In this document: positions 1 through 64,000 of the stretch, piece by piece
Layout of the letters: each line of letters begins with the position of its first letter
Numbering within the stretch: the stretch's first letter is position 1
Translations under genes and position numbers: made by a program
Origin: an uncultured Clostridia bacterium
GTDB taxonomy: Bacteria > Bacillota > Clostridia > TANB77 > CAG-508
DNA length: 64,000 nt
Assembly (NCBI GenBank): GCA_944387445.1
Contig: CALXEX010000001.1
Location: 870-64,869 of the forward strand
Direction of reading: 5' to 3'
The notes under the pieces: generated by a model
The model's database searches: none
The model's input: the letters and a program-made list of their open reading frames with translations, nothing else
Told to the model about the DNA's origin: nothing

Positions 1-46
1 TTTCCTTTAACGCTTCCTATTATCAGTATTTACAAAATAGAAATTC

Positions 47-841
47 TTATTCAGCAGTTGTCATACTACTTGGGTCTATACCATATTGTTGATATAACCA
101 TGACATATAATCAAATGGTGTTAATGTTTCTGGTAATCCATAATCAATTCCATTTGTTTCTACTCTAATTGATGTAATTACTGGTGGATTTACTGGCGTA
201 CTAACTTCTGTATTTCCTGTTGTATCTGCATCATCAGCTGCTTTTACTTCAACTTCTTCTATTTTGTGTACAATATCCATACCTTCTATCACTTTACCAA
301 AAGAAGTATATTGTCCATTTAATCCTGTATTTTCTGCAGTCATGATAAAGAATTGAGAACTTCCTGAATTGTATGATTCTTCTGCTAATGATGAAGAATA
401 ATTGGTGTAATCAGATCTTGCCATTGCGACAACACCTTCTTCAAATTGTAACTTATTCTCTACACCATTTGCTATAAATTCACCTTTGATTGTATATTCT
501 GTATCATCACCATCATCTCTTAAATCTTTTGTTGTTGCTAAACCTGTTCCATCACCATTTTTGTCTCCACCTTGAATCATAAAGTCTTTTACGATTCTGT
601 GGAATGTTAATCCATCATAAAATCCTCTATTTGCTAATGTTACAAAATTTGCTACTGTTTCAGGTGCATATTCTGGATACAATTCAAATTTAATGGTTCC
701 AAAATTCTCTACTTCCATAGTTGCAACAGGTCTTGTAACCTCCATAGTTGCATTTCTATAATATCCATAACTAATAACGCCTACTAAAACAATTAAAATA
801 ATTAAAGCAATTATCCATATAATATTTTTAAATTTTCCCAT
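47..841 (-). CDS. Membrane-anchored cyclophilin-type peptidyl-prolyl cis-trans isomerase
   Basis: 264-aa ORF. N-terminal hydrophobic anchor (IIWIIALIILIVLVGVI), then cyclophilin core motifs FHRIVKDFMIQGGD and SQFFIM, with a C-terminal extension. Confidence 0.85.
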   Translation of the reverse strand: MGKFKNIIWIIALIILIVLVGVISYGYYRNATMEVTRPVATMEVENFGTIKFELYPEYAPETVANFVTLANRGFYDGLTFHRIVKDFMIQGGDKNGDGTGLATTKDLRDDGDDTEYTIKGEFIANGVENKLQFEEGVVAMARSDYTNYSSSLAEESYNSGSSQFFIMTAENTGLNGQYTSFGKVIEGMDIVHKIEEVEVKAADDADTTGNTEVSTPVNPPVITSIRVETNGIDYGLPETLTPFDYMSWLYQQYGIDPSSMTTAE

Positions 842-867
842 TTACTTCACATTTCCTTTCTTTTATA

Positions 868-1941
868 CTAAATCATATTATCAAACACAAATTGTTCTTG
901 CATTCTTTTTAATGATTGCTTAATTGTTCTTGCTCTTACTTCTCCAATTCCATCAACTTCATCTAAGCTTTCAATGTCTGCTGCCAATATATGTTGAAAA
1001 GATTTAAAAGAATCTACTAGATTTTCTACAATATTGTTTGGCATTCTTGGAACTTTACTTAAAATACGATATCCTTTTGGATATACGGCAACTTCATCAT
1101 AATTGTCAAAATAATCATATCCTAACAATTTGGCAATTGATGATTCTTTTAGTAAATCTTCATATTCTAAATCTTTGAGTTCTTCTAGAATTTTTTCAGG
1201 TGATTTTTTCTTTTTAACAACATAATCTTTTATAATCAAAGCTTCTTCTTTTTCAAGTCCACCTATTAATTCATCTAGTTGCATTTTTACTAATCTGCCA
1301 TCATCTCCAAGCTCATAGATTTGTCTTTGTATTTCTTCAACAATTCGCATAACCATTTCTGCTCTTTGAATAGCAAGTACCACATTTTGTAATGTTACTA
1401 TATCATTAAATTCATATTCATTCAATATATTTAACTTATTGTCAAATACTTTTTTATATTTTTCTAATGTTTGGATTGCTTGATTTGCCTTATTTAGCAC
1501 AACATCTGTATCTTCTAATACATATCGATCATTTCCTTTAAAAACTGTTATGATATTTCTTCTTTGTGAAATACTAATAACCAATTCTCCTGTTTGTTTT
1601 GCTGTTCTTTCTGCTGTTCTGTGTCTTGTTCCTGTTTCTGTTGTTTGGATTTCATGTTCTGGAATTAATTGTGCATTGGCATATAGAATTTTTTTCATAT
1701 CTCCGCTTAAGACAATGGCTCCATCCATTTTGGCTAATTCATATAATTTTGATGATGTATAGTCTTCATTAATAATAAATCCACCATCCACAATTTCTTT
1801 TATCACTTCATTATTGTCTGTAATTAATAATAATGCCCCTGTCTTTGCCCTTAATATATTTTCCAGACCATCTCTTATCGGTGTTCCTGGAGCTATTAAT
1901 TTTAAAACAGATGTAATATTATCTTCTTTTACCTTTTTCAA
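868..1941 (-). CDS. disA: DNA integrity scanning protein DisA (diadenylate cyclase)
   Basis: 357-aa ORF. DAC core (DGAIVLS, RHRTAERTAKQTG) plus C-terminal HhH (DEVDGIGEVRARTI). Lies directly downstream of radA, as in other Firmicutes. Confidence 0.9.
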   Translation of the reverse strand: MKKVKEDNITSVLKLIAPGTPIRDGLENILRAKTGALLLITDNNEVIKEIVDGGFIINEDYTSSKLYELAKMDGAIVLSGDMKKILYANAQLIPEHEIQTTETGTRHRTAERTAKQTGELVISISQRRNIITVFKGNDRYVLEDTDVVLNKANQAIQTLEKYKKVFDNKLNILNEYEFNDIVTLQNVVLAIQRAEMVMRIVEEIQRQIYELGDDGRLVKMQLDELIGGLEKEEALIIKDYVVKKKKSPEKILEELKDLEYEDLLKESSIAKLLGYDYFDNYDEVAVYPKGYRILSKVPRMPNNIVENLVDSFKSFQHILAADIESLDEVDGIGEVRARTIKQSLKRMQEQFVFDNMI

Positions 1942-2024
1942 AATTAATCTCCTCTCTTCCTTAAATCGTTGTCTTGTTAATATTCAAATCTAGACTATTT
2001 TTATTATTTGAAACATTCCGCACG

Positions 2025-3389
2025 CTACTTTAATCCAATCTTTTTCATTGCTTCATTAATATTGCTGACACCTATTATATCTAATTTATATGTTTCTTTC
2101 AAGTCTTTTTTGTTAGATTCTGGAATAATACAACTCTTAAATCCCAACTTTTCTGCTTCTTTCAACCTTTTATCAATTAGATTAATTCTTCTCACTTCTC
2201 CTGTTAGCCCTACTTCTCCAATAATCACCATATCTTTTGGAATTGGTACATTTTTAAAACTAGAAACCACCGCCATCATCATACCTAAATCAATAGATGG
2301 TTCATTTACTCGAATACCTCCTACCAAATTCAAGTAAACATCTTGACTTCCTAACATGATACCTGCTCGTTTTTCTAGTACAGCAATCAATAGTGCTAGT
2401 CTGTTATAATCTGTTCCATTTGCCGTTCTTTTTGGAAATCCAAAAATACTTTGTGTAGTCAATGCCTGCATTTCTATCAAAATAGCTCTTGTTCCTTCTA
2501 TACTAGATACAATACAAGACCCTGCTGGATTATCTTCTCTTTCTGAAATTAATATATCAGATGGATTTGTAATTTCACACATTCCTTCTTCATTCATTTC
2601 AAACATACCAATTTCATTGGTTGATCCAAATCTATTTTTTACACCTCGTAATACTCTATATGAAAAATATCTTTCTCCTTCTAGATATAGCACCGTATCT
2701 ACCATATGTTCTAAAACTCTAGGACCTGCAATATTTCCTTCTTTAGTTACATGGCCTATAATAATTGTTGTAATGGCTCTTGATTTACAAACTCTCATCA
2801 CTTGTGAAGTAATCTCTCTTACTTGGCTAACACTTCCAGCAGCAGCTGATATTTCTTCTGAATACATCGTTTGAATGGAATCAATAATCACAAGTTTAGG
2901 ATGAATTTCTATAATAGCTTGATTGACAACATCTATATCTGTTTCACCTAAAAATAAAATATCATCATTATTAATACCTAGTCTATCGGCTCTCATCTTA
3001 ATTTGTTCAGCAGACTCCTCTCCTGAAACATACAAAACTTTTCCTTCACCTTTTACTTTATCACATATCTGTAAAATTAGAGTAGACTTTCCAATTCCAG
3101 GCTCTCCTCCAAGTAACACTAAAGAACCTTTAACAAGTCCGCCACCTAATACCCTATCTAGTTCTCCAAAACCTGTTGAAGTTCTTATTGTTTCCTTTGC
3201 TTCATAAGAATTTAATTTTTGTGGCTTATTTTCACTTTTTGCTAAATCTTTGTGTGCACCTGATTTAGTTTCAACCACTTTTTGCTCGTAAAACGTATTC
3301 CAACTATTACAAGCCGGACATTTTCCAAGCCATTTACTAGATTCATTACCACACTCACTACATACAAAAATTGTTTTACTTTTTGCCAT
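2025..3389 (-). CDS. radA: DNA repair protein RadA/Sms
   Basis: 454-aa ORF. Zn-ribbon CSECG...CPAC, Walker A GGEPGIGKST, KNRFG motif and Lon-like C-terminal domain. Confidence 0.93.
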   Translation of the reverse strand: MAKSKTIFVCSECGNESSKWLGKCPACNSWNTFYEQKVVETKSGAHKDLAKSENKPQKLNSYEAKETIRTSTGFGELDRVLGGGLVKGSLVLLGGEPGIGKSTLILQICDKVKGEGKVLYVSGEESAEQIKMRADRLGINNDDILFLGETDIDVVNQAIIEIHPKLVIIDSIQTMYSEEISAAAGSVSQVREITSQVMRVCKSRAITTIIIGHVTKEGNIAGPRVLEHMVDTVLYLEGERYFSYRVLRGVKNRFGSTNEIGMFEMNEEGMCEITNPSDILISEREDNPAGSCIVSSIEGTRAILIEMQALTTQSIFGFPKRTANGTDYNRLALLIAVLEKRAGIMLGSQDVYLNLVGGIRVNEPSIDLGMMMAVVSSFKNVPIPKDMVIIGEVGLTGEVRRINLIDKRLKEAEKLGFKSCIIPESNKKDLKETYKLDIIGVSNINEAMKKIGLK

Positions 3390-3497
3390 TTTTATTTTCT
3401 CTCCTTTTGCCTCTAAAACAAAAAAAGTATAGCATATATTTTAAAATTTTGCTATACTTTTATAGACAATTTTACGCTTGTCATGTTGTTTTGTATC

Positions 3498-4262
3498 TTA
3501 ATTTTTATAAACATCATATTCAAAAGCTGTTACACCTTTATCGTCATAAATTGTTAATTTAAAATATTTTGAATATCCATCTTGATACGTATATGTCCAA
3601 TATCCTAATTCATCAGAACGATATTTATTATCTTCTTCTGGCTCTCCATATGCTGCTACAACTTCTTCTAGAGAGCTTCCATTATGAATACCACCTGGTA
3701 AATTAAATGTTACTGGTTTTTTTGCATAAGTATTATCTACTTCAATAGACCAAATTTGACATTGCATTATATCTTTTGGAGTTGATGATATATTTGTAAA
3801 TCCTACAGAAACATCTGCATCATAATTTGGATTTTCAAGATCAATTGTTCCCGTAACTTTATCATTTTGATTAAGTATATAACCGTCAGAATATCCATAA
3901 TCTGCTAGATCAAATGTCCATCCGGCATTTTGTAAATTAGAATAATCAAAATACATCTTATAATTTGTACCATCTAAAGCAAATTCTGTATTTTTCCAAT
4001 CTGTTGAAAGTGTTGCAGGTGCAGAATTAGATGTATCTGTATCAGTTGTATTTGATACATTTTGATTTGTATCTGCAGTTGTATTGTTCTCTTCTTCTTC
4101 AGGTGTTTCTACTTCATTTACAACTGAATCAGAAACATTCGTATCCTTAGATGAATTTAAGAAGAAAACTGCAACTACTGCAATAATGATTAATAAGATT
4201 ACTACTGCTATAATGATTGCTATAGTAGAACCTTTAAATGATGATTTTTTATTATCATCCAT
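3498..4262 (-). CDS. Hypothetical membrane-anchored extracytoplasmic protein
   Basis: 254-aa ORF. Single N-terminal TM (IAIIIAVVILLIIIAVVAVFF), an acidic Thr/Asn-rich linker, then a globular domain. I recognise no family. Confidence 0.5.
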   Translation of the reverse strand: MDDNKKSSFKGSTIAIIIAVVILLIIIAVVAVFFLNSSKDTNVSDSVVNEVETPEEEENNTTADTNQNVSNTTDTDTSNSAPATLSTDWKNTEFALDGTNYKMYFDYSNLQNAGWTFDLADYGYSDGYILNQNDKVTGTIDLENPNYDADVSVGFTNISSTPKDIMQCQIWSIEVDNTYAKKPVTFNLPGGIHNGSSLEEVVAAYGEPEEDNKYRSDELGYWTYTYQDGYSKYFKLTIYDDKGVTAFEYDVYKN

Positions 4263-4390
4263 TATTCATTCCTCCTTTAAGTAATTTTTATATTTGCATT
4301 ATATATTAAGATAAAAGTAAAGTCAATTAAAATATTAATGATTTCGTAATACAAATTAGACTTTTTTTAATATTCCTGTTTATTAGTATT

Positions 4391-4813
4391 TTATAGTTCT
4401 GCTTTCTTTTTTCCAAATGCCCTTTTCTTGAACAAGAAGTCATGTATTTTTTTCCAGGTAACTTCTTGGTGTAAGAATTCATTTATTTCATTTTCTATTT
4501 TTTGTTGATGTGGTGTTAATTCTATTTTTATTTCTTTATTCCAGTTAATGTTTTCGAACCAGAAAACTTTAATTCTTTCCCAGAACCCTTGTTTTATTGG
4601 TAAGTTTTGTCCATTTGATGATTGCTCTTGTTCTTTTTGTACTTGTATTTTTGCTTCTTGTACTTTTTCTTCTACTTGCACTTCTTGAAGTTGCGTTTTT
4701 TCTTCTACTTGTCCATTTTTTACTTGTTCTACTTGTATTGGATTTTTTGATTCATTTTCTATATGCAATTCTATTTCATCACTTAAATTAATTTCATCTC
4801 TTATATCTGCCAT
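4391..4813 (-). CDS. Hypothetical Gln/Glu-rich protein
   Basis: 140-aa ORF with a low-complexity QVEEK repeat region and a Trp-rich C-terminus. RBS AAAGGAGAAG lies upstream of the ATG. Confidence 0.45.
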   Translation of the reverse strand: MADIRDEINLSDEIELHIENESKNPIQVEQVKNGQVEEKTQLQEVQVEEKVQEAKIQVQKEQEQSSNGQNLPIKQGFWERIKVFWFENINWNKEIKIELTPHQQKIENEINEFLHQEVTWKKIHDFLFKKRAFGKKKAEL

Positions 4814-4911
4814 TGAAACTTCTCCTTTGTAATTTATTATTCATTATATTAGTTGTACTACAACTTCCTCTATTTATCAATGTTTTTCGTTACTTTTTTT
4901 GTTAAATATCT

Positions 4912-4940
4912 ATTACATAATCATTACATTTTCGTTACAT
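4912..4940 (-). promoter_or_regulatory. Three phased TGTAAY half-sites (WalR/OmpR-family-like direct repeats)
   Basis: Minus-sense sequence reads TGTAAC-gaaaa-TGTAAT-gatta-TGTAAT with an exact 11-nt period. It lies about 100-127 nt upstream of the ATG at 4813. Confidence 0.35.
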
Positions 4941-4954
4941 TTTCCTGTTTCATT

Positions 4955-6265
4955 TTAAAATATTTTTTCCATTTTATCATAATTGACAATGATATATTCT
5001 TGTTCCGCTTTTTCACATTTTAATTTTATGATTTTATTTTCCATATTTTCCTCTGTTTTGTAATGTGCTAATATATAATTTTTCGTATGTCCTTGCCACA
5101 TTCCATTTTTTTCTTCTTCAAATAGAACTTCTACTTCTTTTCCTATATATTGTTCATTATATGCTTTTTCGTTTTTATTGGATAATTCTATTAATCTTCT
5201 ACTTCTTTCTTCTTTTTGATTGCCATCTATTTGATTTGGCATTATTGAAGCTTTCGTTCCTTTTCTTGGTGAATATTTGAATACATGCATTTTATAGAAT
5301 TTGATTTCGCTTAAAAAGGCATATGTTCTTTCAAATTCTTCTTCACTTTCTCCTGGAAATCCTACTATAATATCTGTTGTTAGGATTGCATCCTCAAATG
5401 TTTTTCTTAATAGCTTTGTTATTTTTCTAAATTGTTCTGTAGTATATCTTCTATTCATTCTTTTTAATGTTTCGTTACAACCACTTTGTAATGATAAATG
5501 AAATTGATGACATATTTTAGATAACTTTTCTAATCTACTAACAAATTCTTCTGTTATTAATAACGGTTCTATCGATCCTAGCCTGATTCTTTCAATTCCT
5601 TCTATTTCATTCATTTCTTCTAATAAATCAATTAATCGATATTCCTGTTTAAAGTCCTTTCCATATGAGGCAATATGAATCCCAGTAATAACCACTTCTT
5701 TTATGCCTTCTTTTGCAATTTTTTGAATTTCAGATAAAATATGTTCTGGCTTTCTACTTCTTACTCTTCCTCGTGCATATGGAATAATGCAATAAGAGCA
5801 AAAACGGTCACATCCATCTTGAATTTTGATAACAGCTCTTGTCTTTTCTGTAAATGTAATATCTCCAAATTCTACAAATTCCTTTTGATTCATAACATCT
5901 TCTATTTCATTTAAAGTTTGATGATGTATGTATGTTTCAACATATTCTACAATATTCTTTTTCTCATTATTTCCTAACACTAAGTTAATTTCTTCTATCT
6001 TTTTCAATTCTTCTTTTGCGACTTGTGCATAACATCCACAAGCAACAACAATTGCTTCTTTATTTAATTCTTTTACTCTTCTTAACATTTGTCTAGATTT
6101 TCTATCTGACATATTGGTTACTGTACAAGTATTGACAATATAGATATCCGCTTTTTTTGTATGATCTACGACTTCATATCCTTTTTCTATAAATTGCTGT
6201 GTCATGGCATTTGTTTCATATTGATTGACTTTACATCCCAATGTAATAAATGCTACTGTTTTCAT
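4955..6265 (-). CDS. mtaB: tRNA methylthiotransferase, MtaB-like radical SAM enzyme
   Basis: 436-aa ORF. N-terminal MTTase domain (TLGCKVNQYE), radical-SAM CxxxCxxC (CDRFCSYC) and a C-terminal TRAM-like region. Confidence 0.8.
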   Translation of the reverse strand: MKTVAFITLGCKVNQYETNAMTQQFIEKGYEVVDHTKKADIYIVNTCTVTNMSDRKSRQMLRRVKELNKEAIVVACGCYAQVAKEELKKIEEINLVLGNNEKKNIVEYVETYIHHQTLNEIEDVMNQKEFVEFGDITFTEKTRAVIKIQDGCDRFCSYCIIPYARGRVRSRKPEHILSEIQKIAKEGIKEVVITGIHIASYGKDFKQEYRLIDLLEEMNEIEGIERIRLGSIEPLLITEEFVSRLEKLSKICHQFHLSLQSGCNETLKRMNRRYTTEQFRKITKLLRKTFEDAILTTDIIVGFPGESEEEFERTYAFLSEIKFYKMHVFKYSPRKGTKASIMPNQIDGNQKEERSRRLIELSNKNEKAYNEQYIGKEVEVLFEEEKNGMWQGHTKNYILAHYKTEENMENKIIKLKCEKAEQEYIIVNYDKMEKIF

Positions 6266-6384
6266 TTTTCTCTCCTTTTTTTACAATACTCTATCTATTA
6301 TGACATATTTTTCTAGTATTTTCAAGACATTCCTCGTGGTATCTCTTTGATAAATACCTTTTCTGTTACCGTTCATTTCTGCAA

Positions 6385-6433
6385 TAAAAAAGAAAACAAT
6401 TGTTATTTCACTTTATAATTGTTTTCTTTTTTT
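6385..6433 (-). terminator. Rho-independent terminator downstream of mreB (bidirectional shape)
   Basis: 11-bp stem AGAAAACAATT / AATTGTTTTCT flanked by an A-run and a T-run. Confidence 0.6.
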
Positions 6434-6506
6434 ATAATAATCATCTTTTTAATTGTTTTCTCTTTTTATAATCCGCATCTTTTCAATTTGTATATATTGT
6501 TTAAAA

Positions 6507-7607
<1,101 letters not shown>

Positions 7608-7658
7608 ATATAATTATTTTTTCAACTATTTTTTGTAAAAAAGATTTCTTTATTGCCG

Positions 7659-7691
7659 ATGTCGCATTGACAAACAAACCTAATGCGACAT
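7659..7691. repeat. Hairpin-A intergenic repeat (ATGTCGCAT..loop..ATGCGACAT), flipped copy
   Basis: ATGTCGCATTgacaaacaaacctAATGCGACAT has a 10-bp perfect stem. It abuts the stop codon of the SLT gene. Confidence 0.85.
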
Positions 7692-8260
7692 TATCCATAT
7701 AAATCATTATATATACGATAATCTCTTAATATTTTTCTCACATAATTATTGGTTTCTTTATAGGGCACATTTTCAATATCAGATCCATCTGCTTTTATAA
7801 TTTGTTTGTCTATCCAATTATTTACGGTTCCGATTCCTGCGTTATACGCTGCTAATGCAACTTCTATATTTCCATATTGTGTTAATAATGTTGATAAATA
7901 TTTGGTTCCAATATTGATATTATTGTCAATATCTAATAATTCTTCTACAATATTTTCTGTATCTACATCTATCTGATTCTTATTGACTACATCAATAGCT
8001 GTTTCTTCTACAATTTGCATTAATCCAATGGCTTCTCTATTAGAAACTGCTTGACTATCAAAATTACTTTCTGCTTTTATAACTGCATATATTAAATTTT
8101 CTTCTACATCATATTCTTCTGCATAGACTGATATAATTTCACTATATGTTTTAGGGTATAGTATTTTTAATAATTTATCTTTAAATAGAACAAATAGTAT
8201 AGTTATGATAAAAAGGACAATAACCGTACTTATTATGATTTTGTATTTGTTTTTTAACAA
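7691..8260 (-). CDS. Membrane-anchored lytic transglycosylase (SLT domain)
   Basis: SLT motifs AVIKAESNFDSQAVSNREAIGLMQI and AAYNAG, with an N-terminal TM. The likely start is the TTG at 8260, preceded by AAAGGAGAG. The ORF track extends to 8341 and would overlap polA. Confidence 0.8.
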   Translation of the reverse strand: MLKNKYKIIISTVIVLFIITILFVLFKDKLLKILYPKTYSEIISVYAEEYDVEENLIYAVIKAESNFDSQAVSNREAIGLMQIVEETAIDVVNKNQIDVDTENIVEELLDIDNNINIGTKYLSTLLTQYGNIEVALAAYNAGIGTVNNWIDKQIIKADGSDIENVPYKETNNYVRKILRDYRIYNDLYG

Positions 8261-8294
8261 AGTTTTCTCTCCTTTAACATTTAAGTTTCCCCTT

Positions 8295-11006
8295 TTATTT
8301 ACAATCATACCAATTTTTTGCTTCTGATATTTCTGCAACAAGTGGTATTTTTAATTGTATAGCAGATTCCATTTCTTTTTTCATAATGTCTTTTACTTCT
8401 TCTTTTTCACTTTCTGGTGCTTCTATCATCATTTCATCATGTACTTGTAAAATGATCTTGGCTTTTAATCCTCTTTTTTTCAATTCCTGATTAACATTAA
8501 TCATTGCTATTTTCATAATGTCAGCTGCTGTTCCTTGAATTGGTGTATTCATTGCTACTCTATTTCCAAATTGTCTAACCATATAGTTTTTTGAATTTAA
8601 TTCTGGAACATATCTTCTTCTATGAAATAGGGTTTCCACATACCCTTTTTCTTTTGCCTTTTCAATAATATTCTCCATAAATTCTTTTATTCCTGCATAC
8701 TCTGTTAAATATTCGTCTATATATTGTTTTGCTTTTTTTCTAGAAATTCCTAGTTGTTCTGCAAGTCCAAAATCACTAATTCCATACACGATTCCAAAAT
8801 TTACAGCTTTGGCATTGCTTCTTTGTTCTTTTGTAACTTGATCTATTGGTGTTTTAAATACTTTTGATGCTGCTTGTTTATGAATATCTTCATTATGTTT
8901 GAAAGCTTCTATCATATGTTTATCTTCTGAAATATGTGCCAATACTCTTAATTCTATTTGAGAATAGTCTGCATCAATATATACTTTTCCTTCTTCTGGT
9001 TTAAATACTTTTCTTACTCGTTTTCCTAATTCAAATCTTGTCGGAATATTTTGTAAATTTGGTTCTGTTGAACTGATTCTTCCCGTTGCTGTGATAGTTT
9101 GATGGAAAAATGAATGAATTCTTTTGGTTTTTGGATTGATAAATGGCTTTAATCCTTCTACATAGGTAGAGTTTAGTTTCATTAATTGTCTATATTCTAA
9201 TATTTTCCCAATAATCGGGTCTTCTCTTTTTAGTTTTTCTAAAACATCCACATCTGTAGAATAGCCATTTTTTGTCTTCTTAATGACTGGCAATTTCATT
9301 TTTTCAAAAAGAATTTCTCCTAATTGTTTTGTTGAATTAATATTAAATTCTTCTCCTGCCATTTCATGAATCACTTTTGTTAATACCTCAATTTGTGAAG
9401 TCAATTCTTCTCCAAATGCACTTAATTCTTGTTCATCTACATACATTCCATTCCATTGCATACTAGATAGAACTTCTACGGTTGGCATATCAATATTTGT
9501 ATACAATTCCAAACTATTAGTTTCTTTCAATTTTTCTAGAATCATTGTATTTATTTTTTCAATAATATACGCATACAAAGTATATTTTTCAGAAACTTTT
9601 TTATGATCCTCTAGCGAGTTTTCTTCAAATAGAGTCATTTGCTTTTGGTTATTTTCATCTTCTCCTATATATTCGTCTACATCCAATTCCAAATATTGCA
9701 TTGCTAGATTTTTTATGTCTAGTTTATTATTTGTAGGATTTAAAATATAGGCTCCAATAGATATATCATTTTCAATTCCATCTAAAGTAATTTTCTCTTG
9801 TTTTAACAATATATATACTTTAGTTAAATTGATACTTGTCTTTTTTATATCTGGATCTTCAAATATGTCTTTTAGTTTTCCTATCTTTTCTTGGTCTAGT
9901 TGTATATAATATGCTTCTTGCATTTTTGGATTATATATGCTCATTCCTGCAATTTTTTCTTTGATAATCTTTTCAGGTAATTCATCTGCTTCTGTTTGTA
10001 AATAAAAAACCATACTTTTTTGTGCTTTTATGATATCTATAACCTCTTCTATTGATTTTTCAACTGTTTTAAATTCTACTTTATAGGTTTCTTCTTGACT
10101 ATCCTTTTCTCCTGTTAAATGGAATCTTTCAATATATCGATTAAAATTCAATTCTTTGAATAGTTTTAATACTTTTTCCTTATCCCATTCTTCTACTTTA
10201 AATTGTTCTAATGTATCTTCAATTGGCACTTCTAAATTGATGGTTCCTAATGTTTTGGATAATTCTGCTAACTCTTTGTTATCTTTAATTTTTTCTCTTT
10301 GTTTTCCTTTTAGATCATCTTCATTTTTTTCTATTTTGTCATATAAATTGTCAATAGAACCATATTTCTGAATTAAGGATAATGCTGTTTTTTCTCCAAT
10401 GCCTGGAACACCTGGTATATTGTCTGAACTATCTCCTTGTAATCCTTTTACTTCTATTAATTGCTTTGGTTCTATTCCATAAGTTTCCAATATTTTACTT
10501 CTATCAAATAAATCGGTTTCTGTTTTTCCACCTTTTGTCCTAGGAATTCGAATCGTTACATTGTCAGTAGCTAATTGAAAGGTATCTCTATCTCCTGATA
10601 ATATGGTTACATGAAGTCCTTGTTTTTCGCCATATCTAGAAAGTGTACCCAAAACATCATCTGCTTCATATCCTTCTTTTTCTACAATGTCAATATTCAT
10701 CGCTTTTAAAATTTCTTTAATGATTGGCATTTGTTCTGCCAGCTCATCTGGCATTCCTTTTCGATTGGCTTTATAACCTTCATATAATTTGTGTCTCGCT
10801 GTTGGTGCTTTTAGGTCAAATGCCACTGCCATATATTGAGGATTTGTATCTTCTATTAATTTAAATAAGATTGCTAAAAAACCATATACCGCATTTGTAT
10901 ATTTTCCATCTTTTGTTGTTAGCATTTTACTTCCCATAATTCCATAAAATGCTCGATTCATAATACTATTTCCATCTATTAGAACAAAATTATCCATTTT
11001 TTTCAC
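8295..11006 (-). CDS. polA: DNA polymerase I
   Basis: 903-aa ORF. 5'-nuclease domain (GYKANR, GDSSDNIPGVPGIGEKTA) and polymerase motifs (DYSQIELRVLAH, RSNAKAVNFGIVYG, QVHDE). Confidence 0.95.
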   Translation of the reverse strand: MKKMDNFVLIDGNSIMNRAFYGIMGSKMLTTKDGKYTNAVYGFLAILFKLIEDTNPQYMAVAFDLKAPTARHKLYEGYKANRKGMPDELAEQMPIIKEILKAMNIDIVEKEGYEADDVLGTLSRYGEKQGLHVTILSGDRDTFQLATDNVTIRIPRTKGGKTETDLFDRSKILETYGIEPKQLIEVKGLQGDSSDNIPGVPGIGEKTALSLIQKYGSIDNLYDKIEKNEDDLKGKQREKIKDNKELAELSKTLGTINLEVPIEDTLEQFKVEEWDKEKVLKLFKELNFNRYIERFHLTGEKDSQEETYKVEFKTVEKSIEEVIDIIKAQKSMVFYLQTEADELPEKIIKEKIAGMSIYNPKMQEAYYIQLDQEKIGKLKDIFEDPDIKKTSINLTKVYILLKQEKITLDGIENDISIGAYILNPTNNKLDIKNLAMQYLELDVDEYIGEDENNQKQMTLFEENSLEDHKKVSEKYTLYAYIIEKINTMILEKLKETNSLELYTNIDMPTVEVLSSMQWNGMYVDEQELSAFGEELTSQIEVLTKVIHEMAGEEFNINSTKQLGEILFEKMKLPVIKKTKNGYSTDVDVLEKLKREDPIIGKILEYRQLMKLNSTYVEGLKPFINPKTKRIHSFFHQTITATGRISSTEPNLQNIPTRFELGKRVRKVFKPEEGKVYIDADYSQIELRVLAHISEDKHMIEAFKHNEDIHKQAASKVFKTPIDQVTKEQRSNAKAVNFGIVYGISDFGLAEQLGISRKKAKQYIDEYLTEYAGIKEFMENIIEKAKEKGYVETLFHRRRYVPELNSKNYMVRQFGNRVAMNTPIQGTAADIMKIAMINVNQELKKRGLKAKIILQVHDEMMIEAPESEKEEVKDIMKKEMESAIQLKIPLVAEISEAKNWYDCK

Positions 11007-11057
11007 ATTCCTTTCTTAATGCTAAAACTTGTTCAAATTTTGAATGATCCATATAAT

Positions 11058-12317
11058 TTACAAACCTCTTTCATCATCATTCATTAATATATTATCTACT
11101 AATGGATTGCATTCCACTCCTCTTTTTTTTGCTCTTTGTTTTTTTCCCTCTATAATTATCTTAATACACTCATCAAGATTTTCTATCTCTCCATTTTCTA
11201 TTTTTGATAGTAATGTTTCTGTTTGTTTTTGAATCCCTGTTTCTTGGTTATCATTTTTCTTTTCTTTTTCAGGTTCAATATTGTCTGCTACATAAACAAT
11301 CTTATCTAACTTGGTCATTTTATCATCAGCACCTGCAACATGAGATGATATGGCATGTTGAATTCTATCGAACTTTTCTGGATCACTATTTCTATCAAAT
11401 TCTTCTTCAAACAAAATGGCACCTACTTTTCCATGTAAAGCCCCTGGTGATTGAAAAATTTCAAAGTCGTACATTGTTACTTCTCTAGAAGCACAAAATG
11501 AAAGCATCTCTTGAGGAGTCATTGTTTTTCCTATATCATGTAAAAGTGATGCAATAACAGCCTCATCTACTGGAACCCCGTTCTTTTCAGCTAATATTTT
11601 AGCCACTTTTGCTACTCTTATCGAATGATATAATTTTTTTCTATTTTCTGTTAAATATTTTTTCAACACTTCCTTAGCATTATTAATTGTTATCTCCTTT
11701 GATTGTTGTTTTTTTGATTGTTCTTTTAATAATCGTTTGCTTCTTATTTTTTCTTTAACAAAATGAATAACTTCTTCAATACTCTTTTCATTATAATCAT
11801 TTTGTACCACCAAATCATATTGTTTACTAGCATAATCTGCTCCTAATACATTATCTCTTTCAGCCATACTTTCTTGTGTCATATATGTTTCTCTATTTTT
11901 TAAGAATTCTAGTCTTTCTTTTGAATTTGCTTGTATATATATAGAACAATCACATTGGTTTATTAACTCTGTATTAGGTAGTCTCCACCACTCTATAATA
12001 CAAGCCTTTTCTCCATTTTGTTCCTTTTCTTTGAGCTCTCTTGCAATTTCAGATTCTAGATCATTTTCAATTATTGTATAAATCTTTGAAAATATTTCTT
12101 TATTATTTAATATAACATCTAAATCAATTTCTCCATCTTTTAATATGCCCTGTCCGTATTCTGCTACAATCCTATCTATCACTTGTCCATTATTCATCAA
12201 TCTAGAAAAAATATGATCTATAGAAATAACACTACTTTTATCTATACTTTCTGTTAACTTTCTTGCAAAATATGATTTTCCACTTCCAGATTTTCCTGTG
12301 ATTCCTACTAAAATCAT
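11058..12317 (-). CDS. coaE: Dephospho-CoA-kinase-like P-loop kinase fused to a YqeK-type HD phosphohydrolase domain
   Basis: 419-aa ORF. N-terminal half has GITGKSGSGKSYFARKL and sits in the conserved position after polA. C-terminal half has HSIRVAKVAKILA...LLHDIGK...ISSHV (HD domain). Confidence 0.6.
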   Translation of the reverse strand: MILVGITGKSGSGKSYFARKLTESIDKSSVISIDHIFSRLMNNGQVIDRIVAEYGQGILKDGEIDLDVILNNKEIFSKIYTIIENDLESEIARELKEKEQNGEKACIIEWWRLPNTELINQCDCSIYIQANSKERLEFLKNRETYMTQESMAERDNVLGADYASKQYDLVVQNDYNEKSIEEVIHFVKEKIRSKRLLKEQSKKQQSKEITINNAKEVLKKYLTENRKKLYHSIRVAKVAKILAEKNGVPVDEAVIASLLHDIGKTMTPQEMLSFCASREVTMYDFEIFQSPGALHGKVGAILFEEEFDRNSDPEKFDRIQHAISSHVAGADDKMTKLDKIVYVADNIEPEKEKKNDNQETGIQKQTETLLSKIENGEIENLDECIKIIIEGKKQRAKKRGVECNPLVDNILMNDDERGL

Positions 12318-12328
12318 TGTAACTTCTC

Positions 12329-13822
12329 CTATTCTTTATTTTGTCGCATTGAGTTCGTTTGTCTATGCGACATTTTTTTGTCGGGTCCATTGGGACCTGG
12401 TCCCGATGGACCCAAATTTAAACATAAAAAAATTCCTAACAACATAAAAAATGTAAATGGTGTTCCATTTCTCCAACCTTCTCCATTTATTAAAAAGACA
12501 CTATTGGCAAATTGGCTAATTAAGGCGATTTGTACAACAAATTGTATCGTCTTTTTCTTTTGCCACATTATTAATGGGAATAACCACATAATATACCATG
12601 GTTGAAAATTTGTAATTAGTAAAAACAGAAATACCACAAAAAAATATTCTACTTTTTTCATTTCTTCTCTAAATTTTATCTGTTTCTTGTATAACAATAT
12701 TACACAGGTAAAAAAATAGATAATGATAAATACACTTAGAAATGTTGAATTTACATTAACCACCAAATTTGGTATATCAAAATATTCCATTAGTATTATA
12801 TAAAAGTTTTTAGCAAATTTTTCTTGTTGCGTCATAATTCCACTTAACACTTGGATGTCTTGTATATATAGTAAATACGTAATAGCTACTATAAATATAA
12901 ATAACATACCATATATAAAACATTTCTTCAATCTTTCCCATGGTTTTTTATCTCTGAAATAGTAAATAATGATAAATGGCAATAGTAAAATTGCAAAATA
13001 TTTTATTGCTGTAGCCAATGCTAAAAATATAATACTAACAATGAGATTCTTCTTTTTTAATAAGAAATATAAAGAAGCTAATATACAGGTTACAACATAT
13101 ATATCATTATGTACATTTACTATTCCTTCTATAAACATATAAGGATTTAATCCATATAATAATACAAATAATTTTTTTCCTGTTAATTTATAAATCAAAT
13201 AACAATTTACCAAATGAATTATCACATTTAGTAATTTAAATAGCAATAAAGCAATATCAATATTACCGAAGGAAATTCCTGCTACGATTTTACATATGAC
13301 TGTCCACACTGGTCCATATACAACCGTTGTACTTCCCCAGTCATTTTCATACCCTTTTGCTAATACTGTATCTTGTTCTAAATATTGACTATTATCTCCA
13401 CTTTCTACAAAATCTTTTATTGTTACATAATATGGATTTTGTCCATATTGACTATCTAATCTTCCTACCCCTAAATAATAAAATACATCTGAACTTAGGA
13501 ATGGTACAACAATTAAAAAGATTAATGAAATGATAGCTATATACATATACATGTGTTTATTGTTTTTGAATAGTTTTTCTCTGTTTTTTACAATTAAAAA
13601 ATAAACTATGGTTAATATAGCTAAAATTGTTATATATATTATGGTTTGCTCTATTCTATTGGTATCATTTAAACAAAATTTAAAATATTCGTTAAAATTT
13701 AGTATGGTTCTATTTTCTAATAGATAGTTTATAGATGGTATTGCAAATAAAATCGCTCCTAGCGCAAAAACGATTAAGATGATTTGTTTTGCTTTTATAA
13801 ATTCTGCTACTTTTTCTTTCAT
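12329..13822 (-). CDS. Polytopic membrane protein, possible GT-C-type glycosyltransferase. The C-terminal tail is encoded by the repeat element.
   Basis: 497-aa ORF with more than 10 hydrophobic segments. The last residues (GPSGPGPNGPDKKMSHRQTNSMRQNKE) are translated from the intergenic repeat family. Confidence 0.45.
   Translation of the reverse strand: MKEKVAEFIKAKQIILIVFALGAILFAIPSINYLLENRTILNFNEYFKFCLNDTNRIEQTIIYITILAILTIVYFLIVKNREKLFKNNKHMYMYIAIISLIFLIVVPFLSSDVFYYLGVGRLDSQYGQNPYYVTIKDFVESGDNSQYLEQDTVLAKGYENDWGSTTVVYGPVWTVICKIVAGISFGNIDIALLLFKLLNVIIHLVNCYLIYKLTGKKLFVLLYGLNPYMFIEGIVNVHNDIYVVTCILASLYFLLKKKNLIVSIIFLALATAIKYFAILLLPFIIIYYFRDKKPWERLKKCFIYGMLFIFIVAITYLLYIQDIQVLSGIMTQQEKFAKNFYIILMEYFDIPNLVVNVNSTFLSVFIIIYFFTCVILLYKKQIKFREEMKKVEYFFVVFLFLLITNFQPWYIMWLFPLIMWQKKKTIQFVVQIALISQFANSVFLINGEGWRNGTPFTFFMLLGIFLCLNLGPSGPGPNGPDKKMSHRQTNSMRQNKE
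12341..12415. repeat. Hairpin-A repeat plus GC-rich GGWCC palindrome module
   Basis: TGTCGCATtgagttcgtttgtctATGCGACA is followed by GGGTCCATTGGGACC-T-GGTCCCGATGGACCC, a near-perfect 15-bp palindrome. The block overlaps the last ~28 codons of the upstream CDS. Confidence 0.85.
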
Positions 13823-13973
13823 TATTTTCTCCTATTTTTTCTTGAACTTTAGATAAAATCTCAAAAGTTCAAGAAAATTTGTATTATACATTTTCATTTC
13901 TATTTCATTTTTACTATTTTATCAATTTTTGAACTTTAATAACTGATTCTTAAAGTTTAAATTTGATAAATTC

Positions 13974-15467
13974 CTAAAACTCAAAAAAATGAAATATTTG
14001 TGAATTATAGTTTTCTAAATAATTATATTCTGAATTTAAGAATGTTCCAAAAAAGTTAACTAATATACTGACCTCTACTAATATTAGTATAGTTATTGAA
14101 ATCACTTTTTTGGTAGTTTCCTTTTCCGTGTTTTCATACATTAAAAGCCAGATAATCATGCCTAATACAGAAAACATCCAAAAGAAATCAACAGCATATC
14201 TTTGTGCAGTTCCTCCCATATAGACTTCTAACATGCACATAAGAATTCCAACAATTGGTAAAGTTATCATCATTCCTTTTAGCATAGGATCTTTTGCTTT
14301 TTTATAATATTTGTACCAAAAAATACATCCTATGATTGTTAAATTTAAGAATACGATTCCACAGACAATACCACCATTATAATAATTTTGCGTATGTCCT
14401 TCTTGACTATAATCAATGGCTATATATGGGATTTCCTTTTGTATCTTTGGTGGCTGTACCAAATATTCATACACACCTTTTGGAATATCTTTATATCTCT
14501 CTGATAAATCTGTTACATCTACCAAAGTTAATTGATATTTTGCACCAAATTCAAAGACATTTCCAAATCTTGCATAATTGTACCACATTAAAGGAATCGC
14601 TACCATTATATATGGAACGATTATAGTAAGTACTGTCAATTTTAAATTTTTGCTTTGATATGCTTGTTTTACTATTTTATATAAAAATGGTACCAATATA
14701 ATTGACGCCAATACAAGTGTTGGTCTACACCCCACTGCCAATGCCATGGATAAACATGATAAAAATACATATTTTTTGTTAATATTTTCTTTATCTTTAG
14801 TAGCCATTAACATACATATCAGTCCCAACTGGACAAAAAAGTATCCTGCAATTAAAACTAATTCGTATATCCACATTCTCCATGTATTCCAGACATATAA
14901 TCCTGAAATACAACTTGTTATGATAAATAAAAATAACAAAATGAATGGGCTTTTTTTAAACCAACGTTTATAAATTTGAATAATCAATATAGTACTTGCT
15001 ATTATTGACAACATAACAAATAAAAAGGTTCCTGCATTTGTTGGTAAATACGTTCCTGTTAAAAGTTTATATGGCACAAATAAAAATATAGCTGGAACAA
15101 TTCCAAAATATACATAATATTGTCCATTATAATAAGCTGTATCAAAGAGATAATTTACATCTTGTGTGTGTCTTTCCTCAATATTATATGGATCTTCTAA
15201 GTTTTTCAATTCTTCTGATGGTTCTATACTTATACTGACATTTCCTTGTAGTATAGCATCAACTAAATATTTATTATAAATATCAATTTCTTCTTCCATT
15301 TCTTTTGCCATAAAATTTGGTTTTATTAATAATAAGACAATCAAAATAAAAACGAAAGAAATAATGACTATTTTTTGAGAATTTTTACCTGTATATGGTT
15401 TTCTAAATATATTTACTCTATATAATACAAATCCGATTATAATTAGAAACATTAGTATTATTAACAT
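13974..15467 (-). CDS. Polytopic membrane protein, possible GT-C-type glycosyltransferase
   Basis: 497-aa ORF with many TM segments and an extracytoplasmic loop after TM1. It lies between an FAD oxidoreductase gene and another polytopic membrane protein gene. Confidence 0.4.
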   Translation of the reverse strand: MLIILMFLIIIGFVLYRVNIFRKPYTGKNSQKIVIISFVFILIVLLLIKPNFMAKEMEEEIDIYNKYLVDAILQGNVSISIEPSEELKNLEDPYNIEERHTQDVNYLFDTAYYNGQYYVYFGIVPAIFLFVPYKLLTGTYLPTNAGTFLFVMLSIIASTILIIQIYKRWFKKSPFILLFLFIITSCISGLYVWNTWRMWIYELVLIAGYFFVQLGLICMLMATKDKENINKKYVFLSCLSMALAVGCRPTLVLASIILVPFLYKIVKQAYQSKNLKLTVLTIIVPYIMVAIPLMWYNYARFGNVFEFGAKYQLTLVDVTDLSERYKDIPKGVYEYLVQPPKIQKEIPYIAIDYSQEGHTQNYYNGGIVCGIVFLNLTIIGCIFWYKYYKKAKDPMLKGMMITLPIVGILMCMLEVYMGGTAQRYAVDFFWMFSVLGMIIWLLMYENTEKETTKKVISITILILVEVSILVNFFGTFLNSEYNYLENYNSQIFHFFEF

Positions 15468-15481
15468 ATTGTAGACCCCTT

Positions 15482-17038
15482 CTATTTTTTTATTTCATGA
15501 TATTCCTTCTCTGTATTCACTTTCCAAATATTTGATTTATCTTTTTTTTCTTCTTTTATATTTTGGGCAGTTTCTATTGCTGTCAACATAGCATGATCCA
15601 TATTATTATATCTATGTTGTCCATTTCTTCCAATACAATATAAATTTTCTATTTGATTTAAATAATTGATTAGTTCATCCATTTTTGCATATGTATCAAA
15701 ATATGCTGGATAAGCTTTTTTTATTCTTTCCATATGGTAATCTTTAACAATTGATGTCTCTTCTAATATTCCTATTTTTTTCAATTCATTTATTGCCATA
15801 TTTTTAAAATCTTCTTCCTTCATATTCCACAATGCATCATTTTCATTACAAAAATATTCTAGTCCCATCCAAACATTCTCTTCTGGTTTTTCAACTAAAT
15901 ATGGAGACCAATTATTAAAAATTTGTATTCTTCCTACTTTCACATCTGGTTCTTGTACATATATCCAACAATCAGGTACTATATTACCTAATGTTTTTAT
16001 ATTTGTTTCATTTTTTATTTTTAACTTGTCAACTAGAATTCCTATAGTTATAAAATCTCTATATGGTAAATTGCTTGCTATATTTAAGATATTTTCTGGT
16101 ACTTTCTCTTTTTCTATATTTTCTAGCAAATCTTTTAAAGGCATAGAAGATATAAATATGTCTCCTTGGAAATTCTCTTCTTTTCCTTCATGCAAACATG
16201 TTACTGATTGTATTTTTCCTTTTTCTTTTATGATTTTTTGTACCTTATATCCACGTTTTATAATAACTCCATTTTGCTCTACGATTTCAGCAAGTCTTTC
16301 CCATAATTGTCCTGGTCCATATTTTGGATACCAAAATCGTTCTATTAAAGACGTCTCTGCATTTTTGTTATTTTTTATTTTTAAAACTTTATACACCATA
16401 TCTTTTAAAATAGTCGCTATGGAAAGTCCTTTTGCACGTTGTTTCCCCCAATCTGGTGAAATTTGACTTGGATGCCTTCCCCATACCTTTTCTGTGTATT
16501 TTTCAAAAAACATACTATATAATACTTTTCCAAATCGATTGATGTAAAAATCTTCTAATGATTTCTCTTTTCTTTTAAAAATGACACTTTTTAAATAACT
16601 TCCCCCTGCTTTTATCGTTTTTTTCATTCCCATATTTTTAAAAGTTTCTAGCTTTATTTCTATTGGGTAATCAAAAAATTTTCTTGCATAATATATTCTG
16701 GAAATCCTATGTCTTACTAGCATAACATTATCTTCTTTTTCTGGGTCTGGTCCATCCTTTTCCAATTCTGCTATTCTTCCTAATACTTTATCATCAAAAG
16801 ATTTTTCTCCTTGTAAAGGCATAATTTCTTTCCAAAAATTCATAATATTTTCATCTTTTGAAAAAAATCTATGTCCTCCAATATCCATTCGATTTTGTTT
16901 ATATTTGATAGTTTTAGAAATTCCTCCTATATCTTCTGATTCTTCTAATATCATTACTTTATATTTTTTGTCTTTTGATAGTTCATAAGCAGTTGTTAAC
17001 CCTGCTGGTCCTGCACCTATTATAATTATATTAACCAT
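15482..17038 (-). CDS. NAD(P)/FAD-dependent oxidoreductase (amine-oxidase / UDP-galactopyranose-mutase-like fold)
   Basis: Rossmann motif [17 protein letters not shown]...[10 protein letters not shown]. The likely start is the Met at 17038, preceded by GAGAGGA. The ORF track starts at 17089. Confidence 0.7.
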
Positions 17039-17180
17039 AACATCCTCTCTTAAATATGATATATACTTTTCTTCATCTTTTATTTTCATCGACCTCTAGA
17101 ATATTCTAAAGTTCATACCAAAGTTTACCAATACTATATCATATTTAATAAATTTTTTCTACAAATTCATCATATTATTG

Positions 17181-17227
17181 AAAAAAATGCAAGACACTAG
17201 ACTTTATAACTAATTTCTTGCATTTTT
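17181..17227 (-). terminator. Terminator-like hairpin after the 113-aa gene
   Basis: 8-bp stem ATGCAAGA / TCTTGCAT with a long loop, flanked by an A-run and a T-run. Confidence 0.45.
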
Positions 17228-17251
17228 AGCTTTATAAATAATTTTGTATGA

Positions 17252-17593
17252 TTACTTTTTTTCTTTTTTAAATATATCATTTGGATTATATTTTTCAAAG
17301 GCTTCTTTTTGTTTTCGCCTTTCTACACTTTTCTCTTTTGCTTTGATAATTTTCTTTTCTTCTTCTGTTGCCATATATTGTTTATACACAATTGCCAGTA
17401 ATATATTTGTATCTTCTAACAAATTATTTTTATAAATATCTTCAATTGTAACTTCATGTTTGCTATCCATATTTTCTTTTATGAAATCCCATATTTTTTC
17501 TGGTATTTTGTCTTTACTCTCTTGTGGCAACATATCTAAAATTTGATAGCCTTCTTTATATGCTTTTGAATGTAAATGATATAAATCTTTCAT
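17252..17593 (-). CDS. Small uncharacterised protein, paralog of the 31345-31785 product
   Basis: Shares the blocks YQ(V/I)L, DK(L/I)P, IEDI, LAI(I/V) and KYN(S/P)(E/N)DIFKK with the 146-aa protein. GAGGGA RBS precedes the second Met (17593). It follows the upstream stop codon directly. Confidence 0.6.
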   Translation of the reverse strand: MKDLYHLHSKAYKEGYQILDMLPQESKDKIPEKIWDFIKENMDSKHEVTIEDIYKNNLLEDTNILLAIVYKQYMATEEEKKIIKAKEKSVERRKQKEAFEKYNPNDIFKKEKK

Positions 17594-17608
17594 TTTAAAT
17601 TCCCTCAT

Positions 17609-19297
17609 CTACTTTGATTTTTCTGTTTTTGTTGGGCTTCCTTTTTCTGGTGTAGGAATTTCTCCATTTCCTGCAACAATTCCTACTGCTCTCCTCATTG
17701 CTTTTTTTGCTATTTTTTCTGCTTTTTGTTGTGCTAAAGCCAATATATAATCATTTGCAGATCCATCTAGTTCTACTAAATCACCTGTTTTAAAGCCTTC
17801 ATATGGTTTCCCTGTCTTTTTCAATTCTGCTTTTAATTCTTTACTTTCTTCAGAATCTTTATCTGCTATGACTGCATTTTCTCCATGTGCATAAGCTGTT
17901 GTTAGCATTGTAATATCATTTGTTCCATCACCGATACATGTGAAGTTACCTCGTATATCTTCTCTTTTTTTATTTCCCTGTATTGCCAATTGAGAAAGTT
18001 TTAACACAGATGTTGCTTTATGAATGCCACTAGGAGCTAAATCTACTGAATAATTCCCATCATCTAGTGATTGATAATTTAATTGTACTTTTAAATGATT
18101 GTTTTCTATATATTCTCTTATTTCTTCTACTGCCTGTACAGAAGAAACTCTAAGTGATAAGCTTAAAATTTCTTTTTCTGTATCTGTTAAACTTTGAACA
18201 ACATCTTTTGAAAAAATTCTTGTTCCCAGTTTTCTTTCATATGCCTTTGATTTTTCAGTATATGGACAATCTTGTAATACAACAACATCTCCTGTACTAA
18301 ATTCTATTTCATCTTTTCCAGCTTTTCCACTGGTTACCATATCATTAATTAAATCTAACATTTCCTCTTTTGGTAGCCTTTCCTCTGTTACATAGGTTTT
18401 ATCAATTGTATTATAAATAAATCCATTATCTCCTATAATGTATTTTGGTACAGGTATTCCTTTATCTTCTAAAATTTTCACAATTTCTCCAGCTGGTCTT
18501 GCTGTTGTAATAACAAACAATCCATTACTTTTGCCTTCTATTAAGGTAATCGCTTCTGCTAATGTTTTACATCCTTCTTCTGTTTCTAAATCCAATGTAC
18601 CATCTTTATCTGAAAATACGATATAATCTTTATTGTCAATCATTCCTCTGTCTTTTATTTCACGTTTACGTTCAGGATGTTCTTTCTTCCATTTATATTT
18701 TTCTTTTTCTGTTGGAAACTCTACTACAAAGCTGTCTTTTTGCTCTTGTGTTAATTCCTTTTTTGTTCTAATTCCCGTTTCTCCTGTTTCTGCTTTCACA
18801 ATATCCAATTTTTCTTCTAAATTGTCTATGATTAATTCTCCAAAAAAATGCTCATATTCATGCATAAATATCATAGAATCCGCAACTGAGAAAGGAATTG
18901 TTAACTCATTTCCATCTAAATCTTGTGCCTTTACTGTAATTCTAAAAGGTCTATTTTTAAATGTCCAATAATAGTGATCATCATAATCTATTGAAAAGCA
19001 ACCTTCTTCTTCCTTTGAAACACCTTGCATATGTATAATTTCTGGATTAACCAAAACTAATTGTGTATTTCTATCCTCAAAAGTCTTTATTGCCATTATT
19101 CTCTTTAAATTTCCTAATTGTGGTGCTGAAAATCCAGCAGCTCCATTTTGCCTCTCTACCTCTTCCATTAAAACCATTGCAAGCGTTCTTGCTTCTTCTT
19201 TTCCTTCTTCACTTGTCATATCAATTTTTTCTGAATGTTTTCTTAAAATTCCTTTATCTTCTGGATTTACATATTTTAAAACTTTTGGTTTTTCCAT
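17609..19297 (-). CDS. Peptide-deformylase-like domain fused to a Cof-type HAD phosphatase domain
   Basis: 562-aa ORF. N-terminal domain has the PDF motifs GAAGFSAPQLG, EGCFS and HEYEH. C-terminal domain has the HAD motifs FSDKDGTLD and GDGTNDITM. Confidence 0.7.
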   Translation of the reverse strand: MEKPKVLKYVNPEDKGILRKHSEKIDMTSEEGKEEARTLAMVLMEEVERQNGAAGFSAPQLGNLKRIMAIKTFEDRNTQLVLVNPEIIHMQGVSKEEEGCFSIDYDDHYYWTFKNRPFRITVKAQDLDGNELTIPFSVADSMIFMHEYEHFFGELIIDNLEEKLDIVKAETGETGIRTKKELTQEQKDSFVVEFPTEKEKYKWKKEHPERKREIKDRGMIDNKDYIVFSDKDGTLDLETEEGCKTLAEAITLIEGKSNGLFVITTARPAGEIVKILEDKGIPVPKYIIGDNGFIYNTIDKTYVTEERLPKEEMLDLINDMVTSGKAGKDEIEFSTGDVVVLQDCPYTEKSKAYERKLGTRIFSKDVVQSLTDTEKEILSLSLRVSSVQAVEEIREYIENNHLKVQLNYQSLDDGNYSVDLAPSGIHKATSVLKLSQLAIQGNKKREDIRGNFTCIGDGTNDITMLTTAYAHGENAVIADKDSEESKELKAELKKTGKPYEGFKTGDLVELDGSANDYILALAQQKAEKIAKKAMRRAVGIVAGNGEIPTPEKGSPTKTEKSK

Positions 19298-19394
19298 TTT
19301 TACTTTTTCTCCTTTTATTTTATATATAAAATACGTCTCCTATAAATTTTATCATATTTTTAATACATTGTCTACTTTTTTTGTAAACCTTTTA

Positions 19395-19423
19395 TTGACA
19401 TCTTTCCTATTTTATCATATACT
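19395..19423 (+). promoter_or_regulatory. Sigma-A-type promoter for the PfkB-family kinase gene
   Basis: TTGACA, 17-nt spacer, TATACT. It lies about 35 nt upstream of the RBS AAGGAGG. Confidence 0.5.
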
Positions 19424-19457
19424 TGGCTTATAATTGATATGTAAGGAGGTTCCTTTT

Positions 19458-20360
19458 ATGAACAATAAAATCTTTATATCTCATGCAGATATTATATTAG
19501 ATAAAATATATGATGCCGATTTTAATCTTGTAAAACAAGACGGTGGCGGTTGCAATTGGAATGATTTATATAATTTAAGTTTAATGGGAGAAACTTGCTA
19601 TGCCTTTGGAAGTTGTGGAAATGACGAAGAAGGAAAAATCGCACTGGATTCCTTAAAACGTGCAGGTGTTAATACAGACAATGTTTTAATTGATGATACC
19701 ATCAGAACAGATATCATGAATATTTTACTTCCAGCATCCTCTTCTCTTGATGACAATGATGTCATTCATACTTGGTATTCTCCTATTACCAATAAAAGTA
19801 CGATGCATTTTTCTGATAATTTACCATTAGACATTCCTGAAGAATTTAAAGGTAAAGAAATTTACATTATTTTAGATAAATTTGAAAATATTAATTATGA
19901 ATTTTTACAAAAAATTGATAACAAAAAAGTATGTTTAGATGTTGGTGCAGAAGAATTTATTGAATATTATACAAATCAATATTTAATTAATTTCTTTAGA
20001 CAAGCTAATCTGATGCAATTAAATCATGTAATTTGTGATTATTTATTTAAGAAATTTAAAATAAAGAATGAAGTTGAATTCTTTAACATGTTGAATTTAG
20101 ATTTGCTTGTGATAACCAATGGAAAAAAAGGTGCTAAATTCTTATACAAAGAAAACAACCAATTACAAATAATTGATAAAACACCTTCTATAATTGTAGA
20201 TGCAGTTGATACCTCTGGTGCAGGAGATGCTTTCTTTTCTACTGTCATTAGAGAATATGCTTATTGTGAAAAAATTGATAAAAATTTTATTGATAAAACT
20301 TTTGAACTTGCGAATAAATCTTCTAGAGATATTATTGCACAAGTTGGTAGTAGAAAGTAA
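19458..20360 (+). CDS. PfkB-family carbohydrate/nucleoside kinase
   Basis: C-terminal DTSGAGDAF motif. The start at 19458 is preceded by AAGGAGG. The ORF track starts at 19434. Confidence 0.7.
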   Translation: MNNKIFISHADIILDKIYDADFNLVKQDGGGCNWNDLYNLSLMGETCYAFGSCGNDEEGKIALDSLKRAGVNTDNVLIDDTIRTDIMNILLPASSSLDDNDVIHTWYSPITNKSTMHFSDNLPLDIPEEFKGKEIYIILDKFENINYEFLQKIDNKKVCLDVGAEEFIEYYTNQYLINFFRQANLMQLNHVICDYLFKKFKIKNEVEFFNMLNLDLLVITNGKKGAKFLYKENNQLQIIDKTPSIIVDAVDTSGAGDAFFSTVIREYAYCEKIDKNFIDKTFELANKSSRDIIAQVGSRK

Positions 20361-20452
20361 ACTTTTTAAACTTTTTAGGATATTCTTTAAAAATTAAAGA
20401 ATATCCTAAAATTTTACATTATCAGAAAATCTATATCTCCAGATTAATTCCT

Positions 20453-21013
20453 TTAGATCTGTTTCAACTTATCTTTCTCTATTTTCTTTTGATATCTATC
20501 CTCTTCTGAAAAAATGCAACCACAATATTTTTGCATATATAATCCTAGTTCTCTTGCTTTGGCTTGGCCTTCTCTAAATCCAACTCGAAAATCTCTATAT
20601 AAAAATTCAACATCATATTTTTTTGCCATTTGGTTTGCCACTTCTATTAATGCTTCATGATTTTGATAGGGACTTACTAATAAGGTTGTAGAAAAATGGG
20701 TATACCCATTCTCCTTTGCATATTTGGCTGTTTGCTCTAATCTTACTGGATAGCAATATTGTTTACATCGATTTTGCAAATCTCCAATGACATGTTTGCA
20801 AAATTCATCTAGTCCATAGTTTTCTTCAAATATAGCTTTTACATCAATACTTTTGGTATATTCTTTTAAGCAATCTCTTCTTGCTTTATATTCCATATAT
20901 GGATGAATATTCGGATTAAACCAATATACGGTTGGCTCAATTTCTTCTTTTCTAAGTGAATCTATACAATATACACTACATGGTGCACAACAAGTATGTA
21001 ATAATAGTTTCAT
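20453..21013 (-). CDS. queH: Epoxyqueuosine reductase QueH (DUF208)
   Basis: 186-aa ORF beginning MKLLLHTCCAPCS, with further conserved Cys residues (CGCIFS). Confidence 0.8.
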   Translation of the reverse strand: MKLLLHTCCAPCSVYCIDSLRKEEIEPTVYWFNPNIHPYMEYKARRDCLKEYTKSIDVKAIFEENYGLDEFCKHVIGDLQNRCKQYCYPVRLEQTAKYAKENGYTHFSTTLLVSPYQNHEALIEVANQMAKKYDVEFLYRDFRVGFREGQAKARELGLYMQKYCGCIFSEEDRYQKKIEKDKLKQI

Positions 21014-21033
21014 ATTTCCTTCCTTTCTTTGCT

Positions 21034-21141
21034 TTGTCGCATTAGGTTCGTTTGTCTATGCGACATTTTGGTCAAAATGGACCTGGTCACAATTTTCCCG
21101 ATTGTCCCATGTCGCATTGGGATCAGATCCTGATGCGACAT
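21034..21141. repeat. Composite intergenic repeat: hairpin A + GGWCC spacer + hairpin B
   Basis: TGTCGCATtaggttcgtttgtctATGCGACAT, then tttggtcaaaatGGACCtGGTCAcaattttcccgattgtccc, then ATGTCGCATtgggatcagatcctgATGCGACAT. The block fills the ruvB-queH gap. Confidence 0.9.
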
Positions 21142-22151
21142 TACATATTTTCTTGATATGGATACCCTAAATGCTTATATGCTGGTGGTAAAACCACTCT
21201 TCCTCTCAGAGTTCTTGCAATAAATCCAATTTGGATTAAATATGGTTCATAGACATCTTCAATGGTATCTACTTCTTCACCTACTGTCGCAGCTAGTGCT
21301 TCAATTCCTACTGGTCTTCCAGCATATTGTACAATCATGGTATCTAATATTTTTCTGTCTATTTCATCTAATCCTAGCTCATCTATTTCTAGCTTATTTA
21401 ATGCGTGTTTTGTAATTTTTAATGTAATATCTCCATCACCTAACACAGCTGCATAATCTCTAACTCTTTTTAAAAGTCTATTTGCAATTCTTGGTGTTCC
21501 TCTTGATCTTCTGGCAATTTCTATAGCAGCTTCTTCTTCTATGTTTACATCTAGGATTCCTGCAGATCTTTTTACGATTTTTGTTAAATCCTCTACAGAA
21601 TATAACTCTAATCTATGCACAATTCCAAATCTATCTCTTAATGGTGTTGTCAATGACCCAGCTTTTGTCGTAGCACCAATTAATGTAAATTTAGGTAAAT
21701 CTAATCTGATGGACCTTGCACTTGGTCCTTTTCCGATAATAATATCTAATGTGTAATCCTCTAAAGCTGGATACAAAATTTCTTCTACACTTTTACTAAG
21801 TCTATGAATTTCGTCTATAAACAAGACATCAAATTCTGAAAGATTGGTAAGAAGTGCTGCCAAATCTCCTGGTTTTTCAATGGCAGGTCCAGAAGTGATT
21901 TTAATATTGGAATTCATTTCATTAGATATGATATTCGATAATGTTGTTTTTCCAAGTCCTGGAGGTCCATATAAAAGAACATGGTCTAATGGCTCCCCTC
22001 TTTTTTTTGCTGCTTCTATATAAATCTTCATATTTTCTTTGATCTTATCTTGACCAATATATTCATCTAATGTTTTCGGTCTTAATGAATTTTCTAGTCG
22101 TTCTTCTCCTGTATTTTCTAGTTCTGGACTAATAATTCTGTCTTCATCCAT
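21141..22151 (-). CDS. ruvB: Holliday junction branch migration ATPase RuvB
   Basis: Walker [10 protein letters not shown], Walker B FIDEIH and sensor motifs. The likely start MDEDRI at 22151 is preceded by AAAGGAGG. Confidence 0.93.
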
Positions 22152-22172
22152 CTTATTATTGCCTCCTTTTTT

Positions 22173-22244
22173 GTCCAATTTTGGGTTATTGGGAGCAGGT
22201 CTGTTTGGACCCCATTTTTGTTTGTTCCCAATGACCCCATCCCC
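22173..22244. repeat. GC-rich CCCAATG/GGACCC module of the intergenic repeat family
   Basis: gtccaattttgggttattgggagcaggtctgtttGGACCCcatttttgtttgttCCCAATGACCCCatcccc, located between the ltaS-like stop and the ruvB RBS. Confidence 0.7.
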
Positions 22245-22247
22245 ACA

Positions 22248-24338
22248 CTATTTCAACAAGTTGTTAATACTAATTGAAATTGATATATCTAATTCTCTTC
22301 TCATGTTTTCATAATAATCTTCTAATAATCCTCTTTCATCTTGTGGAAGCTCTTCCAAATTTATTTCTGTTCCATCTTTGATTTTATACCATTTTTCATC
22401 AAAATAATATCGACTTGTGACAATCCTTTCATTATTCAAACATATAAAATCTTTTCTAGCAAACATATTGGTTCCTAAACTAAATCCTGGGTCTCCATCT
22501 ATCAAATATGCAAATGTTGGTTTTATGTCTAATTTGCTGACTGGTTTTTCTATTTTGATATTTTCTATTCCTGGTATTTTCATTCCACAGGCAACTCTGA
22601 TATAATTTAATTTTATATCTGTATCTGTTAAATTTGGCTCTGTCTCCTTTAAGAAATCTATTAAATATTCATTATACATTTCTAGACCATTATGATCCCC
22701 AAATAAAAGTATAACTGTATCATCATATAAATTTGCTTCTTTTAATTTTTCTATAAACACCCCAAAGGCATAATCTGCATAATTAACAGCTTCTAAATAA
22801 CATCCTAAAAATGTATTTTCATATTTTCCAACATTAATACTTACCTTACTTCTATCTTCTAATCCAAGTAAATAGAATGGTGTATGTGATGATGCTGAAA
22901 CAATGTAAGACATAAATGGTGTATTGTAATTTTTTAATTTTTCTACTGCTTGTATATATAATAGTTCATCTGATAAATAGTCATTGATATTTTCTGAAGT
23001 ATCTGCAAAAGAATCTTTTAATTCAATATTTTGTACATCAAATGCTTTATATACATTTCCTCTATTCCAGAAATATCCATAATTTCCATGCATATAAGAA
23101 GTCGTATATCCTTCATTTTCAAACATAGTAAAAATATTATCATATGTATTTGTATAATATCGACTATATGACATGCCGTTTTCCATAGGATATAATGATG
23201 TTACTGTAGAAAATTCTGAATCAGCTGTTGAAGAATAACTTTGCATAAACATATTAGATATTTCTATATTTTCATTAATAAATTTATTTAAATTTGGTGT
23301 AATTTCTTTTCCATTAATTTTTCTATTAATGACAAAATTTTGAATAGACTCTAATTGTAAAATAATAACATTCTTTCCTTTTATATAGCCTTCCAAATCA
23401 TAGTTAGTTTCACTATACTTTTCATCATATTCTTTCTTTAATTCTTCATAATCTGTCATCAATTCCTCTTTTGTACTATATTTTGCTTGATTTTTTATAT
23501 TGAATGTATTTTCTATATCAGATATATGATATCCATAAATTGTACTTATCTTTACTTGCCTATCTTTATTATAAGGTGCTTCTTTTGCTAATTCTATATA
23601 GTATTCATCCATTGAGAAAAATAGGATTGTCACTCCAATACCCAGTATCAATTTTATCACCTGATATTTAATAGCTAACTTCTTTTTCTTTTCAATCTTC
23701 AATATTTTTGTAAATAGTAATATACATATAGCTATGATATCTATAAAATATAAAACATGCCTTATTCGGAATAAATTTGGTAATGTACTTATAATTTCTT
23801 CGCCATATTGAATATTCGTAATTTGAGCAACAGATAAAACAGAACTAGAATATGCATGATACAAATTATCTGTCCATAACAAAATACTGATTACTATATC
23901 TAGAATAATTGTAACAACAATTCTTCCTCGATTTGGTAAAAAAGTACATATCATCCAAATGAATGTTGCTATAAATGCAATTGTCCCTAAAACTGTTTCC
24001 ATATCAATAGGTTCTTGAATAGATATGGTATTTAAATAAAAGAATATCGTTTTTAAAAATAATAAAATTCCTATTATAATAGGAAATCCGATCGAATTGA
24101 AAAATCGATTGGCTATCTCTTTTATTTTTGTTTTGTTTATTTTCTTGTTATTTATTTTTTCTTTGATTTCTTTCTCTTTAAATTCTACTTTTTCGATTTT
24201 CTCTGGCTTCTCATTTTCAGATATTTCTTTTTCTTGCTTCTTTTTTATGGTTTCTTTTTTCTTTTCCATTTTTTGTTCTTTCATTTCCCCTAAAATTGCT
24301 TTTCTCTTTTGATTTTCTTTTGATATATTTTCTTTCAA
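22248..24338 (-). CDS. LtaS-family (sulfatase-fold) lipoteichoic acid synthase-like enzyme with a Lys/Glu-rich N-terminal extension
   Basis: 696-aa ORF. About 80 aa of K/E-rich N-terminus, five TM segments, then a sulfatase domain (ILQLESIQNF, STADSEFSTVTSLYP, GDHNG). Confidence 0.8.
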   Translation of the reverse strand: MKENISKENQKRKAILGEMKEQKMEKKKETIKKKQEKEISENEKPEKIEKVEFKEKEIKEKINNKKINKTKIKEIANRFFNSIGFPIIIGILLFLKTIFFYLNTISIQEPIDMETVLGTIAFIATFIWMICTFLPNRGRIVVTIILDIVISILLWTDNLYHAYSSSVLSVAQITNIQYGEEIISTLPNLFRIRHVLYFIDIIAICILLFTKILKIEKKKKLAIKYQVIKLILGIGVTILFFSMDEYYIELAKEAPYNKDRQVKISTIYGYHISDIENTFNIKNQAKYSTKEELMTDYEELKKEYDEKYSETNYDLEGYIKGKNVIILQLESIQNFVINRKINGKEITPNLNKFINENIEISNMFMQSYSSTADSEFSTVTSLYPMENGMSYSRYYTNTYDNIFTMFENEGYTTSYMHGNYGYFWNRGNVYKAFDVQNIELKDSFADTSENINDYLSDELLYIQAVEKLKNYNTPFMSYIVSASSHTPFYLLGLEDRSKVSINVGKYENTFLGCYLEAVNYADYAFGVFIEKLKEANLYDDTVILLFGDHNGLEMYNEYLIDFLKETEPNLTDTDIKLNYIRVACGMKIPGIENIKIEKPVSKLDIKPTFAYLIDGDPGFSLGTNMFARKDFICLNNERIVTSRYYFDEKWYKIKDGTEINLEELPQDERGLLEDYYENMRRELDISISISINNLLK

Positions 24339-24356
24339 CTCTTTTTCCTCTTTCTC

Positions 24357-24845
24357 TTATTTTATCTGATTGATAAAGTTTTCTATCAATTCCAACATCT
24401 TATGATTGTTTTCTATATATGGTTTAGGCTCAAATTCTTGTACTTGCTTTATTGCCTTTTCTAATTCTTCTACAGATTGTATCCCAATAATATTTCCACT
24501 TTTATTGAACTTTTCTACAATTTCTGTTTGATGATTATTCACATGTTCTCCATATTGATGTAATCTTGGCACAGCTATTACCTTTTTCCCTTTTTCAAGT
24601 GAAGTAACAATAGACCCCACTCCCCCATGTGTAATAATAAAATCTGCCTTTTGCTCAAATGTATCTAATTCTTCTCTTGGCATAAAATCCATTATCTTCA
24701 TTTTTTCATTTTTTGGCTGATATTGTGTATATCCAGCCTGTACAATCACTTCTTCTGTAATTACATTTTTACTTATCAATCTATCAATTTCTTCTAATAA
24801 TCTTTGAAAAGAATTATTTTGTGTTCCTAACATTACAAATATCAT
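24357..24845 (-). CDS. Alg13-like glycosyltransferase subunit (GT28 C-terminal domain, PssE/Cps14G-like)
   Basis: MIFVMLGTQNNSFQRLL...ITHGGVGSI. The start codon overlaps the upstream stop (TAATG). Confidence 0.75.
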   Translation of the reverse strand: MIFVMLGTQNNSFQRLLEEIDRLISKNVITEEVIVQAGYTQYQPKNEKMKIMDFMPREELDTFEQKADFIITHGGVGSIVTSLEKGKKVIAVPRLHQYGEHVNNHQTEIVEKFNKSGNIIGIQSVEELEKAIKQVQEFEPKPYIENNHKMLELIENFINQIK

Positions 24846-25375
24846 TAATAAATCGAACCTCCATAAACTGCTTTTGGATATAATTTTAGCATTTCTTCCC
24901 ATTGCACAATAAACAAATCTGCTATTGGATATAATAATCTACCTGTTGCTGTTTTCTTATTGGTATTTGCAAAAGTTTCTATATAGATAATTTTACTTCC
25001 AAACAGTTTTCCTAATATGCACATTGGTCCTGCTGTATGTGTCCCTGTTGTTACAATCACCTTTGGTCTTAATTTAAAATAATAATATACGGTTTTGATA
25101 CATAAGTATAAATACTTAAATATGTATGTAAATAACTTTGCTCTTGTGCCATATGGCAAAAAGTCTAATTTATCTCCATATGTTTCTTTTAAGTGTTCAT
25201 TCACTTTATCTTTTTCTGTAATAATATGATAATCATATTTTTCAAATAGTGGAGAAAGCTGTAATAATTCTGTTAAATGTCCTCCTGTACTAGAAATGAA
25301 TAACACTTTTTTCTTTGCCTTTTCTTTCATTTTCTTTTTTGATTCCTTTTCATTCTTAATTTTATATTCTTTCAT
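24845..25375 (-). CDS. Alg14-like glycosyltransferase membrane subunit (PssD/Cps14F-like)
   Basis: 176-aa ORF with VLFISSTGGHLTELLQL. It is translationally coupled to the Alg13-like gene. Confidence 0.75.
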   Translation of the reverse strand: MKEYKIKNEKESKKKMKEKAKKKVLFISSTGGHLTELLQLSPLFEKYDYHIITEKDKVNEHLKETYGDKLDFLPYGTRAKLFTYIFKYLYLCIKTVYYYFKLRPKVIVTTGTHTAGPMCILGKLFGSKIIYIETFANTNKKTATGRLLYPIADLFIVQWEEMLKLYPKAVYGGSIY

Positions 25376-25416
25376 TGTATATTATATCTTTTTTTCAATT
25401 ATCTGTCCAGTCTATT

Positions 25417-25473
25417 ATGTCGCATTAGGTTCGTTTTTCTGTGTCGCATTGACTTCGTTTGTCTATGCGACAT
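25417..25473. repeat. Hairpin-A repeat with a duplicated left half
   Basis: ATGTCGCATtaggttcgtttttctgTGTCGCATtgacttcgtttgtctATGCGACAT. Confidence 0.85.
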
Positions 25474-25482
25474 TGATGACAC

Positions 25483-25527
25483 AAAAATAGACCTAAATAT
25501 TAGCGTATTTTCTAATATTTAGGTCTA
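25483..25527 (-). terminator. Rho-independent terminator of dnaJ
   Basis: 16-bp perfect stem TAGACCTAAATATTAG / CTAATATTTAGGTCTA with an 8-nt loop. The T-run is on the minus strand. Confidence 0.8.
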
Positions 25528-25532
25528 GTGTT

Positions 25533-26705
25533 TTATCCAAATATTCCTCTCTTTTTTATTGGTGGTTGCTCATTCATTGTTCTTGCTAATTGTACTAGCA
25601 ATTCTCTTTGTTCTTTTGTAAGTCTCTTTGGAGTTTGAACATTAACAGTAAATACAAAGTCACCAACAGAATTAGAACTTACAGATTTAAAACCTTTTCC
25701 CCTGATAGCAAATTTGGTTCCTGTTTGTGTTCCTTCTGGTATCTTATATTTTTCTTTACTTCCATCTACCATTGGTATTTCTAATTCTGCTCCTAAAGTT
25801 GCTTGTGTAATGGTGATTGGTACATCACAATATACATTATTTCCTTTTCTTGAATATATACTATGTTTCTTTAATCTAACTGTTATATATAAATCTCCTT
25901 TTGGTCCACCTTTTTCTCCAGGTTCACCTTCACCTCTTAATACAACGGTTTGACCATCATCAATACCTGCTGGTATTTTTACTTTTATTTTCGGTTGTTT
26001 TCTAACAGTTCCTTTTCCTCTACAATTTTCACAAGGTTCTTTTATAACTTCACCTGTACCATGACAATTTGTACAAGTTCTAGTAGTTTGCATTTGTCCT
26101 AAAATTGTATTTTGTACTTGTCTAATTTGTCCTGTACCATTACAGGTTGGACATTTTGTAACAGATGTACCTGGTTTTGCACCAGTACCATGACATACTT
26201 GACATTCCTCATTTCTTGTAATGGTAATTTCTTTCTCCACTCCTAGAAAAGCTTGTTCAAAAGTAATATCAATATGAAGGTTTAAGTCAGCACCTTTTCT
26301 TGGTCCATTTTGTTTTCTGCTACTACTTCTACCACCACCAAAGCCTCCTCCAAAGAATGAAGAAAAGATATCTCCTAAATCCCCAAAATCGTCAAAGCCA
26401 TTAAATCCAGAAGATGTGTAAGAATAGTATCCATTACCACCACCAAATGGTCCTCCACCTGCACCATTAAAACCTTGTGGTCCATCTGGTCCAAATTGGT
26501 CATACATTTTTCTTTTTTGAGGGTCTGATAATGTTTCATAAGCTTCATTAACTTCTTTAAATTTGGCTTCTGCTTCTGCCTTATTGTCCGGATTGGCATC
26601 TGGATGATATTTCTTTGCTAGTTTTCTATATGCTTTTTTTAGTTCGTCCTCTGTTGCATTTTTATTGACACCTAAAACCTCATAATAATCTCTTTTTCCT
26701 GCCAT
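25533..26705 (-). CDS. dnaJ: Molecular chaperone DnaJ
   Basis: J domain (YHPD), G/F-rich region and four CxxCxGxG zinc motifs. Confidence 0.95.
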
Positions 26706-26801
26706 GCTTTTAACCTTCTCCTCTATCTAAATTTTGTCCAATTGATGATGATTTTTTGCTCCGTCCCCAAAATCATCATATTTTGTTTGAAAATTTTTTA
26801 T

Positions 26802-26923
26802 AAATCGAATCAAAAACGAGTATTACTAGGCAAGTAAGAAAAAAATCTTAAGATAATACATTTTGTATATCGAAAGATTTTTTTCGAAACTTAACGAAGT
26901 AAGACGAAGTTTTTCATTCGATT

Positions 26924-26924
<1 letters not shown>
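26802..26924. repeat. 123-nt imperfect palindrome immediately after the dnaK stop codon
   Basis: Outer arms are AAATCGAATcAAAAAC / GTTTTTcATTCGATTT. Inner arms are GAAAAAAATCTT / AAGATTTTTTTC, a perfect 12 bp. The central region is partly paired. Confidence 0.7.
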
Positions 26925-28837
<1,913 letters not shown>

Positions 28838-29428
28838 TTATATTTTGTCATTCTTTTTTAAATCTTGAATGATTTTTCTGTTGTTTTCTATCCTTTCTTT
28901 TGTAACCATTTTCATCCATTCTTCTTTTGTCATATTGGATAAATTCCAATTAGATAATTCTTTATATCCAATTTCTTCTCCAAGCCATTTAGGCTTTTGG
29001 AATGTATTTGCTATATGCTCATTTGGAAATTCTATTTCTGCTGTTAAGAATCCATCTAGATATTCATAATACACGTCCATTTCTACATGTAAATTATTCT
29101 CAATTGGTATTACAATTCTAGTCTTTCTTATCACATTACTTATTTTGTTTTTTATCAATTCATTATATTCATTTTCTTGTATAGAATTTTCAATTTCATA
29201 TACATTTGCTATTTTTTCAAAGTTTTCACCATATTCTATATCTCCCTTTGTTTTGACTGTATAGATATATTCTATAGAATTATTCTTTTTATTTTGTATT
29301 TTTCGGATTCTAATGATTGTATTTATGTCTCTGTAGATAAATGCTTGTTCTATATCAATTGTATCTTTTATTTTCAAATCTTCTGGAAGATAATTTACAG
29401 CATATTTTCTTTCTATTTCTTGTTTCAT
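28838..29428 (-). CDS. CYTH-domain protein (triphosphate tunnel metalloenzyme)
   Basis: 196-aa ORF with the N-terminal ExExK signature (EIERKY). Size and pattern resemble YjbK-type CYTH proteins. Confidence 0.65.
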   Translation of the reverse strand: MKQEIERKYAVNYLPEDLKIKDTIDIEQAFIYRDINTIIRIRKIQNKKNNSIEYIYTVKTKGDIEYGENFEKIANVYEIENSIQENEYNELIKNKISNVIRKTRIVIPIENNLHVEMDVYYEYLDGFLTAEIEFPNEHIANTFQKPKWLGEEIGYKELSNWNLSNMTKEEWMKMVTKERIENNRKIIQDLKKNDKI

Positions 29429-29441
29429 CTTAACTCCTCTT

Positions 29442-29954
29442 TTAGTTTGCTACTACCACCATAGAATGTCTAATTACTTTTGTGCCAATCCTATATCCCT
29501 TTCTATATTCTTGAACAATTTCTTTTTCACCTTTGGTTTCGTCTTGTACACTACTTACTGCCTCATGTAATTCTGGATCAAAAGTTTCTCCTATTGTTTT
29601 GATTTCTTCTACACCTTTTGCTTTTAATGTATCTTGAAATTGTTTTAATACCAATTCAATTCCTTTTTTGTATTCTTCATCTTTGGTTTCTATTTTAGCA
29701 GCATTTTCTAAGTTATCCAATATTGGAAGCATAACTTCTACAACATCTGATAAAATAGAATTGTATAGACTTTCTCTTTCTTTTACACTTCTCTTTTTAA
29801 AATTTTCAAATTCTGCTAAAATTCTTTTATATCTATCATCTAGTTCATCATATTCTGACTTTGGTACAATTTCTTGTTCTTTTTTTACATTCTTATTTTC
29901 TACATTTTCTTCCCTTTTTACGTCATTTTCTAACTCTTCATTTTTCTCTGCCAT
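29442..29954 (-). CDS. grpE: Nucleotide exchange factor GrpE
   Basis: 170-aa ORF with RILAEFENFKKR and FDPELHEAV motifs. It sits between hrcA and dnaK. Confidence 0.9.
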   Translation of the reverse strand: MAEKNEELENDVKREENVENKNVKKEQEIVPKSEYDELDDRYKRILAEFENFKKRSVKERESLYNSILSDVVEVMLPILDNLENAAKIETKDEEYKKGIELVLKQFQDTLKAKGVEEIKTIGETFDPELHEAVSSVQDETKGEKEIVQEYRKGYRIGTKVIRHSMVVVAN

Positions 29955-30015
29955 TCTTTAACCTACCTTTCTCCAAATTGGAAAATAATCCTTACAACAA
30001 TGATTATTTTTTAAA

Positions 30016-31029
30016 TTATTCTAATTCTTTTAACTTTTTATTAATATATTTCATAACAGAAATCACTTTTGAATAATCCATTCTTTTAGGACCAATAATA
30101 CCAATCGTCCCTAAATCTTTTCCATTCACCTTATGCTTAAATGTGACAACACTAAAATCTTTCAATTCTTCTTTATGGTTTTCTTCGCCTATATATACAT
30201 GAATATCATCTGCAAATCCAGAATCTAGCATATCTGTTACCAATTCTTTGGTATCTAATACATTTATAAAGTTTTTTGCTACTTCTAAGCTATTAAATTC
30301 TGGTAAGTCAAATGACTTGTTTGCACCTTCAAAATATATATTTTCTTCTTCTAATACTTTTTTGATTTGTTCAATGATTGGTTTAATCACATTCACACTA
30401 TATGTCATTTCATCATATAAATACTCTTCTAATGGTCTGTCAATTGTTTCGATTGGTTGCCCTTTTAATTTTTTATTAAACATATAATTAATGGTTTCGA
30501 TTTGTTTTTCTGTAACATCTTCATCAAATTTGATAATGGTTTCTTTTACTAGCCCACTATCTGTTAAGATTACTGCCATCATCATTCTAGAACCTAGTAA
30601 TACAAATTTAATTTCTTCTATCATTTGACTATTTGCTTTTGGTCCTATAGATACTGTTGTATAATGTGTCACTTCTGATATGGTATTTGCTGCAATTTTT
30701 GTTAAATCTTCAATTTCATTTACTTTTGTCTCTAATTTATCACTAATATATTTGATTTCCTCTAAGCTAATGTCATCATCTTTTAACAATTCATCTACAT
30801 AATATCGATATCCTTTTTCAGAAGGTACTCTACCACTTGATGTATGGGTTTTATCTAAGTAACCAGCCTTTTCCAAATCTGCCATTTCATTTCGAATGGT
30901 TGCACTACTACAATCTAATCCATGATTGGTTGTTAATGCATTTGAGCTAACTGGCTCTGCTGTATTAATATATTCTTCTACAATTGCTTGTAGCACTTTC
31001 TTTTTTCTATCATCTAACAATTTTTTCAC
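30016..31029 (-). CDS. hrcA: Heat-inducible transcription repressor HrcA
   Basis: 337-aa ORF with an N-terminal wHTH (EPVSSNAL...SSATIRNEMADLEKAGYL). It is the first gene of the operon and follows CIRCE elements. Confidence 0.92.
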   Translation of the reverse strand: MKKLLDDRKKKVLQAIVEEYINTAEPVSSNALTTNHGLDCSSATIRNEMADLEKAGYLDKTHTSSGRVPSEKGYRYYVDELLKDDDISLEEIKYISDKLETKVNEIEDLTKIAANTISEVTHYTTVSIGPKANSQMIEEIKFVLLGSRMMMAVILTDSGLVKETIIKFDEDVTEKQIETINYMFNKKLKGQPIETIDRPLEEYLYDEMTYSVNVIKPIIEQIKKVLEEENIYFEGANKSFDLPEFNSLEVAKNFINVLDTKELVTDMLDSGFADDIHVYIGEENHKEELKDFSVVTFKHKVNGKDLGTIGIIGPKRMDYSKVISVMKYINKKLKELE

Positions 31030-31053
31030 CTCTTTAGTTTTAATTGTTAGTTT

Positions 31054-31080
31054 TTAGCACTCCATCTATTCGTTTGCTAA
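31054..31080. promoter_or_regulatory. CIRCE operator 1 (imperfect)
   Basis: TTAGCACTC-N9-GTTTGCTAA compared with the consensus TTAGCACTC-N9-GAGTGCTAA. It lies between the promoter and the hrcA start. Confidence 0.75.
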
Positions 31081-31090
31081 CTTCATATAT

Positions 31091-31117
31091 ATTATACCCG
31101 TTTTTAGCACTTGTCAA
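31091..31117 (-). promoter_or_regulatory. Sigma-A-type promoter of the hrcA operon
   Basis: Minus-sense sequence reads TTGACAagtgctaaaaacgggTATAATAT. The -35 box sits inside CIRCE 2. Confidence 0.6.
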
Positions 31118-31130
31118 TACATTTTGCTAA
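31104..31130. promoter_or_regulatory. CIRCE operator 2 (imperfect), overlapping the -35 box
   Basis: TTAGCACTT-N9-TTTTGCTAA. Confidence 0.65.
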
Positions 31131-31154
31131 AATAGTTTGTGAATTTTGTGTGAA

Positions 31155-31189
31155 CAAAAAAGAAGCAATCAGATTCCTATCTGAATTGC
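31155..31189 (-). terminator. Rho-independent terminator ending the orphan operon
   Basis: Minus-sense sequence has the stem GCAATTCAGAT / ATCTGATTGC with a 4-nt loop, followed by TTCTTTTTTG. Confidence 0.7.
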
Positions 31190-31344
31190 CTTATCAAATA
31201 TTATTGCCAATTTAAAATTGGATATCCATAATTAATTTAATTAACATCTTTCTTAAATTTGGGTAAATCTTCGTTTTATAAATTAACAAAGCTCTATCGA
31301 ATAAATTATCCTCCTATAATTATACAAATAATTATAAGGTATCT

Positions 31345-31785
31345 TTAATTCATATGAAATATACTTTTTATTTTACTAATAAATCTTTTGAATAATGGCT
31401 CTTTGTATTCTATCATTGACACTTGATTTTTTACAATATTTTCTTGTATATGTTTCTTAAAAATATCCTCTGAATTATATTTATTTCTAAGTTCTTGTTG
31501 ATACTTATCTTCATGATTCTTTAATATTTGTTTTAGTTCAAGTTTTTCTTTTTCATTATCACACCAATAATTCAAGTGTAATAAAGCTATTATTGCTAAT
31601 GTTTCTTTTCTAATATTTTGTTTATTTAATGGTATATCTTCTATATATTGAGGATTATAATTAGTATTTCTTTTTTCTTTCAACATATTGAATAAACTAT
31701 TTGGTAATTTATCAATATATTCATTTCCTAATAAGTTCAATACTTGATATACTTCTGAATAGATTTCTTTAGTTTTTATATTCAT
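31345..31785 (-). CDS. Small uncharacterised protein (paralog of 17252-17593), last gene of the orphan operon
   Basis: 146-aa ORF. Its ATG overlaps the upstream stop (ATGA). See the paralog blocks listed for 17252-17593. Confidence 0.6.
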   Translation of the reverse strand: MNIKTKEIYSEVYQVLNLLGNEYIDKLPNSLFNMLKEKRNTNYNPQYIEDIPLNKQNIRKETLAIIALLHLNYWCDNEKEKLELKQILKNHEDKYQQELRNKYNSEDIFKKHIQENIVKNQVSMIEYKEPLFKRFISKIKSIFHMN

Positions 31786-39495: not shown

Positions 39496-41145
39496 TTATC
39501 TCCTTGCTACTTCAAATCTTTTTTCTATACTTTCTTTTCCTAATACTTGTATAATTTCATACATATCTGGTGTATTAGTTCTTCCTGTTAATGCGACTCT
39601 TAAAACTGTACTAACATCTCCTACATGTGCTTTATAGGCATCTGGATTTGCTTTATATTCTTTTACTTCTTTGGCATATCCTAGTTCTCCTGCAAGTGCT
39701 TTTATTTTGTCAAACCATTGTTGCTTGTCATCATTTTCATCATAGTATTTTTCCATATATAAATCTAATATTTTATCAACATCTTGTTTTTCATTGATTA
39801 CTTGATATGGATATTCTTGTTCTTTTGCAAAGAATTTGTCATCATACATATATTCTATATTTTCTTTGACATCTGACCATTTTGCAATATCTTTTCTAGG
39901 CTTTTTATTACCTCTTTCAATTCCAAATACTTTTAAAGCATATTCTTTATCTTGTAACATATCTTCTAATTCTTTATCATACGTTTTTGCCCATTTGAAA
40001 GCATTTTCATATACTTCTTCTGCTGTAAATTTAGAGATAACTGTTTTTCCTACATCTAATAATTTTACCATGTCAAATAATGCACCACTAACACTCATTT
40101 TATTTAATTGTAATTCAAATTCATCAATAGATTTATCTTTGTTCGCTCTTCTCCAATTTTCAAAATTAGAATTGGCAATATTTAATAAATATTCATTTAC
40201 TGCTTCTTTTGGAATTCCCATTTCATCATAATATGATACTGCTGCTTCTGGGTCTTTTCTTTTACTTAATTTTCTTTTATTTCCATTATCATTTTTCATG
40301 ATTGGTGCAATATGTGCATATTTAGGCGCTTTAAATCCTAATTCATGGAATAATTGTAAATGTAATGGAACTGATGATAACCATTCATCTCCTCTGATAA
40401 CATGTGTTGTTCTCATTAAATGGTCATCTACTGCATGTGCAAAGTGATATGTTGGTAAACCATCTGCTTTAATAATAACGATATCTTGGTCATTTTCTGG
40501 AAAATCTACATTTCCTTTTATTACATCATGATGTTTTATCTTTCTATCTTCACGTCCAGGTGATTTAAAACGAACAATATACTTCTCTCCATTATTTATT
40601 TTTTCAATGGCTTCTTCTACTGTTATATTTCTGCATTTTGCCCAAACACCATAATAGCCAGGTCTAATTTTTGCATTTTCTTGTTTTTCTCTCATTTCTT
40701 CTAGGTCTTCTGGTGTACAGAAACATGGATATGCTTTTCCTTGTTCGATTAGGTATTTTGCATAACTTTGATAAATCTCTTTTCTCATAGATTGTCTATA
40801 TGGTCCATAATTTCCTTTACCTTCTGTTTCTGAAACCATTCCTTCATCAGGGTCTATTCCAAATCTATCTAGAGATTGTACAATATCAGTTATTCCATTT
40901 TCTACTTCTCTTTTTTGATCTGTATCTTCAATTCTTAATATAAATACACCTTCTGTTTGATTGGCTAACTTTCTAGCGATTAAAGATTGATATAATCCTC
41001 CTATATGTACAAATCCTGTTGGACTTGGCGCAAATCTTGTTACAATGGCTCCTTCTTTTAAATTTCTCTCTGGATATTTTTCCTCATAATATGTGATATC
41101 CTTTGCATCTGGAAATATTGCATTTGCTAAATCTTTATAATCCAT
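39496..41145 (-). CDS. gltX: Glutamyl-tRNA synthetase (long form)
   Basis: 549-aa ORF with a HIGH-type motif (PSPTGFVHIGGL) and KMSKS-type motif (KLSKRK). Confidence 0.88.
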   Translation of the reverse strand: MDYKDLANAIFPDAKDITYYEEKYPERNLKEGAIVTRFAPSPTGFVHIGGLYQSLIARKLANQTEGVFILRIEDTDQKREVENGITDIVQSLDRFGIDPDEGMVSETEGKGNYGPYRQSMRKEIYQSYAKYLIEQGKAYPCFCTPEDLEEMREKQENAKIRPGYYGVWAKCRNITVEEAIEKINNGEKYIVRFKSPGREDRKIKHHDVIKGNVDFPENDQDIVIIKADGLPTYHFAHAVDDHLMRTTHVIRGDEWLSSVPLHLQLFHELGFKAPKYAHIAPIMKNDNGNKRKLSKRKDPEAAVSYYDEMGIPKEAVNEYLLNIANSNFENWRRANKDKSIDEFELQLNKMSVSGALFDMVKLLDVGKTVISKFTAEEVYENAFKWAKTYDKELEDMLQDKEYALKVFGIERGNKKPRKDIAKWSDVKENIEYMYDDKFFAKEQEYPYQVINEKQDVDKILDLYMEKYYDENDDKQQWFDKIKALAGELGYAKEVKEYKANPDAYKAHVGDVSTVLRVALTGRTNTPDMYEIIQVLGKESIEKRFEVARR

Positions 41146-41146
41146 T

Positions 41147-41386
41147 TTATCTTTCCTCTCCTCCTATTTTTCTTGTATTATTCCTTCCTTTTTTAATGTC
41201 TTTTTTTCCCTCTTCTTCTTTTTGATGTGCTTCTGATATCAATAAAAATAAATGCTGACTAGTAAATTTTGCTCTTTCTTCTTTTGACATTTTTCCTTTT
41301 AATATTCTTTTAATATCATTTAGCGATTTATGTTGATTGTTTAGAATGATTTGAATTGCTTCTTCTTTTGTCATTTTTTCAATCAC
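41147..41386 (-). CDS. Hypothetical small basic protein
   Basis: 79-aa ORF. Its stop abuts the gltX start. I recognise no family. Confidence 0.35.
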   Translation of the reverse strand: MIEKMTKEEAIQIILNNQHKSLNDIKRILKGKMSKEERAKFTSQHLFLLISEAHQKEEEGKKDIKKGRNNTRKIGGEER

Positions 41387-41491
41387 TAACCTTTCTTTAT
41401 TTTTTATTAAATCGTTTCTTTATGTCAAACATTATACTACATTCTTAAGCATTTCACAAGTCTTTTTCCTGAGTTTTAAAGGAAGCTCTTC

Positions 41492-42370
41492 TTAATCTTT
41501 TTGAGTCTTTGAGTGTGAACTCATTTTATTTAATACCTTAACCGCTTTAAACATTTTAGAGCTTCTAAAATTCTTAATAGCATCTGGTATGCGAGATACA
41601 TATACTCCTAAAATCACACACAACACACATAAAATGGTTTCTAACCATGTCATCCCTTGTGGTAAAAGTACAAATATGGATCCAATCGTAAAACCGATGA
41701 TACTGTAAAAGGTCTGTGCATAATATTTTTCTAACAATTTTTTAGTTAATTTCATCACAATAATACTTCCTAATACTAATCCAATTCCCATAGGAATTAA
41801 TACTGGTAAATATAGATTGGCAACTGACTGTAAATAAACAGAATATACGCTTAATAACATTAAAATAATCGTACTACTCACACCTGGTACAACAATTCCT
41901 AAAGACATAATAGCCCCACACATAACCAAATACATGGCACTCATACCATTTACATTGCTAACTATGTGCATTTTGTTCTCTAATAGCACTGTTATAATTC
42001 CAATTGCTAATGCTATCAACAAATAAATCACATTTTGTGGCTTAAATGTTGCTTTTTCATTAACTTCTTTTATTAAAGAAGGAATGGTTCCAATAATTAA
42101 TCCAATAAATATAGACTTGGTTTGTATAGGAAATTCATACAAAAGATAATTTAACATATTACTAAATAATAAAACACCGATTCCAACACCTACAACAATA
42201 GGAAATAAAAACTTAAAATTCTTTTTCAGATCTTTAAAAAAATTTAAAACAGCATCTAATAATTTCTCATAAATACCAAAAATTACACATAGTACGCCAC
42301 TACTAACACCTGGCACAATTGCTCCTGCTCCAATAAAAATACCTTTTATCATATTTAAAAATCCATTCAT
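41492..42370 (-). CDS. DUF368-family membrane protein (family implicated in undecaprenyl-phosphate translocation)
   Basis: Duplicated PGVSSG / PGVSST signatures and about 8 TM segments. The ATG at 42370 is preceded by GAGGAG. Confidence 0.7.
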   Translation of the reverse strand: MNGFLNMIKGIFIGAGAIVPGVSSGVLCVIFGIYEKLLDAVLNFFKDLKKNFKFLFPIVVGVGIGVLLFSNMLNYLLYEFPIQTKSIFIGLIIGTIPSLIKEVNEKATFKPQNVIYLLIALAIGIITVLLENKMHIVSNVNGMSAMYLVMCGAIMSLGIVVPGVSSTIILMLLSVYSVYLQSVANLYLPVLIPMGIGLVLGSIIVMKLTKKLLEKYYAQTFYSIIGFTIGSIFVLLPQGMTWLETILCVLCVILGVYVSRIPDAIKNFRSSKMFKAVKVLNKMSSHSKTQKD

Positions 42371-42620
42371 ACATATACTCCTCAAAAATATATCTAGAAA
42401 AACTCACATTCTCCCTTCTTATTTTATGAATTTCTTTTTATTTCATTCATTTAAAAGATATTTTTTAGTAATTACATATAATTATAAAAAAATAAACAGC
42501 TTATTACACAACACATTAAAATACTGTTGTATCCTTGACTATAATTTATGTATCATTTTGGAATTTATAGATTTCAATTTTTGAATTTTTAATAAACTTT
42601 GATTTAAAATTATAAATAAC

Positions 42621-42671
42621 ATTGGGACCATGTCCAAATGGACCCGACTCAAACTAAGACCCAATAGACCC
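42621..42671. repeat. GC-rich GGACC/GACCCAAT module of the intergenic repeat family
   Basis: attGGGACCatgtccaaatGGACCCgactcaaactaaGACCCAATAGACCCAAAA. Confidence 0.7.
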
Positions 42672-42814
42672 AAAATAATTATTTTTTAATGGTCAGGCAC
42701 TTTTATTGTTCTCAAACATATAATTTGTTATGCGAGATTTTAATGCACATTGAAATCTATTTTATTGCTTATACATTTAAAATTTTCTTATTTTATATAT
42801 TTGGAGGTGCCTAT

Positions 42815-43534
42815 ATGTTTTCTGCACTTTGTCTGTCTGGTATTTTAGGATTTATTGAATTTCTAAAATCTTCTGTGTTTTTAGTTGGATATATTTCTAG
42901 TAGTAATATATTCCCTGAACCATTGACTTCTGAAGAAGAAAAAATGTATTTGATACAAATGAAAAATGGTGATGAGGAAGCCAGAAATATCTTAATTGAA
43001 AGAAATCTAAGATTGGTTGCCCACATTAGCAAAAAATATTCAACCACGAATGTTGATCAAGATGATTTAATTTCGATTGGTACCATTGGATTAATAAAAG
43101 GTATTAATAGTTTTAATGTTGATAAAGGTTCCAAACTTTCTACATACGTTTCTAGATGTATTGATAATGAAATTTTAATGCATTTAAGAGCTACCAAAAA
43201 ATTAGGAGCTGAAGTGTATTTAAATGAACCTATTGGAAAAGACAAAGATGATAATGTGATTACTTTACAGGAAATTTTAGAAAATGATGAAAGAAATATT
43301 GAAGATACAGTCGATATCAAAATGAAAATTAAATTATTATATGAAAAAATGAAGTCTATTTTAAAAGATAGAGAAAAAACAATTTTGGAACTTCGTTTCG
43401 GTCTTGGTGGTCATAAACCTAAAACACAACATGAAATTGCTAAGATGATGGGTATTTCTCGTTCCTATGTTTCTAGGATTGAGACGAAAGCGATTGGAAA
43501 ATTGTCTAGAGAGTTTAAAAATTTGACCCAATAG
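42815..43534 (+). CDS. sigK: Sporulation sigma factor SigK (pro-sigma-K), uninterrupted
   Basis: The pro-sequence is followed by NIFPEPLTSEEEKMYL...ERNLRLVAHISKKY...LISIGTIGLIKGI...ILMHLRATKK...ISRSYVSRIE, a pattern close to SigK. The ATG at 42815 is preceded by GGAGGTG. Confidence 0.8.
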   Translation: MFSALCLSGILGFIEFLKSSVFLVGYISSSNIFPEPLTSEEEKMYLIQMKNGDEEARNILIERNLRLVAHISKKYSTTNVDQDDLISIGTIGLIKGINSFNVDKGSKLSTYVSRCIDNEILMHLRATKKLGAEVYLNEPIGKDKDDNVITLQEILENDERNIEDTVDIKMKIKLLYEKMKSILKDREKTILELRFGLGGHKPKTQHEIAKMMGISRSYVSRIETKAIGKLSREFKNLTQ

Positions 43535-43648
43535 TCCAATTATCTTAATAAACTTTTGATAAGATTTTCTCATTTTTTGATTTTTTAGGAAAGTTTTTTG
43601 ATTCATTTTTACTTATGCATGCTATTTTTATTGCTTTTTCATTACTTT

Positions 43649-43676
43649 TTTACAAAAATATTACATTTTTATTACA
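43649..43676 (-). promoter_or_regulatory. Three phased TGTAAW half-sites (WalR/OmpR-family-like) abutting a consensus promoter
   Basis: Minus-sense sequence reads TGTAAT-aaaaa-TGTAAT-atttt-TGTAAA with an exact 11-nt period. It ends 7 nt upstream of the -35 box at 43684 and is inverted relative to that promoter. Confidence 0.35.
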
Positions 43677-43683
43677 AAAAGTG

Positions 43684-43712
43684 TTGACATTTGTAATTTT
43701 TTATTCTACAAT
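43684..43712 (+). promoter_or_regulatory. Near-consensus sigma-A promoter
   Basis: TTGACA, exact 17-nt spacer, TACAAT. Confidence 0.7.
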
Positions 43713-43713
43713 T

Positions 43714-43742
43714 AATTTGTAGTAGTTAAAAAACTACAAATT
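43714..43742 (+). promoter_or_regulatory. Perfect 10-bp inverted repeat at the transcript 5' end (operator or 5' stem-loop)
   Basis: AATTTGTAGT-agttaaaaa-ACTACAAATT begins 2 nt after the -10 box. Confidence 0.5.
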
Positions 43743-43790
43743 TTGCTAAAGATTTTTATGATTTACGATAGATAAAAGGAGTGATATACA

Positions 43791-43958
43791 ATGGATATGG
43801 AAAGGGAAATTTACCCAAAATCGAATTGTTTAGCTTTAACAGTTAGAAAAGAACATAGATTAGTTTGTATTAATAGGGCTGCTAGAAAAACAATTAGAGT
43901 TTCTTGGAAAACTTTATTATATGCTTTAGTTTTAACAGTTGCTAATATTTTTGTTTAG
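43791..43958 (+). CDS. Candidate 55-aa basic protein with a hydrophobic C-terminus
   Basis: Below the ORF-track size cutoff. RBS AAAGGAG sits 9 nt before the ATG. It encodes MDMEREIYPKSNCLALTVRKEHRLVCINRAARKTIRVSWKTLLYALVLTVANIFV and has its own promoter and terminator. Confidence 0.5.
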   Translation: MDMEREIYPKSNCLALTVRKEHRLVCINRAARKTIRVSWKTLLYALVLTVANIFV

Positions 43959-43972
43959 GATATATATATGAT

Positions 43973-44006
43973 AAAAGACTTCGAATATTATTTCGAAGTC
44001 TTTTTT
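43973..44006. terminator. Bidirectional rho-independent terminator
   Basis: 13-bp perfect stem AAAAGACTTCGAA / TTCGAAGTCTTTT with a 6-nt loop. The A-run and T-run are part of the arms. Confidence 0.75.
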
Positions 44007-44078
44007 GAAGTTTATTCAAATTCTTTTTTCAAATCTTCTTAATTCCTTATATTGATTACTTATATTTATTGCTTATAT

Positions 44079-44555
44079 CTATTCTTCCACTACACCTTTG
44101 ATATCAAATTCAACAAATTTATCTAACGGTTCAGAAGTTTTAATTTCTATTTCTTGTGTCTCTCCTTTTTCTAAATCTGTTATTTTATATGGATATTTAT
44201 AAACTTTATTTCCCTCTTCACTTTTAAAAATAAGTTGAACGCGTTTATTATTAAATTTTTCCCCTGATGTATTTGTTAAAAAGGCTTTCCATGTGTATAC
44301 ACCACCATTTTCTTCAATTTTTATGTCTTTCAGTTCCATTCCTAAAACTTCTTTTTCTTCTAAGATTCCTGTTTCAGTCTCTTCCTGTTTATTCAAAAAA
44401 TTTGTTACCAAAAAATATATAGCAATCAAACCAAGAATAATAATAAATGAAATAAATATGTTTTTTACGAATTTCTTAGATGTTTTTTTCTCACCTTGTC
44501 TTTCATGATGTTTTCTTTTCTTTTCTGGTTTTAACATTCGTTTTGCTTTTTTCAC
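44079..44555 (-). CDS. Hypothetical membrane-anchored protein (last gene of the adhesin locus)
   Basis: 158-aa ORF with a basic N-terminus, one TM (IFISFIIILGLIAIYFLV) and an extracytoplasmic ~90-aa domain. Confidence 0.5.
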   Translation of the reverse strand: MKKAKRMLKPEKKRKHHERQGEKKTSKKFVKNIFISFIIILGLIAIYFLVTNFLNKQEETETGILEEKEVLGMELKDIKIEENGGVYTWKAFLTNTSGEKFNNKRVQLIFKSEEGNKVYKYPYKITDLEKGETQEIEIKTSEPLDKFVEFDIKGVVEE

Positions 44556-44586
44556 TTTAAATCTCCCTTTTATTGTGAATGTTTAT

Positions 44587-44623
44587 TGTTGAAAGCAGAA
44601 GTTTTTTATACTTCTGCTTTCAA
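44587..44623. other. Perfect 15-bp hairpin between the adhesin gene and the 158-aa gene
   Basis: GTTGAAAGCAGAAGT-tttttat-ACTTCTGCTTTCAAC. There is no clear T-run on the minus strand, so it may be an attenuator or processing site rather than a strong terminator. Confidence 0.5.
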
Positions 44624-44678
44624 CACTGTTCTTTGTCATTCTTGTATATGTCATTACTTTATAGCTTTTTTGAATATT

Positions 44679-47600
44679 TTATTCTACCGTATAAATTTGC
44701 ATATTGATTGTTGCATCTTCTGGTACACCATACTCCCTTAAGAACTTCTTTAAATCAAATTCATTATTTGTAACATAATTTGATTTAAATTCTGCTCCAT
44801 TAAGCACTACTTTTATTGGTGCATTATCTATATTATTTCCTGTGTATATAGTAATTTCTGCATTATTTGCGATATTGATATTTTTACCTTTATCACTTAA
44901 TAATACCGTTCCTTTACCAGTAACAGTTCTTAAGTTATGTTCTTTATTGATATCTTCGCTTTCTTCAATATCCTTAAAAGCATTTTCCAAATCTTTTGTA
45001 TTATATGCATTAAATATTTTTTCATCATATTGTCCATTTAGTAAATCATCAAGATCATCTGATGCTTTTGTAAATCCTATTGCATATAATTTAGATTTAA
45101 TTCCATTTACTTTTTGATTTCTGATTTCTTTTGCATAATCGTCAACTTTGCTTGAATCACCTTTATTGTTATTTCCATCAGTAATTAATATTGCACTTGT
45201 AACAATGTCTTTATCAACTTGTGATTTTACCTTCTCTTTTGCTACTTTTAATCCTGATGCGATATTAGTTCCTGATTGTAATCCTGGTTTTGTTACTTTA
45301 TATCCGATGTAGCTTGACGTTTTGTCAAGAATTTGTAATAGGTCAACATCTATCACATAAGTTCCATCTCCATTGTCTTTAAATTTGCTCTTATCTGAAT
45401 ATGAACTTCCTTTACCATTATCTTCAAATATCTTTTTAAATGCTTTTTCAGGATCTTTTTGTTTACTGCAATATTCTGCAAAGTCAATTGCTGCATTATA
45501 TTGTGTTTCAGTAAATCTGTATCTATATTGATCTTTTACTTTTTCTGGATCTGTCATAAATCCTGTATTTAGTACGACTCCATCACAGAATCCTACAATT
45601 GCAATTGAGCGTTTTTCTCCAATATTATCTCCTAAATATGATTCTACGAAATTATCTAATGCTGTTTTTAATTGATACCATCTTGTATTTTGATATCCAC
45701 CTGTTGCTAACACATCAGTTTCATCCTTACTTGCATCTACTTTTGAGCCTAAACTTAATGTCATATCTACTACTAAAACAACACTTTGTTGACCCAATTC
45801 TGTTTTTGTTTCGTAAATATTAATTTCTTTCATTGCATTATTAGTAATTTTCTCTGAAGTATTTCCTTCACCATCTGTTGCTTGATTTGTGATTGTTGTT
45901 CCTAATGCTTCATTCATAACTTTTACTGTAAATGTAATTGTTACTTTTCCATTTCCTGGTACAGATAATTCTAATTTACCATTCTTCATGTCTTCTATTT
46001 GAGCGTCAGATAATTTTGTTGTTTCTCCACCAGTTGTTGTTACACGAATACCATCTTCGGTTAATTCTGTATTTGCTGGTATTTCTTCTTTAACTGTTGT
46101 CTTACCTGGTACTGGTGAGTTATTTTCTAATACAACCTTGTAAGTAATGGTTGATCCGACTTTTATCTCTTTACCATTTGTATCTGAATATTTATGGATT
46201 TCAATATCAGATTTCATGTTTGCAGTTATAATAGCGGTTGCATCTTTTTCTATTGGTGTTGTTGGATCTTCTCCTTCTGTTCTATTTTCTGCATTACCTG
46301 TCATTGTAGCAATATTTTCAATTGGCAATGTATCTTTATCTGTATTATCTCTATCCATACTTCCTATTTCATAAGTTACAACAACTTCTACAGTTTCTCC
46401 TGGTTCTAATGTTGCTTTTTGTCCTTCTAATAAGTCTTCTCCTTCTATTTTAGCTGGATTGTTTATTGTAATATTTGTTCCTGCTGGTAATACTGTTGCA
46501 CTTACGACTGTTACATCTCTGTCATCTGTTAGTTTGAAATCTTTTATGGTAATATTTCCAGAGTTTGTTGCTGTAATTTTGTAAGTTAATACATCTGTTT
46601 TATTAGCTTTATCATTATATGTGATTGTATTGGTTTCTTTATCTTCTACACCTGGTTTTGTTGGTGTTTTATTAACCTTTGTGATTTCTTTCTTAATTGA
46701 AGATTCAAGGTCATAATCTACCATAACGGTTGCTGTACTTTCTTCTTCAGGTGTTTCCTTACTTGTAACATTTGCTGTATTAGACATTTCATCTACGTTG
46801 GCTACATCAGATAATTGTACTTTATAAGATAATGTTAAGATATAACCATCATTAGGTTCTATGGTTGTTGATACATTTGCTGTATTTAATAAGTTATCAT
46901 TTATATTGTCAGTTGATTTATTAACATTTTTTGGTGTTCCCATTTCACCATTATCAATAGGTGTCACACTTACAATGTTAACTAGTCTTTCATCTGTTAC
47001 ATTTACATCATTTAATGTTACATTTCCTTCATTTTTTACCACAATGTTGTAAATGATAGTATCTCCATTATTTACTGCTTGTGAATCATATACTGTCTCT
47101 GTTCCTTTTTCAGTAACTTTATTTTGATCTATAATATTTGGTGTTTGTGTTCCGTTAAGAATAACTTGTTCAGCTGTCTTTTTAATGGTTATGTCTGGTA
47201 CTTCACGTCTATTGGTTATGTCATAACTTGTTACTGTTGCTTTATAACCTACAACTTCATCTTCTGAAACTGTATACTTAATTTCTTTTCCATTTGAATA
47301 TTTCGGAACATCTTCAAATGTATATTCCCAGTTGTCACTTTCTTTTACTATTTTTGATTGAACGATATTGTCATTTGCTAATAAATTAACTTTTATTTCT
47401 TCTGGTCTTTTTCCATCATGGTTATTAACATCATCCCAAGTTTTTTGACCATGAATATCGATTGTTTCTGGAGTATATTTATTAATCAAATTGTATTTGT
47501 TTTCTGGGTCTACTGATACTGTATATTTAGATTCAGGAATTGTTTCTTCTGCAATTTGATATTCAATTTCTACTCCATTTTCATATTTTGGTACATTTGC

Positions 47601-50600
47601 AAAACTATATTTCCATTCACCATTTTGGTCTGCTTCTACATCCATTCTAGCATATTCTTTAAATTCTCCTTCTGTTCCGACTCTGTAATTTAAAATAACT
47701 GTAATTTTAGTAGGTCTCTTTCCATCTCTGTTACTATCATCATCCCATTTTTTGGTTCCTTCAATAGTTTGACTTCCTGGCTGAATTGTATTGGTAAAGT
47801 TGTTTCCATCTTGAGTTGTGTCATATCCTGTTACTGCAACTTCTCTTACTGAATATTTATATTCTTTTCCTGTCTCTAAGTTGTATCTTGGTAATCCCGT
47901 AAAGCTATATGTTCCATTTCCTGTTACGGTTGTTGTGGTTGCTTCTGGTGTTGTTGGGTTTCCATCTCTTAATAATTCAATCGTTGCTGTTAATGTACTA
48001 GGATCTTCTGGTGTTACCCATGTCTTTGTTCCACTAATTCCAGCTGTATATTCTTGTTTGATGATATTTGTAAAGTCGTTTCTAACTTGATTTGTGTCAT
48101 ATCCTGGTACTGGTACTTCTTTTACTGAATATGTATATTCGTGTCCATCTGTTAAATCATATTTAGGTAAATTGTTAAAGCTATATGTTCCATTTCCTGT
48201 TACGGTTGTTGTGGTTGCTTCTGGTGTTGTTGGTTCTCCATCTCTTAATAATTCAATCGTTGCTGTTAATGTATTAACATCTTCTACTGGTGTTATCCAT
48301 GTCTTTGTTCCACCAATACTTGTTGTTGCATTTTCATCTATATTCGTAAAATTGTTTTCATCTTTTAGAGTGGTAAATCCGTCTACTATTAGTTCTTTTA
48401 CAGAATATGTATATTCGTGTCCATCTGTTAAGTCATATTTGTCTAATTTATTAAATGCATATGTGTTATTTCCTGTTACTGTTGTTGTCGTTGGTGGAGT
48501 TGTTGGTTCTCCATCTCTTAATAATTCGATGGTTGCTGTTAATGTATTGACATTTTTATCTGTAATCCATTTCTTTTCTCCACTAATTTGTTCATATTCT
48601 TTAATGACAGTATCTTCAGTTTGATTTGTTGGTGTTCCATCTACTTTTGCATCAGCATTTCTAATAACTTTTGTATCTGTTCCTGTAAATGGATTTACAC
48701 GAACAGAGAATGTTACAGTAGCTGTTCCACCGTTTTCAGCAACAGTTACATCAATTCCCTCATTTAATTGTTTTTCTTCATAATTTCCTTGATTATTCAC
48801 TTTGATTGAATCTGGAACAAGTGTTGTTCCTTCTGGTACTGTATCAGATACTTTTACAGTTCCAGCTGTTTCTCCATGATTTGTTAATGTAATTGTATAT
48901 GTAATCACATCTAATTCATGAAGCTCTTTTCCTTCATAAGCACTTGATTTTACTGCTGTTATATTGGCTACTTTTGTTTCTTCTGAAGGTACTGGTTCTT
49001 CAGGTGTATTTGGATCTTCTGTAATATATGCTGTATTTTGAACTTTTGATGTGTAGTCATTTTCTACTGTTTTTTCTACAGCTGTTACTACAATTTCTAC
49101 TTTAACTGTTTTTTCGCCTGGCACAGCAATAGAATAGTTTCCACTTGTTAATTGTGCTTCTGTTATTGTAGTTTGTTCATTACCTTCACCATCAAACAAT
49201 GTTGCACTTTCAAATTCTGTTCCATTAGGTGTTGAATCTCTTAATATAACTGTTCCTGCTTGGTTTCCTTTATTAGTTAATTCAATTGTATATTTAATTT
49301 GTTCTCCTACTTTAACTGATGTTTTGTCAGCCTTCTTCGTAGCAGTGATATCTACTGTGTTTACTTCTTCTGTATCTGTTGGTTTTTCATTATCTCCAAT
49401 CAATGCCACATTTGCTATTACACCATCAATATTGGTTACTTCTACTGAGAATACAACTTTTGCCGTCGAATTTTCTGCTACATCTACTAAAATGCCAGAA
49501 ATTAATTCATCAGCTGAGTATGTTTTATCTCCTACTGTCACATTTCCGTGCATTTTTGCATTTTTTAATATGTTTGCTAACTCTTTATCTTTTACTATGA
49601 TACTTCCTGGTACTTTACCTGTATTTTCTACAGATATTGTATATGTAATAATATCTCCAACTTTTGCTACATTAACTGGTGTTCCTTTTCTTGTAATCAC
49701 ACTTGTTTTATCTGTTTTAATGATTGATGTTTCTGTTGGATTTCCTTCATTACTTTCTTCACCATTAGCGATAGCAACATTTGAAATTGTTCCTGTTGCA
49801 TCATCATTAACTCTTACTGTAAATTCTACTGTTGTTGTTCCTTTAACCTCTTCTGTTGATGCATCTACATCTACTAACCATCTTAAAGATGTTACATTAC
49901 CTTCTGCATCTGTAAATGTTTCCACATCTCCCATACTAGATACATATGTTGTACCTTCTGGTATTGCGTCTGTTACATAGATTCTCTCTATTTTTTCATT
50001 TGTTTTGTTTTGTACAGTAATCGTATATGTAATAGTTTCTCCAGGTTGAACCAATGTACTTCCTGATTGTGTTGTAGCTGTTTTGGTTACTGCAACATCT
50101 GTTGGTTCTACTGAATCAATATTACTGTATGCACTAGCAAATGATGCTTGCAATTCTCTTGGTGTCCAAATTTTATCTTCACCTTCTGCTACTAATCTTT
50201 CAGGAATTGTTACTGTTTCTTCTCTTGAAATGGTTGTTTCTTGAATATTGTCTGTTGTTGTAGTTATTCCTGTTTCTCCTGTTGTTGTACCTGTTGTTGT
50301 TCCAGTAGCTCCAGTTGTACCTGTTGCTCCTGTTCCAGCAGTACCTTGGTTAGCCCCTCCAGTAGTTGTTGTGTCTGCATCTGCTGTTTCAGTTGGTTCA
50401 GTTGTTGCTGGTTCTGTTCCTTCTGTTGCTTGCTCCTCAGCACTTTGGGTTGCTGGCTCTCCTGACTGTTCTTGTGTATCAGTCGTTGTTGGTTGTTCTT
50501 CTTGTGTTGTTCCAGTTGTTTGTTCATTGTAGCTTGCTAAATCTGTAGCTTCTGTTGTACCTCTATTTTTCAAGAATACTACAGTACCTACAATTGCTGC

Positions 50601-50672
50601 TATTAATAATACCGCTATAATGACAATTGCTACAATTGTTTTTTTGTCTGGCACTTTTGTATAACCTGCCAT
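44679..50672 (-). CDS. Giant surface protein: N-terminal TM anchor, Thr-rich stalk, multiple DUF11 repeats, five CnaB-type domains, further DUF11-like repeats and a C-terminal vWA domain
   Basis: 1997-aa ORF. Anchor is IVAIVIIAVLLIAAIVGTVVFL. DUF11 pattern is PGETITYTITVQN...V.D.IPEGTTYV. CnaB pattern is LTATIELLRDGEPTTP...YTYSVKE. vWA MIDAS-like motifs are VVLVVDMTLSLG and AILITDGNNN. No C-terminal LPXTG seen. Confidence 0.85.
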   Translation of the reverse strand: MAGYTKVPDKKTIVAIVIIAVLLIAAIVGTVVFLKNRGTTEATDLASYNEQTTGTTQEEQPTTTDTQEQSGEPATQSAEEQATEGTEPATTEPTETADADTTTTGGANQGTAGTGATGTTGATGTTTGTTTGETGITTTTDNIQETTISREETVTIPERLVAEGEDKIWTPRELQASFASAYSNIDSVEPTDVAVTKTATTQSGSTLVQPGETITYTITVQNKTNEKIERIYVTDAIPEGTTYVSSMGDVETFTDAEGNVTSLRWLVDVDASTEEVKGTTTVEFTVRVNDDATGTISNVAIANGEESNEGNPTETSIIKTDKTSVITRKGTPVNVAKVGDIITYTISVENTGKVPGSIIVKDKELANILKNAKMHGNVTVGDKTYSADELISGILVDVAENSTAKVVFSVEVTNIDGVIANVALIGDNEKPTDTEEVNTVDITATKKADKTSVKVGEQIKYTIELTNKGNQAGTVILRDSTPNGTEFESATLFDGEGNEQTTITEAQLTSGNYSIAVPGEKTVKVEIVVTAVEKTVENDYTSKVQNTAYITEDPNTPEEPVPSEETKVANITAVKSSAYEGKELHELDVITYTITLTNHGETAGTVKVSDTVPEGTTLVPDSIKVNNQGNYEEKQLNEGIDVTVAENGGTATVTFSVRVNPFTGTDTKVIRNADAKVDGTPTNQTEDTVIKEYEQISGEKKWITDKNVNTLTATIELLRDGEPTTPPTTTTVTGNNTYAFNKLDKYDLTDGHEYTYSVKELIVDGFTTLKDENNFTNIDENATTSIGGTKTWITPVEDVNTLTATIELLRDGEPTTPEATTTTVTGNGTYSFNNLPKYDLTDGHEYTYSVKEVPVPGYDTNQVRNDFTNIIKQEYTAGISGTKTWVTPEDPSTLTATIELLRDGNPTTPEATTTTVTGNGTYSFTGLPRYNLETGKEYKYSVREVAVTGYDTTQDGNNFTNTIQPGSQTIEGTKKWDDDSNRDGKRPTKITVILNYRVGTEGEFKEYARMDVEADQNGEWKYSFANVPKYENGVEIEYQIAEETIPESKYTVSVDPENKYNLINKYTPETIDIHGQKTWDDVNNHDGKRPEEIKVNLLANDNIVQSKIVKESDNWEYTFEDVPKYSNGKEIKYTVSEDEVVGYKATVTSYDITNRREVPDITIKKTAEQVILNGTQTPNIIDQNKVTEKGTETVYDSQAVNNGDTIIYNIVVKNEGNVTLNDVNVTDERLVNIVSVTPIDNGEMGTPKNVNKSTDNINDNLLNTANVSTTIEPNDGYILTLSYKVQLSDVANVDEMSNTANVTSKETPEEESTATVMVDYDLESSIKKEITKVNKTPTKPGVEDKETNTITYNDKANKTDVLTYKITATNSGNITIKDFKLTDDRDVTVVSATVLPAGTNITINNPAKIEGEDLLEGQKATLEPGETVEVVVTYEIGSMDRDNTDKDTLPIENIATMTGNAENRTEGEDPTTPIEKDATAIITANMKSDIEIHKYSDTNGKEIKVGSTITYKVVLENNSPVPGKTTVKEEIPANTELTEDGIRVTTTGGETTKLSDAQIEDMKNGKLELSVPGNGKVTITFTVKVMNEALGTTITNQATDGEGNTSEKITNNAMKEINIYETKTELGQQSVVLVVDMTLSLGSKVDASKDETDVLATGGYQNTRWYQLKTALDNFVESYLGDNIGEKRSIAIVGFCDGVVLNTGFMTDPEKVKDQYRYRFTETQYNAAIDFAEYCSKQKDPEKAFKKIFEDNGKGSSYSDKSKFKDNGDGTYVIDVDLLQILDKTSSYIGYKVTKPGLQSGTNIASGLKVAKEKVKSQVDKDIVTSAILITDGNNNKGDSSKVDDYAKEIRNQKVNGIKSKLYAIGFTKASDDLDDLLNGQYDEKIFNAYNTKDLENAFKDIEESEDINKEHNLRTVTGKGTVLLSDKGKNINIANNAEITIYTGNNIDNAPIKVVLNGAEFKSNYVTNNEFDLKKFLREYGVPEDATINMQIYTVE
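47790..48600. repeat. Three tandem ~273-280-nt near-identical coding repeats (CnaB-type domains)
   Basis: Long identical runs recur near 47845, 48118 and 48398, for example ccatctcttaataattcaatcgttgctgttaatgta and ctatatgttccatttcctgttacggttgttgtggttgcttctggtgttgttgg. Confidence 0.85.
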
Positions 50673-50687
50673 CTTAATTCCTCCCTT

Positions 50688-51275
50688 TTACTCAATTTGT
50701 TTTGCTTTCAGTATTAATCGTTCTCTATTTCCGTTTGTACATGTAATGAGTGTTACTTCTCTTACCGTTTCATCATTTGTAGCTAGAATACGAACATCAT
50801 TTGGATCTGTAACAAATATATCGTAAATTTCGTATTGCATGGTTGTTTTTGTTAAATCTGTTAATTCTACAATATCACCAATTTCTAGATTTTTTGTTTT
50901 TCCAAACATGGTTCCATTGTAGTTATTATGTCCTGCAATTGACAAATTTCCGTAATCATTTACATTTCCACCCCAGTATCTCACAATGCCATATCGCATT
51001 GGTTCTTTTGTTTCTTCTGGGTTTGAAGTTTCTATTGCTAATATTGGATATTGAATATCAATTTTAGGGATTGTAACAATTCCTATGACATCATATCCAT
51101 TTAATTGTACTGTTTCGCTATCTTGTATTTCTACATTTGAAAAAGTCTCAAGTACTTCTTGATTTTCTTTTTCATTTTCCATGCTTTTCCATTGTTTCAT
51201 TGCAATTAATGCAATAATTACAATAGCACCTAATAATAATATGATAAATATGGCTCTATAAATTTTTAGTTTCAT
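50688..51275 (-). CDS. Sortase (small, membrane-anchored, class not assigned)
   Basis: 195-aa ORF with an N-terminal TM, catalytic His (SIAGHN), TLITC Cys motif and downstream Arg (RERLIL). The start overlaps the upstream stop (TAATG). Confidence 0.85.
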   Translation of the reverse strand: MKLKIYRAIFIILLLGAIVIIALIAMKQWKSMENEKENQEVLETFSNVEIQDSETVQLNGYDVIGIVTIPKIDIQYPILAIETSNPEETKEPMRYGIVRYWGGNVNDYGNLSIAGHNNYNGTMFGKTKNLEIGDIVELTDLTKTTMQYEIYDIFVTDPNDVRILATNDETVREVTLITCTNGNRERLILKAKQIE

Positions 51276-52282
51276 TATTTATCCTCTTTTTTGTTTAGCT
51301 TTTTCATTCTTGCAAAAACAATAATTAAAGCAATTACTATCATTGCTAAAGCTACAAATAATATAATGCTATCCCCTGTGATAGGTAGTTTTGCTGTTTC
51401 TTGAACAGTTTTTGTTTCTTGTTTTTCTGGTTCAACTTCCTTATATGGATTGATTTGTGATACCATTAATTTTGCATCTGTTGTTACTGTTGTTCCATCT
51501 TCTGCTGTTTTTCTAATTAAAACAACATATTGATCACCTTCAATAGCATCACTTGGTTGTCTGATTTCATTATCGGTAACAGCTGTCCAAGTAGCTCCTT
51601 CCATTAATTGATTATATAAGGTATAGAATTCAGAGGTTAATTGAATCTTTGAATACATGTCTTTTTGATCATAATTTTCAGAATTTAATTCATCTGCTAA
51701 TTCAACCAATCTGCTATATGGTGTATTGTCAGTCACTTTTGTTAGTTGGTATTCATATGTTGCATTGTCTGTATCTGTAATTCTTAACCCACCAACTGTA
51801 AGTGTTGTTTGAACACCATTAATCTCTTCGTTGATTTCTTCTAATTTTTCAACGGTTTCTGTACTAATTCTTTTGGTTGTGTTTTCAACATACTCCATGT
51901 CTGTCTTATCTAGGGCGTTTGATAAATCAAGTTCAAGTACTTCTGTTGATTCTTGACCATCATATTTTACATAAAGATATGTTGTATCTCCTGTAACAGC
52001 ATTTGCATCAATTTGTGCTACATAATTTCCTTCTCCATCTCTTGCTGTTACAAAGTCCAAATCTTGTTCTGGTGTACTTGCACTGTTAGATACTGCAGAA
52101 GCAAAATTTGTTTGCATTAATTCTTGAATATATACTATATATTCTGTATCACCTTGCTCATCAGTATTACTGATTATTTGAATATTTTCTTCATTTGTAA
52201 CTGCTAAAACTATCATAGGTACTAGCATAAGTATAATGAATAAAACGATAGCACCCGTAAGTTTTGCTTTAAAACTCTTCAT
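51275..52282 (-). CDS. LPITG cell-wall-anchored surface protein
   Basis: 335-aa ORF with a signal peptide and a C-terminal sorting signal: LPITG, a hydrophobic helix, then RMKKLNKKEDK. Confidence 0.8.
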   Translation of the reverse strand: MKSFKAKLTGAIVLFIILMLVPMIVLAVTNEENIQIISNTDEQGDTEYIVYIQELMQTNFASAVSNSASTPEQDLDFVTARDGEGNYVAQIDANAVTGDTTYLYVKYDGQESTEVLELDLSNALDKTDMEYVENTTKRISTETVEKLEEINEEINGVQTTLTVGGLRITDTDNATYEYQLTKVTDNTPYSRLVELADELNSENYDQKDMYSKIQLTSEFYTLYNQLMEGATWTAVTDNEIRQPSDAIEGDQYVVLIRKTAEDGTTVTTDAKLMVSQINPYKEVEPEKQETKTVQETAKLPITGDSIILFVALAMIVIALIIVFARMKKLNKKEDK

Positions 52283-52325
52283 AAATACTCCCCCTAAATA
52301 ATATTTTTTAGAAATTTACGCCCAT

Positions 52326-52334
52326 ATTATATCA
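52326..52334 (-). promoter_or_regulatory. Extended -10 promoter element of the sortase/adhesin operon
   Basis: Minus-sense sequence reads TGTGATATAAT, about 45 nt upstream of the ATG. RBS is GGGGGAG. Confidence 0.45.
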
Positions 52335-52598
52335 CAATTGTTTTCAAAAGTATACCTTTTTTTGGATTTTTTTCTATTTCCGTAAGGTTTTAGCATTTTT
52401 TTATGTCGAATTTTTTCATATTTTGCATTTTAGTTTTACCAAAACCAGATGCAAAAAAATCACGATGCTATTTCTATTCAATTCACAACACCATGATTTT
52501 ATTCTATTTTATTTCATAAGAATATTCCTATTTCATTATTTTCTTTGATAATATTTGATTAATATTCTATCATTACTTATACTTTAAGTTAAACTTTT

Positions 52599-53702
52599 TT
52601 AAACAATTTCATAGTCTAACAACTCTACTTGATTACTTATAAAGCTCACATCTTTTCCTGTCTCTTTTCCTAAATCCGTAGATAAATATTTTTTATTATC
52701 ATCAGCAAAAACCGTAACAATACTTTCTATTTTATTTTCATCTAAAACTTTCTCTCCATTTCTTTCTACTTTTCCTTCCACATTTTCCTCAAATCTTTCT
52801 TGTATCAATACAGCACCTATCAAATTTGCACCTGATGAAATGCCCACACCTAATCCTAATTCTTTTGCCAACTTTCTTGTCATATTGATGGCATCCTCAT
52901 CATTGATTAATATGATATCTTTTTCAATGATATTTTCATTTCTTTTAAATATATCTGGTACAAAATCATCCCCAATACCTTCTATCTTATGTTGTTCTAG
53001 GATTTTGTTATGCGACAAAATTCCCATTCTTTCTTCCTGTAACGCTTCTTTCCCTTGTTTTTCGACGTTCATAGAATTTGACAATATCGGCATTTTTTCT
53101 GGTTCTAATGCATATATTTTTATGTGATTATTTGCTTCTTTCAATCGCTTTCCTATCCCGATTAATGTTCCACCTGTTCCTACACCAGAAACAAATCCGC
53201 CAATTTTCTTTTCTTCTAATTGCTCTAAAATTTCTTTTCCTGTTGTTTCATAATGTGCTAATATGTTATCTTCGTTTTCAAATTGATTTGCTAAAAAACC
53301 ATTTAGGTCTTTTGCGAGTTTTTTTGCCTCTTCTACACATTTTATAAAACCGCCTTCTTCTTTTGAAATCAATCTTATATTGGCACCATATAATTTCATC
53401 AATTCAATTCTTTCTTTGCTTGCCCAGTCTGGCATAAAAATATATACAGGATGCTTATAGTAGGCACCTAATGCTGATAAAGAAATTCCTGTATTTCCAC
53501 TTGTTGCTTCTATAATTGGCATTCCGTCTTTTAATATACCCTTTTCTTTTGCATTTTTTATAATATAATAGGCTACCCTATCTTTTATACTACCTGTTAT
53601 ATTATACATTTCTAGTTTTACATATACATTACTTTCTTTTCCTTTATATGTATATTTGATTTTTATCATTGGTGTGTTACCAATTAATGTATGATTCTTC
53701 AT
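52599..53702 (-). CDS. cysK: Cysteine synthase / O-acetylserine sulfhydrylase-family PLP enzyme with two insertions
   Basis: 367-aa ORF with GNTPMIKI, PLP-lysine SIKDR, SGNTGISLS and GVGTGGT. It carries about 20 extra residues before HKIEGIGDDF and about 18 extra before the C-terminal strand. Confidence 0.75.
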   Translation of the reverse strand: MKNHTLIGNTPMIKIKYTYKGKESNVYVKLEMYNITGSIKDRVAYYIIKNAKEKGILKDGMPIIEATSGNTGISLSALGAYYKHPVYIFMPDWASKERIELMKLYGANIRLISKEEGGFIKCVEEAKKLAKDLNGFLANQFENEDNILAHYETTGKEILEQLEEKKIGGFVSGVGTGGTLIGIGKRLKEANNHIKIYALEPEKMPILSNSMNVEKQGKEALQEERMGILSHNKILEQHKIEGIGDDFVPDIFKRNENIIEKDIILINDEDAINMTRKLAKELGLGVGISSGANLIGAVLIQERFEENVEGKVERNGEKVLDENKIESIVTVFADDNKKYLSTDLGKETGKDVSFISNQVELLDYEIV

Positions 53703-53864
53703 AAAGCGCTCCCCTTTCTTCTTTGCATATATTTTGTAAATTTTATTTTATGTTAGTATTGCTTGCTTTTATTCATTTCGTGCTATGATAGTATGATTTG
53801 CTTTTATGTATTATATTCAAAACTTGCTTTTTTGGATACTCAAAAACGTTGTTTTTTATGGTAT

Positions 53865-53908
53865 AGGAAAAAGCCATACAAATTTTACTAATCAAAAATT
53901 GTATGACT
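53865..53908 (-). terminator. Rho-independent terminator of the U32 peptidase gene
   Basis: The 10-bp stem has a G-U pair only when read on the minus strand (AGUCAUACAA / UUGUAUGGCU). It is followed by TTTTTCC. Confidence 0.6.
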
Positions 53909-53969
53909 TTTTTCTTATTGGATAAAAACTTTTCCTTTATATGAATTTTACTATATTAAATTTCATTTT

Positions 53970-55199
53970 TTATTTTTCTCTTCGAATAATCCAATCTTTT
54001 TCACATTTGATTGGTACTTTCATTAACACTTTTTGTCCTTTTACCCCTGGACTAACAGCTTGTATTTCTTCTTTTGTATCATAATCCCATAATTTATCAA
54101 TAGTAAATGGTACAGGTTCTAGCTTGTATGGAATCAAAATCTCCATTTTATCTCCAACTTGAAGTTTATTTTTTATCTCAATAACAGATTTTTCTTCATC
54201 ATATTCTACGACTTTTCCTCCAAATTCATACTTTTCATTGTATTGCCTTCCACCATATTCTTGTATATCCTTGTTATTTCTATCGTTGAAATAAAATGTG
54301 GTTAACCCTCTTGTTTTTACTTTTTCTAATTCTTTCAAATATTTTGTATAATCATAATGTTCTGGGTCTTTTTCATAGTCATCAATAGCATTTCTATAAG
54401 CCCCTATGACACTTGCTAGATAATATTCTGTTTTTAATCTTCCTTCTATCTTTAAACTATCTACTCCCATATCAATAATTTCTGGGATTTCTTTGATTAA
54501 GCACAAATCTTTTGAAGAAAAAATGCTTGTTCCATATTCACTTGTTTCTATTGGCATCAATTCTCCTGGATTGTTTTTTTCCTCTGCATATAAATTATAT
54601 GACCATCTACAACTTTGTGCACAATCTCCTAAATTTGCACTTCTACATGACATAAAATCACTTAAGAAACATCTTCCCGAAAAAGCAAAACAAATGGCAC
54701 CATGAATAAAGATTTCAATTTCCATCCCTTCTGGTTTATTTTCCATGATATATTTTAGCTGTTTCTTATTCATTTCTCTTGCCATAATCATTCTCTTGGC
54801 GCCATTGTGATACCAAAAGTTTGCTGAATGAAGACTTACAATATTGGCTTGCGTGCTCACATTGATGGCTACACTTGGTGCATATTGTTTTAATACTTCT
54901 ATAACCCCTCCGTCTGCTGCAATAATGCCATCTGGATTTAATACTTCTAATTTTTTTGCCATTTCTATGATTTCTTCATATTTTTCATCCCAAGCAAATA
55001 TATTTAAAGTTACATACACTTTTTTTCCAATACTGTGTGCATATTTGATTGTTTTTTCTAAATCATCATCTTGCATATCTGCTCTTGTTCTTAATGATAA
55101 TGATGAGGTTCCACAATATACCGCATCTGCTCCATACAAAAAGGCAATTTTGGCTTTTTCATAGGAACCTGCTGGTGCTAATAATTCTACTTTTTTCAC
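53970..55199 (-). CDS. Peptidase U32 family protein (TrhP/YrrO-like)
   Basis: VELLAPAGSYEKAKIAFLYGADAVY plus Cys-rich CRSANLGDCAQSCRW. The probable GTG start at 55199 is preceded by AAGAGGAAA. Confidence 0.8.
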   Translation of the reverse strand: MKKVELLAPAGSYEKAKIAFLYGADAVYCGTSSLSLRTRADMQDDDLEKTIKYAHSIGKKVYVTLNIFAWDEKYEEIIEMAKKLEVLNPDGIIAADGGVIEVLKQYAPSVAINVSTQANIVSLHSANFWYHNGAKRMIMAREMNKKQLKYIMENKPEGMEIEIFIHGAICFAFSGRCFLSDFMSCRSANLGDCAQSCRWSYNLYAEEKNNPGELMPIETSEYGTSIFSSKDLCLIKEIPEIIDMGVDSLKIEGRLKTEYYLASVIGAYRNAIDDYEKDPEHYDYTKYLKELEKVKTRGLTTFYFNDRNNKDIQEYGGRQYNEKYEFGGKVVEYDEEKSVIEIKNKLQVGDKMEILIPYKLEPVPFTIDKLWDYDTKEEIQAVSPGVKGQKVLMKVPIKCEKDWIIRREK

Positions 55200-55307
55200 T
55201 TTTTTTCCTCTTTTCTTTATTTTCTCATATTTACGCTTGACAAATTTTATCATAAAATTGCCTTTTTTACAACAATTTTCTAAATTCTTCTATTTTATTT
55301 AAATATG

Positions 55308-55316
55308 TGATATAAT
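55308..55316 (+). promoter_or_regulatory. Extended -10 promoter element of the 717-aa gene
   Basis: TGTGATATAAT is the same 11-mer as at the sortase operon promoter. It lies about 20 nt upstream of the ATG at 55335. Confidence 0.45.
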
Positions 55317-55334
55317 AGTAACGAGGTGAATAAA

Positions 55335-57485
55335 ATGGCTTTTAATCCAAAAAGTAAAGAAGAATTTTTAAATTCTTTAAAAGATATAGAAATCTATCGA
55401 CCACCAATAGAAAATTTTATTGAAAACTTTGTACCTGTTGGATTGTCTAATTTATATGAACTTTTTCTAAAATTAAAAGATGTTCCTCTTACTACTGCTC
55501 AATTTAATCTTCTTGCTAATAAAGTTTCTTCTAATTATTCAGAAAATGTTTCTAACTTATTGCATAATCCAATTACCAGTGTTCAAATTGATCAATTATT
55601 AGAACTGCTAAAACAGGAATATCTTACCATGGTTACATCTAACAATCAAAATCATCTATCAGAAGAAGAGCAATCTCATCTAACACAGATTATCAATAAA
55701 CAATGTCCAGAAATCTTTTTAGATTTAATTGAAACCCCTGTTAGTGTTGAGGAATTTAAAAAGCAAAAAGAATTTATAAATAATGCTGTTTCCAATCTTT
55801 TAGAACAATATTATCAACAAACCTCTCCTCATGCTCAGCAAAACTCATATTATTTAGGTAGTGCTATTTATTTGATTTATCGAAAATTAAATCCAGAACT
55901 TTCTATTTCTATTTCAGGGCGTGAAAAAGGTAGAAAAAGTTTTAATGACAATACGAATAAAGAATTAGATAAAAGTATAAAACACATTCTCCCTAGCGAT
56001 GTAAAAACAGGAATTACACTTTCTGATATGCAAAACCATATTGTTTCTAATTCAGAAAATCCAAATAATTTTACAGATAAAACCAATTCTGATTTTTCTG
56101 GTTTTACCATTGTGTTAAATTATATTGATGATGCCCTTCACCTTGATGAGAATGACCCTGAAAATGCAGAACTTTTAAAACTAAAAAAACAAGCAACTGA
56201 AAATTTAAGATTTTTACATAGTGTAAAAAATTATTTAAATGCAAATGATATTTTTATGACACAAGAGGAATATTTTCAAGTATATATAGAATTGTTACAG
56301 CACTTACAAGATAGTACTTATCCAGAGTGCACACATGAAATAAAAGAAGGTTCTTATTCTTCTAGATTAGAATATGCTATTGCAAATTATAAGAAAAATA
56401 TGGAAGCAAATTCATTTGCTCCTAATGCAACAGATGCTGAAATAGAAGAATTGTACAATCTTACTGATTGTTTAAAAAGAAGATTATATGATAAATTGCA
56501 AAACGAAATGTTAAGAATTACTTTCCCACATGTACTAGAAGACCCCATACTTACTGACAAATTTAAAATAAAAGGACATTTTGTTAAATTTGTCAAAAAA
56601 GAAAATGGTTTTTGTGCAATTTATTTTGAATTAGTTGACGCTTTTGGTCGAAAAACTGAAGTACAACTTCAATCTAGTATGCGATATAAAGAGACAAAAA
56701 ATGGACTTTCTACGCATAATGACATGCCTAATAAAAAAGTTGATATTAAACAATTTTTTGAATTAACAAACGATCGAAATGATCCTGATCTTCTTAACCA
56801 TTATCTTTCATTATTGGGAAGAACTTCAAAAAAACAAGAAGAAGATTTAAAGACGAAATTAAAGGAGGAAGAAGAAAAAATGTCTTCCCCTACGAGAACA
56901 CCAGCAGAAAAAAGAAACTCAAACATTACAATCCAAAGATTGCAAAAAAAGATTGATGCAATTGAAACTGCAAGAGCTAATATTAAAATCAAAGATGAAT
57001 ATATCGAAGAACATGATATGATTGATATGGATAAAACCAAGAAAGAAGAAAATGCTGAAATTATAAATGTAAATGGTGGTCCAATAAAAGTATATAATAC
57101 ACAAACACATAAGCGTGTTACGAAAATGCCAATTGAACAATATCTTCCTATATTTGCAGAATATTTATCTCCTGCTAGTATGAAAGTTATAAGCTCTGCA
57201 CATGCTACTGCTCCTGAGGCACATATTAATAAGAAAGATTTAATAGAAAGTTTCACAGAAATCCTACGAAAAGGAGATGAAATTACTTATCTTTCAGAAT
57301 TATTAATTGACAAGTTAAAAGAAATCTTAAATGTGAAAGATACAAATCAACTTTCTATGGAAGAAATTCTAAGTTATGTAGAAAATACTACAAATGGTTA
57401 TTATGCACCACAAGAAAAATTTTGGGATACGCCTAATGGCAACTCTGAAAATGGAAATGGAGAATATGAGGGTTCAGAAAGATAA
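55335..57485 (+). CDS. Large uncharacterised protein with a degenerate RelA/SpoT-type (small alarmone synthetase-like) nucleotidyltransferase core
   Basis: ISGREKGRKS fits RxKxxxS. DFSGFTIVLNYIDDA resembles DIAGLRIMCQFVDDI of RelQ. KKENGFCAIYFELV resembles KESGYRSYHLVV. TEVQLQS resembles VEIQIRT. A ~150-aa helical insert lies between the 2nd and 3rd motifs, and the N- and C-terminal regions are long and helical. The ATG at 55335 is preceded by GAGGTG. Confidence 0.45.
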   Translation: MAFNPKSKEEFLNSLKDIEIYRPPIENFIENFVPVGLSNLYELFLKLKDVPLTTAQFNLLANKVSSNYSENVSNLLHNPITSVQIDQLLELLKQEYLTMVTSNNQNHLSEEEQSHLTQIINKQCPEIFLDLIETPVSVEEFKKQKEFINNAVSNLLEQYYQQTSPHAQQNSYYLGSAIYLIYRKLNPELSISISGREKGRKSFNDNTNKELDKSIKHILPSDVKTGITLSDMQNHIVSNSENPNNFTDKTNSDFSGFTIVLNYIDDALHLDENDPENAELLKLKKQATENLRFLHSVKNYLNANDIFMTQEEYFQVYIELLQHLQDSTYPECTHEIKEGSYSSRLEYAIANYKKNMEANSFAPNATDAEIEELYNLTDCLKRRLYDKLQNEMLRITFPHVLEDPILTDKFKIKGHFVKFVKKENGFCAIYFELVDAFGRKTEVQLQSSMRYKETKNGLSTHNDMPNKKVDIKQFFELTNDRNDPDLLNHYLSLLGRTSKKQEEDLKTKLKEEEEKMSSPTRTPAEKRNSNITIQRLQKKIDAIETARANIKIKDEYIEEHDMIDMDKTKKEENAEIINVNGGPIKVYNTQTHKRVTKMPIEQYLPIFAEYLSPASMKVISSAHATAPEAHINKKDLIESFTEILRKGDEITYLSELLIDKLKEILNVKDTNQLSMEEILSYVENTTNGYYAPQEKFWDTPNGNSENGNGEYEGSER

Positions 57486-57524
57486 GAAAAAAGCTGATAT
57501 TCTAATCAATATCAGCTTTTTTTC
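57486..57524. terminator. Bidirectional rho-independent terminator
   Basis: 11-bp perfect stem AAGCTGATATT / AATATCAGCTT, flanked by an A-run and a T-run. Confidence 0.8.
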
Positions 57525-57532
57525 TTATTATC

Positions 57533-64000: not shown

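Follow-up and report, generated by a model that had tools for sequence, protein, structure and literature searches.

The ATGTCGCAT hairpins found between the genes of the 64 000-nucleotide stretch analysed here (the window) are probably REPs of uncultured low-GC gut Clostridia, spread and rearranged by a RAYT (TnpA_REP). They constitute an uncatalogued REP-type family (Rfam and the REP/RAYT literature were searched), which is tied to a TIRYT-like RAYT. Because in related genomes the hairpins flank a dedicated tyrosine transposase, we regard them chiefly as relics of mobile DNA, and not as a regulator acting in leader RNA.

The general features of the hairpins in the window, which has a GC content of about 29 per cent, are reported in table 1. 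The word ATGTCGCAT is found 14 times on the two strands, against 0.18 expected, a number reached in none of 100 shuffles. All 14 nine-mers lie within hairpins with conserved loops, and none stands alone in coding sequence. The full hairpin TGTCGCAT-N15-ATGCGACA is present seven times, with 0 expected (match starts 7660, 12342, 21035, 21110, 25442, 35566 and 60623). Altogether there are seven full and three partial ATGTCGCAT hairpins, distributed over six intergenic sites. These sites are all located between genes or at gene extremities, and crude ORF calls cover about 90 per cent of the window. With a length of 33 nt, the hairpins are short extragenic palindromes, as REPs are.

The sequence-only reading had described the gap at 21034-21141 as the archetype of a mosaic family. 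It is indeed composed of hairpin A (loop TAGGTTCGTTTGTCT), a 42-nt GGACC spacer and hairpin B (palindromic loop TGGGATCAGATCCTG). The reported recurrences of hairpin A at 7659, 12341, 25417, 35547 and 60622 are all present, including the two half copies, as is the degenerate inverted copy of hairpin B placed near 60665. The gene names proposed for the neighbours are borne out as well: a CoaE/HD fusion, QueH, an Alg14-like protein, SerS and TypA, with MreB downstream of the 7659 copy. No described family had been recognised in the sequence, and none was found here. The Rfam scan of the whole window gave 0 matches at the gathering score, and the sole match in 20950-21200 at E <= 1 was RF02863, with 20.1 bits for a threshold of 61 bits (E 0.25). 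A literature search with the 9-mer returned primers and unrelated matches only. Hereafter, T designates the strand on which the loop reads GTTCGTTTG or GGGGACGTTTC, and R its reverse.

Table 1. Repeat features of the window. For hairpin A copies, the strand is the one on which the loop reads GGTTTGTTTGTC (T orientation). Energies are those of predicted folds.
Feature	Position	Strand	Context
Hairpin A copy	7659..7691	-	T-oriented relative to minus-strand genes; overlaps SLT-domain gene stop (TA followed by ATGTCGCAT), first base = last base of its TAA; upstream of mreB promoter
Hairpin A copy	12341..12373	+	R-oriented relative to minus-strand genes; 23 nt before CoaE/HD start; with its GC-rich neighbour, inside ORF tail of upstream membrane-protein gene
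GC-rich palindromic module GGGTCCATTGGGACCTGGTCCCGATGGACCC	12379..12410	.	GGGTCCATTGGGACCAGGTCC-type, same module family as L116 RAYT flanks; 12374-12420 minus-strand fold, dG -25.2 kcal/mol
Archetype hairpin A	21034..21066	+	R-oriented relative to genes; 20 nt before queH start
Spacer, degenerate GGACC-type module (GGTCAAAATGGACCTGGTCACAATTTTCCCGATTGTCCC)	21067..21108	.	GGGTCCATTGGGACCAGGTCC-type, degenerate
Hairpin B, palindromic loop TGGGATCAGATCCTG	21109..21141	+	Overlaps ruvB TAA stop; G-U-paired, more stable strand plus, antisense to genes
Half copy 25417-25440 and full hairpin A 25441-25473	25417..25473	+	dnaJ terminator and Alg14-like promoter-like site on either side
Half copy 35547-35564 and full hairpin A 35565-35597	35547..35597	-	After DUF1653 gene stop; 21 nt before serS start
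Second GGACC-type module	42620..42653	.	GGGTCCATTGGGACCAGGTCC-type; inverted relative to 12375-12408, 85 % complementary
GGNCC-type unit cluster, B-like core (GGATCTGATCA)	58697..58770	.	GGGTCCATTGGGACCAGGTCC-type; just after typA stop; 58680-58800 minus-strand fold, dG -22.6 kcal/mol
Hairpin A copy	60622..60654	+	R-oriented; typA leader, 24 nt before typA start
Degenerate inverted hairpin B copy	60664..60697	.	typA leader; L070 has A-type hairpin there

The window was compared with loci from related MAGs, given here as L numbers. A scan for ATGTCGCAT-N11-19-ATGCGACAT, with one genome per species, gave at least 115 loci. About two-thirds of the matches listed are MAGs of 24-34 per cent GC labelled uncultured Eubacteriales, Clostridia or Clostridium; the matches of high GC to the stem pattern have unrelated loops and were discarded as chance. 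In the Clostridia MAGs of low GC content, many of them at 26-32 per cent, a single stem with few loops recurs at dozens of loci. The nucleotide identity between the window and several of these MAG loci is 75-93 per cent, and the window's own sequence is found in chicken-gut metagenomes, its organism being one of the chicken gut.

Loop families A (GTTCGTTTGTC; consensus [TA]GAGTTCGTTTGTC[AT]) and B (GGGATCAGATCCC, or in table form TGGGATCAGATCCCA) belong to the window's lineage, and families C (GGGGACGTTTCTC; table form TGGGGACGTTTCTC) and D (GGGGACAGTCCCC; table form TGGGGACAGTCCCCA) to a sister lineage. Intermediates between loops are present, for example TGGGATCGTTTGTTA, and there are stem variants with compensating changes (ATGTCTCAT...ATGAGACAT and ATGTCCCAAA...TTTGGGACAT); the family is thus a mosaic in stem and loop alike. 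Within family A, base-pair covariation does not exceed that of shuffled controls; the copies differ too little from one another, and mismatches are frequent among the outer loop pairs. On these grounds, G-U pairs were not taken as proof of a strand-specific RNA in this family. A clear asymmetry is confined to family C and hairpin B.

The sequence-only reading had compared the palindromes to elements of the REP/BIME or MITE type and had suggested a search for an IS200/IS605-type or RAYT-like transposase. No Y1 transposase or RAYT gene is present among the ORFs of the window. In related genomes, such a gene does exist, flanked by inverted clusters of the same hairpins, and the REP-type comparison holds in this respect. 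The candidates were identified by a phmmer screen of all ORFs in the related loci, as ORFs located between inverted hairpins. L045, L196, L198, L199 and L201 share one layout: first the stop of the preceding gene, then A hairpins, the promoter region, the RAYT gene and finally reversed A hairpins. The upstream hairpins number 1-3, read GTTCGTTTG in the loop on the coding strand of the RAYT gene and are each followed by a T-run; the downstream ones, about 1-2, are R-oriented. In the sister lineage (L106, L040, L067, L080 and L117-L120), the RAYT gene sits a short way before radA and has C-type hairpins on either side, with the same polarity. In L106, two or three T-oriented hairpins precede the gene and 1.5-2 R-oriented ones follow it. 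The radA-linked RAYT genes contain a UUU-CGG site, a candidate for frameshifting. Around the gene in all of these but L106, the loop is the same and the stems are various. Locus L031 ends within the RAYT gene, of which the 3' end is kept, and has the same R-oriented downstream hairpin before radA, its upstream side falling outside the locus. Inverted hairpin clusters around a RAYT gene constitute the arrangement known as a REPtron. The ATPase genes of the DUF4143/AAA_14 type were also considered as partners of the repeats, since they are flanked by hairpins in L079; no consistent link was found.

In the loci sampled, the position of the gene is conserved: within one lineage, at least nine contigs have it upstream of radA, and in L045, L116, L196 and L199 it lies between one and the same pair of genes. 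The RAYT of L116 is 68 per cent identical, occupies the chromosomal locus of L045 in inverted orientation and may be either a paralogue or an orthologue. On both sides it has GGGTCCATTGGGACCAGGTCC-type (GGACC) modules in inverted orientation, which also occur in the window (table 1). As the hairpins flank the RAYT gene in relatives and the GGACC modules flank that of L116, both components of the mosaic are RAYT-flanking repeats. The GGACC-rich modules, too, most likely belong to this system as REPs.

The RAYT proteins, 255-272 aa in length, belong to the HUH/Y1 type. They match Pfam Y1_Tnp with E values of 1e-14 to 5e-17 (L045:2185-2952, L106:3538-4353, L040 and L080), and the homologous ORF of L067 aligns with all four. 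With the L045 and L106 proteins, the NCBIfam model REP_Tyr_transpos scores 62-67 bits and that of IS200 21-23 bits; the former stays under the 80 bits that NCBIfam sets as its curated RAYT cut-off. Neither the HUH motif NHVHM nor the tyrosine motif RYIHQNP...WSS varies among 45 homologues. There are at least 714 relatives of about 256-260 aa, annotated, where named, as 'transposase [Clostridia bacterium]' or 'RayT'. An AlphaFold model of the protein (pLDDT 91.9) has as its top fold match in the PDB the E. coli RAYT with its REP hairpin (4ER8; E 5.7e-7, TM 0.73, rmsd 2.6 A), followed by the IS608, ISDra2 and IS200 transposases. A phmmer search of PDB sequences gave no match, and 4ER8 surfaced only by fold. 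With an HUH motif and a single catalytic tyrosine, the predicted Y1 fold is closer to TnpA_REP than to the TnpA of IS200. The C-terminal residues, about 100 in number, are confidently predicted as a helical domain that resembles a helix-turn-helix in the model, the Pfam HTH matches being sub-threshold (HTH_23 E 0.056-0.11; HTH_19 E 0.065).

The window's organism probably carries no RAYT at either of the two known loci. In the window, the site upstream of radA is occupied by an unrelated gene. In a metagenome containing 98 per cent of the window's words, a contig of 16 kb joins the genes that flank the REPtron in L045 and L116, with about 133-141 nt between them. The depth at this RAYT-less joint is 10.6, compared with 9.3-12 for the window, and RAYT-like fragments in this sample have a depth of 2-6.5. 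The same joint is present in three more samples. As both known loci appear empty, any mobilisation in this genome is at best putative and could have come to an end, and the copies that it carries may be orphans. The gene may nevertheless be present elsewhere in the genome.

Comparison of orthologous gaps, another suggestion of the sequence-only reading, revealed differences between species in copy number and loop type. Upstream of serS, there is one hairpin in L020, 1.5 in the window and two in L001. The dnaJ/Alg14-like gap is empty in L032, whereas that of the window holds 1.5 copies. The gap after ruvB, preceding queH, contains B, spacer and A in the window and two A hairpins in L032, and the typA leader has a degenerate B with A in the window and A' with A in L070. 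Between mreB and the next gene in six MAGs of the sister lineage, the stem is kept at the site with four different loops. These differences in copy number and loop type indicate turnover rather than static inheritance. Among near-identical strains in four metagenomes, there is no clean insertion polymorphism; neither a transposition event nor a target duplication or a cleavage site came to light.

The orientation statistics are based on 77 oriented copies representing 45 independent sites, and the de-duplicated values were obtained after removal of orthologous duplicates. Within 12 nt after a stop codon on the same strand, there are 31 T copies and 5 R copies (23 versus 5 de-duplicated; binomial p = 0.0009). 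In 18 cases the copy and the stop codon overlap by exactly 1 nt, the first A of ATGTCGCAT serving also as the final A of the stop. Ahead of start codons, at distances of up to 60 nt, 16 T and 24 R copies were counted, corresponding to 12 and 12 after de-duplication. Of the 77 copies, 43 have a T-run after the T strand and 12 an A-run before it. The T strand is predicted to fold more stably than the R strand in family A (-16.5 versus -11.0 kcal/mol), family C (-15.2 versus -12.5) and family B (-20.4 versus -16.8). With its stronger folding and trailing T-run, the T strand resembles an intrinsic terminator or a 3' stabiliser. The terminator scan flagged hairpin B alone, on the antisense strand. 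Loss of the T-run in T-oriented copies close to a downstream start followed the expected trend and was not significant (p = 0.25).

Of the window copies, only that at 7659 is T-oriented; it adjoins the stop of the SLT-domain gene and precedes the mreB promoter. The five R-oriented copies occupy gaps within operons, leaders or, in one case, a position before a promoter-like site. The serS copy belongs to a plus-strand gene, and its absolute orientation is opposite to that of the four R copies of minus-strand genes. Gene context predicts the orientation of six copies out of six and the replication strand four out of six, in this small sample. As gene orientation is confounded with replication direction, an insertion bias linked to the replication strand is possible.

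The sequence-only reading had explained the orientation bias by a function in the mRNA leader, such as stability, processing or protein binding. The hairpins would then be conserved for this role, which would set their polarity. The polarity itself was correctly observed: five of the six window copies precede a gene start and have GACAAACGAAC on its sense strand, the 7659 copy being opposite, and four of the five end 20-24 nt before the start codon. In relatives too, R copies are concentrated 19-23 nt ahead of starts; over all R copies that precede starts, the range is 19-24 nt, immediately outside the ribosome-binding site. The typA copies, located downstream of a conserved promoter, should be transcribed, and in a relative one metatranscriptome contig extends from typA into a hairpin of type C. 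However, the motif count and orientation survey that the same reading had proposed yielded dozens of copies in related loci with a strong T bias after stops, that is, with the opposite polarity, and the bias before starts disappeared on de-duplication. The downstream genes are functionally unrelated, orthologous leaders vary in copy number and loop type, and the family flanks a transposase. Moreover, although all five copies do precede gene starts, the one at 25417-25473 has the dnaJ terminator (25488-25527) on one side and, on the other, the promoter-like site (25409-25381) of the Alg14-like gene, and is thus probably outside the leader of this gene. We consider a leader role as the explanation of the family to be unlikely; it is at most a weakly supported secondary effect. 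A mini-ORF starting at the hairpin ATG (M-S-H-stop) was also considered and rejected, being inconsistent across loop types.

The REP interpretation can be compared with the known systems. REP/RAYT systems, also called REPtrons, are known from Proteobacteria such as E. coli and Pseudomonas (Nunvar 2010; Bertels & Rainey 2011; Ton-Hoang 2012; reviewed in PMC6006769 and PMC5581495). The hairpins described here share several of their features: they are dense extragenic palindromes of about 33 nt with several sub-types; copies are mostly located after coding regions or between co-directional genes; and, in relatives, a Y1 HUH gene that is syntenic in the sampled loci lies within inverted repeat clusters, its product having the E. 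coli RAYT-REP complex as top match for the modelled fold. There are also clear differences. The 5' foot GTAG/GT[AG]G of REPs is absent, as is CGTC, from the consensus of the 77 oriented copies and their flanks, which shows a weak T/A preference on the 5' side and the T-run on the 3' side. The loop is conserved and 15 nt long, whereas REP loops are 2-5 nt. Adjacent oriented pairs are head-to-tail in 11 cases and inverted in one, in contrast to the inverted dimers (REPIN/BIME) typical of REPs (PMC3733652). The enzyme is about 100 aa longer, with the predicted HTH-like helical domain at its C-terminus, and scores below the NCBIfam RAYT cut-off. Finally, the host is a Firmicute. REPs of Firmicutes appear in none of the catalogues consulted; that of Di Nocera 2013 includes no Firmicutes (PMC3733652), and Bertels et al. 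found one RAYT group that reaches Clostridia, with flanking 16-mers of low abundance (PMC5581495).

The long proteins with a C-terminal HTH form subclass 2.1 of TnpA_REP in the classification of Quentin 2018, in which no REP-like sequences were found near the genes, and which equates this subclass with the TIRYTs of Di Nocera 2013 (PMC6006769). The HTH-type domains given for TIRYTs or subclass 2.1 are Bac_DnaA_C, HTH_23 or HTH_28. The inverted repeats flanking TIRYTs ('TIRtrons') share the box GGGGWSAS (PMC3733652), and some TIRs are moderately abundant repeat families, like the hairpins studied here. Among 33 distant homologues of our RAYT (32-43 per cent identity), eight have GGGGTCAG upstream and CTGACCCC downstream, which is the published TIRYT box (PMC3733652). 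Loop D contains GGGGACAG, an exact fit to GGGGWSAS; loops A, B and C fit in part, loop B containing GGGATCAG and loop C GGGGACG. With respect to the gene, the box has the polarity known from TIRYTs, and the long Y1 protein has a C-terminal extension that is HTH-like in the model. Unlike in TIRYTs, the box is located in the loop of a separate conserved stem of 8-9 bp (TGTCGCAT/ATGCGACA) and not in a long terminal inverted repeat, and the repeats are abundant and dispersed like REPs. By these features, the protein is a candidate member of subclass 2.1.

The hairpins also recall the ends of IS200/IS605 elements and PATEs, in which a Y1 HUH transposase recognises sub-terminal hairpins in their single-stranded form. 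According to a second alternative, each unit is a miniature element of this kind (PATE or MITE), with B as left end and A as right end, mobilised by an ordinary multicopy TnpA rather than a domesticated RAYT. The 108-nt archetype does read B-spacer-A, with stems shared between B and A as in the ends of IS608; the predicted fold is Y1_Tnp, next closest after 4ER8 to the IS608, ISDra2 and IS200 enzymes; no terminal inverted repeats or target duplications were seen, as in IS200/IS605, in which direct arrays are possible, and head-to-tail arrays would fit insertion 3' of a regenerated target. Nevertheless, single hairpins or A-A arrays predominate over B...A pairs, so that the units are not the left-end and right-end pairs of PATEs, and A replaces B at orthologous sites. 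The RAYT model score is far above that of IS200. In the sampled loci, the Y1 gene is not multicopy and no tnpB accessory gene was seen; its conserved chromosomal positions, for example upstream of radA, fit vertical inheritance and not an IS. This alternative appears very unlikely.

The likeness to intrinsic terminators concerns one strand, with a stable predicted hairpin (dG about -15 to -20 kcal/mol) and a T-run right after the stop. It is limited by the repetition of the whole sequence, including the loop, at unrelated genes, by the longer loop (9-15 nt in A hairpins) and by the many copies that are in the non-terminating orientation or, like several T-oriented ones, have no T-run. That the hairpins are ordinary non-mobile terminators or sites for a chromosomal protein, alike by descent or homogenisation (DNA-uptake-like motifs paired in terminators being an example), is highly improbable: the T-oriented copies with a T-run directly after stops do look like terminators, and the density range of uptake sequences includes 14 per 64 kb, but the nine-mers never stand singly in coding regions, presence and copy number change between species, many copies lie inside operons in the non-terminating orientation, and inverted clusters surround a transposase gene.

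If the hairpins are REPs mobilised by the RAYT, the following scheme can be proposed, by analogy with E. coli TnpA_REP and IS200/IS605. The enzyme, with its HUH motif and catalytic tyrosine, would bind the hairpin folded in single-stranded DNA, and would then cut and rejoin the DNA adjacent to or within it. Such reactions could generate new copies and head-to-tail arrays, leave copies incomplete and exchange one loop type for another at a given site. To judge from the sequences, the loop may carry the recognition box of the enzyme, which the constant stem would present. Once in place, each copy would behave as a polar hairpin in RNA or DNA. The T strand (loop GTTCGTTTGTC or GGGGACGTTTCTC), found abutting stops, may be terminator-like or protective of 3' ends; the R strand, which has no T-run, may be tolerated within operons and leaders, as near to the ribosome-binding site as the position permits, at about 20-24 nt from the start codon. 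If transcription units tolerate internal copies in the R orientation only, this selective filter would account for the orientation of five of the six window copies.

We tentatively extend this scheme to a more general proposal, which we hold as a conjecture: that HTH-bearing, TIRYT-like RAYTs of Clostridia own dispersed REPs that display a GGGGWSAS-like box in the loop and form head-to-tail arrays, and that these serve the host as portable, orientation-dependent terminators at stop codons. This proposal, if true, would link the REP and TIR worlds and provide a Gram-positive model for RAYT function.

Work on REP/RAYT systems has been almost exclusively Proteobacterial, and the HTH-bearing RAYT-like subclass has been reported as REP-less; the present family extends their reach. 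With its clear REPtron arrangement and a loop resembling the TIRYT box, this family of abundant uncultured gut Clostridia would connect two kinds of element. As stem and loop vary independently, separate roles for the two in the choice of DNA by the enzyme are testable. The hairpins may act as polar terminators shaping operon expression, and could be used as strain markers. They break short-read assemblies, and the metatranscriptome contigs (Logan), which cover the organism thinly, also break at the repeats and yielded no transcript boundaries. The hairpins extend or overlap the ends of ORFs, which is relevant to annotation. Partial copies, consisting of a loop fragment and one arm, are frequent.

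The arrangement of the RAYT (REP-associated Y1 tyrosine transposase) cassettes was compared between two loci of related genomes, L045 and L116. The same two neighbour genes bracket the cassette in both, but the cassette itself points in opposite directions and has different types of flanking repeat, which suggests that the whole REPtron (the RAYT gene between inverted clusters of hairpin repeats) has been inverted between them. Among the RAYT genes located upstream of radA, those of three species share an extra C at '...TTA TTT C GGA/GGG AAT', and no stop codon interrupts the +1 frame over about 85 codons, up to the end of the HTH, despite the sequence divergence of the genes. Judged from the sequence, UUU followed by the rare codon CGG is a candidate site of programmed +1 frameshifting; if so, two products would be made, one restricted to the catalytic domain and the other full-length.

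The archetype repeat cluster between ruvB and queH may be absent from part of the population. In metagenome X3, one contig (depth 6.2) links window position 21018 directly to 21158, omitting the entire cluster together with the last five codons of ruvB (21019-21157), and the imperfect direct repeat GAAA(A)TATG is found at both ends of the missing segment. The evidence for this possible deletion variant is one contig, anchored by 31 nt.

The repeats also reach into the ends and starts of genes. The ORF of a membrane-protein gene upstream of the CoaE/HD gene crosses a GC-rich module and hairpin A, and acquires the repeat-encoded tail GPSGPGPNGPDKKMSHRQTNSMRQNKE*; its original stop codon may have been displaced by the repeats. 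The Pfam matches of this gene (PMT_2, EpsG and GT87) are weak and all below threshold. At two radA loci, L106 and L031, the ATG start codon consists of the last two bases of the right arm of a hairpin plus a G (ATGCGAC-ATG-GCAAAAAGT), with no obvious Shine-Dalgarno sequence ahead of it.

Differences in gene content were observed between the window and the related locus L070. An ATPase gene of the AAA_14 + DUF4143 type, preceded in the window by three direct repeats, each about 23 nt long (AATCACCACAAATCTTTGAAAT...), is missing at the orthologous place in L070. In another relative, L079, B+A hairpins bracket each of two such genes; these ATPase genes may be mobile, or may be hot spots for hairpin repeats. 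A DUF2207_C membrane-protein gene of the window is likewise missing from L070, its place being taken by an A hairpin and a terminator. Conserved in both is a hairpin of the typA leader, GGCGTTTTTCAAGAAAAACTTTGGAAAACGTC, which lies downstream of a TTGACA-N17-TATAAT promoter and precedes the repeats, and which is possibly a leader or attenuator structure.

A 1-nt frameshift splits mreB in the window (AGAATGCTTCGGTAGAACTCC, versus AGAATGCTTGGAAGAACTCC in five relatives), leaving the N-terminal 60 or so codons in a different frame; the gene could be a pseudogene or the split an assembly error. The 1997-aa ORF, which encodes a large repetitive surface-type protein, contains tandem coding repeats with a 276-nt unit, plus others of about 309 nt nearby (75-85% identity).

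Coordinates of the features in the window and in related loci.
Feature	Location	Strand	Remarks
mreB	window, about 6507-7524	minus	frameshift at 7339-7358
Membrane-protein gene, repeat-encoded ORF tail	window 12329-12420		GC-rich module and hairpin A
1997-aa ORF	window 44679-50672		tandem coding repeats at 47382-48588
typA leader region with hairpin	window 60698-60760	minus	conserved in L070
AAA_14 + DUF4143 ATPase gene; upstream region	window 60792-62093; 62094-62330		
Two AAA_14 + DUF4143 ATPase genes	L079 1651-2931; 3139-4443		
DUF2207_C membrane-protein gene	window 62665-63729		missing from L070; A hairpin in its place, L070 6427-6459
Hairpin contributing two bases to radA start codon	L106 3462-3493; L031 511-542		
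RAYT genes upstream of radA, extra-C site	L040 about 3830; L080 about 3690; L067 about 5250

Follow-up and report, generated by a model that had tools for sequence, protein, structure and literature searches.

Growth, persistence, tolerance of antibiotics and certain phage defences are under the control of alarmones made by RSH enzymes. Among the described systems, the RelQ/RelP/RelV synthetases (PF04607) are single contiguous SYNTH domains of about 200-250 aa, without a hydrolase domain and encoded by chromosomal, monocistronic genes, whereas Rel, RelA and SpoT are multidomain proteins of about 700 aa in which the SYNTH core is flanked on both sides. In fused toxSAS proteins of the CapRel(SJ46) type an RSH-type core (toxSYNTH) and a C-terminal extension, the autoinhibitory pseudo-ZFD, form one polypeptide without a separate antitoxin gene, and the accessory regions evolve fast. 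The RSH superfamily comprised 54 subfamilies when it was catalogued in 2020 (PMC7229694), and the known RSH acceptors are GTP/GDP/GMP, ATP/ADP/AMP or tRNA (PMC11782079). In RSH synthetases two arginines, of the RxK and DxxGxR motifs, sandwich the donor adenine (PMC11782079, PMC7983052). In FaRel2, a tRNA pyrophosphokinase, R64, K66 and S70 bind the donor triphosphate and G93, E145 and Q147 read the adenine (PMC11782079), and in RelSeq Y308, N306 and K305 touch the guanosine (PMC7983052).

In this paper we describe a gene from an uncultured Clostridia bacterium, found in a window of 64,000 nucleotides (the whole stretch of DNA that was analysed), whose product is missed by the canonical-SYNTH HMMs behind RSH catalogues. 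On the best explanation of its sequence, the gene would be the founding long form of a new RSH subfamily. We hold with moderate confidence that the protein is an active ATP-dependent pyrophosphokinase of this unannotated, highly divergent subfamily, probably acting on a guanine nucleotide. The features of the gene are as follows.

55308..55316, plus strand: putative promoter element of the extended -10 type, TGATATAAT, seen by inspection of the 81-bp intergenic gap next to the divergent gene
55323..55328, plus strand: Shine-Dalgarno sequence GAGGTG, ending 6 nt before the ATG
55335..57485, plus strand: coding sequence, ATG at 55335 to stop at 57485, 716 aa plus stop
55335..55829, plus strand: N-terminal all-helical accessory domain, aa 1-165 (AF2 helices 8-163)
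55830..56144, plus strand: SYNTH-like core, N half, aa 166-270 (AF2: helix, strand 189-197, helix 200-216, strand 255-264)
55920..55940, plus strand: motif R196-x-K198-xxx-S202, donor triphosphate binding by FaRel2 equivalence, in 104/104 aligned members
56091..56108, plus strand: motif D253-F-S-G256-F-T258, with the putative Mg2+ Asp and a Thr where the adenine-stacking Arg is expected; D253 in 107/108 aligned members
56145..56546, plus strand: family-specific helical insert, aa 271-404 (AF2: six helices, 275-409)
56547..56774, plus strand: SYNTH-like core, C half, aa 405-480 (AF2: strands 413-421, 427-434 and 440-447, helix 448-456)
56598..56624, plus strand: G-loop K422-E-N424-G425-F426-C-A-I-Y430, acceptor base stacking by RelSeq equivalence (from conservation and alignment)
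56658..56672, plus strand: E442-V-Q444-L-Q446, with the putative catalytic Glu, the adenine-reading Gln and a Gln substituted for the ExQxR Arg (by FaRel2/RelSeq equivalents)
56715..56735, plus strand: H461...K467, counterpart of the AAHWxYK motif (H in 128/133, K in 122/133)
56775..56978, plus strand: basic helical linker, aa 481-548 (three long AF2 helices; pI 9.4)
56979..57482, plus strand: C-terminal alpha/beta domain, acidic, aa 549-716 (AF2)
57486..57523, either strand: bidirectional intrinsic terminator with a 16-bp stem and T-runs on both strands, common to the gene and the convergent O-methyltransferase gene

Set beside these systems, the protein shares with RelQ/RelP/RelV the order of the SYNTH core (RxKxxxS, Mg2+ Asp, N-G-aromatic G-loop, ExQ, H...K), the lack of a hydrolase domain and a chromosomal, monocistronic gene, but its 716 aa are divided among five modules, with an insert of about 135 aa between strands 2 and 3 and large N- and C-terminal domains. 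It also differs in having Thr for the stacking Arg, Gln for the Arg of ExQxR and Tyr for the His of GYxSxH, in escaping PF04607, and in evolving far faster than its neighbours. With Rel, RelA and SpoT it has length and a core flanked on both sides in common, and their catalytic NTDs are its best Foldseek matches, with RelA in the top PDB sequence matches; however, HD-domain signal, TGS, ZFD and ACT/RRM are absent here, and the insert is not found in the canonical SYNTH domains compared. It resembles CapRel(SJ46) in having its core and C-terminal extension on one polypeptide, no separate antitoxin gene and fast-evolving accessory regions, but no pseudo-Zn-finger (pseudo-ZFD) was detected in it, and it lacks the prophage or defence-island context and a PADLOC match, is acidic, carries the insert and the N-terminal domain, and occupies a chromosomal slot conserved across species. 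R64, K66, S70, D90, G93, E145, Q147 and Y128 of FaRel2 correspond to R196, K198, S202, D253, G256, E442, Q444 and F426, while FaRel2 R95, K74 and R77 are replaced by T258, N206 and K209. The antitoxin or immunity gene and the secretion domain that distinguish the (pp)pApp synthetases Tas1 and FaRel, and FaRel2, are absent.

With a promoter element, Shine-Dalgarno sequence and terminator of its own, the gene would be transcribed in the window as a unit of one ORF. The ORF list begins it at a GTG (55326..57485, plus strand), and this GTG falls within the Shine-Dalgarno GAGGTG; the ATG at 55335 is preferred, lying 6 nt past the Shine-Dalgarno and giving an N-terminus that fits the MAF/MAY with which most homologues of full length begin. 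The preliminary description had the correct ORF but gave 717 aa by counting the stop codon. The product is acidic overall (pI 5.3). Pairwise dN/dS among homologues is 0.22-0.35, which argues for a real gene under purifying selection. In the window a U32 gene is divergent across the 81-bp gap and an O-methyltransferase gene is convergent across a 47-bp gap filled by the terminator, both being tRNA-modification genes on the opposite strand; there is no small ORF between, so that the absence of an antitoxin-like neighbour, as originally remarked, is confirmed. No guaB, guaA or short paralogue was found in the window, and a regular expression for canonical RSH (ExQxR[TS]) found none in the window and 29 loci, about 0.4 Mb in all.

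Profile comparisons show that the family is homologous to the SYNTH domain. A family profile built from 72 core sequences was aligned by hhalign to 113 RelA/SpoT SYNTH sequences; with the insert excised it scored 96.6% (P=6e-10) over 123 columns with all motifs in register, with the insert intact 94.1% (P=1.2e-7, to RelA 133-178), and reversed controls scored 0.1-0.2% (P 0.26-0.6). The family HMM matched RSH fragments with E 2.5e-9 and 1e-7. Among 47 distant members of the family 7 matched PF04607, of which only P0188 reached the gathering score (27.6 bits vs 27, in two stretches). The window protein did not match it even at E<=10 and is therefore related at the superfamily level, beyond the reach of the current Pfam model. 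Thus the Pfam match that the preliminary description had proposed as a check is found in P0188 but not in the window protein. Single-sequence searches of Pfam, NCBIfam and PDB gave nothing meaningful for the window protein, matches to AKAP7, RST and SigY (E>0.002) and to 2nn5 (E 0.5) being discounted.

The AF2 model (pLDDT 84) has the order strand-helix-strand...three-strand-helix, which fits the SYNTH fold. In Foldseek, Rel/RelA catalytic-domain (NTD) structures make up 11 of the 17 top matches, with E 0.2-1.5 and low TM-scores, values weakened by the interruption of the alignment at the 135-residue insert; the structural check is therefore half borne out, Rel structures heading the list at E-values that are not significant. 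For the C-terminal half RelA ranks near the top of the PDB sequence search, but with E of only about 1.2 (the profile picks E. coli RelA 315-356). Together, the hhalign result, the PF04607 matches in distant members and the order of the AF2 elements support the original proposal of an atypical RSH-superfamily member with a split core and long extensions.

The four motifs named in that proposal lie in the place and order given there, and the exact coordinates are ISGREKGRKS, aa 193-202 (55911-55940); DFSGFTIVLNYIDDA, aa 253-267 (56091-56135); KKENGFCAIYFELV, aa 421-434 (56595-56636); and TEVQLQS, aa 441-447 (56655-56675). Conservation was counted over family members no shorter than 400 aa that align at the position in question. 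R196-x-K198-xxx-S202 aligns with GRpKHiYS of RelA/SpoT (hhalign), and D253, G256 and T258 are the counterparts of FaRel2 D90, G93 and R95, as E442 and Q444 are of E145 and Q147 (PMC11782079); E442 also has a counterpart in RelSeq E323 (PMC7983052). The G-loop aligns with KpNGYqSiH, with Y430 at the H of GYxSxH, and has G425 in 130/133 members, F or Y at 426 in 132/133, N424 in 113/133 and K422 in 104/133. E442 is present in 133/133, Q444 in 127/133, and Q stands at position 446 in 106; distant members show G-x-AAH at the H461 region.

Both replacements of basic residues that had been pointed out are real, T258 at the Arg of DxxGxR and Q446 at the Arg of ExQxR. Across the family position 258 is T in 75 members, K in 24 and R in 2, and of the donor-adenine sandwich R196 is kept and the second Arg is not. 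The FaRel2 basic residue K74 is likewise N206 here. On these alignments, however, the label degenerate is misleading, only T258 and Q446 being replaced, and a non-catalytic role is not favoured: the catalytic set (RxKxxxS, Mg2+ Asp, the Glu and Gln of ExQ, aromatic G-loop) is present, and R196, K198, S202, D253 and E442 are invariant or nearly so, with Q444 close behind, in a family that extends down to about 20% identity.

The insert lies between strand 2, after the putative Mg2+-binding Asp, and strand 3, and was present, with 123-181 aa, in 72/72 core sequences; by this alignment it is the defining feature of the family. From D253 to N424 there are 171 residues vs about 43 in E. coli RelA, or about 130 extra, so that the insert and its helical nature (AF2) stand as first described while its size is reduced from about 150 residues to about 130-135. 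Its invariant polar residues are T328, Y329, E335, D386 and K387. The insert gave no Pfam or PDB match, and a MazG match in two distant members (E 0.03-0.05) is too weak to be believed. In the model the N-terminal domain is acidic and helical; it is missing in shorter allelic classes, is among the fastest-evolving parts (dN/dS up to 0.64) and showed no relation to any Pfam or PDB entry in our searches. A decayed HD hydrolase in this position finds no support, since in an hhalign comparison of the family with the SpoT/RelA NTD only the SYNTH C half aligned, and no HD or HD_4 domain was matched by Pfam in the window protein. The N half of the core aligns with RelA/SpoT SYNTH positions 46-110 (insert-excised hhalign), and the C half is among the slowest-evolving parts; the basic linker evolves fast (dN/dS 0.2-0.63). 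Invariant positions of the C-terminal domain are Y/L603-604, P613, S621, H623 and F640. A profile of this domain gave nothing against PDB sequences, and a separate AF2 model (pLDDT 72) gave matches scattered over MetRS and others (best E 0.29) that were judged meaningless; neither profile nor model revealed a pseudo-Zn-finger or a known antitoxin fold, although a remote similarity is possible. TGS, ZFD and ACT/RRM domains had no Pfam match in the window protein.

A word-indexed search recovered 50 homologous clusters, and 152 representatives were found at E<=1e-3 among 1.84 billion proteins; as far as sampled, the subfamily is confined to uncultured low-GC gut Clostridia. The slot between U32 and O-methyltransferase is kept in 24 of 25 species-level loci, with TypA further downstream where the locus extended that far, and most genomes, that of the window included, carry the long form alone. 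Tandem paralogues share the slot in some loci (L024, L026-L029, L032/33), and the upstream short paralogues in L024-L029 retain canonical GxR, GYxSxH and ExQxR. In three genomes of one clade only (L021, L034/35, L036/37) guaB lies 12-13 nt upstream of the gene, which has its own Shine-Dalgarno; among these an NTPase_I-T gene is found upstream in L034/L035 and a convergent GMP synthase gene downstream in L036/L037. Protein identity between loci is 25-65% vs 75-98% for U32, O-methyltransferase and TypA, dN is 6-80 times that of the neighbours, and dN/dS exceeds the neighbours' 0.01-0.12, with dS of the same order; no 60-codon sliding window has dN/dS >1. Allelic classes differ by gains and losses of domains, and some members have a duplicated C-terminal hairpin. 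Searches of IMG/VR, INPHARED and PLSDB for phage or plasmid relatives came back empty, the window protein was unmatched in PADLOC and PHROGs (other members gave one PADLOC and two PHROGs sub-threshold stretches), and BFVD viral structures gave nothing for the whole model. These empty searches speak against a mobile-element or defence origin; the gene is cellular and chromosomal, and its inheritance looks vertical.

The mechanism that we propose takes the SYNTH-type fold to be intact but bipartite, split by the six-helix module. The ATP triphosphate would be held by R196, K198, S202 and K209 and Mg2+ by D253 and E442, the adenine would be read by E442, Q444 and G256, and F426 of the N-G-F loop would stack the acceptor base. 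The beta,gamma-pyrophosphate would then pass to the acceptor 3'-OH with release of AMP, making the protein a 3'-pyrophosphokinase. The acceptor is most probably a guanine nucleotide, to which the retained K-x-N-G-[F/Y] loop and the guaB/guaA context in one clade point, and the enzyme would then be an atypical alarmone synthetase of the (p)ppGpp/pGpp type, whose donor binding is probably made conditional on regulatory input by the loss of Arg at T258 together with the insert and flanking domains. Every catalytic residue being kept and the core evolving more slowly than the other parts, the enzyme is probably active, and since G256, Q444 and E442 are conserved, ATP is still the likely donor; the acidity of the protein, unlike tRNA-binding toxSAS, was also counted in favour. 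On the other side, T258, Q446 and N206 mean that ATP binding could be weak or the donor different, the single-sequence searches of Pfam, NCBIfam and PDB gave no direct match, Foldseek was not significant, and the guaB linkage is limited to one clade. Strong conservation is the norm for housekeeping alarmone synthetases, and the high dN relative to neighbours also counts against this explanation.

That rate of change would suit a CapRel-like conflict system, in which a fused, autoinhibited toxic RSH effector is restrained by its flanks or insert until a phage or invader cue turns the core on, and pyrophosphorylation of tRNA CCA ends or (pp)pApp arrests the cell. We consider this unlikely. Besides the fast amino-acid evolution relative to the neighbours, the N-domain and linker with dN/dS up to 0.5-0.64, the turnover of domains and the duplicated hairpin, the tandem paralogues and the rarity of the family speak for it, and the donor-site Arg that is altered here is the one targeted by toxSAS antitoxins (PMC11782079). 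However, the gene is not accompanied by an antitoxin gene, its slot lies amid housekeeping genes rather than in a defence island, the database searches for defence, phage and plasmid relatives were empty as given above, inheritance looks vertical, and dN/dS stays at or below 1 in every 60-codon window; moreover, one clade has the guaB operon context, a basic surface of the tRNA-binding type is missing outside the core and linker, and no similarity of the C-domain to a pseudo-Zn-finger or known antitoxin folds was found. A tentative further reading is that of a new RSH-fold class in which the insert forms a new acceptor pocket or sensor, the protein either making a nucleotide messenger so far undescribed in these uncultured gut Clostridia or acting as a self-contained, chromosomally fixed, rapidly evolving and invader-triggered pyrophosphokinase sensor-effector; if true, either form would extend RSH biology past the 54 catalogued subfamilies (PMC7229694).

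The loss of basic residues (T258, Q446, and N206 for FaRel2 K74) could instead mark a pseudoenzyme. Descended from RSH enzymes, it would serve as a scaffold or nucleotide sensor, still binding ATP, GTP or an alarmone without transferring pyrophosphate, and might regulate a partner such as a short paralogue where there is one; the canonical motifs of the upstream short paralogues suggest such a division of labour. This is improbable: the long form stands alone in most genomes, the window's included, the core is under the strongest constraint, and metal-binding acids are usually lost in pseudoenzymes but D253 and E442, like R196, K198 and S202, are effectively invariant at about 20% family identity. 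Quite doubtful, too, is an active RSH-fold transferase of other chemistry, which might use an adenine-nucleotide acceptor, as for (pp)pApp, or a donor other than ATP, or bind through its insert a protein or some other acceptor that is not a nucleotide. The invariant T328, Y329, E335, D386 and K387 just ahead of the strands leading to the acceptor (G) loop, the missing half of the donor adenine sandwich, Y430 for His and the variety of known RSH acceptors would accommodate it, but the adenine readers E442, Q444 and G256 favour ATP as donor, the guanosine-loop N424 and the aromatic residue at 426 are kept, and the guaB/guaA context suggests guanine nucleotides. That there is no RSH kinship at all, the motifs being a chance resemblance in a low-complexity helical protein encoded by AT-rich DNA, is highly improbable; the lack of a direct Pfam or PDB match for the single sequence and of a significant Foldseek match would allow it, but it is effectively refuted by the profile-profile and HMM statistics against reversed controls (hhalign P=6e-10), by the transitive PF04607 match at gathering score via P0188, and by motifs that are colinear, in register and better conserved than any other columns of the family alignment.

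On the preferred reading, as a divergent ATP-dependent pyrophosphokinase, the gene could be the missing or an alternative alarmone synthetase of small-genome gut Clostridia, where on the conflict reading it would be a new effector type. The SYNTH fold appears to accommodate 135 extra residues at one constant position and, with all its catalytic residues retained, to have lost one of the two arginines that stack on the donor. With the family profile, annotators can recognise about 150 protein clusters that carried no database name other than 'hypothetical protein' in our searches.

The open reading frame listed for the target gene spans 55326 to 57485 on the plus strand and begins with a GTG that falls within a strong Shine-Dalgarno sequence (GAGGTG, 55323-55328). 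Because of that position, and because an ATG at 55335, 6 bases beyond the Shine-Dalgarno sequence, agrees with the MAF/MAY N-terminus of most full-length homologues, we assign the protein a length of 716 aa; the preliminary description had located the reading frame, but its 717 aa included the stop codon. Its coordinates for four synthetase-like motifs were all exact. The transcription signals and the gene are as follows.

55308-55316, perfect extended -10 element (TGATATAAT), within the 81 bp that separate the target from the divergent U32 peptidase gene
55335-57485, plus strand, target gene
57486-57523, bidirectional terminator with a 16-bp stem, occupying the 47 bp between the target and the convergent O-methyltransferase gene

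With its own promoter element and terminator, the gene forms a monocistronic unit complete in itself, and it is among the few plus-strand genes of the window (GC content about 29%).

Used alone, the window protein returned only noise in Pfam, NCBIfam and phmmer searches of the PDB. A word-indexed search found 50 homologous clusters, none of them with a Pfam domain (0/50), and "hypothetical protein" was the sole source name met in the five clusters looked up. Among 1.84 billion 50%-identity representatives, 152 clusters were recovered at E<=1e-3; the family is real but rare, and divergence within it reaches approximately 20% identity. The window protein falls outside the current model PF04607, the synthetase domain (SYNTH) of RelA/SpoT homologues (RSH), so that the Pfam comparison proposed earlier fails for this protein, but 7 of 47 distant family members do match. 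One of these seven, P0188, scores 27.6 bits (gathering score 27) in two stretches with the insert between them, and its own match to the family profile has E=4.3e-7 (whole library).

For a comparison by hhalign, 72 sequences of the family core were aligned and set against an alignment of 113 genuine RelA/SpoT SYNTH sequences, for which E. coli relA and spoT served as seeds. The intact core aligned over its C half only (94.1%, P=1.2e-7), and when the helical insert (aa 271-404) that splits the core (aa 166-270 and 405-480) was excised, the match extended to 123 columns (96.6%, P=6e-10), with RxKxxxS, Asp, N-G-[F/Y], ExQ and His in register. With E-values scaled to a database as large as the PDB sequence set, the family-core HMM detected genuine RSH fragments at 2.5e-9 when the insert was excised and at 1e-7 with the core intact, and E. 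coli RelA 315-356 was among the best PDB sequence matches of the family profile A1, at only E ~1.2. At the profile level these alignments place the family within the RSH superfamily, as the preliminary description had suggested in calling the protein an atypical member.

The AF2 model of the window protein (pLDDT 83.9) has the following elements, whose predicted order is that of SYNTH with a spliced-in helical module.

aa 189-197, strand, R196 near its end
aa 200-216, helix, S202 near its start
aa 255-264, strand, beginning after D253
aa 275-409, six helices
aa 413-421, strand
aa 427-434, strand (NGFCAIY)
aa 440-447, strand (EVQLQS)
aa 448-456, helix

In the Foldseek comparison with the PDB that had been recommended, Rel/RelA catalytic regions dominated the top list (11 of 17), and since E was only 0.2-1.5 this support is suggestive, not significant. 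The insert is 123-181 aa long and is found in every member, and among its polar residues T328, Y329, E335, D386 and K387 are invariant; it is a defining, constrained feature of the family and not a local accident.

Residues were counted in 133 aligned members of at least 400 aa, with denominators that differ and some members without the N half: R196, K198 and S202 are kept in 104/104, D253 in 107/108, E442 in 133/133, G425 in 130/133, H461 in 128/133, Q444 in 127/133 and K467 in 122/133, and F or Y occupies position 426 in 132/133. In FaRel2, R64, K66 and S70 bind the ATP triphosphate, D90 holds Mg2+, G93, E145 and Q147 read the adenine and Y128 stacks the acceptor base (PMC11782079); RelSeq has catalytic D264 and E323 and a guanosine loop of Y308, N306 and K305 (PMC7983052). 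The conserved residues of the target are counterparts of both sets. FaRel2 R95, the second adenine-sandwiching Arg, is however T258 in the target (family-wide T 75, K 24, R 2), the Arg of RSH ExQxR is Q446, FaRel2 K74 is N206 and the His of GYxSxH is Y430. The two replacements of basic residues reported earlier are T258 and Q446.

Around the core lie a helical N-domain (aa 1-165, pI 4.7), in which no relation to the RSH HD domain was detectable and which is absent in shorter allelic classes, a basic helical linker (aa 481-548) and an alpha/beta C-domain (aa 549-716, pI 4.8) with invariant Y/L603-604, P613, S621, H623 and F640, for which neither a sequence nor a structural match was found. The whole protein is acidic (pI 5.3). 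The C-domain holds an expandable repeat, a beta-hairpin module (YELKNIxGKxIKVYxT; A1 columns ~636-662) being doubled in P0025, P0026, P0035 and P0037-P0041. Weak MazG matches (E 0.03-0.05) in two distant family members, P0174 (aa 336-379) and P0181 (aa 279-329), apparently in the late insert and C-terminal core, are probably noise, although the NTP pyrophosphohydrolase fold of MazG is all-helical.

All 25 GTDB species-representative loci come from uncultured gut Clostridia MAGs (human, chicken, mouse), and 24 of the 25, some too short to display every neighbour, share one arrangement: a leftward U32 peptidase gene (TrhP-like), the rightward target, a leftward O-methyltransferase gene (TrmR-like), then NUDIX and TypA/BipA. 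Within this slot the neighbours are 75-98% identical in amino acids to those of the window, and the target protein falls from 92 to 85, 65, 55, 32 and finally 25%. Pairwise Nei-Gojobori estimates, in which some dS values are close to saturation, were:

target: dS 0.17-0.94, dN 0.04-0.31, dN/dS 0.22-0.35
U32, O-methyltransferase and TypA: dS 0.31-0.86, dN 0.006-0.07, dN/dS 0.01-0.12

As dS is of the same order, the target has diverged in place and was not replaced. It is chromosomal, vertically inherited within a narrow clade, and evolves very fast. Its dN/dS is at a maximum in the N-domain and linker (0.5-0.64), is among the lowest in the C half of the core (~0.09-0.22), and exceeds 1 in no 60-codon window. 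One orthologue (L020:167-484 and 753-2378) is divided into two ORFs, as would result from decay to a pseudogene or from an assembly or frameshift error.

The slot carries a tandem pair of genes in several genomes. A short paralogue of 392-430 aa, absent from the window, shares the strand of the long gene and directly precedes it, with a gap of ~20-50 bp:

L024:4726-5940, short paralogue
L026:4620-5912, short paralogue
L027:3626-4834, short paralogue
L028:4701-5903, short paralogue
L029:4715-5911, short paralogue

Its homology to the family core extends over the insert (hhalign 98%, P=1.4e-13), and it retains canonical RSH residues, GxR, GYxSxH and ExQxR among them (YRYKSxxSF, DIIGMRLV, GYTSMHF, ELQDRSS). 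In the P0044 genome a compact gene resembling small alarmone synthetases (SAS), with GYQGLH and EIQVHT and a weak PF04607 match, stands immediately upstream of the long form (L032:4222-5082, L033:527-1564); the slot therefore collects several kinds of RSH-type gene.

A second clade (P0043, P0046, L021), ~35% identical to the window protein, occupies a different place, 12-13 nt behind guaB (IMPDH) on the same strand and with its own Shine-Dalgarno sequence (L021:4494-7971, L034:4495-7968, L036:98-3556). L034/L035 have an NTPase_I-T gene upstream and L036/L037 a convergent GMP synthase gene downstream, and guaB and the long RSH-like gene may form a purine-linked operon. The contrast in rate recurs in this clade: between these genomes guaB is 97-99% identical (dN 0.003-0.016) and the target 59-68% (dN 0.24-0.31).

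We give about an even chance to the reading that the target functions in like manner to RSH synthetases, as an active ATP-dependent pyrophosphokinase. The acceptor would most probably be a guanine nucleotide, because the K-x-N-G-aromatic loop is kept, the context includes guaB, guaA and the NTPase, and the surface is acidic; donor binding would be gated by the absent stacking Arg, the insert and the flanking domains. Set against that loop and context, a different acceptor or chemistry is unlikely. The preliminary description had thought the core degenerate and possibly non-catalytic, but the catalytic set is frozen despite drift to ~20% identity and the family is for that reason far more likely to consist of enzymes; a pseudoenzyme, for all the replaced residues, is quite improbable. 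Chance resemblance to RSH is very improbable indeed, and hhalign with either profile reversed gave 0.1-0.2% (P 0.26-0.6).

The main rival, a CapRel-like, self-contained toxic sensor-effector, would account for the pace of evolution, for the gain and loss of modules and for the paralogues found in tandem, but we consider it a distinctly minor possibility, as no mobile-element, defence-island, antitoxin or basic-surface support was found. IMG/VR, INPHARED phages and PLSDB plasmids held zero relatives, and the window protein matched no PADLOC or PHROGs model; sub-threshold PHROGs stretches occur in two other family members (E 0.004-0.005). The putative pyrophosphokinase lies outside SAS (RelQ/RelP), long-RSH and toxic-SAS toxin-antitoxin groups as defined. 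A 2020 census by canonical-domain HMMs recognized 30 SAS, 11 SAH and 13 long-RSH subfamilies (PMC7229694), and no RSH with such an insert or architecture was described in the literature searched.

In the window (53970-58135) the target separates the U32 peptidase and O-methyltransferase genes and runs opposite to both; these two are identified, and resemble TrhP/TrmR, by Pfam domains only. The TrhP/TrmR pair makes tRNA (m)o5U34 and in B. subtilis belongs to one operon, yrrMNO; the insertion of the target breaks up a pair that elsewhere forms a unit. Upstream of the U32 gene is a PALP (cysteine-synthase-like) gene with an internal charged insertion (52599-53702), which is two ORFs in L001 (5268-6246), L002 and L012. 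Some relatives have a 646-aa TPR-like protein between the O-methyltransferase and NUDIX genes (L001:11091-13031, L003:3101-5041) that the window is without, and this site is a further variable point of the otherwise syntenic block. A minus-strand cluster of surface-protein genes (44679-52282) encodes a 1997-aa protein that has Thr-rich and repeated domains and is anchored in the membrane at its N-terminus; its other products are a sortase (TLITC motif) and a 335-aa protein bearing the sorting signal LPITG.
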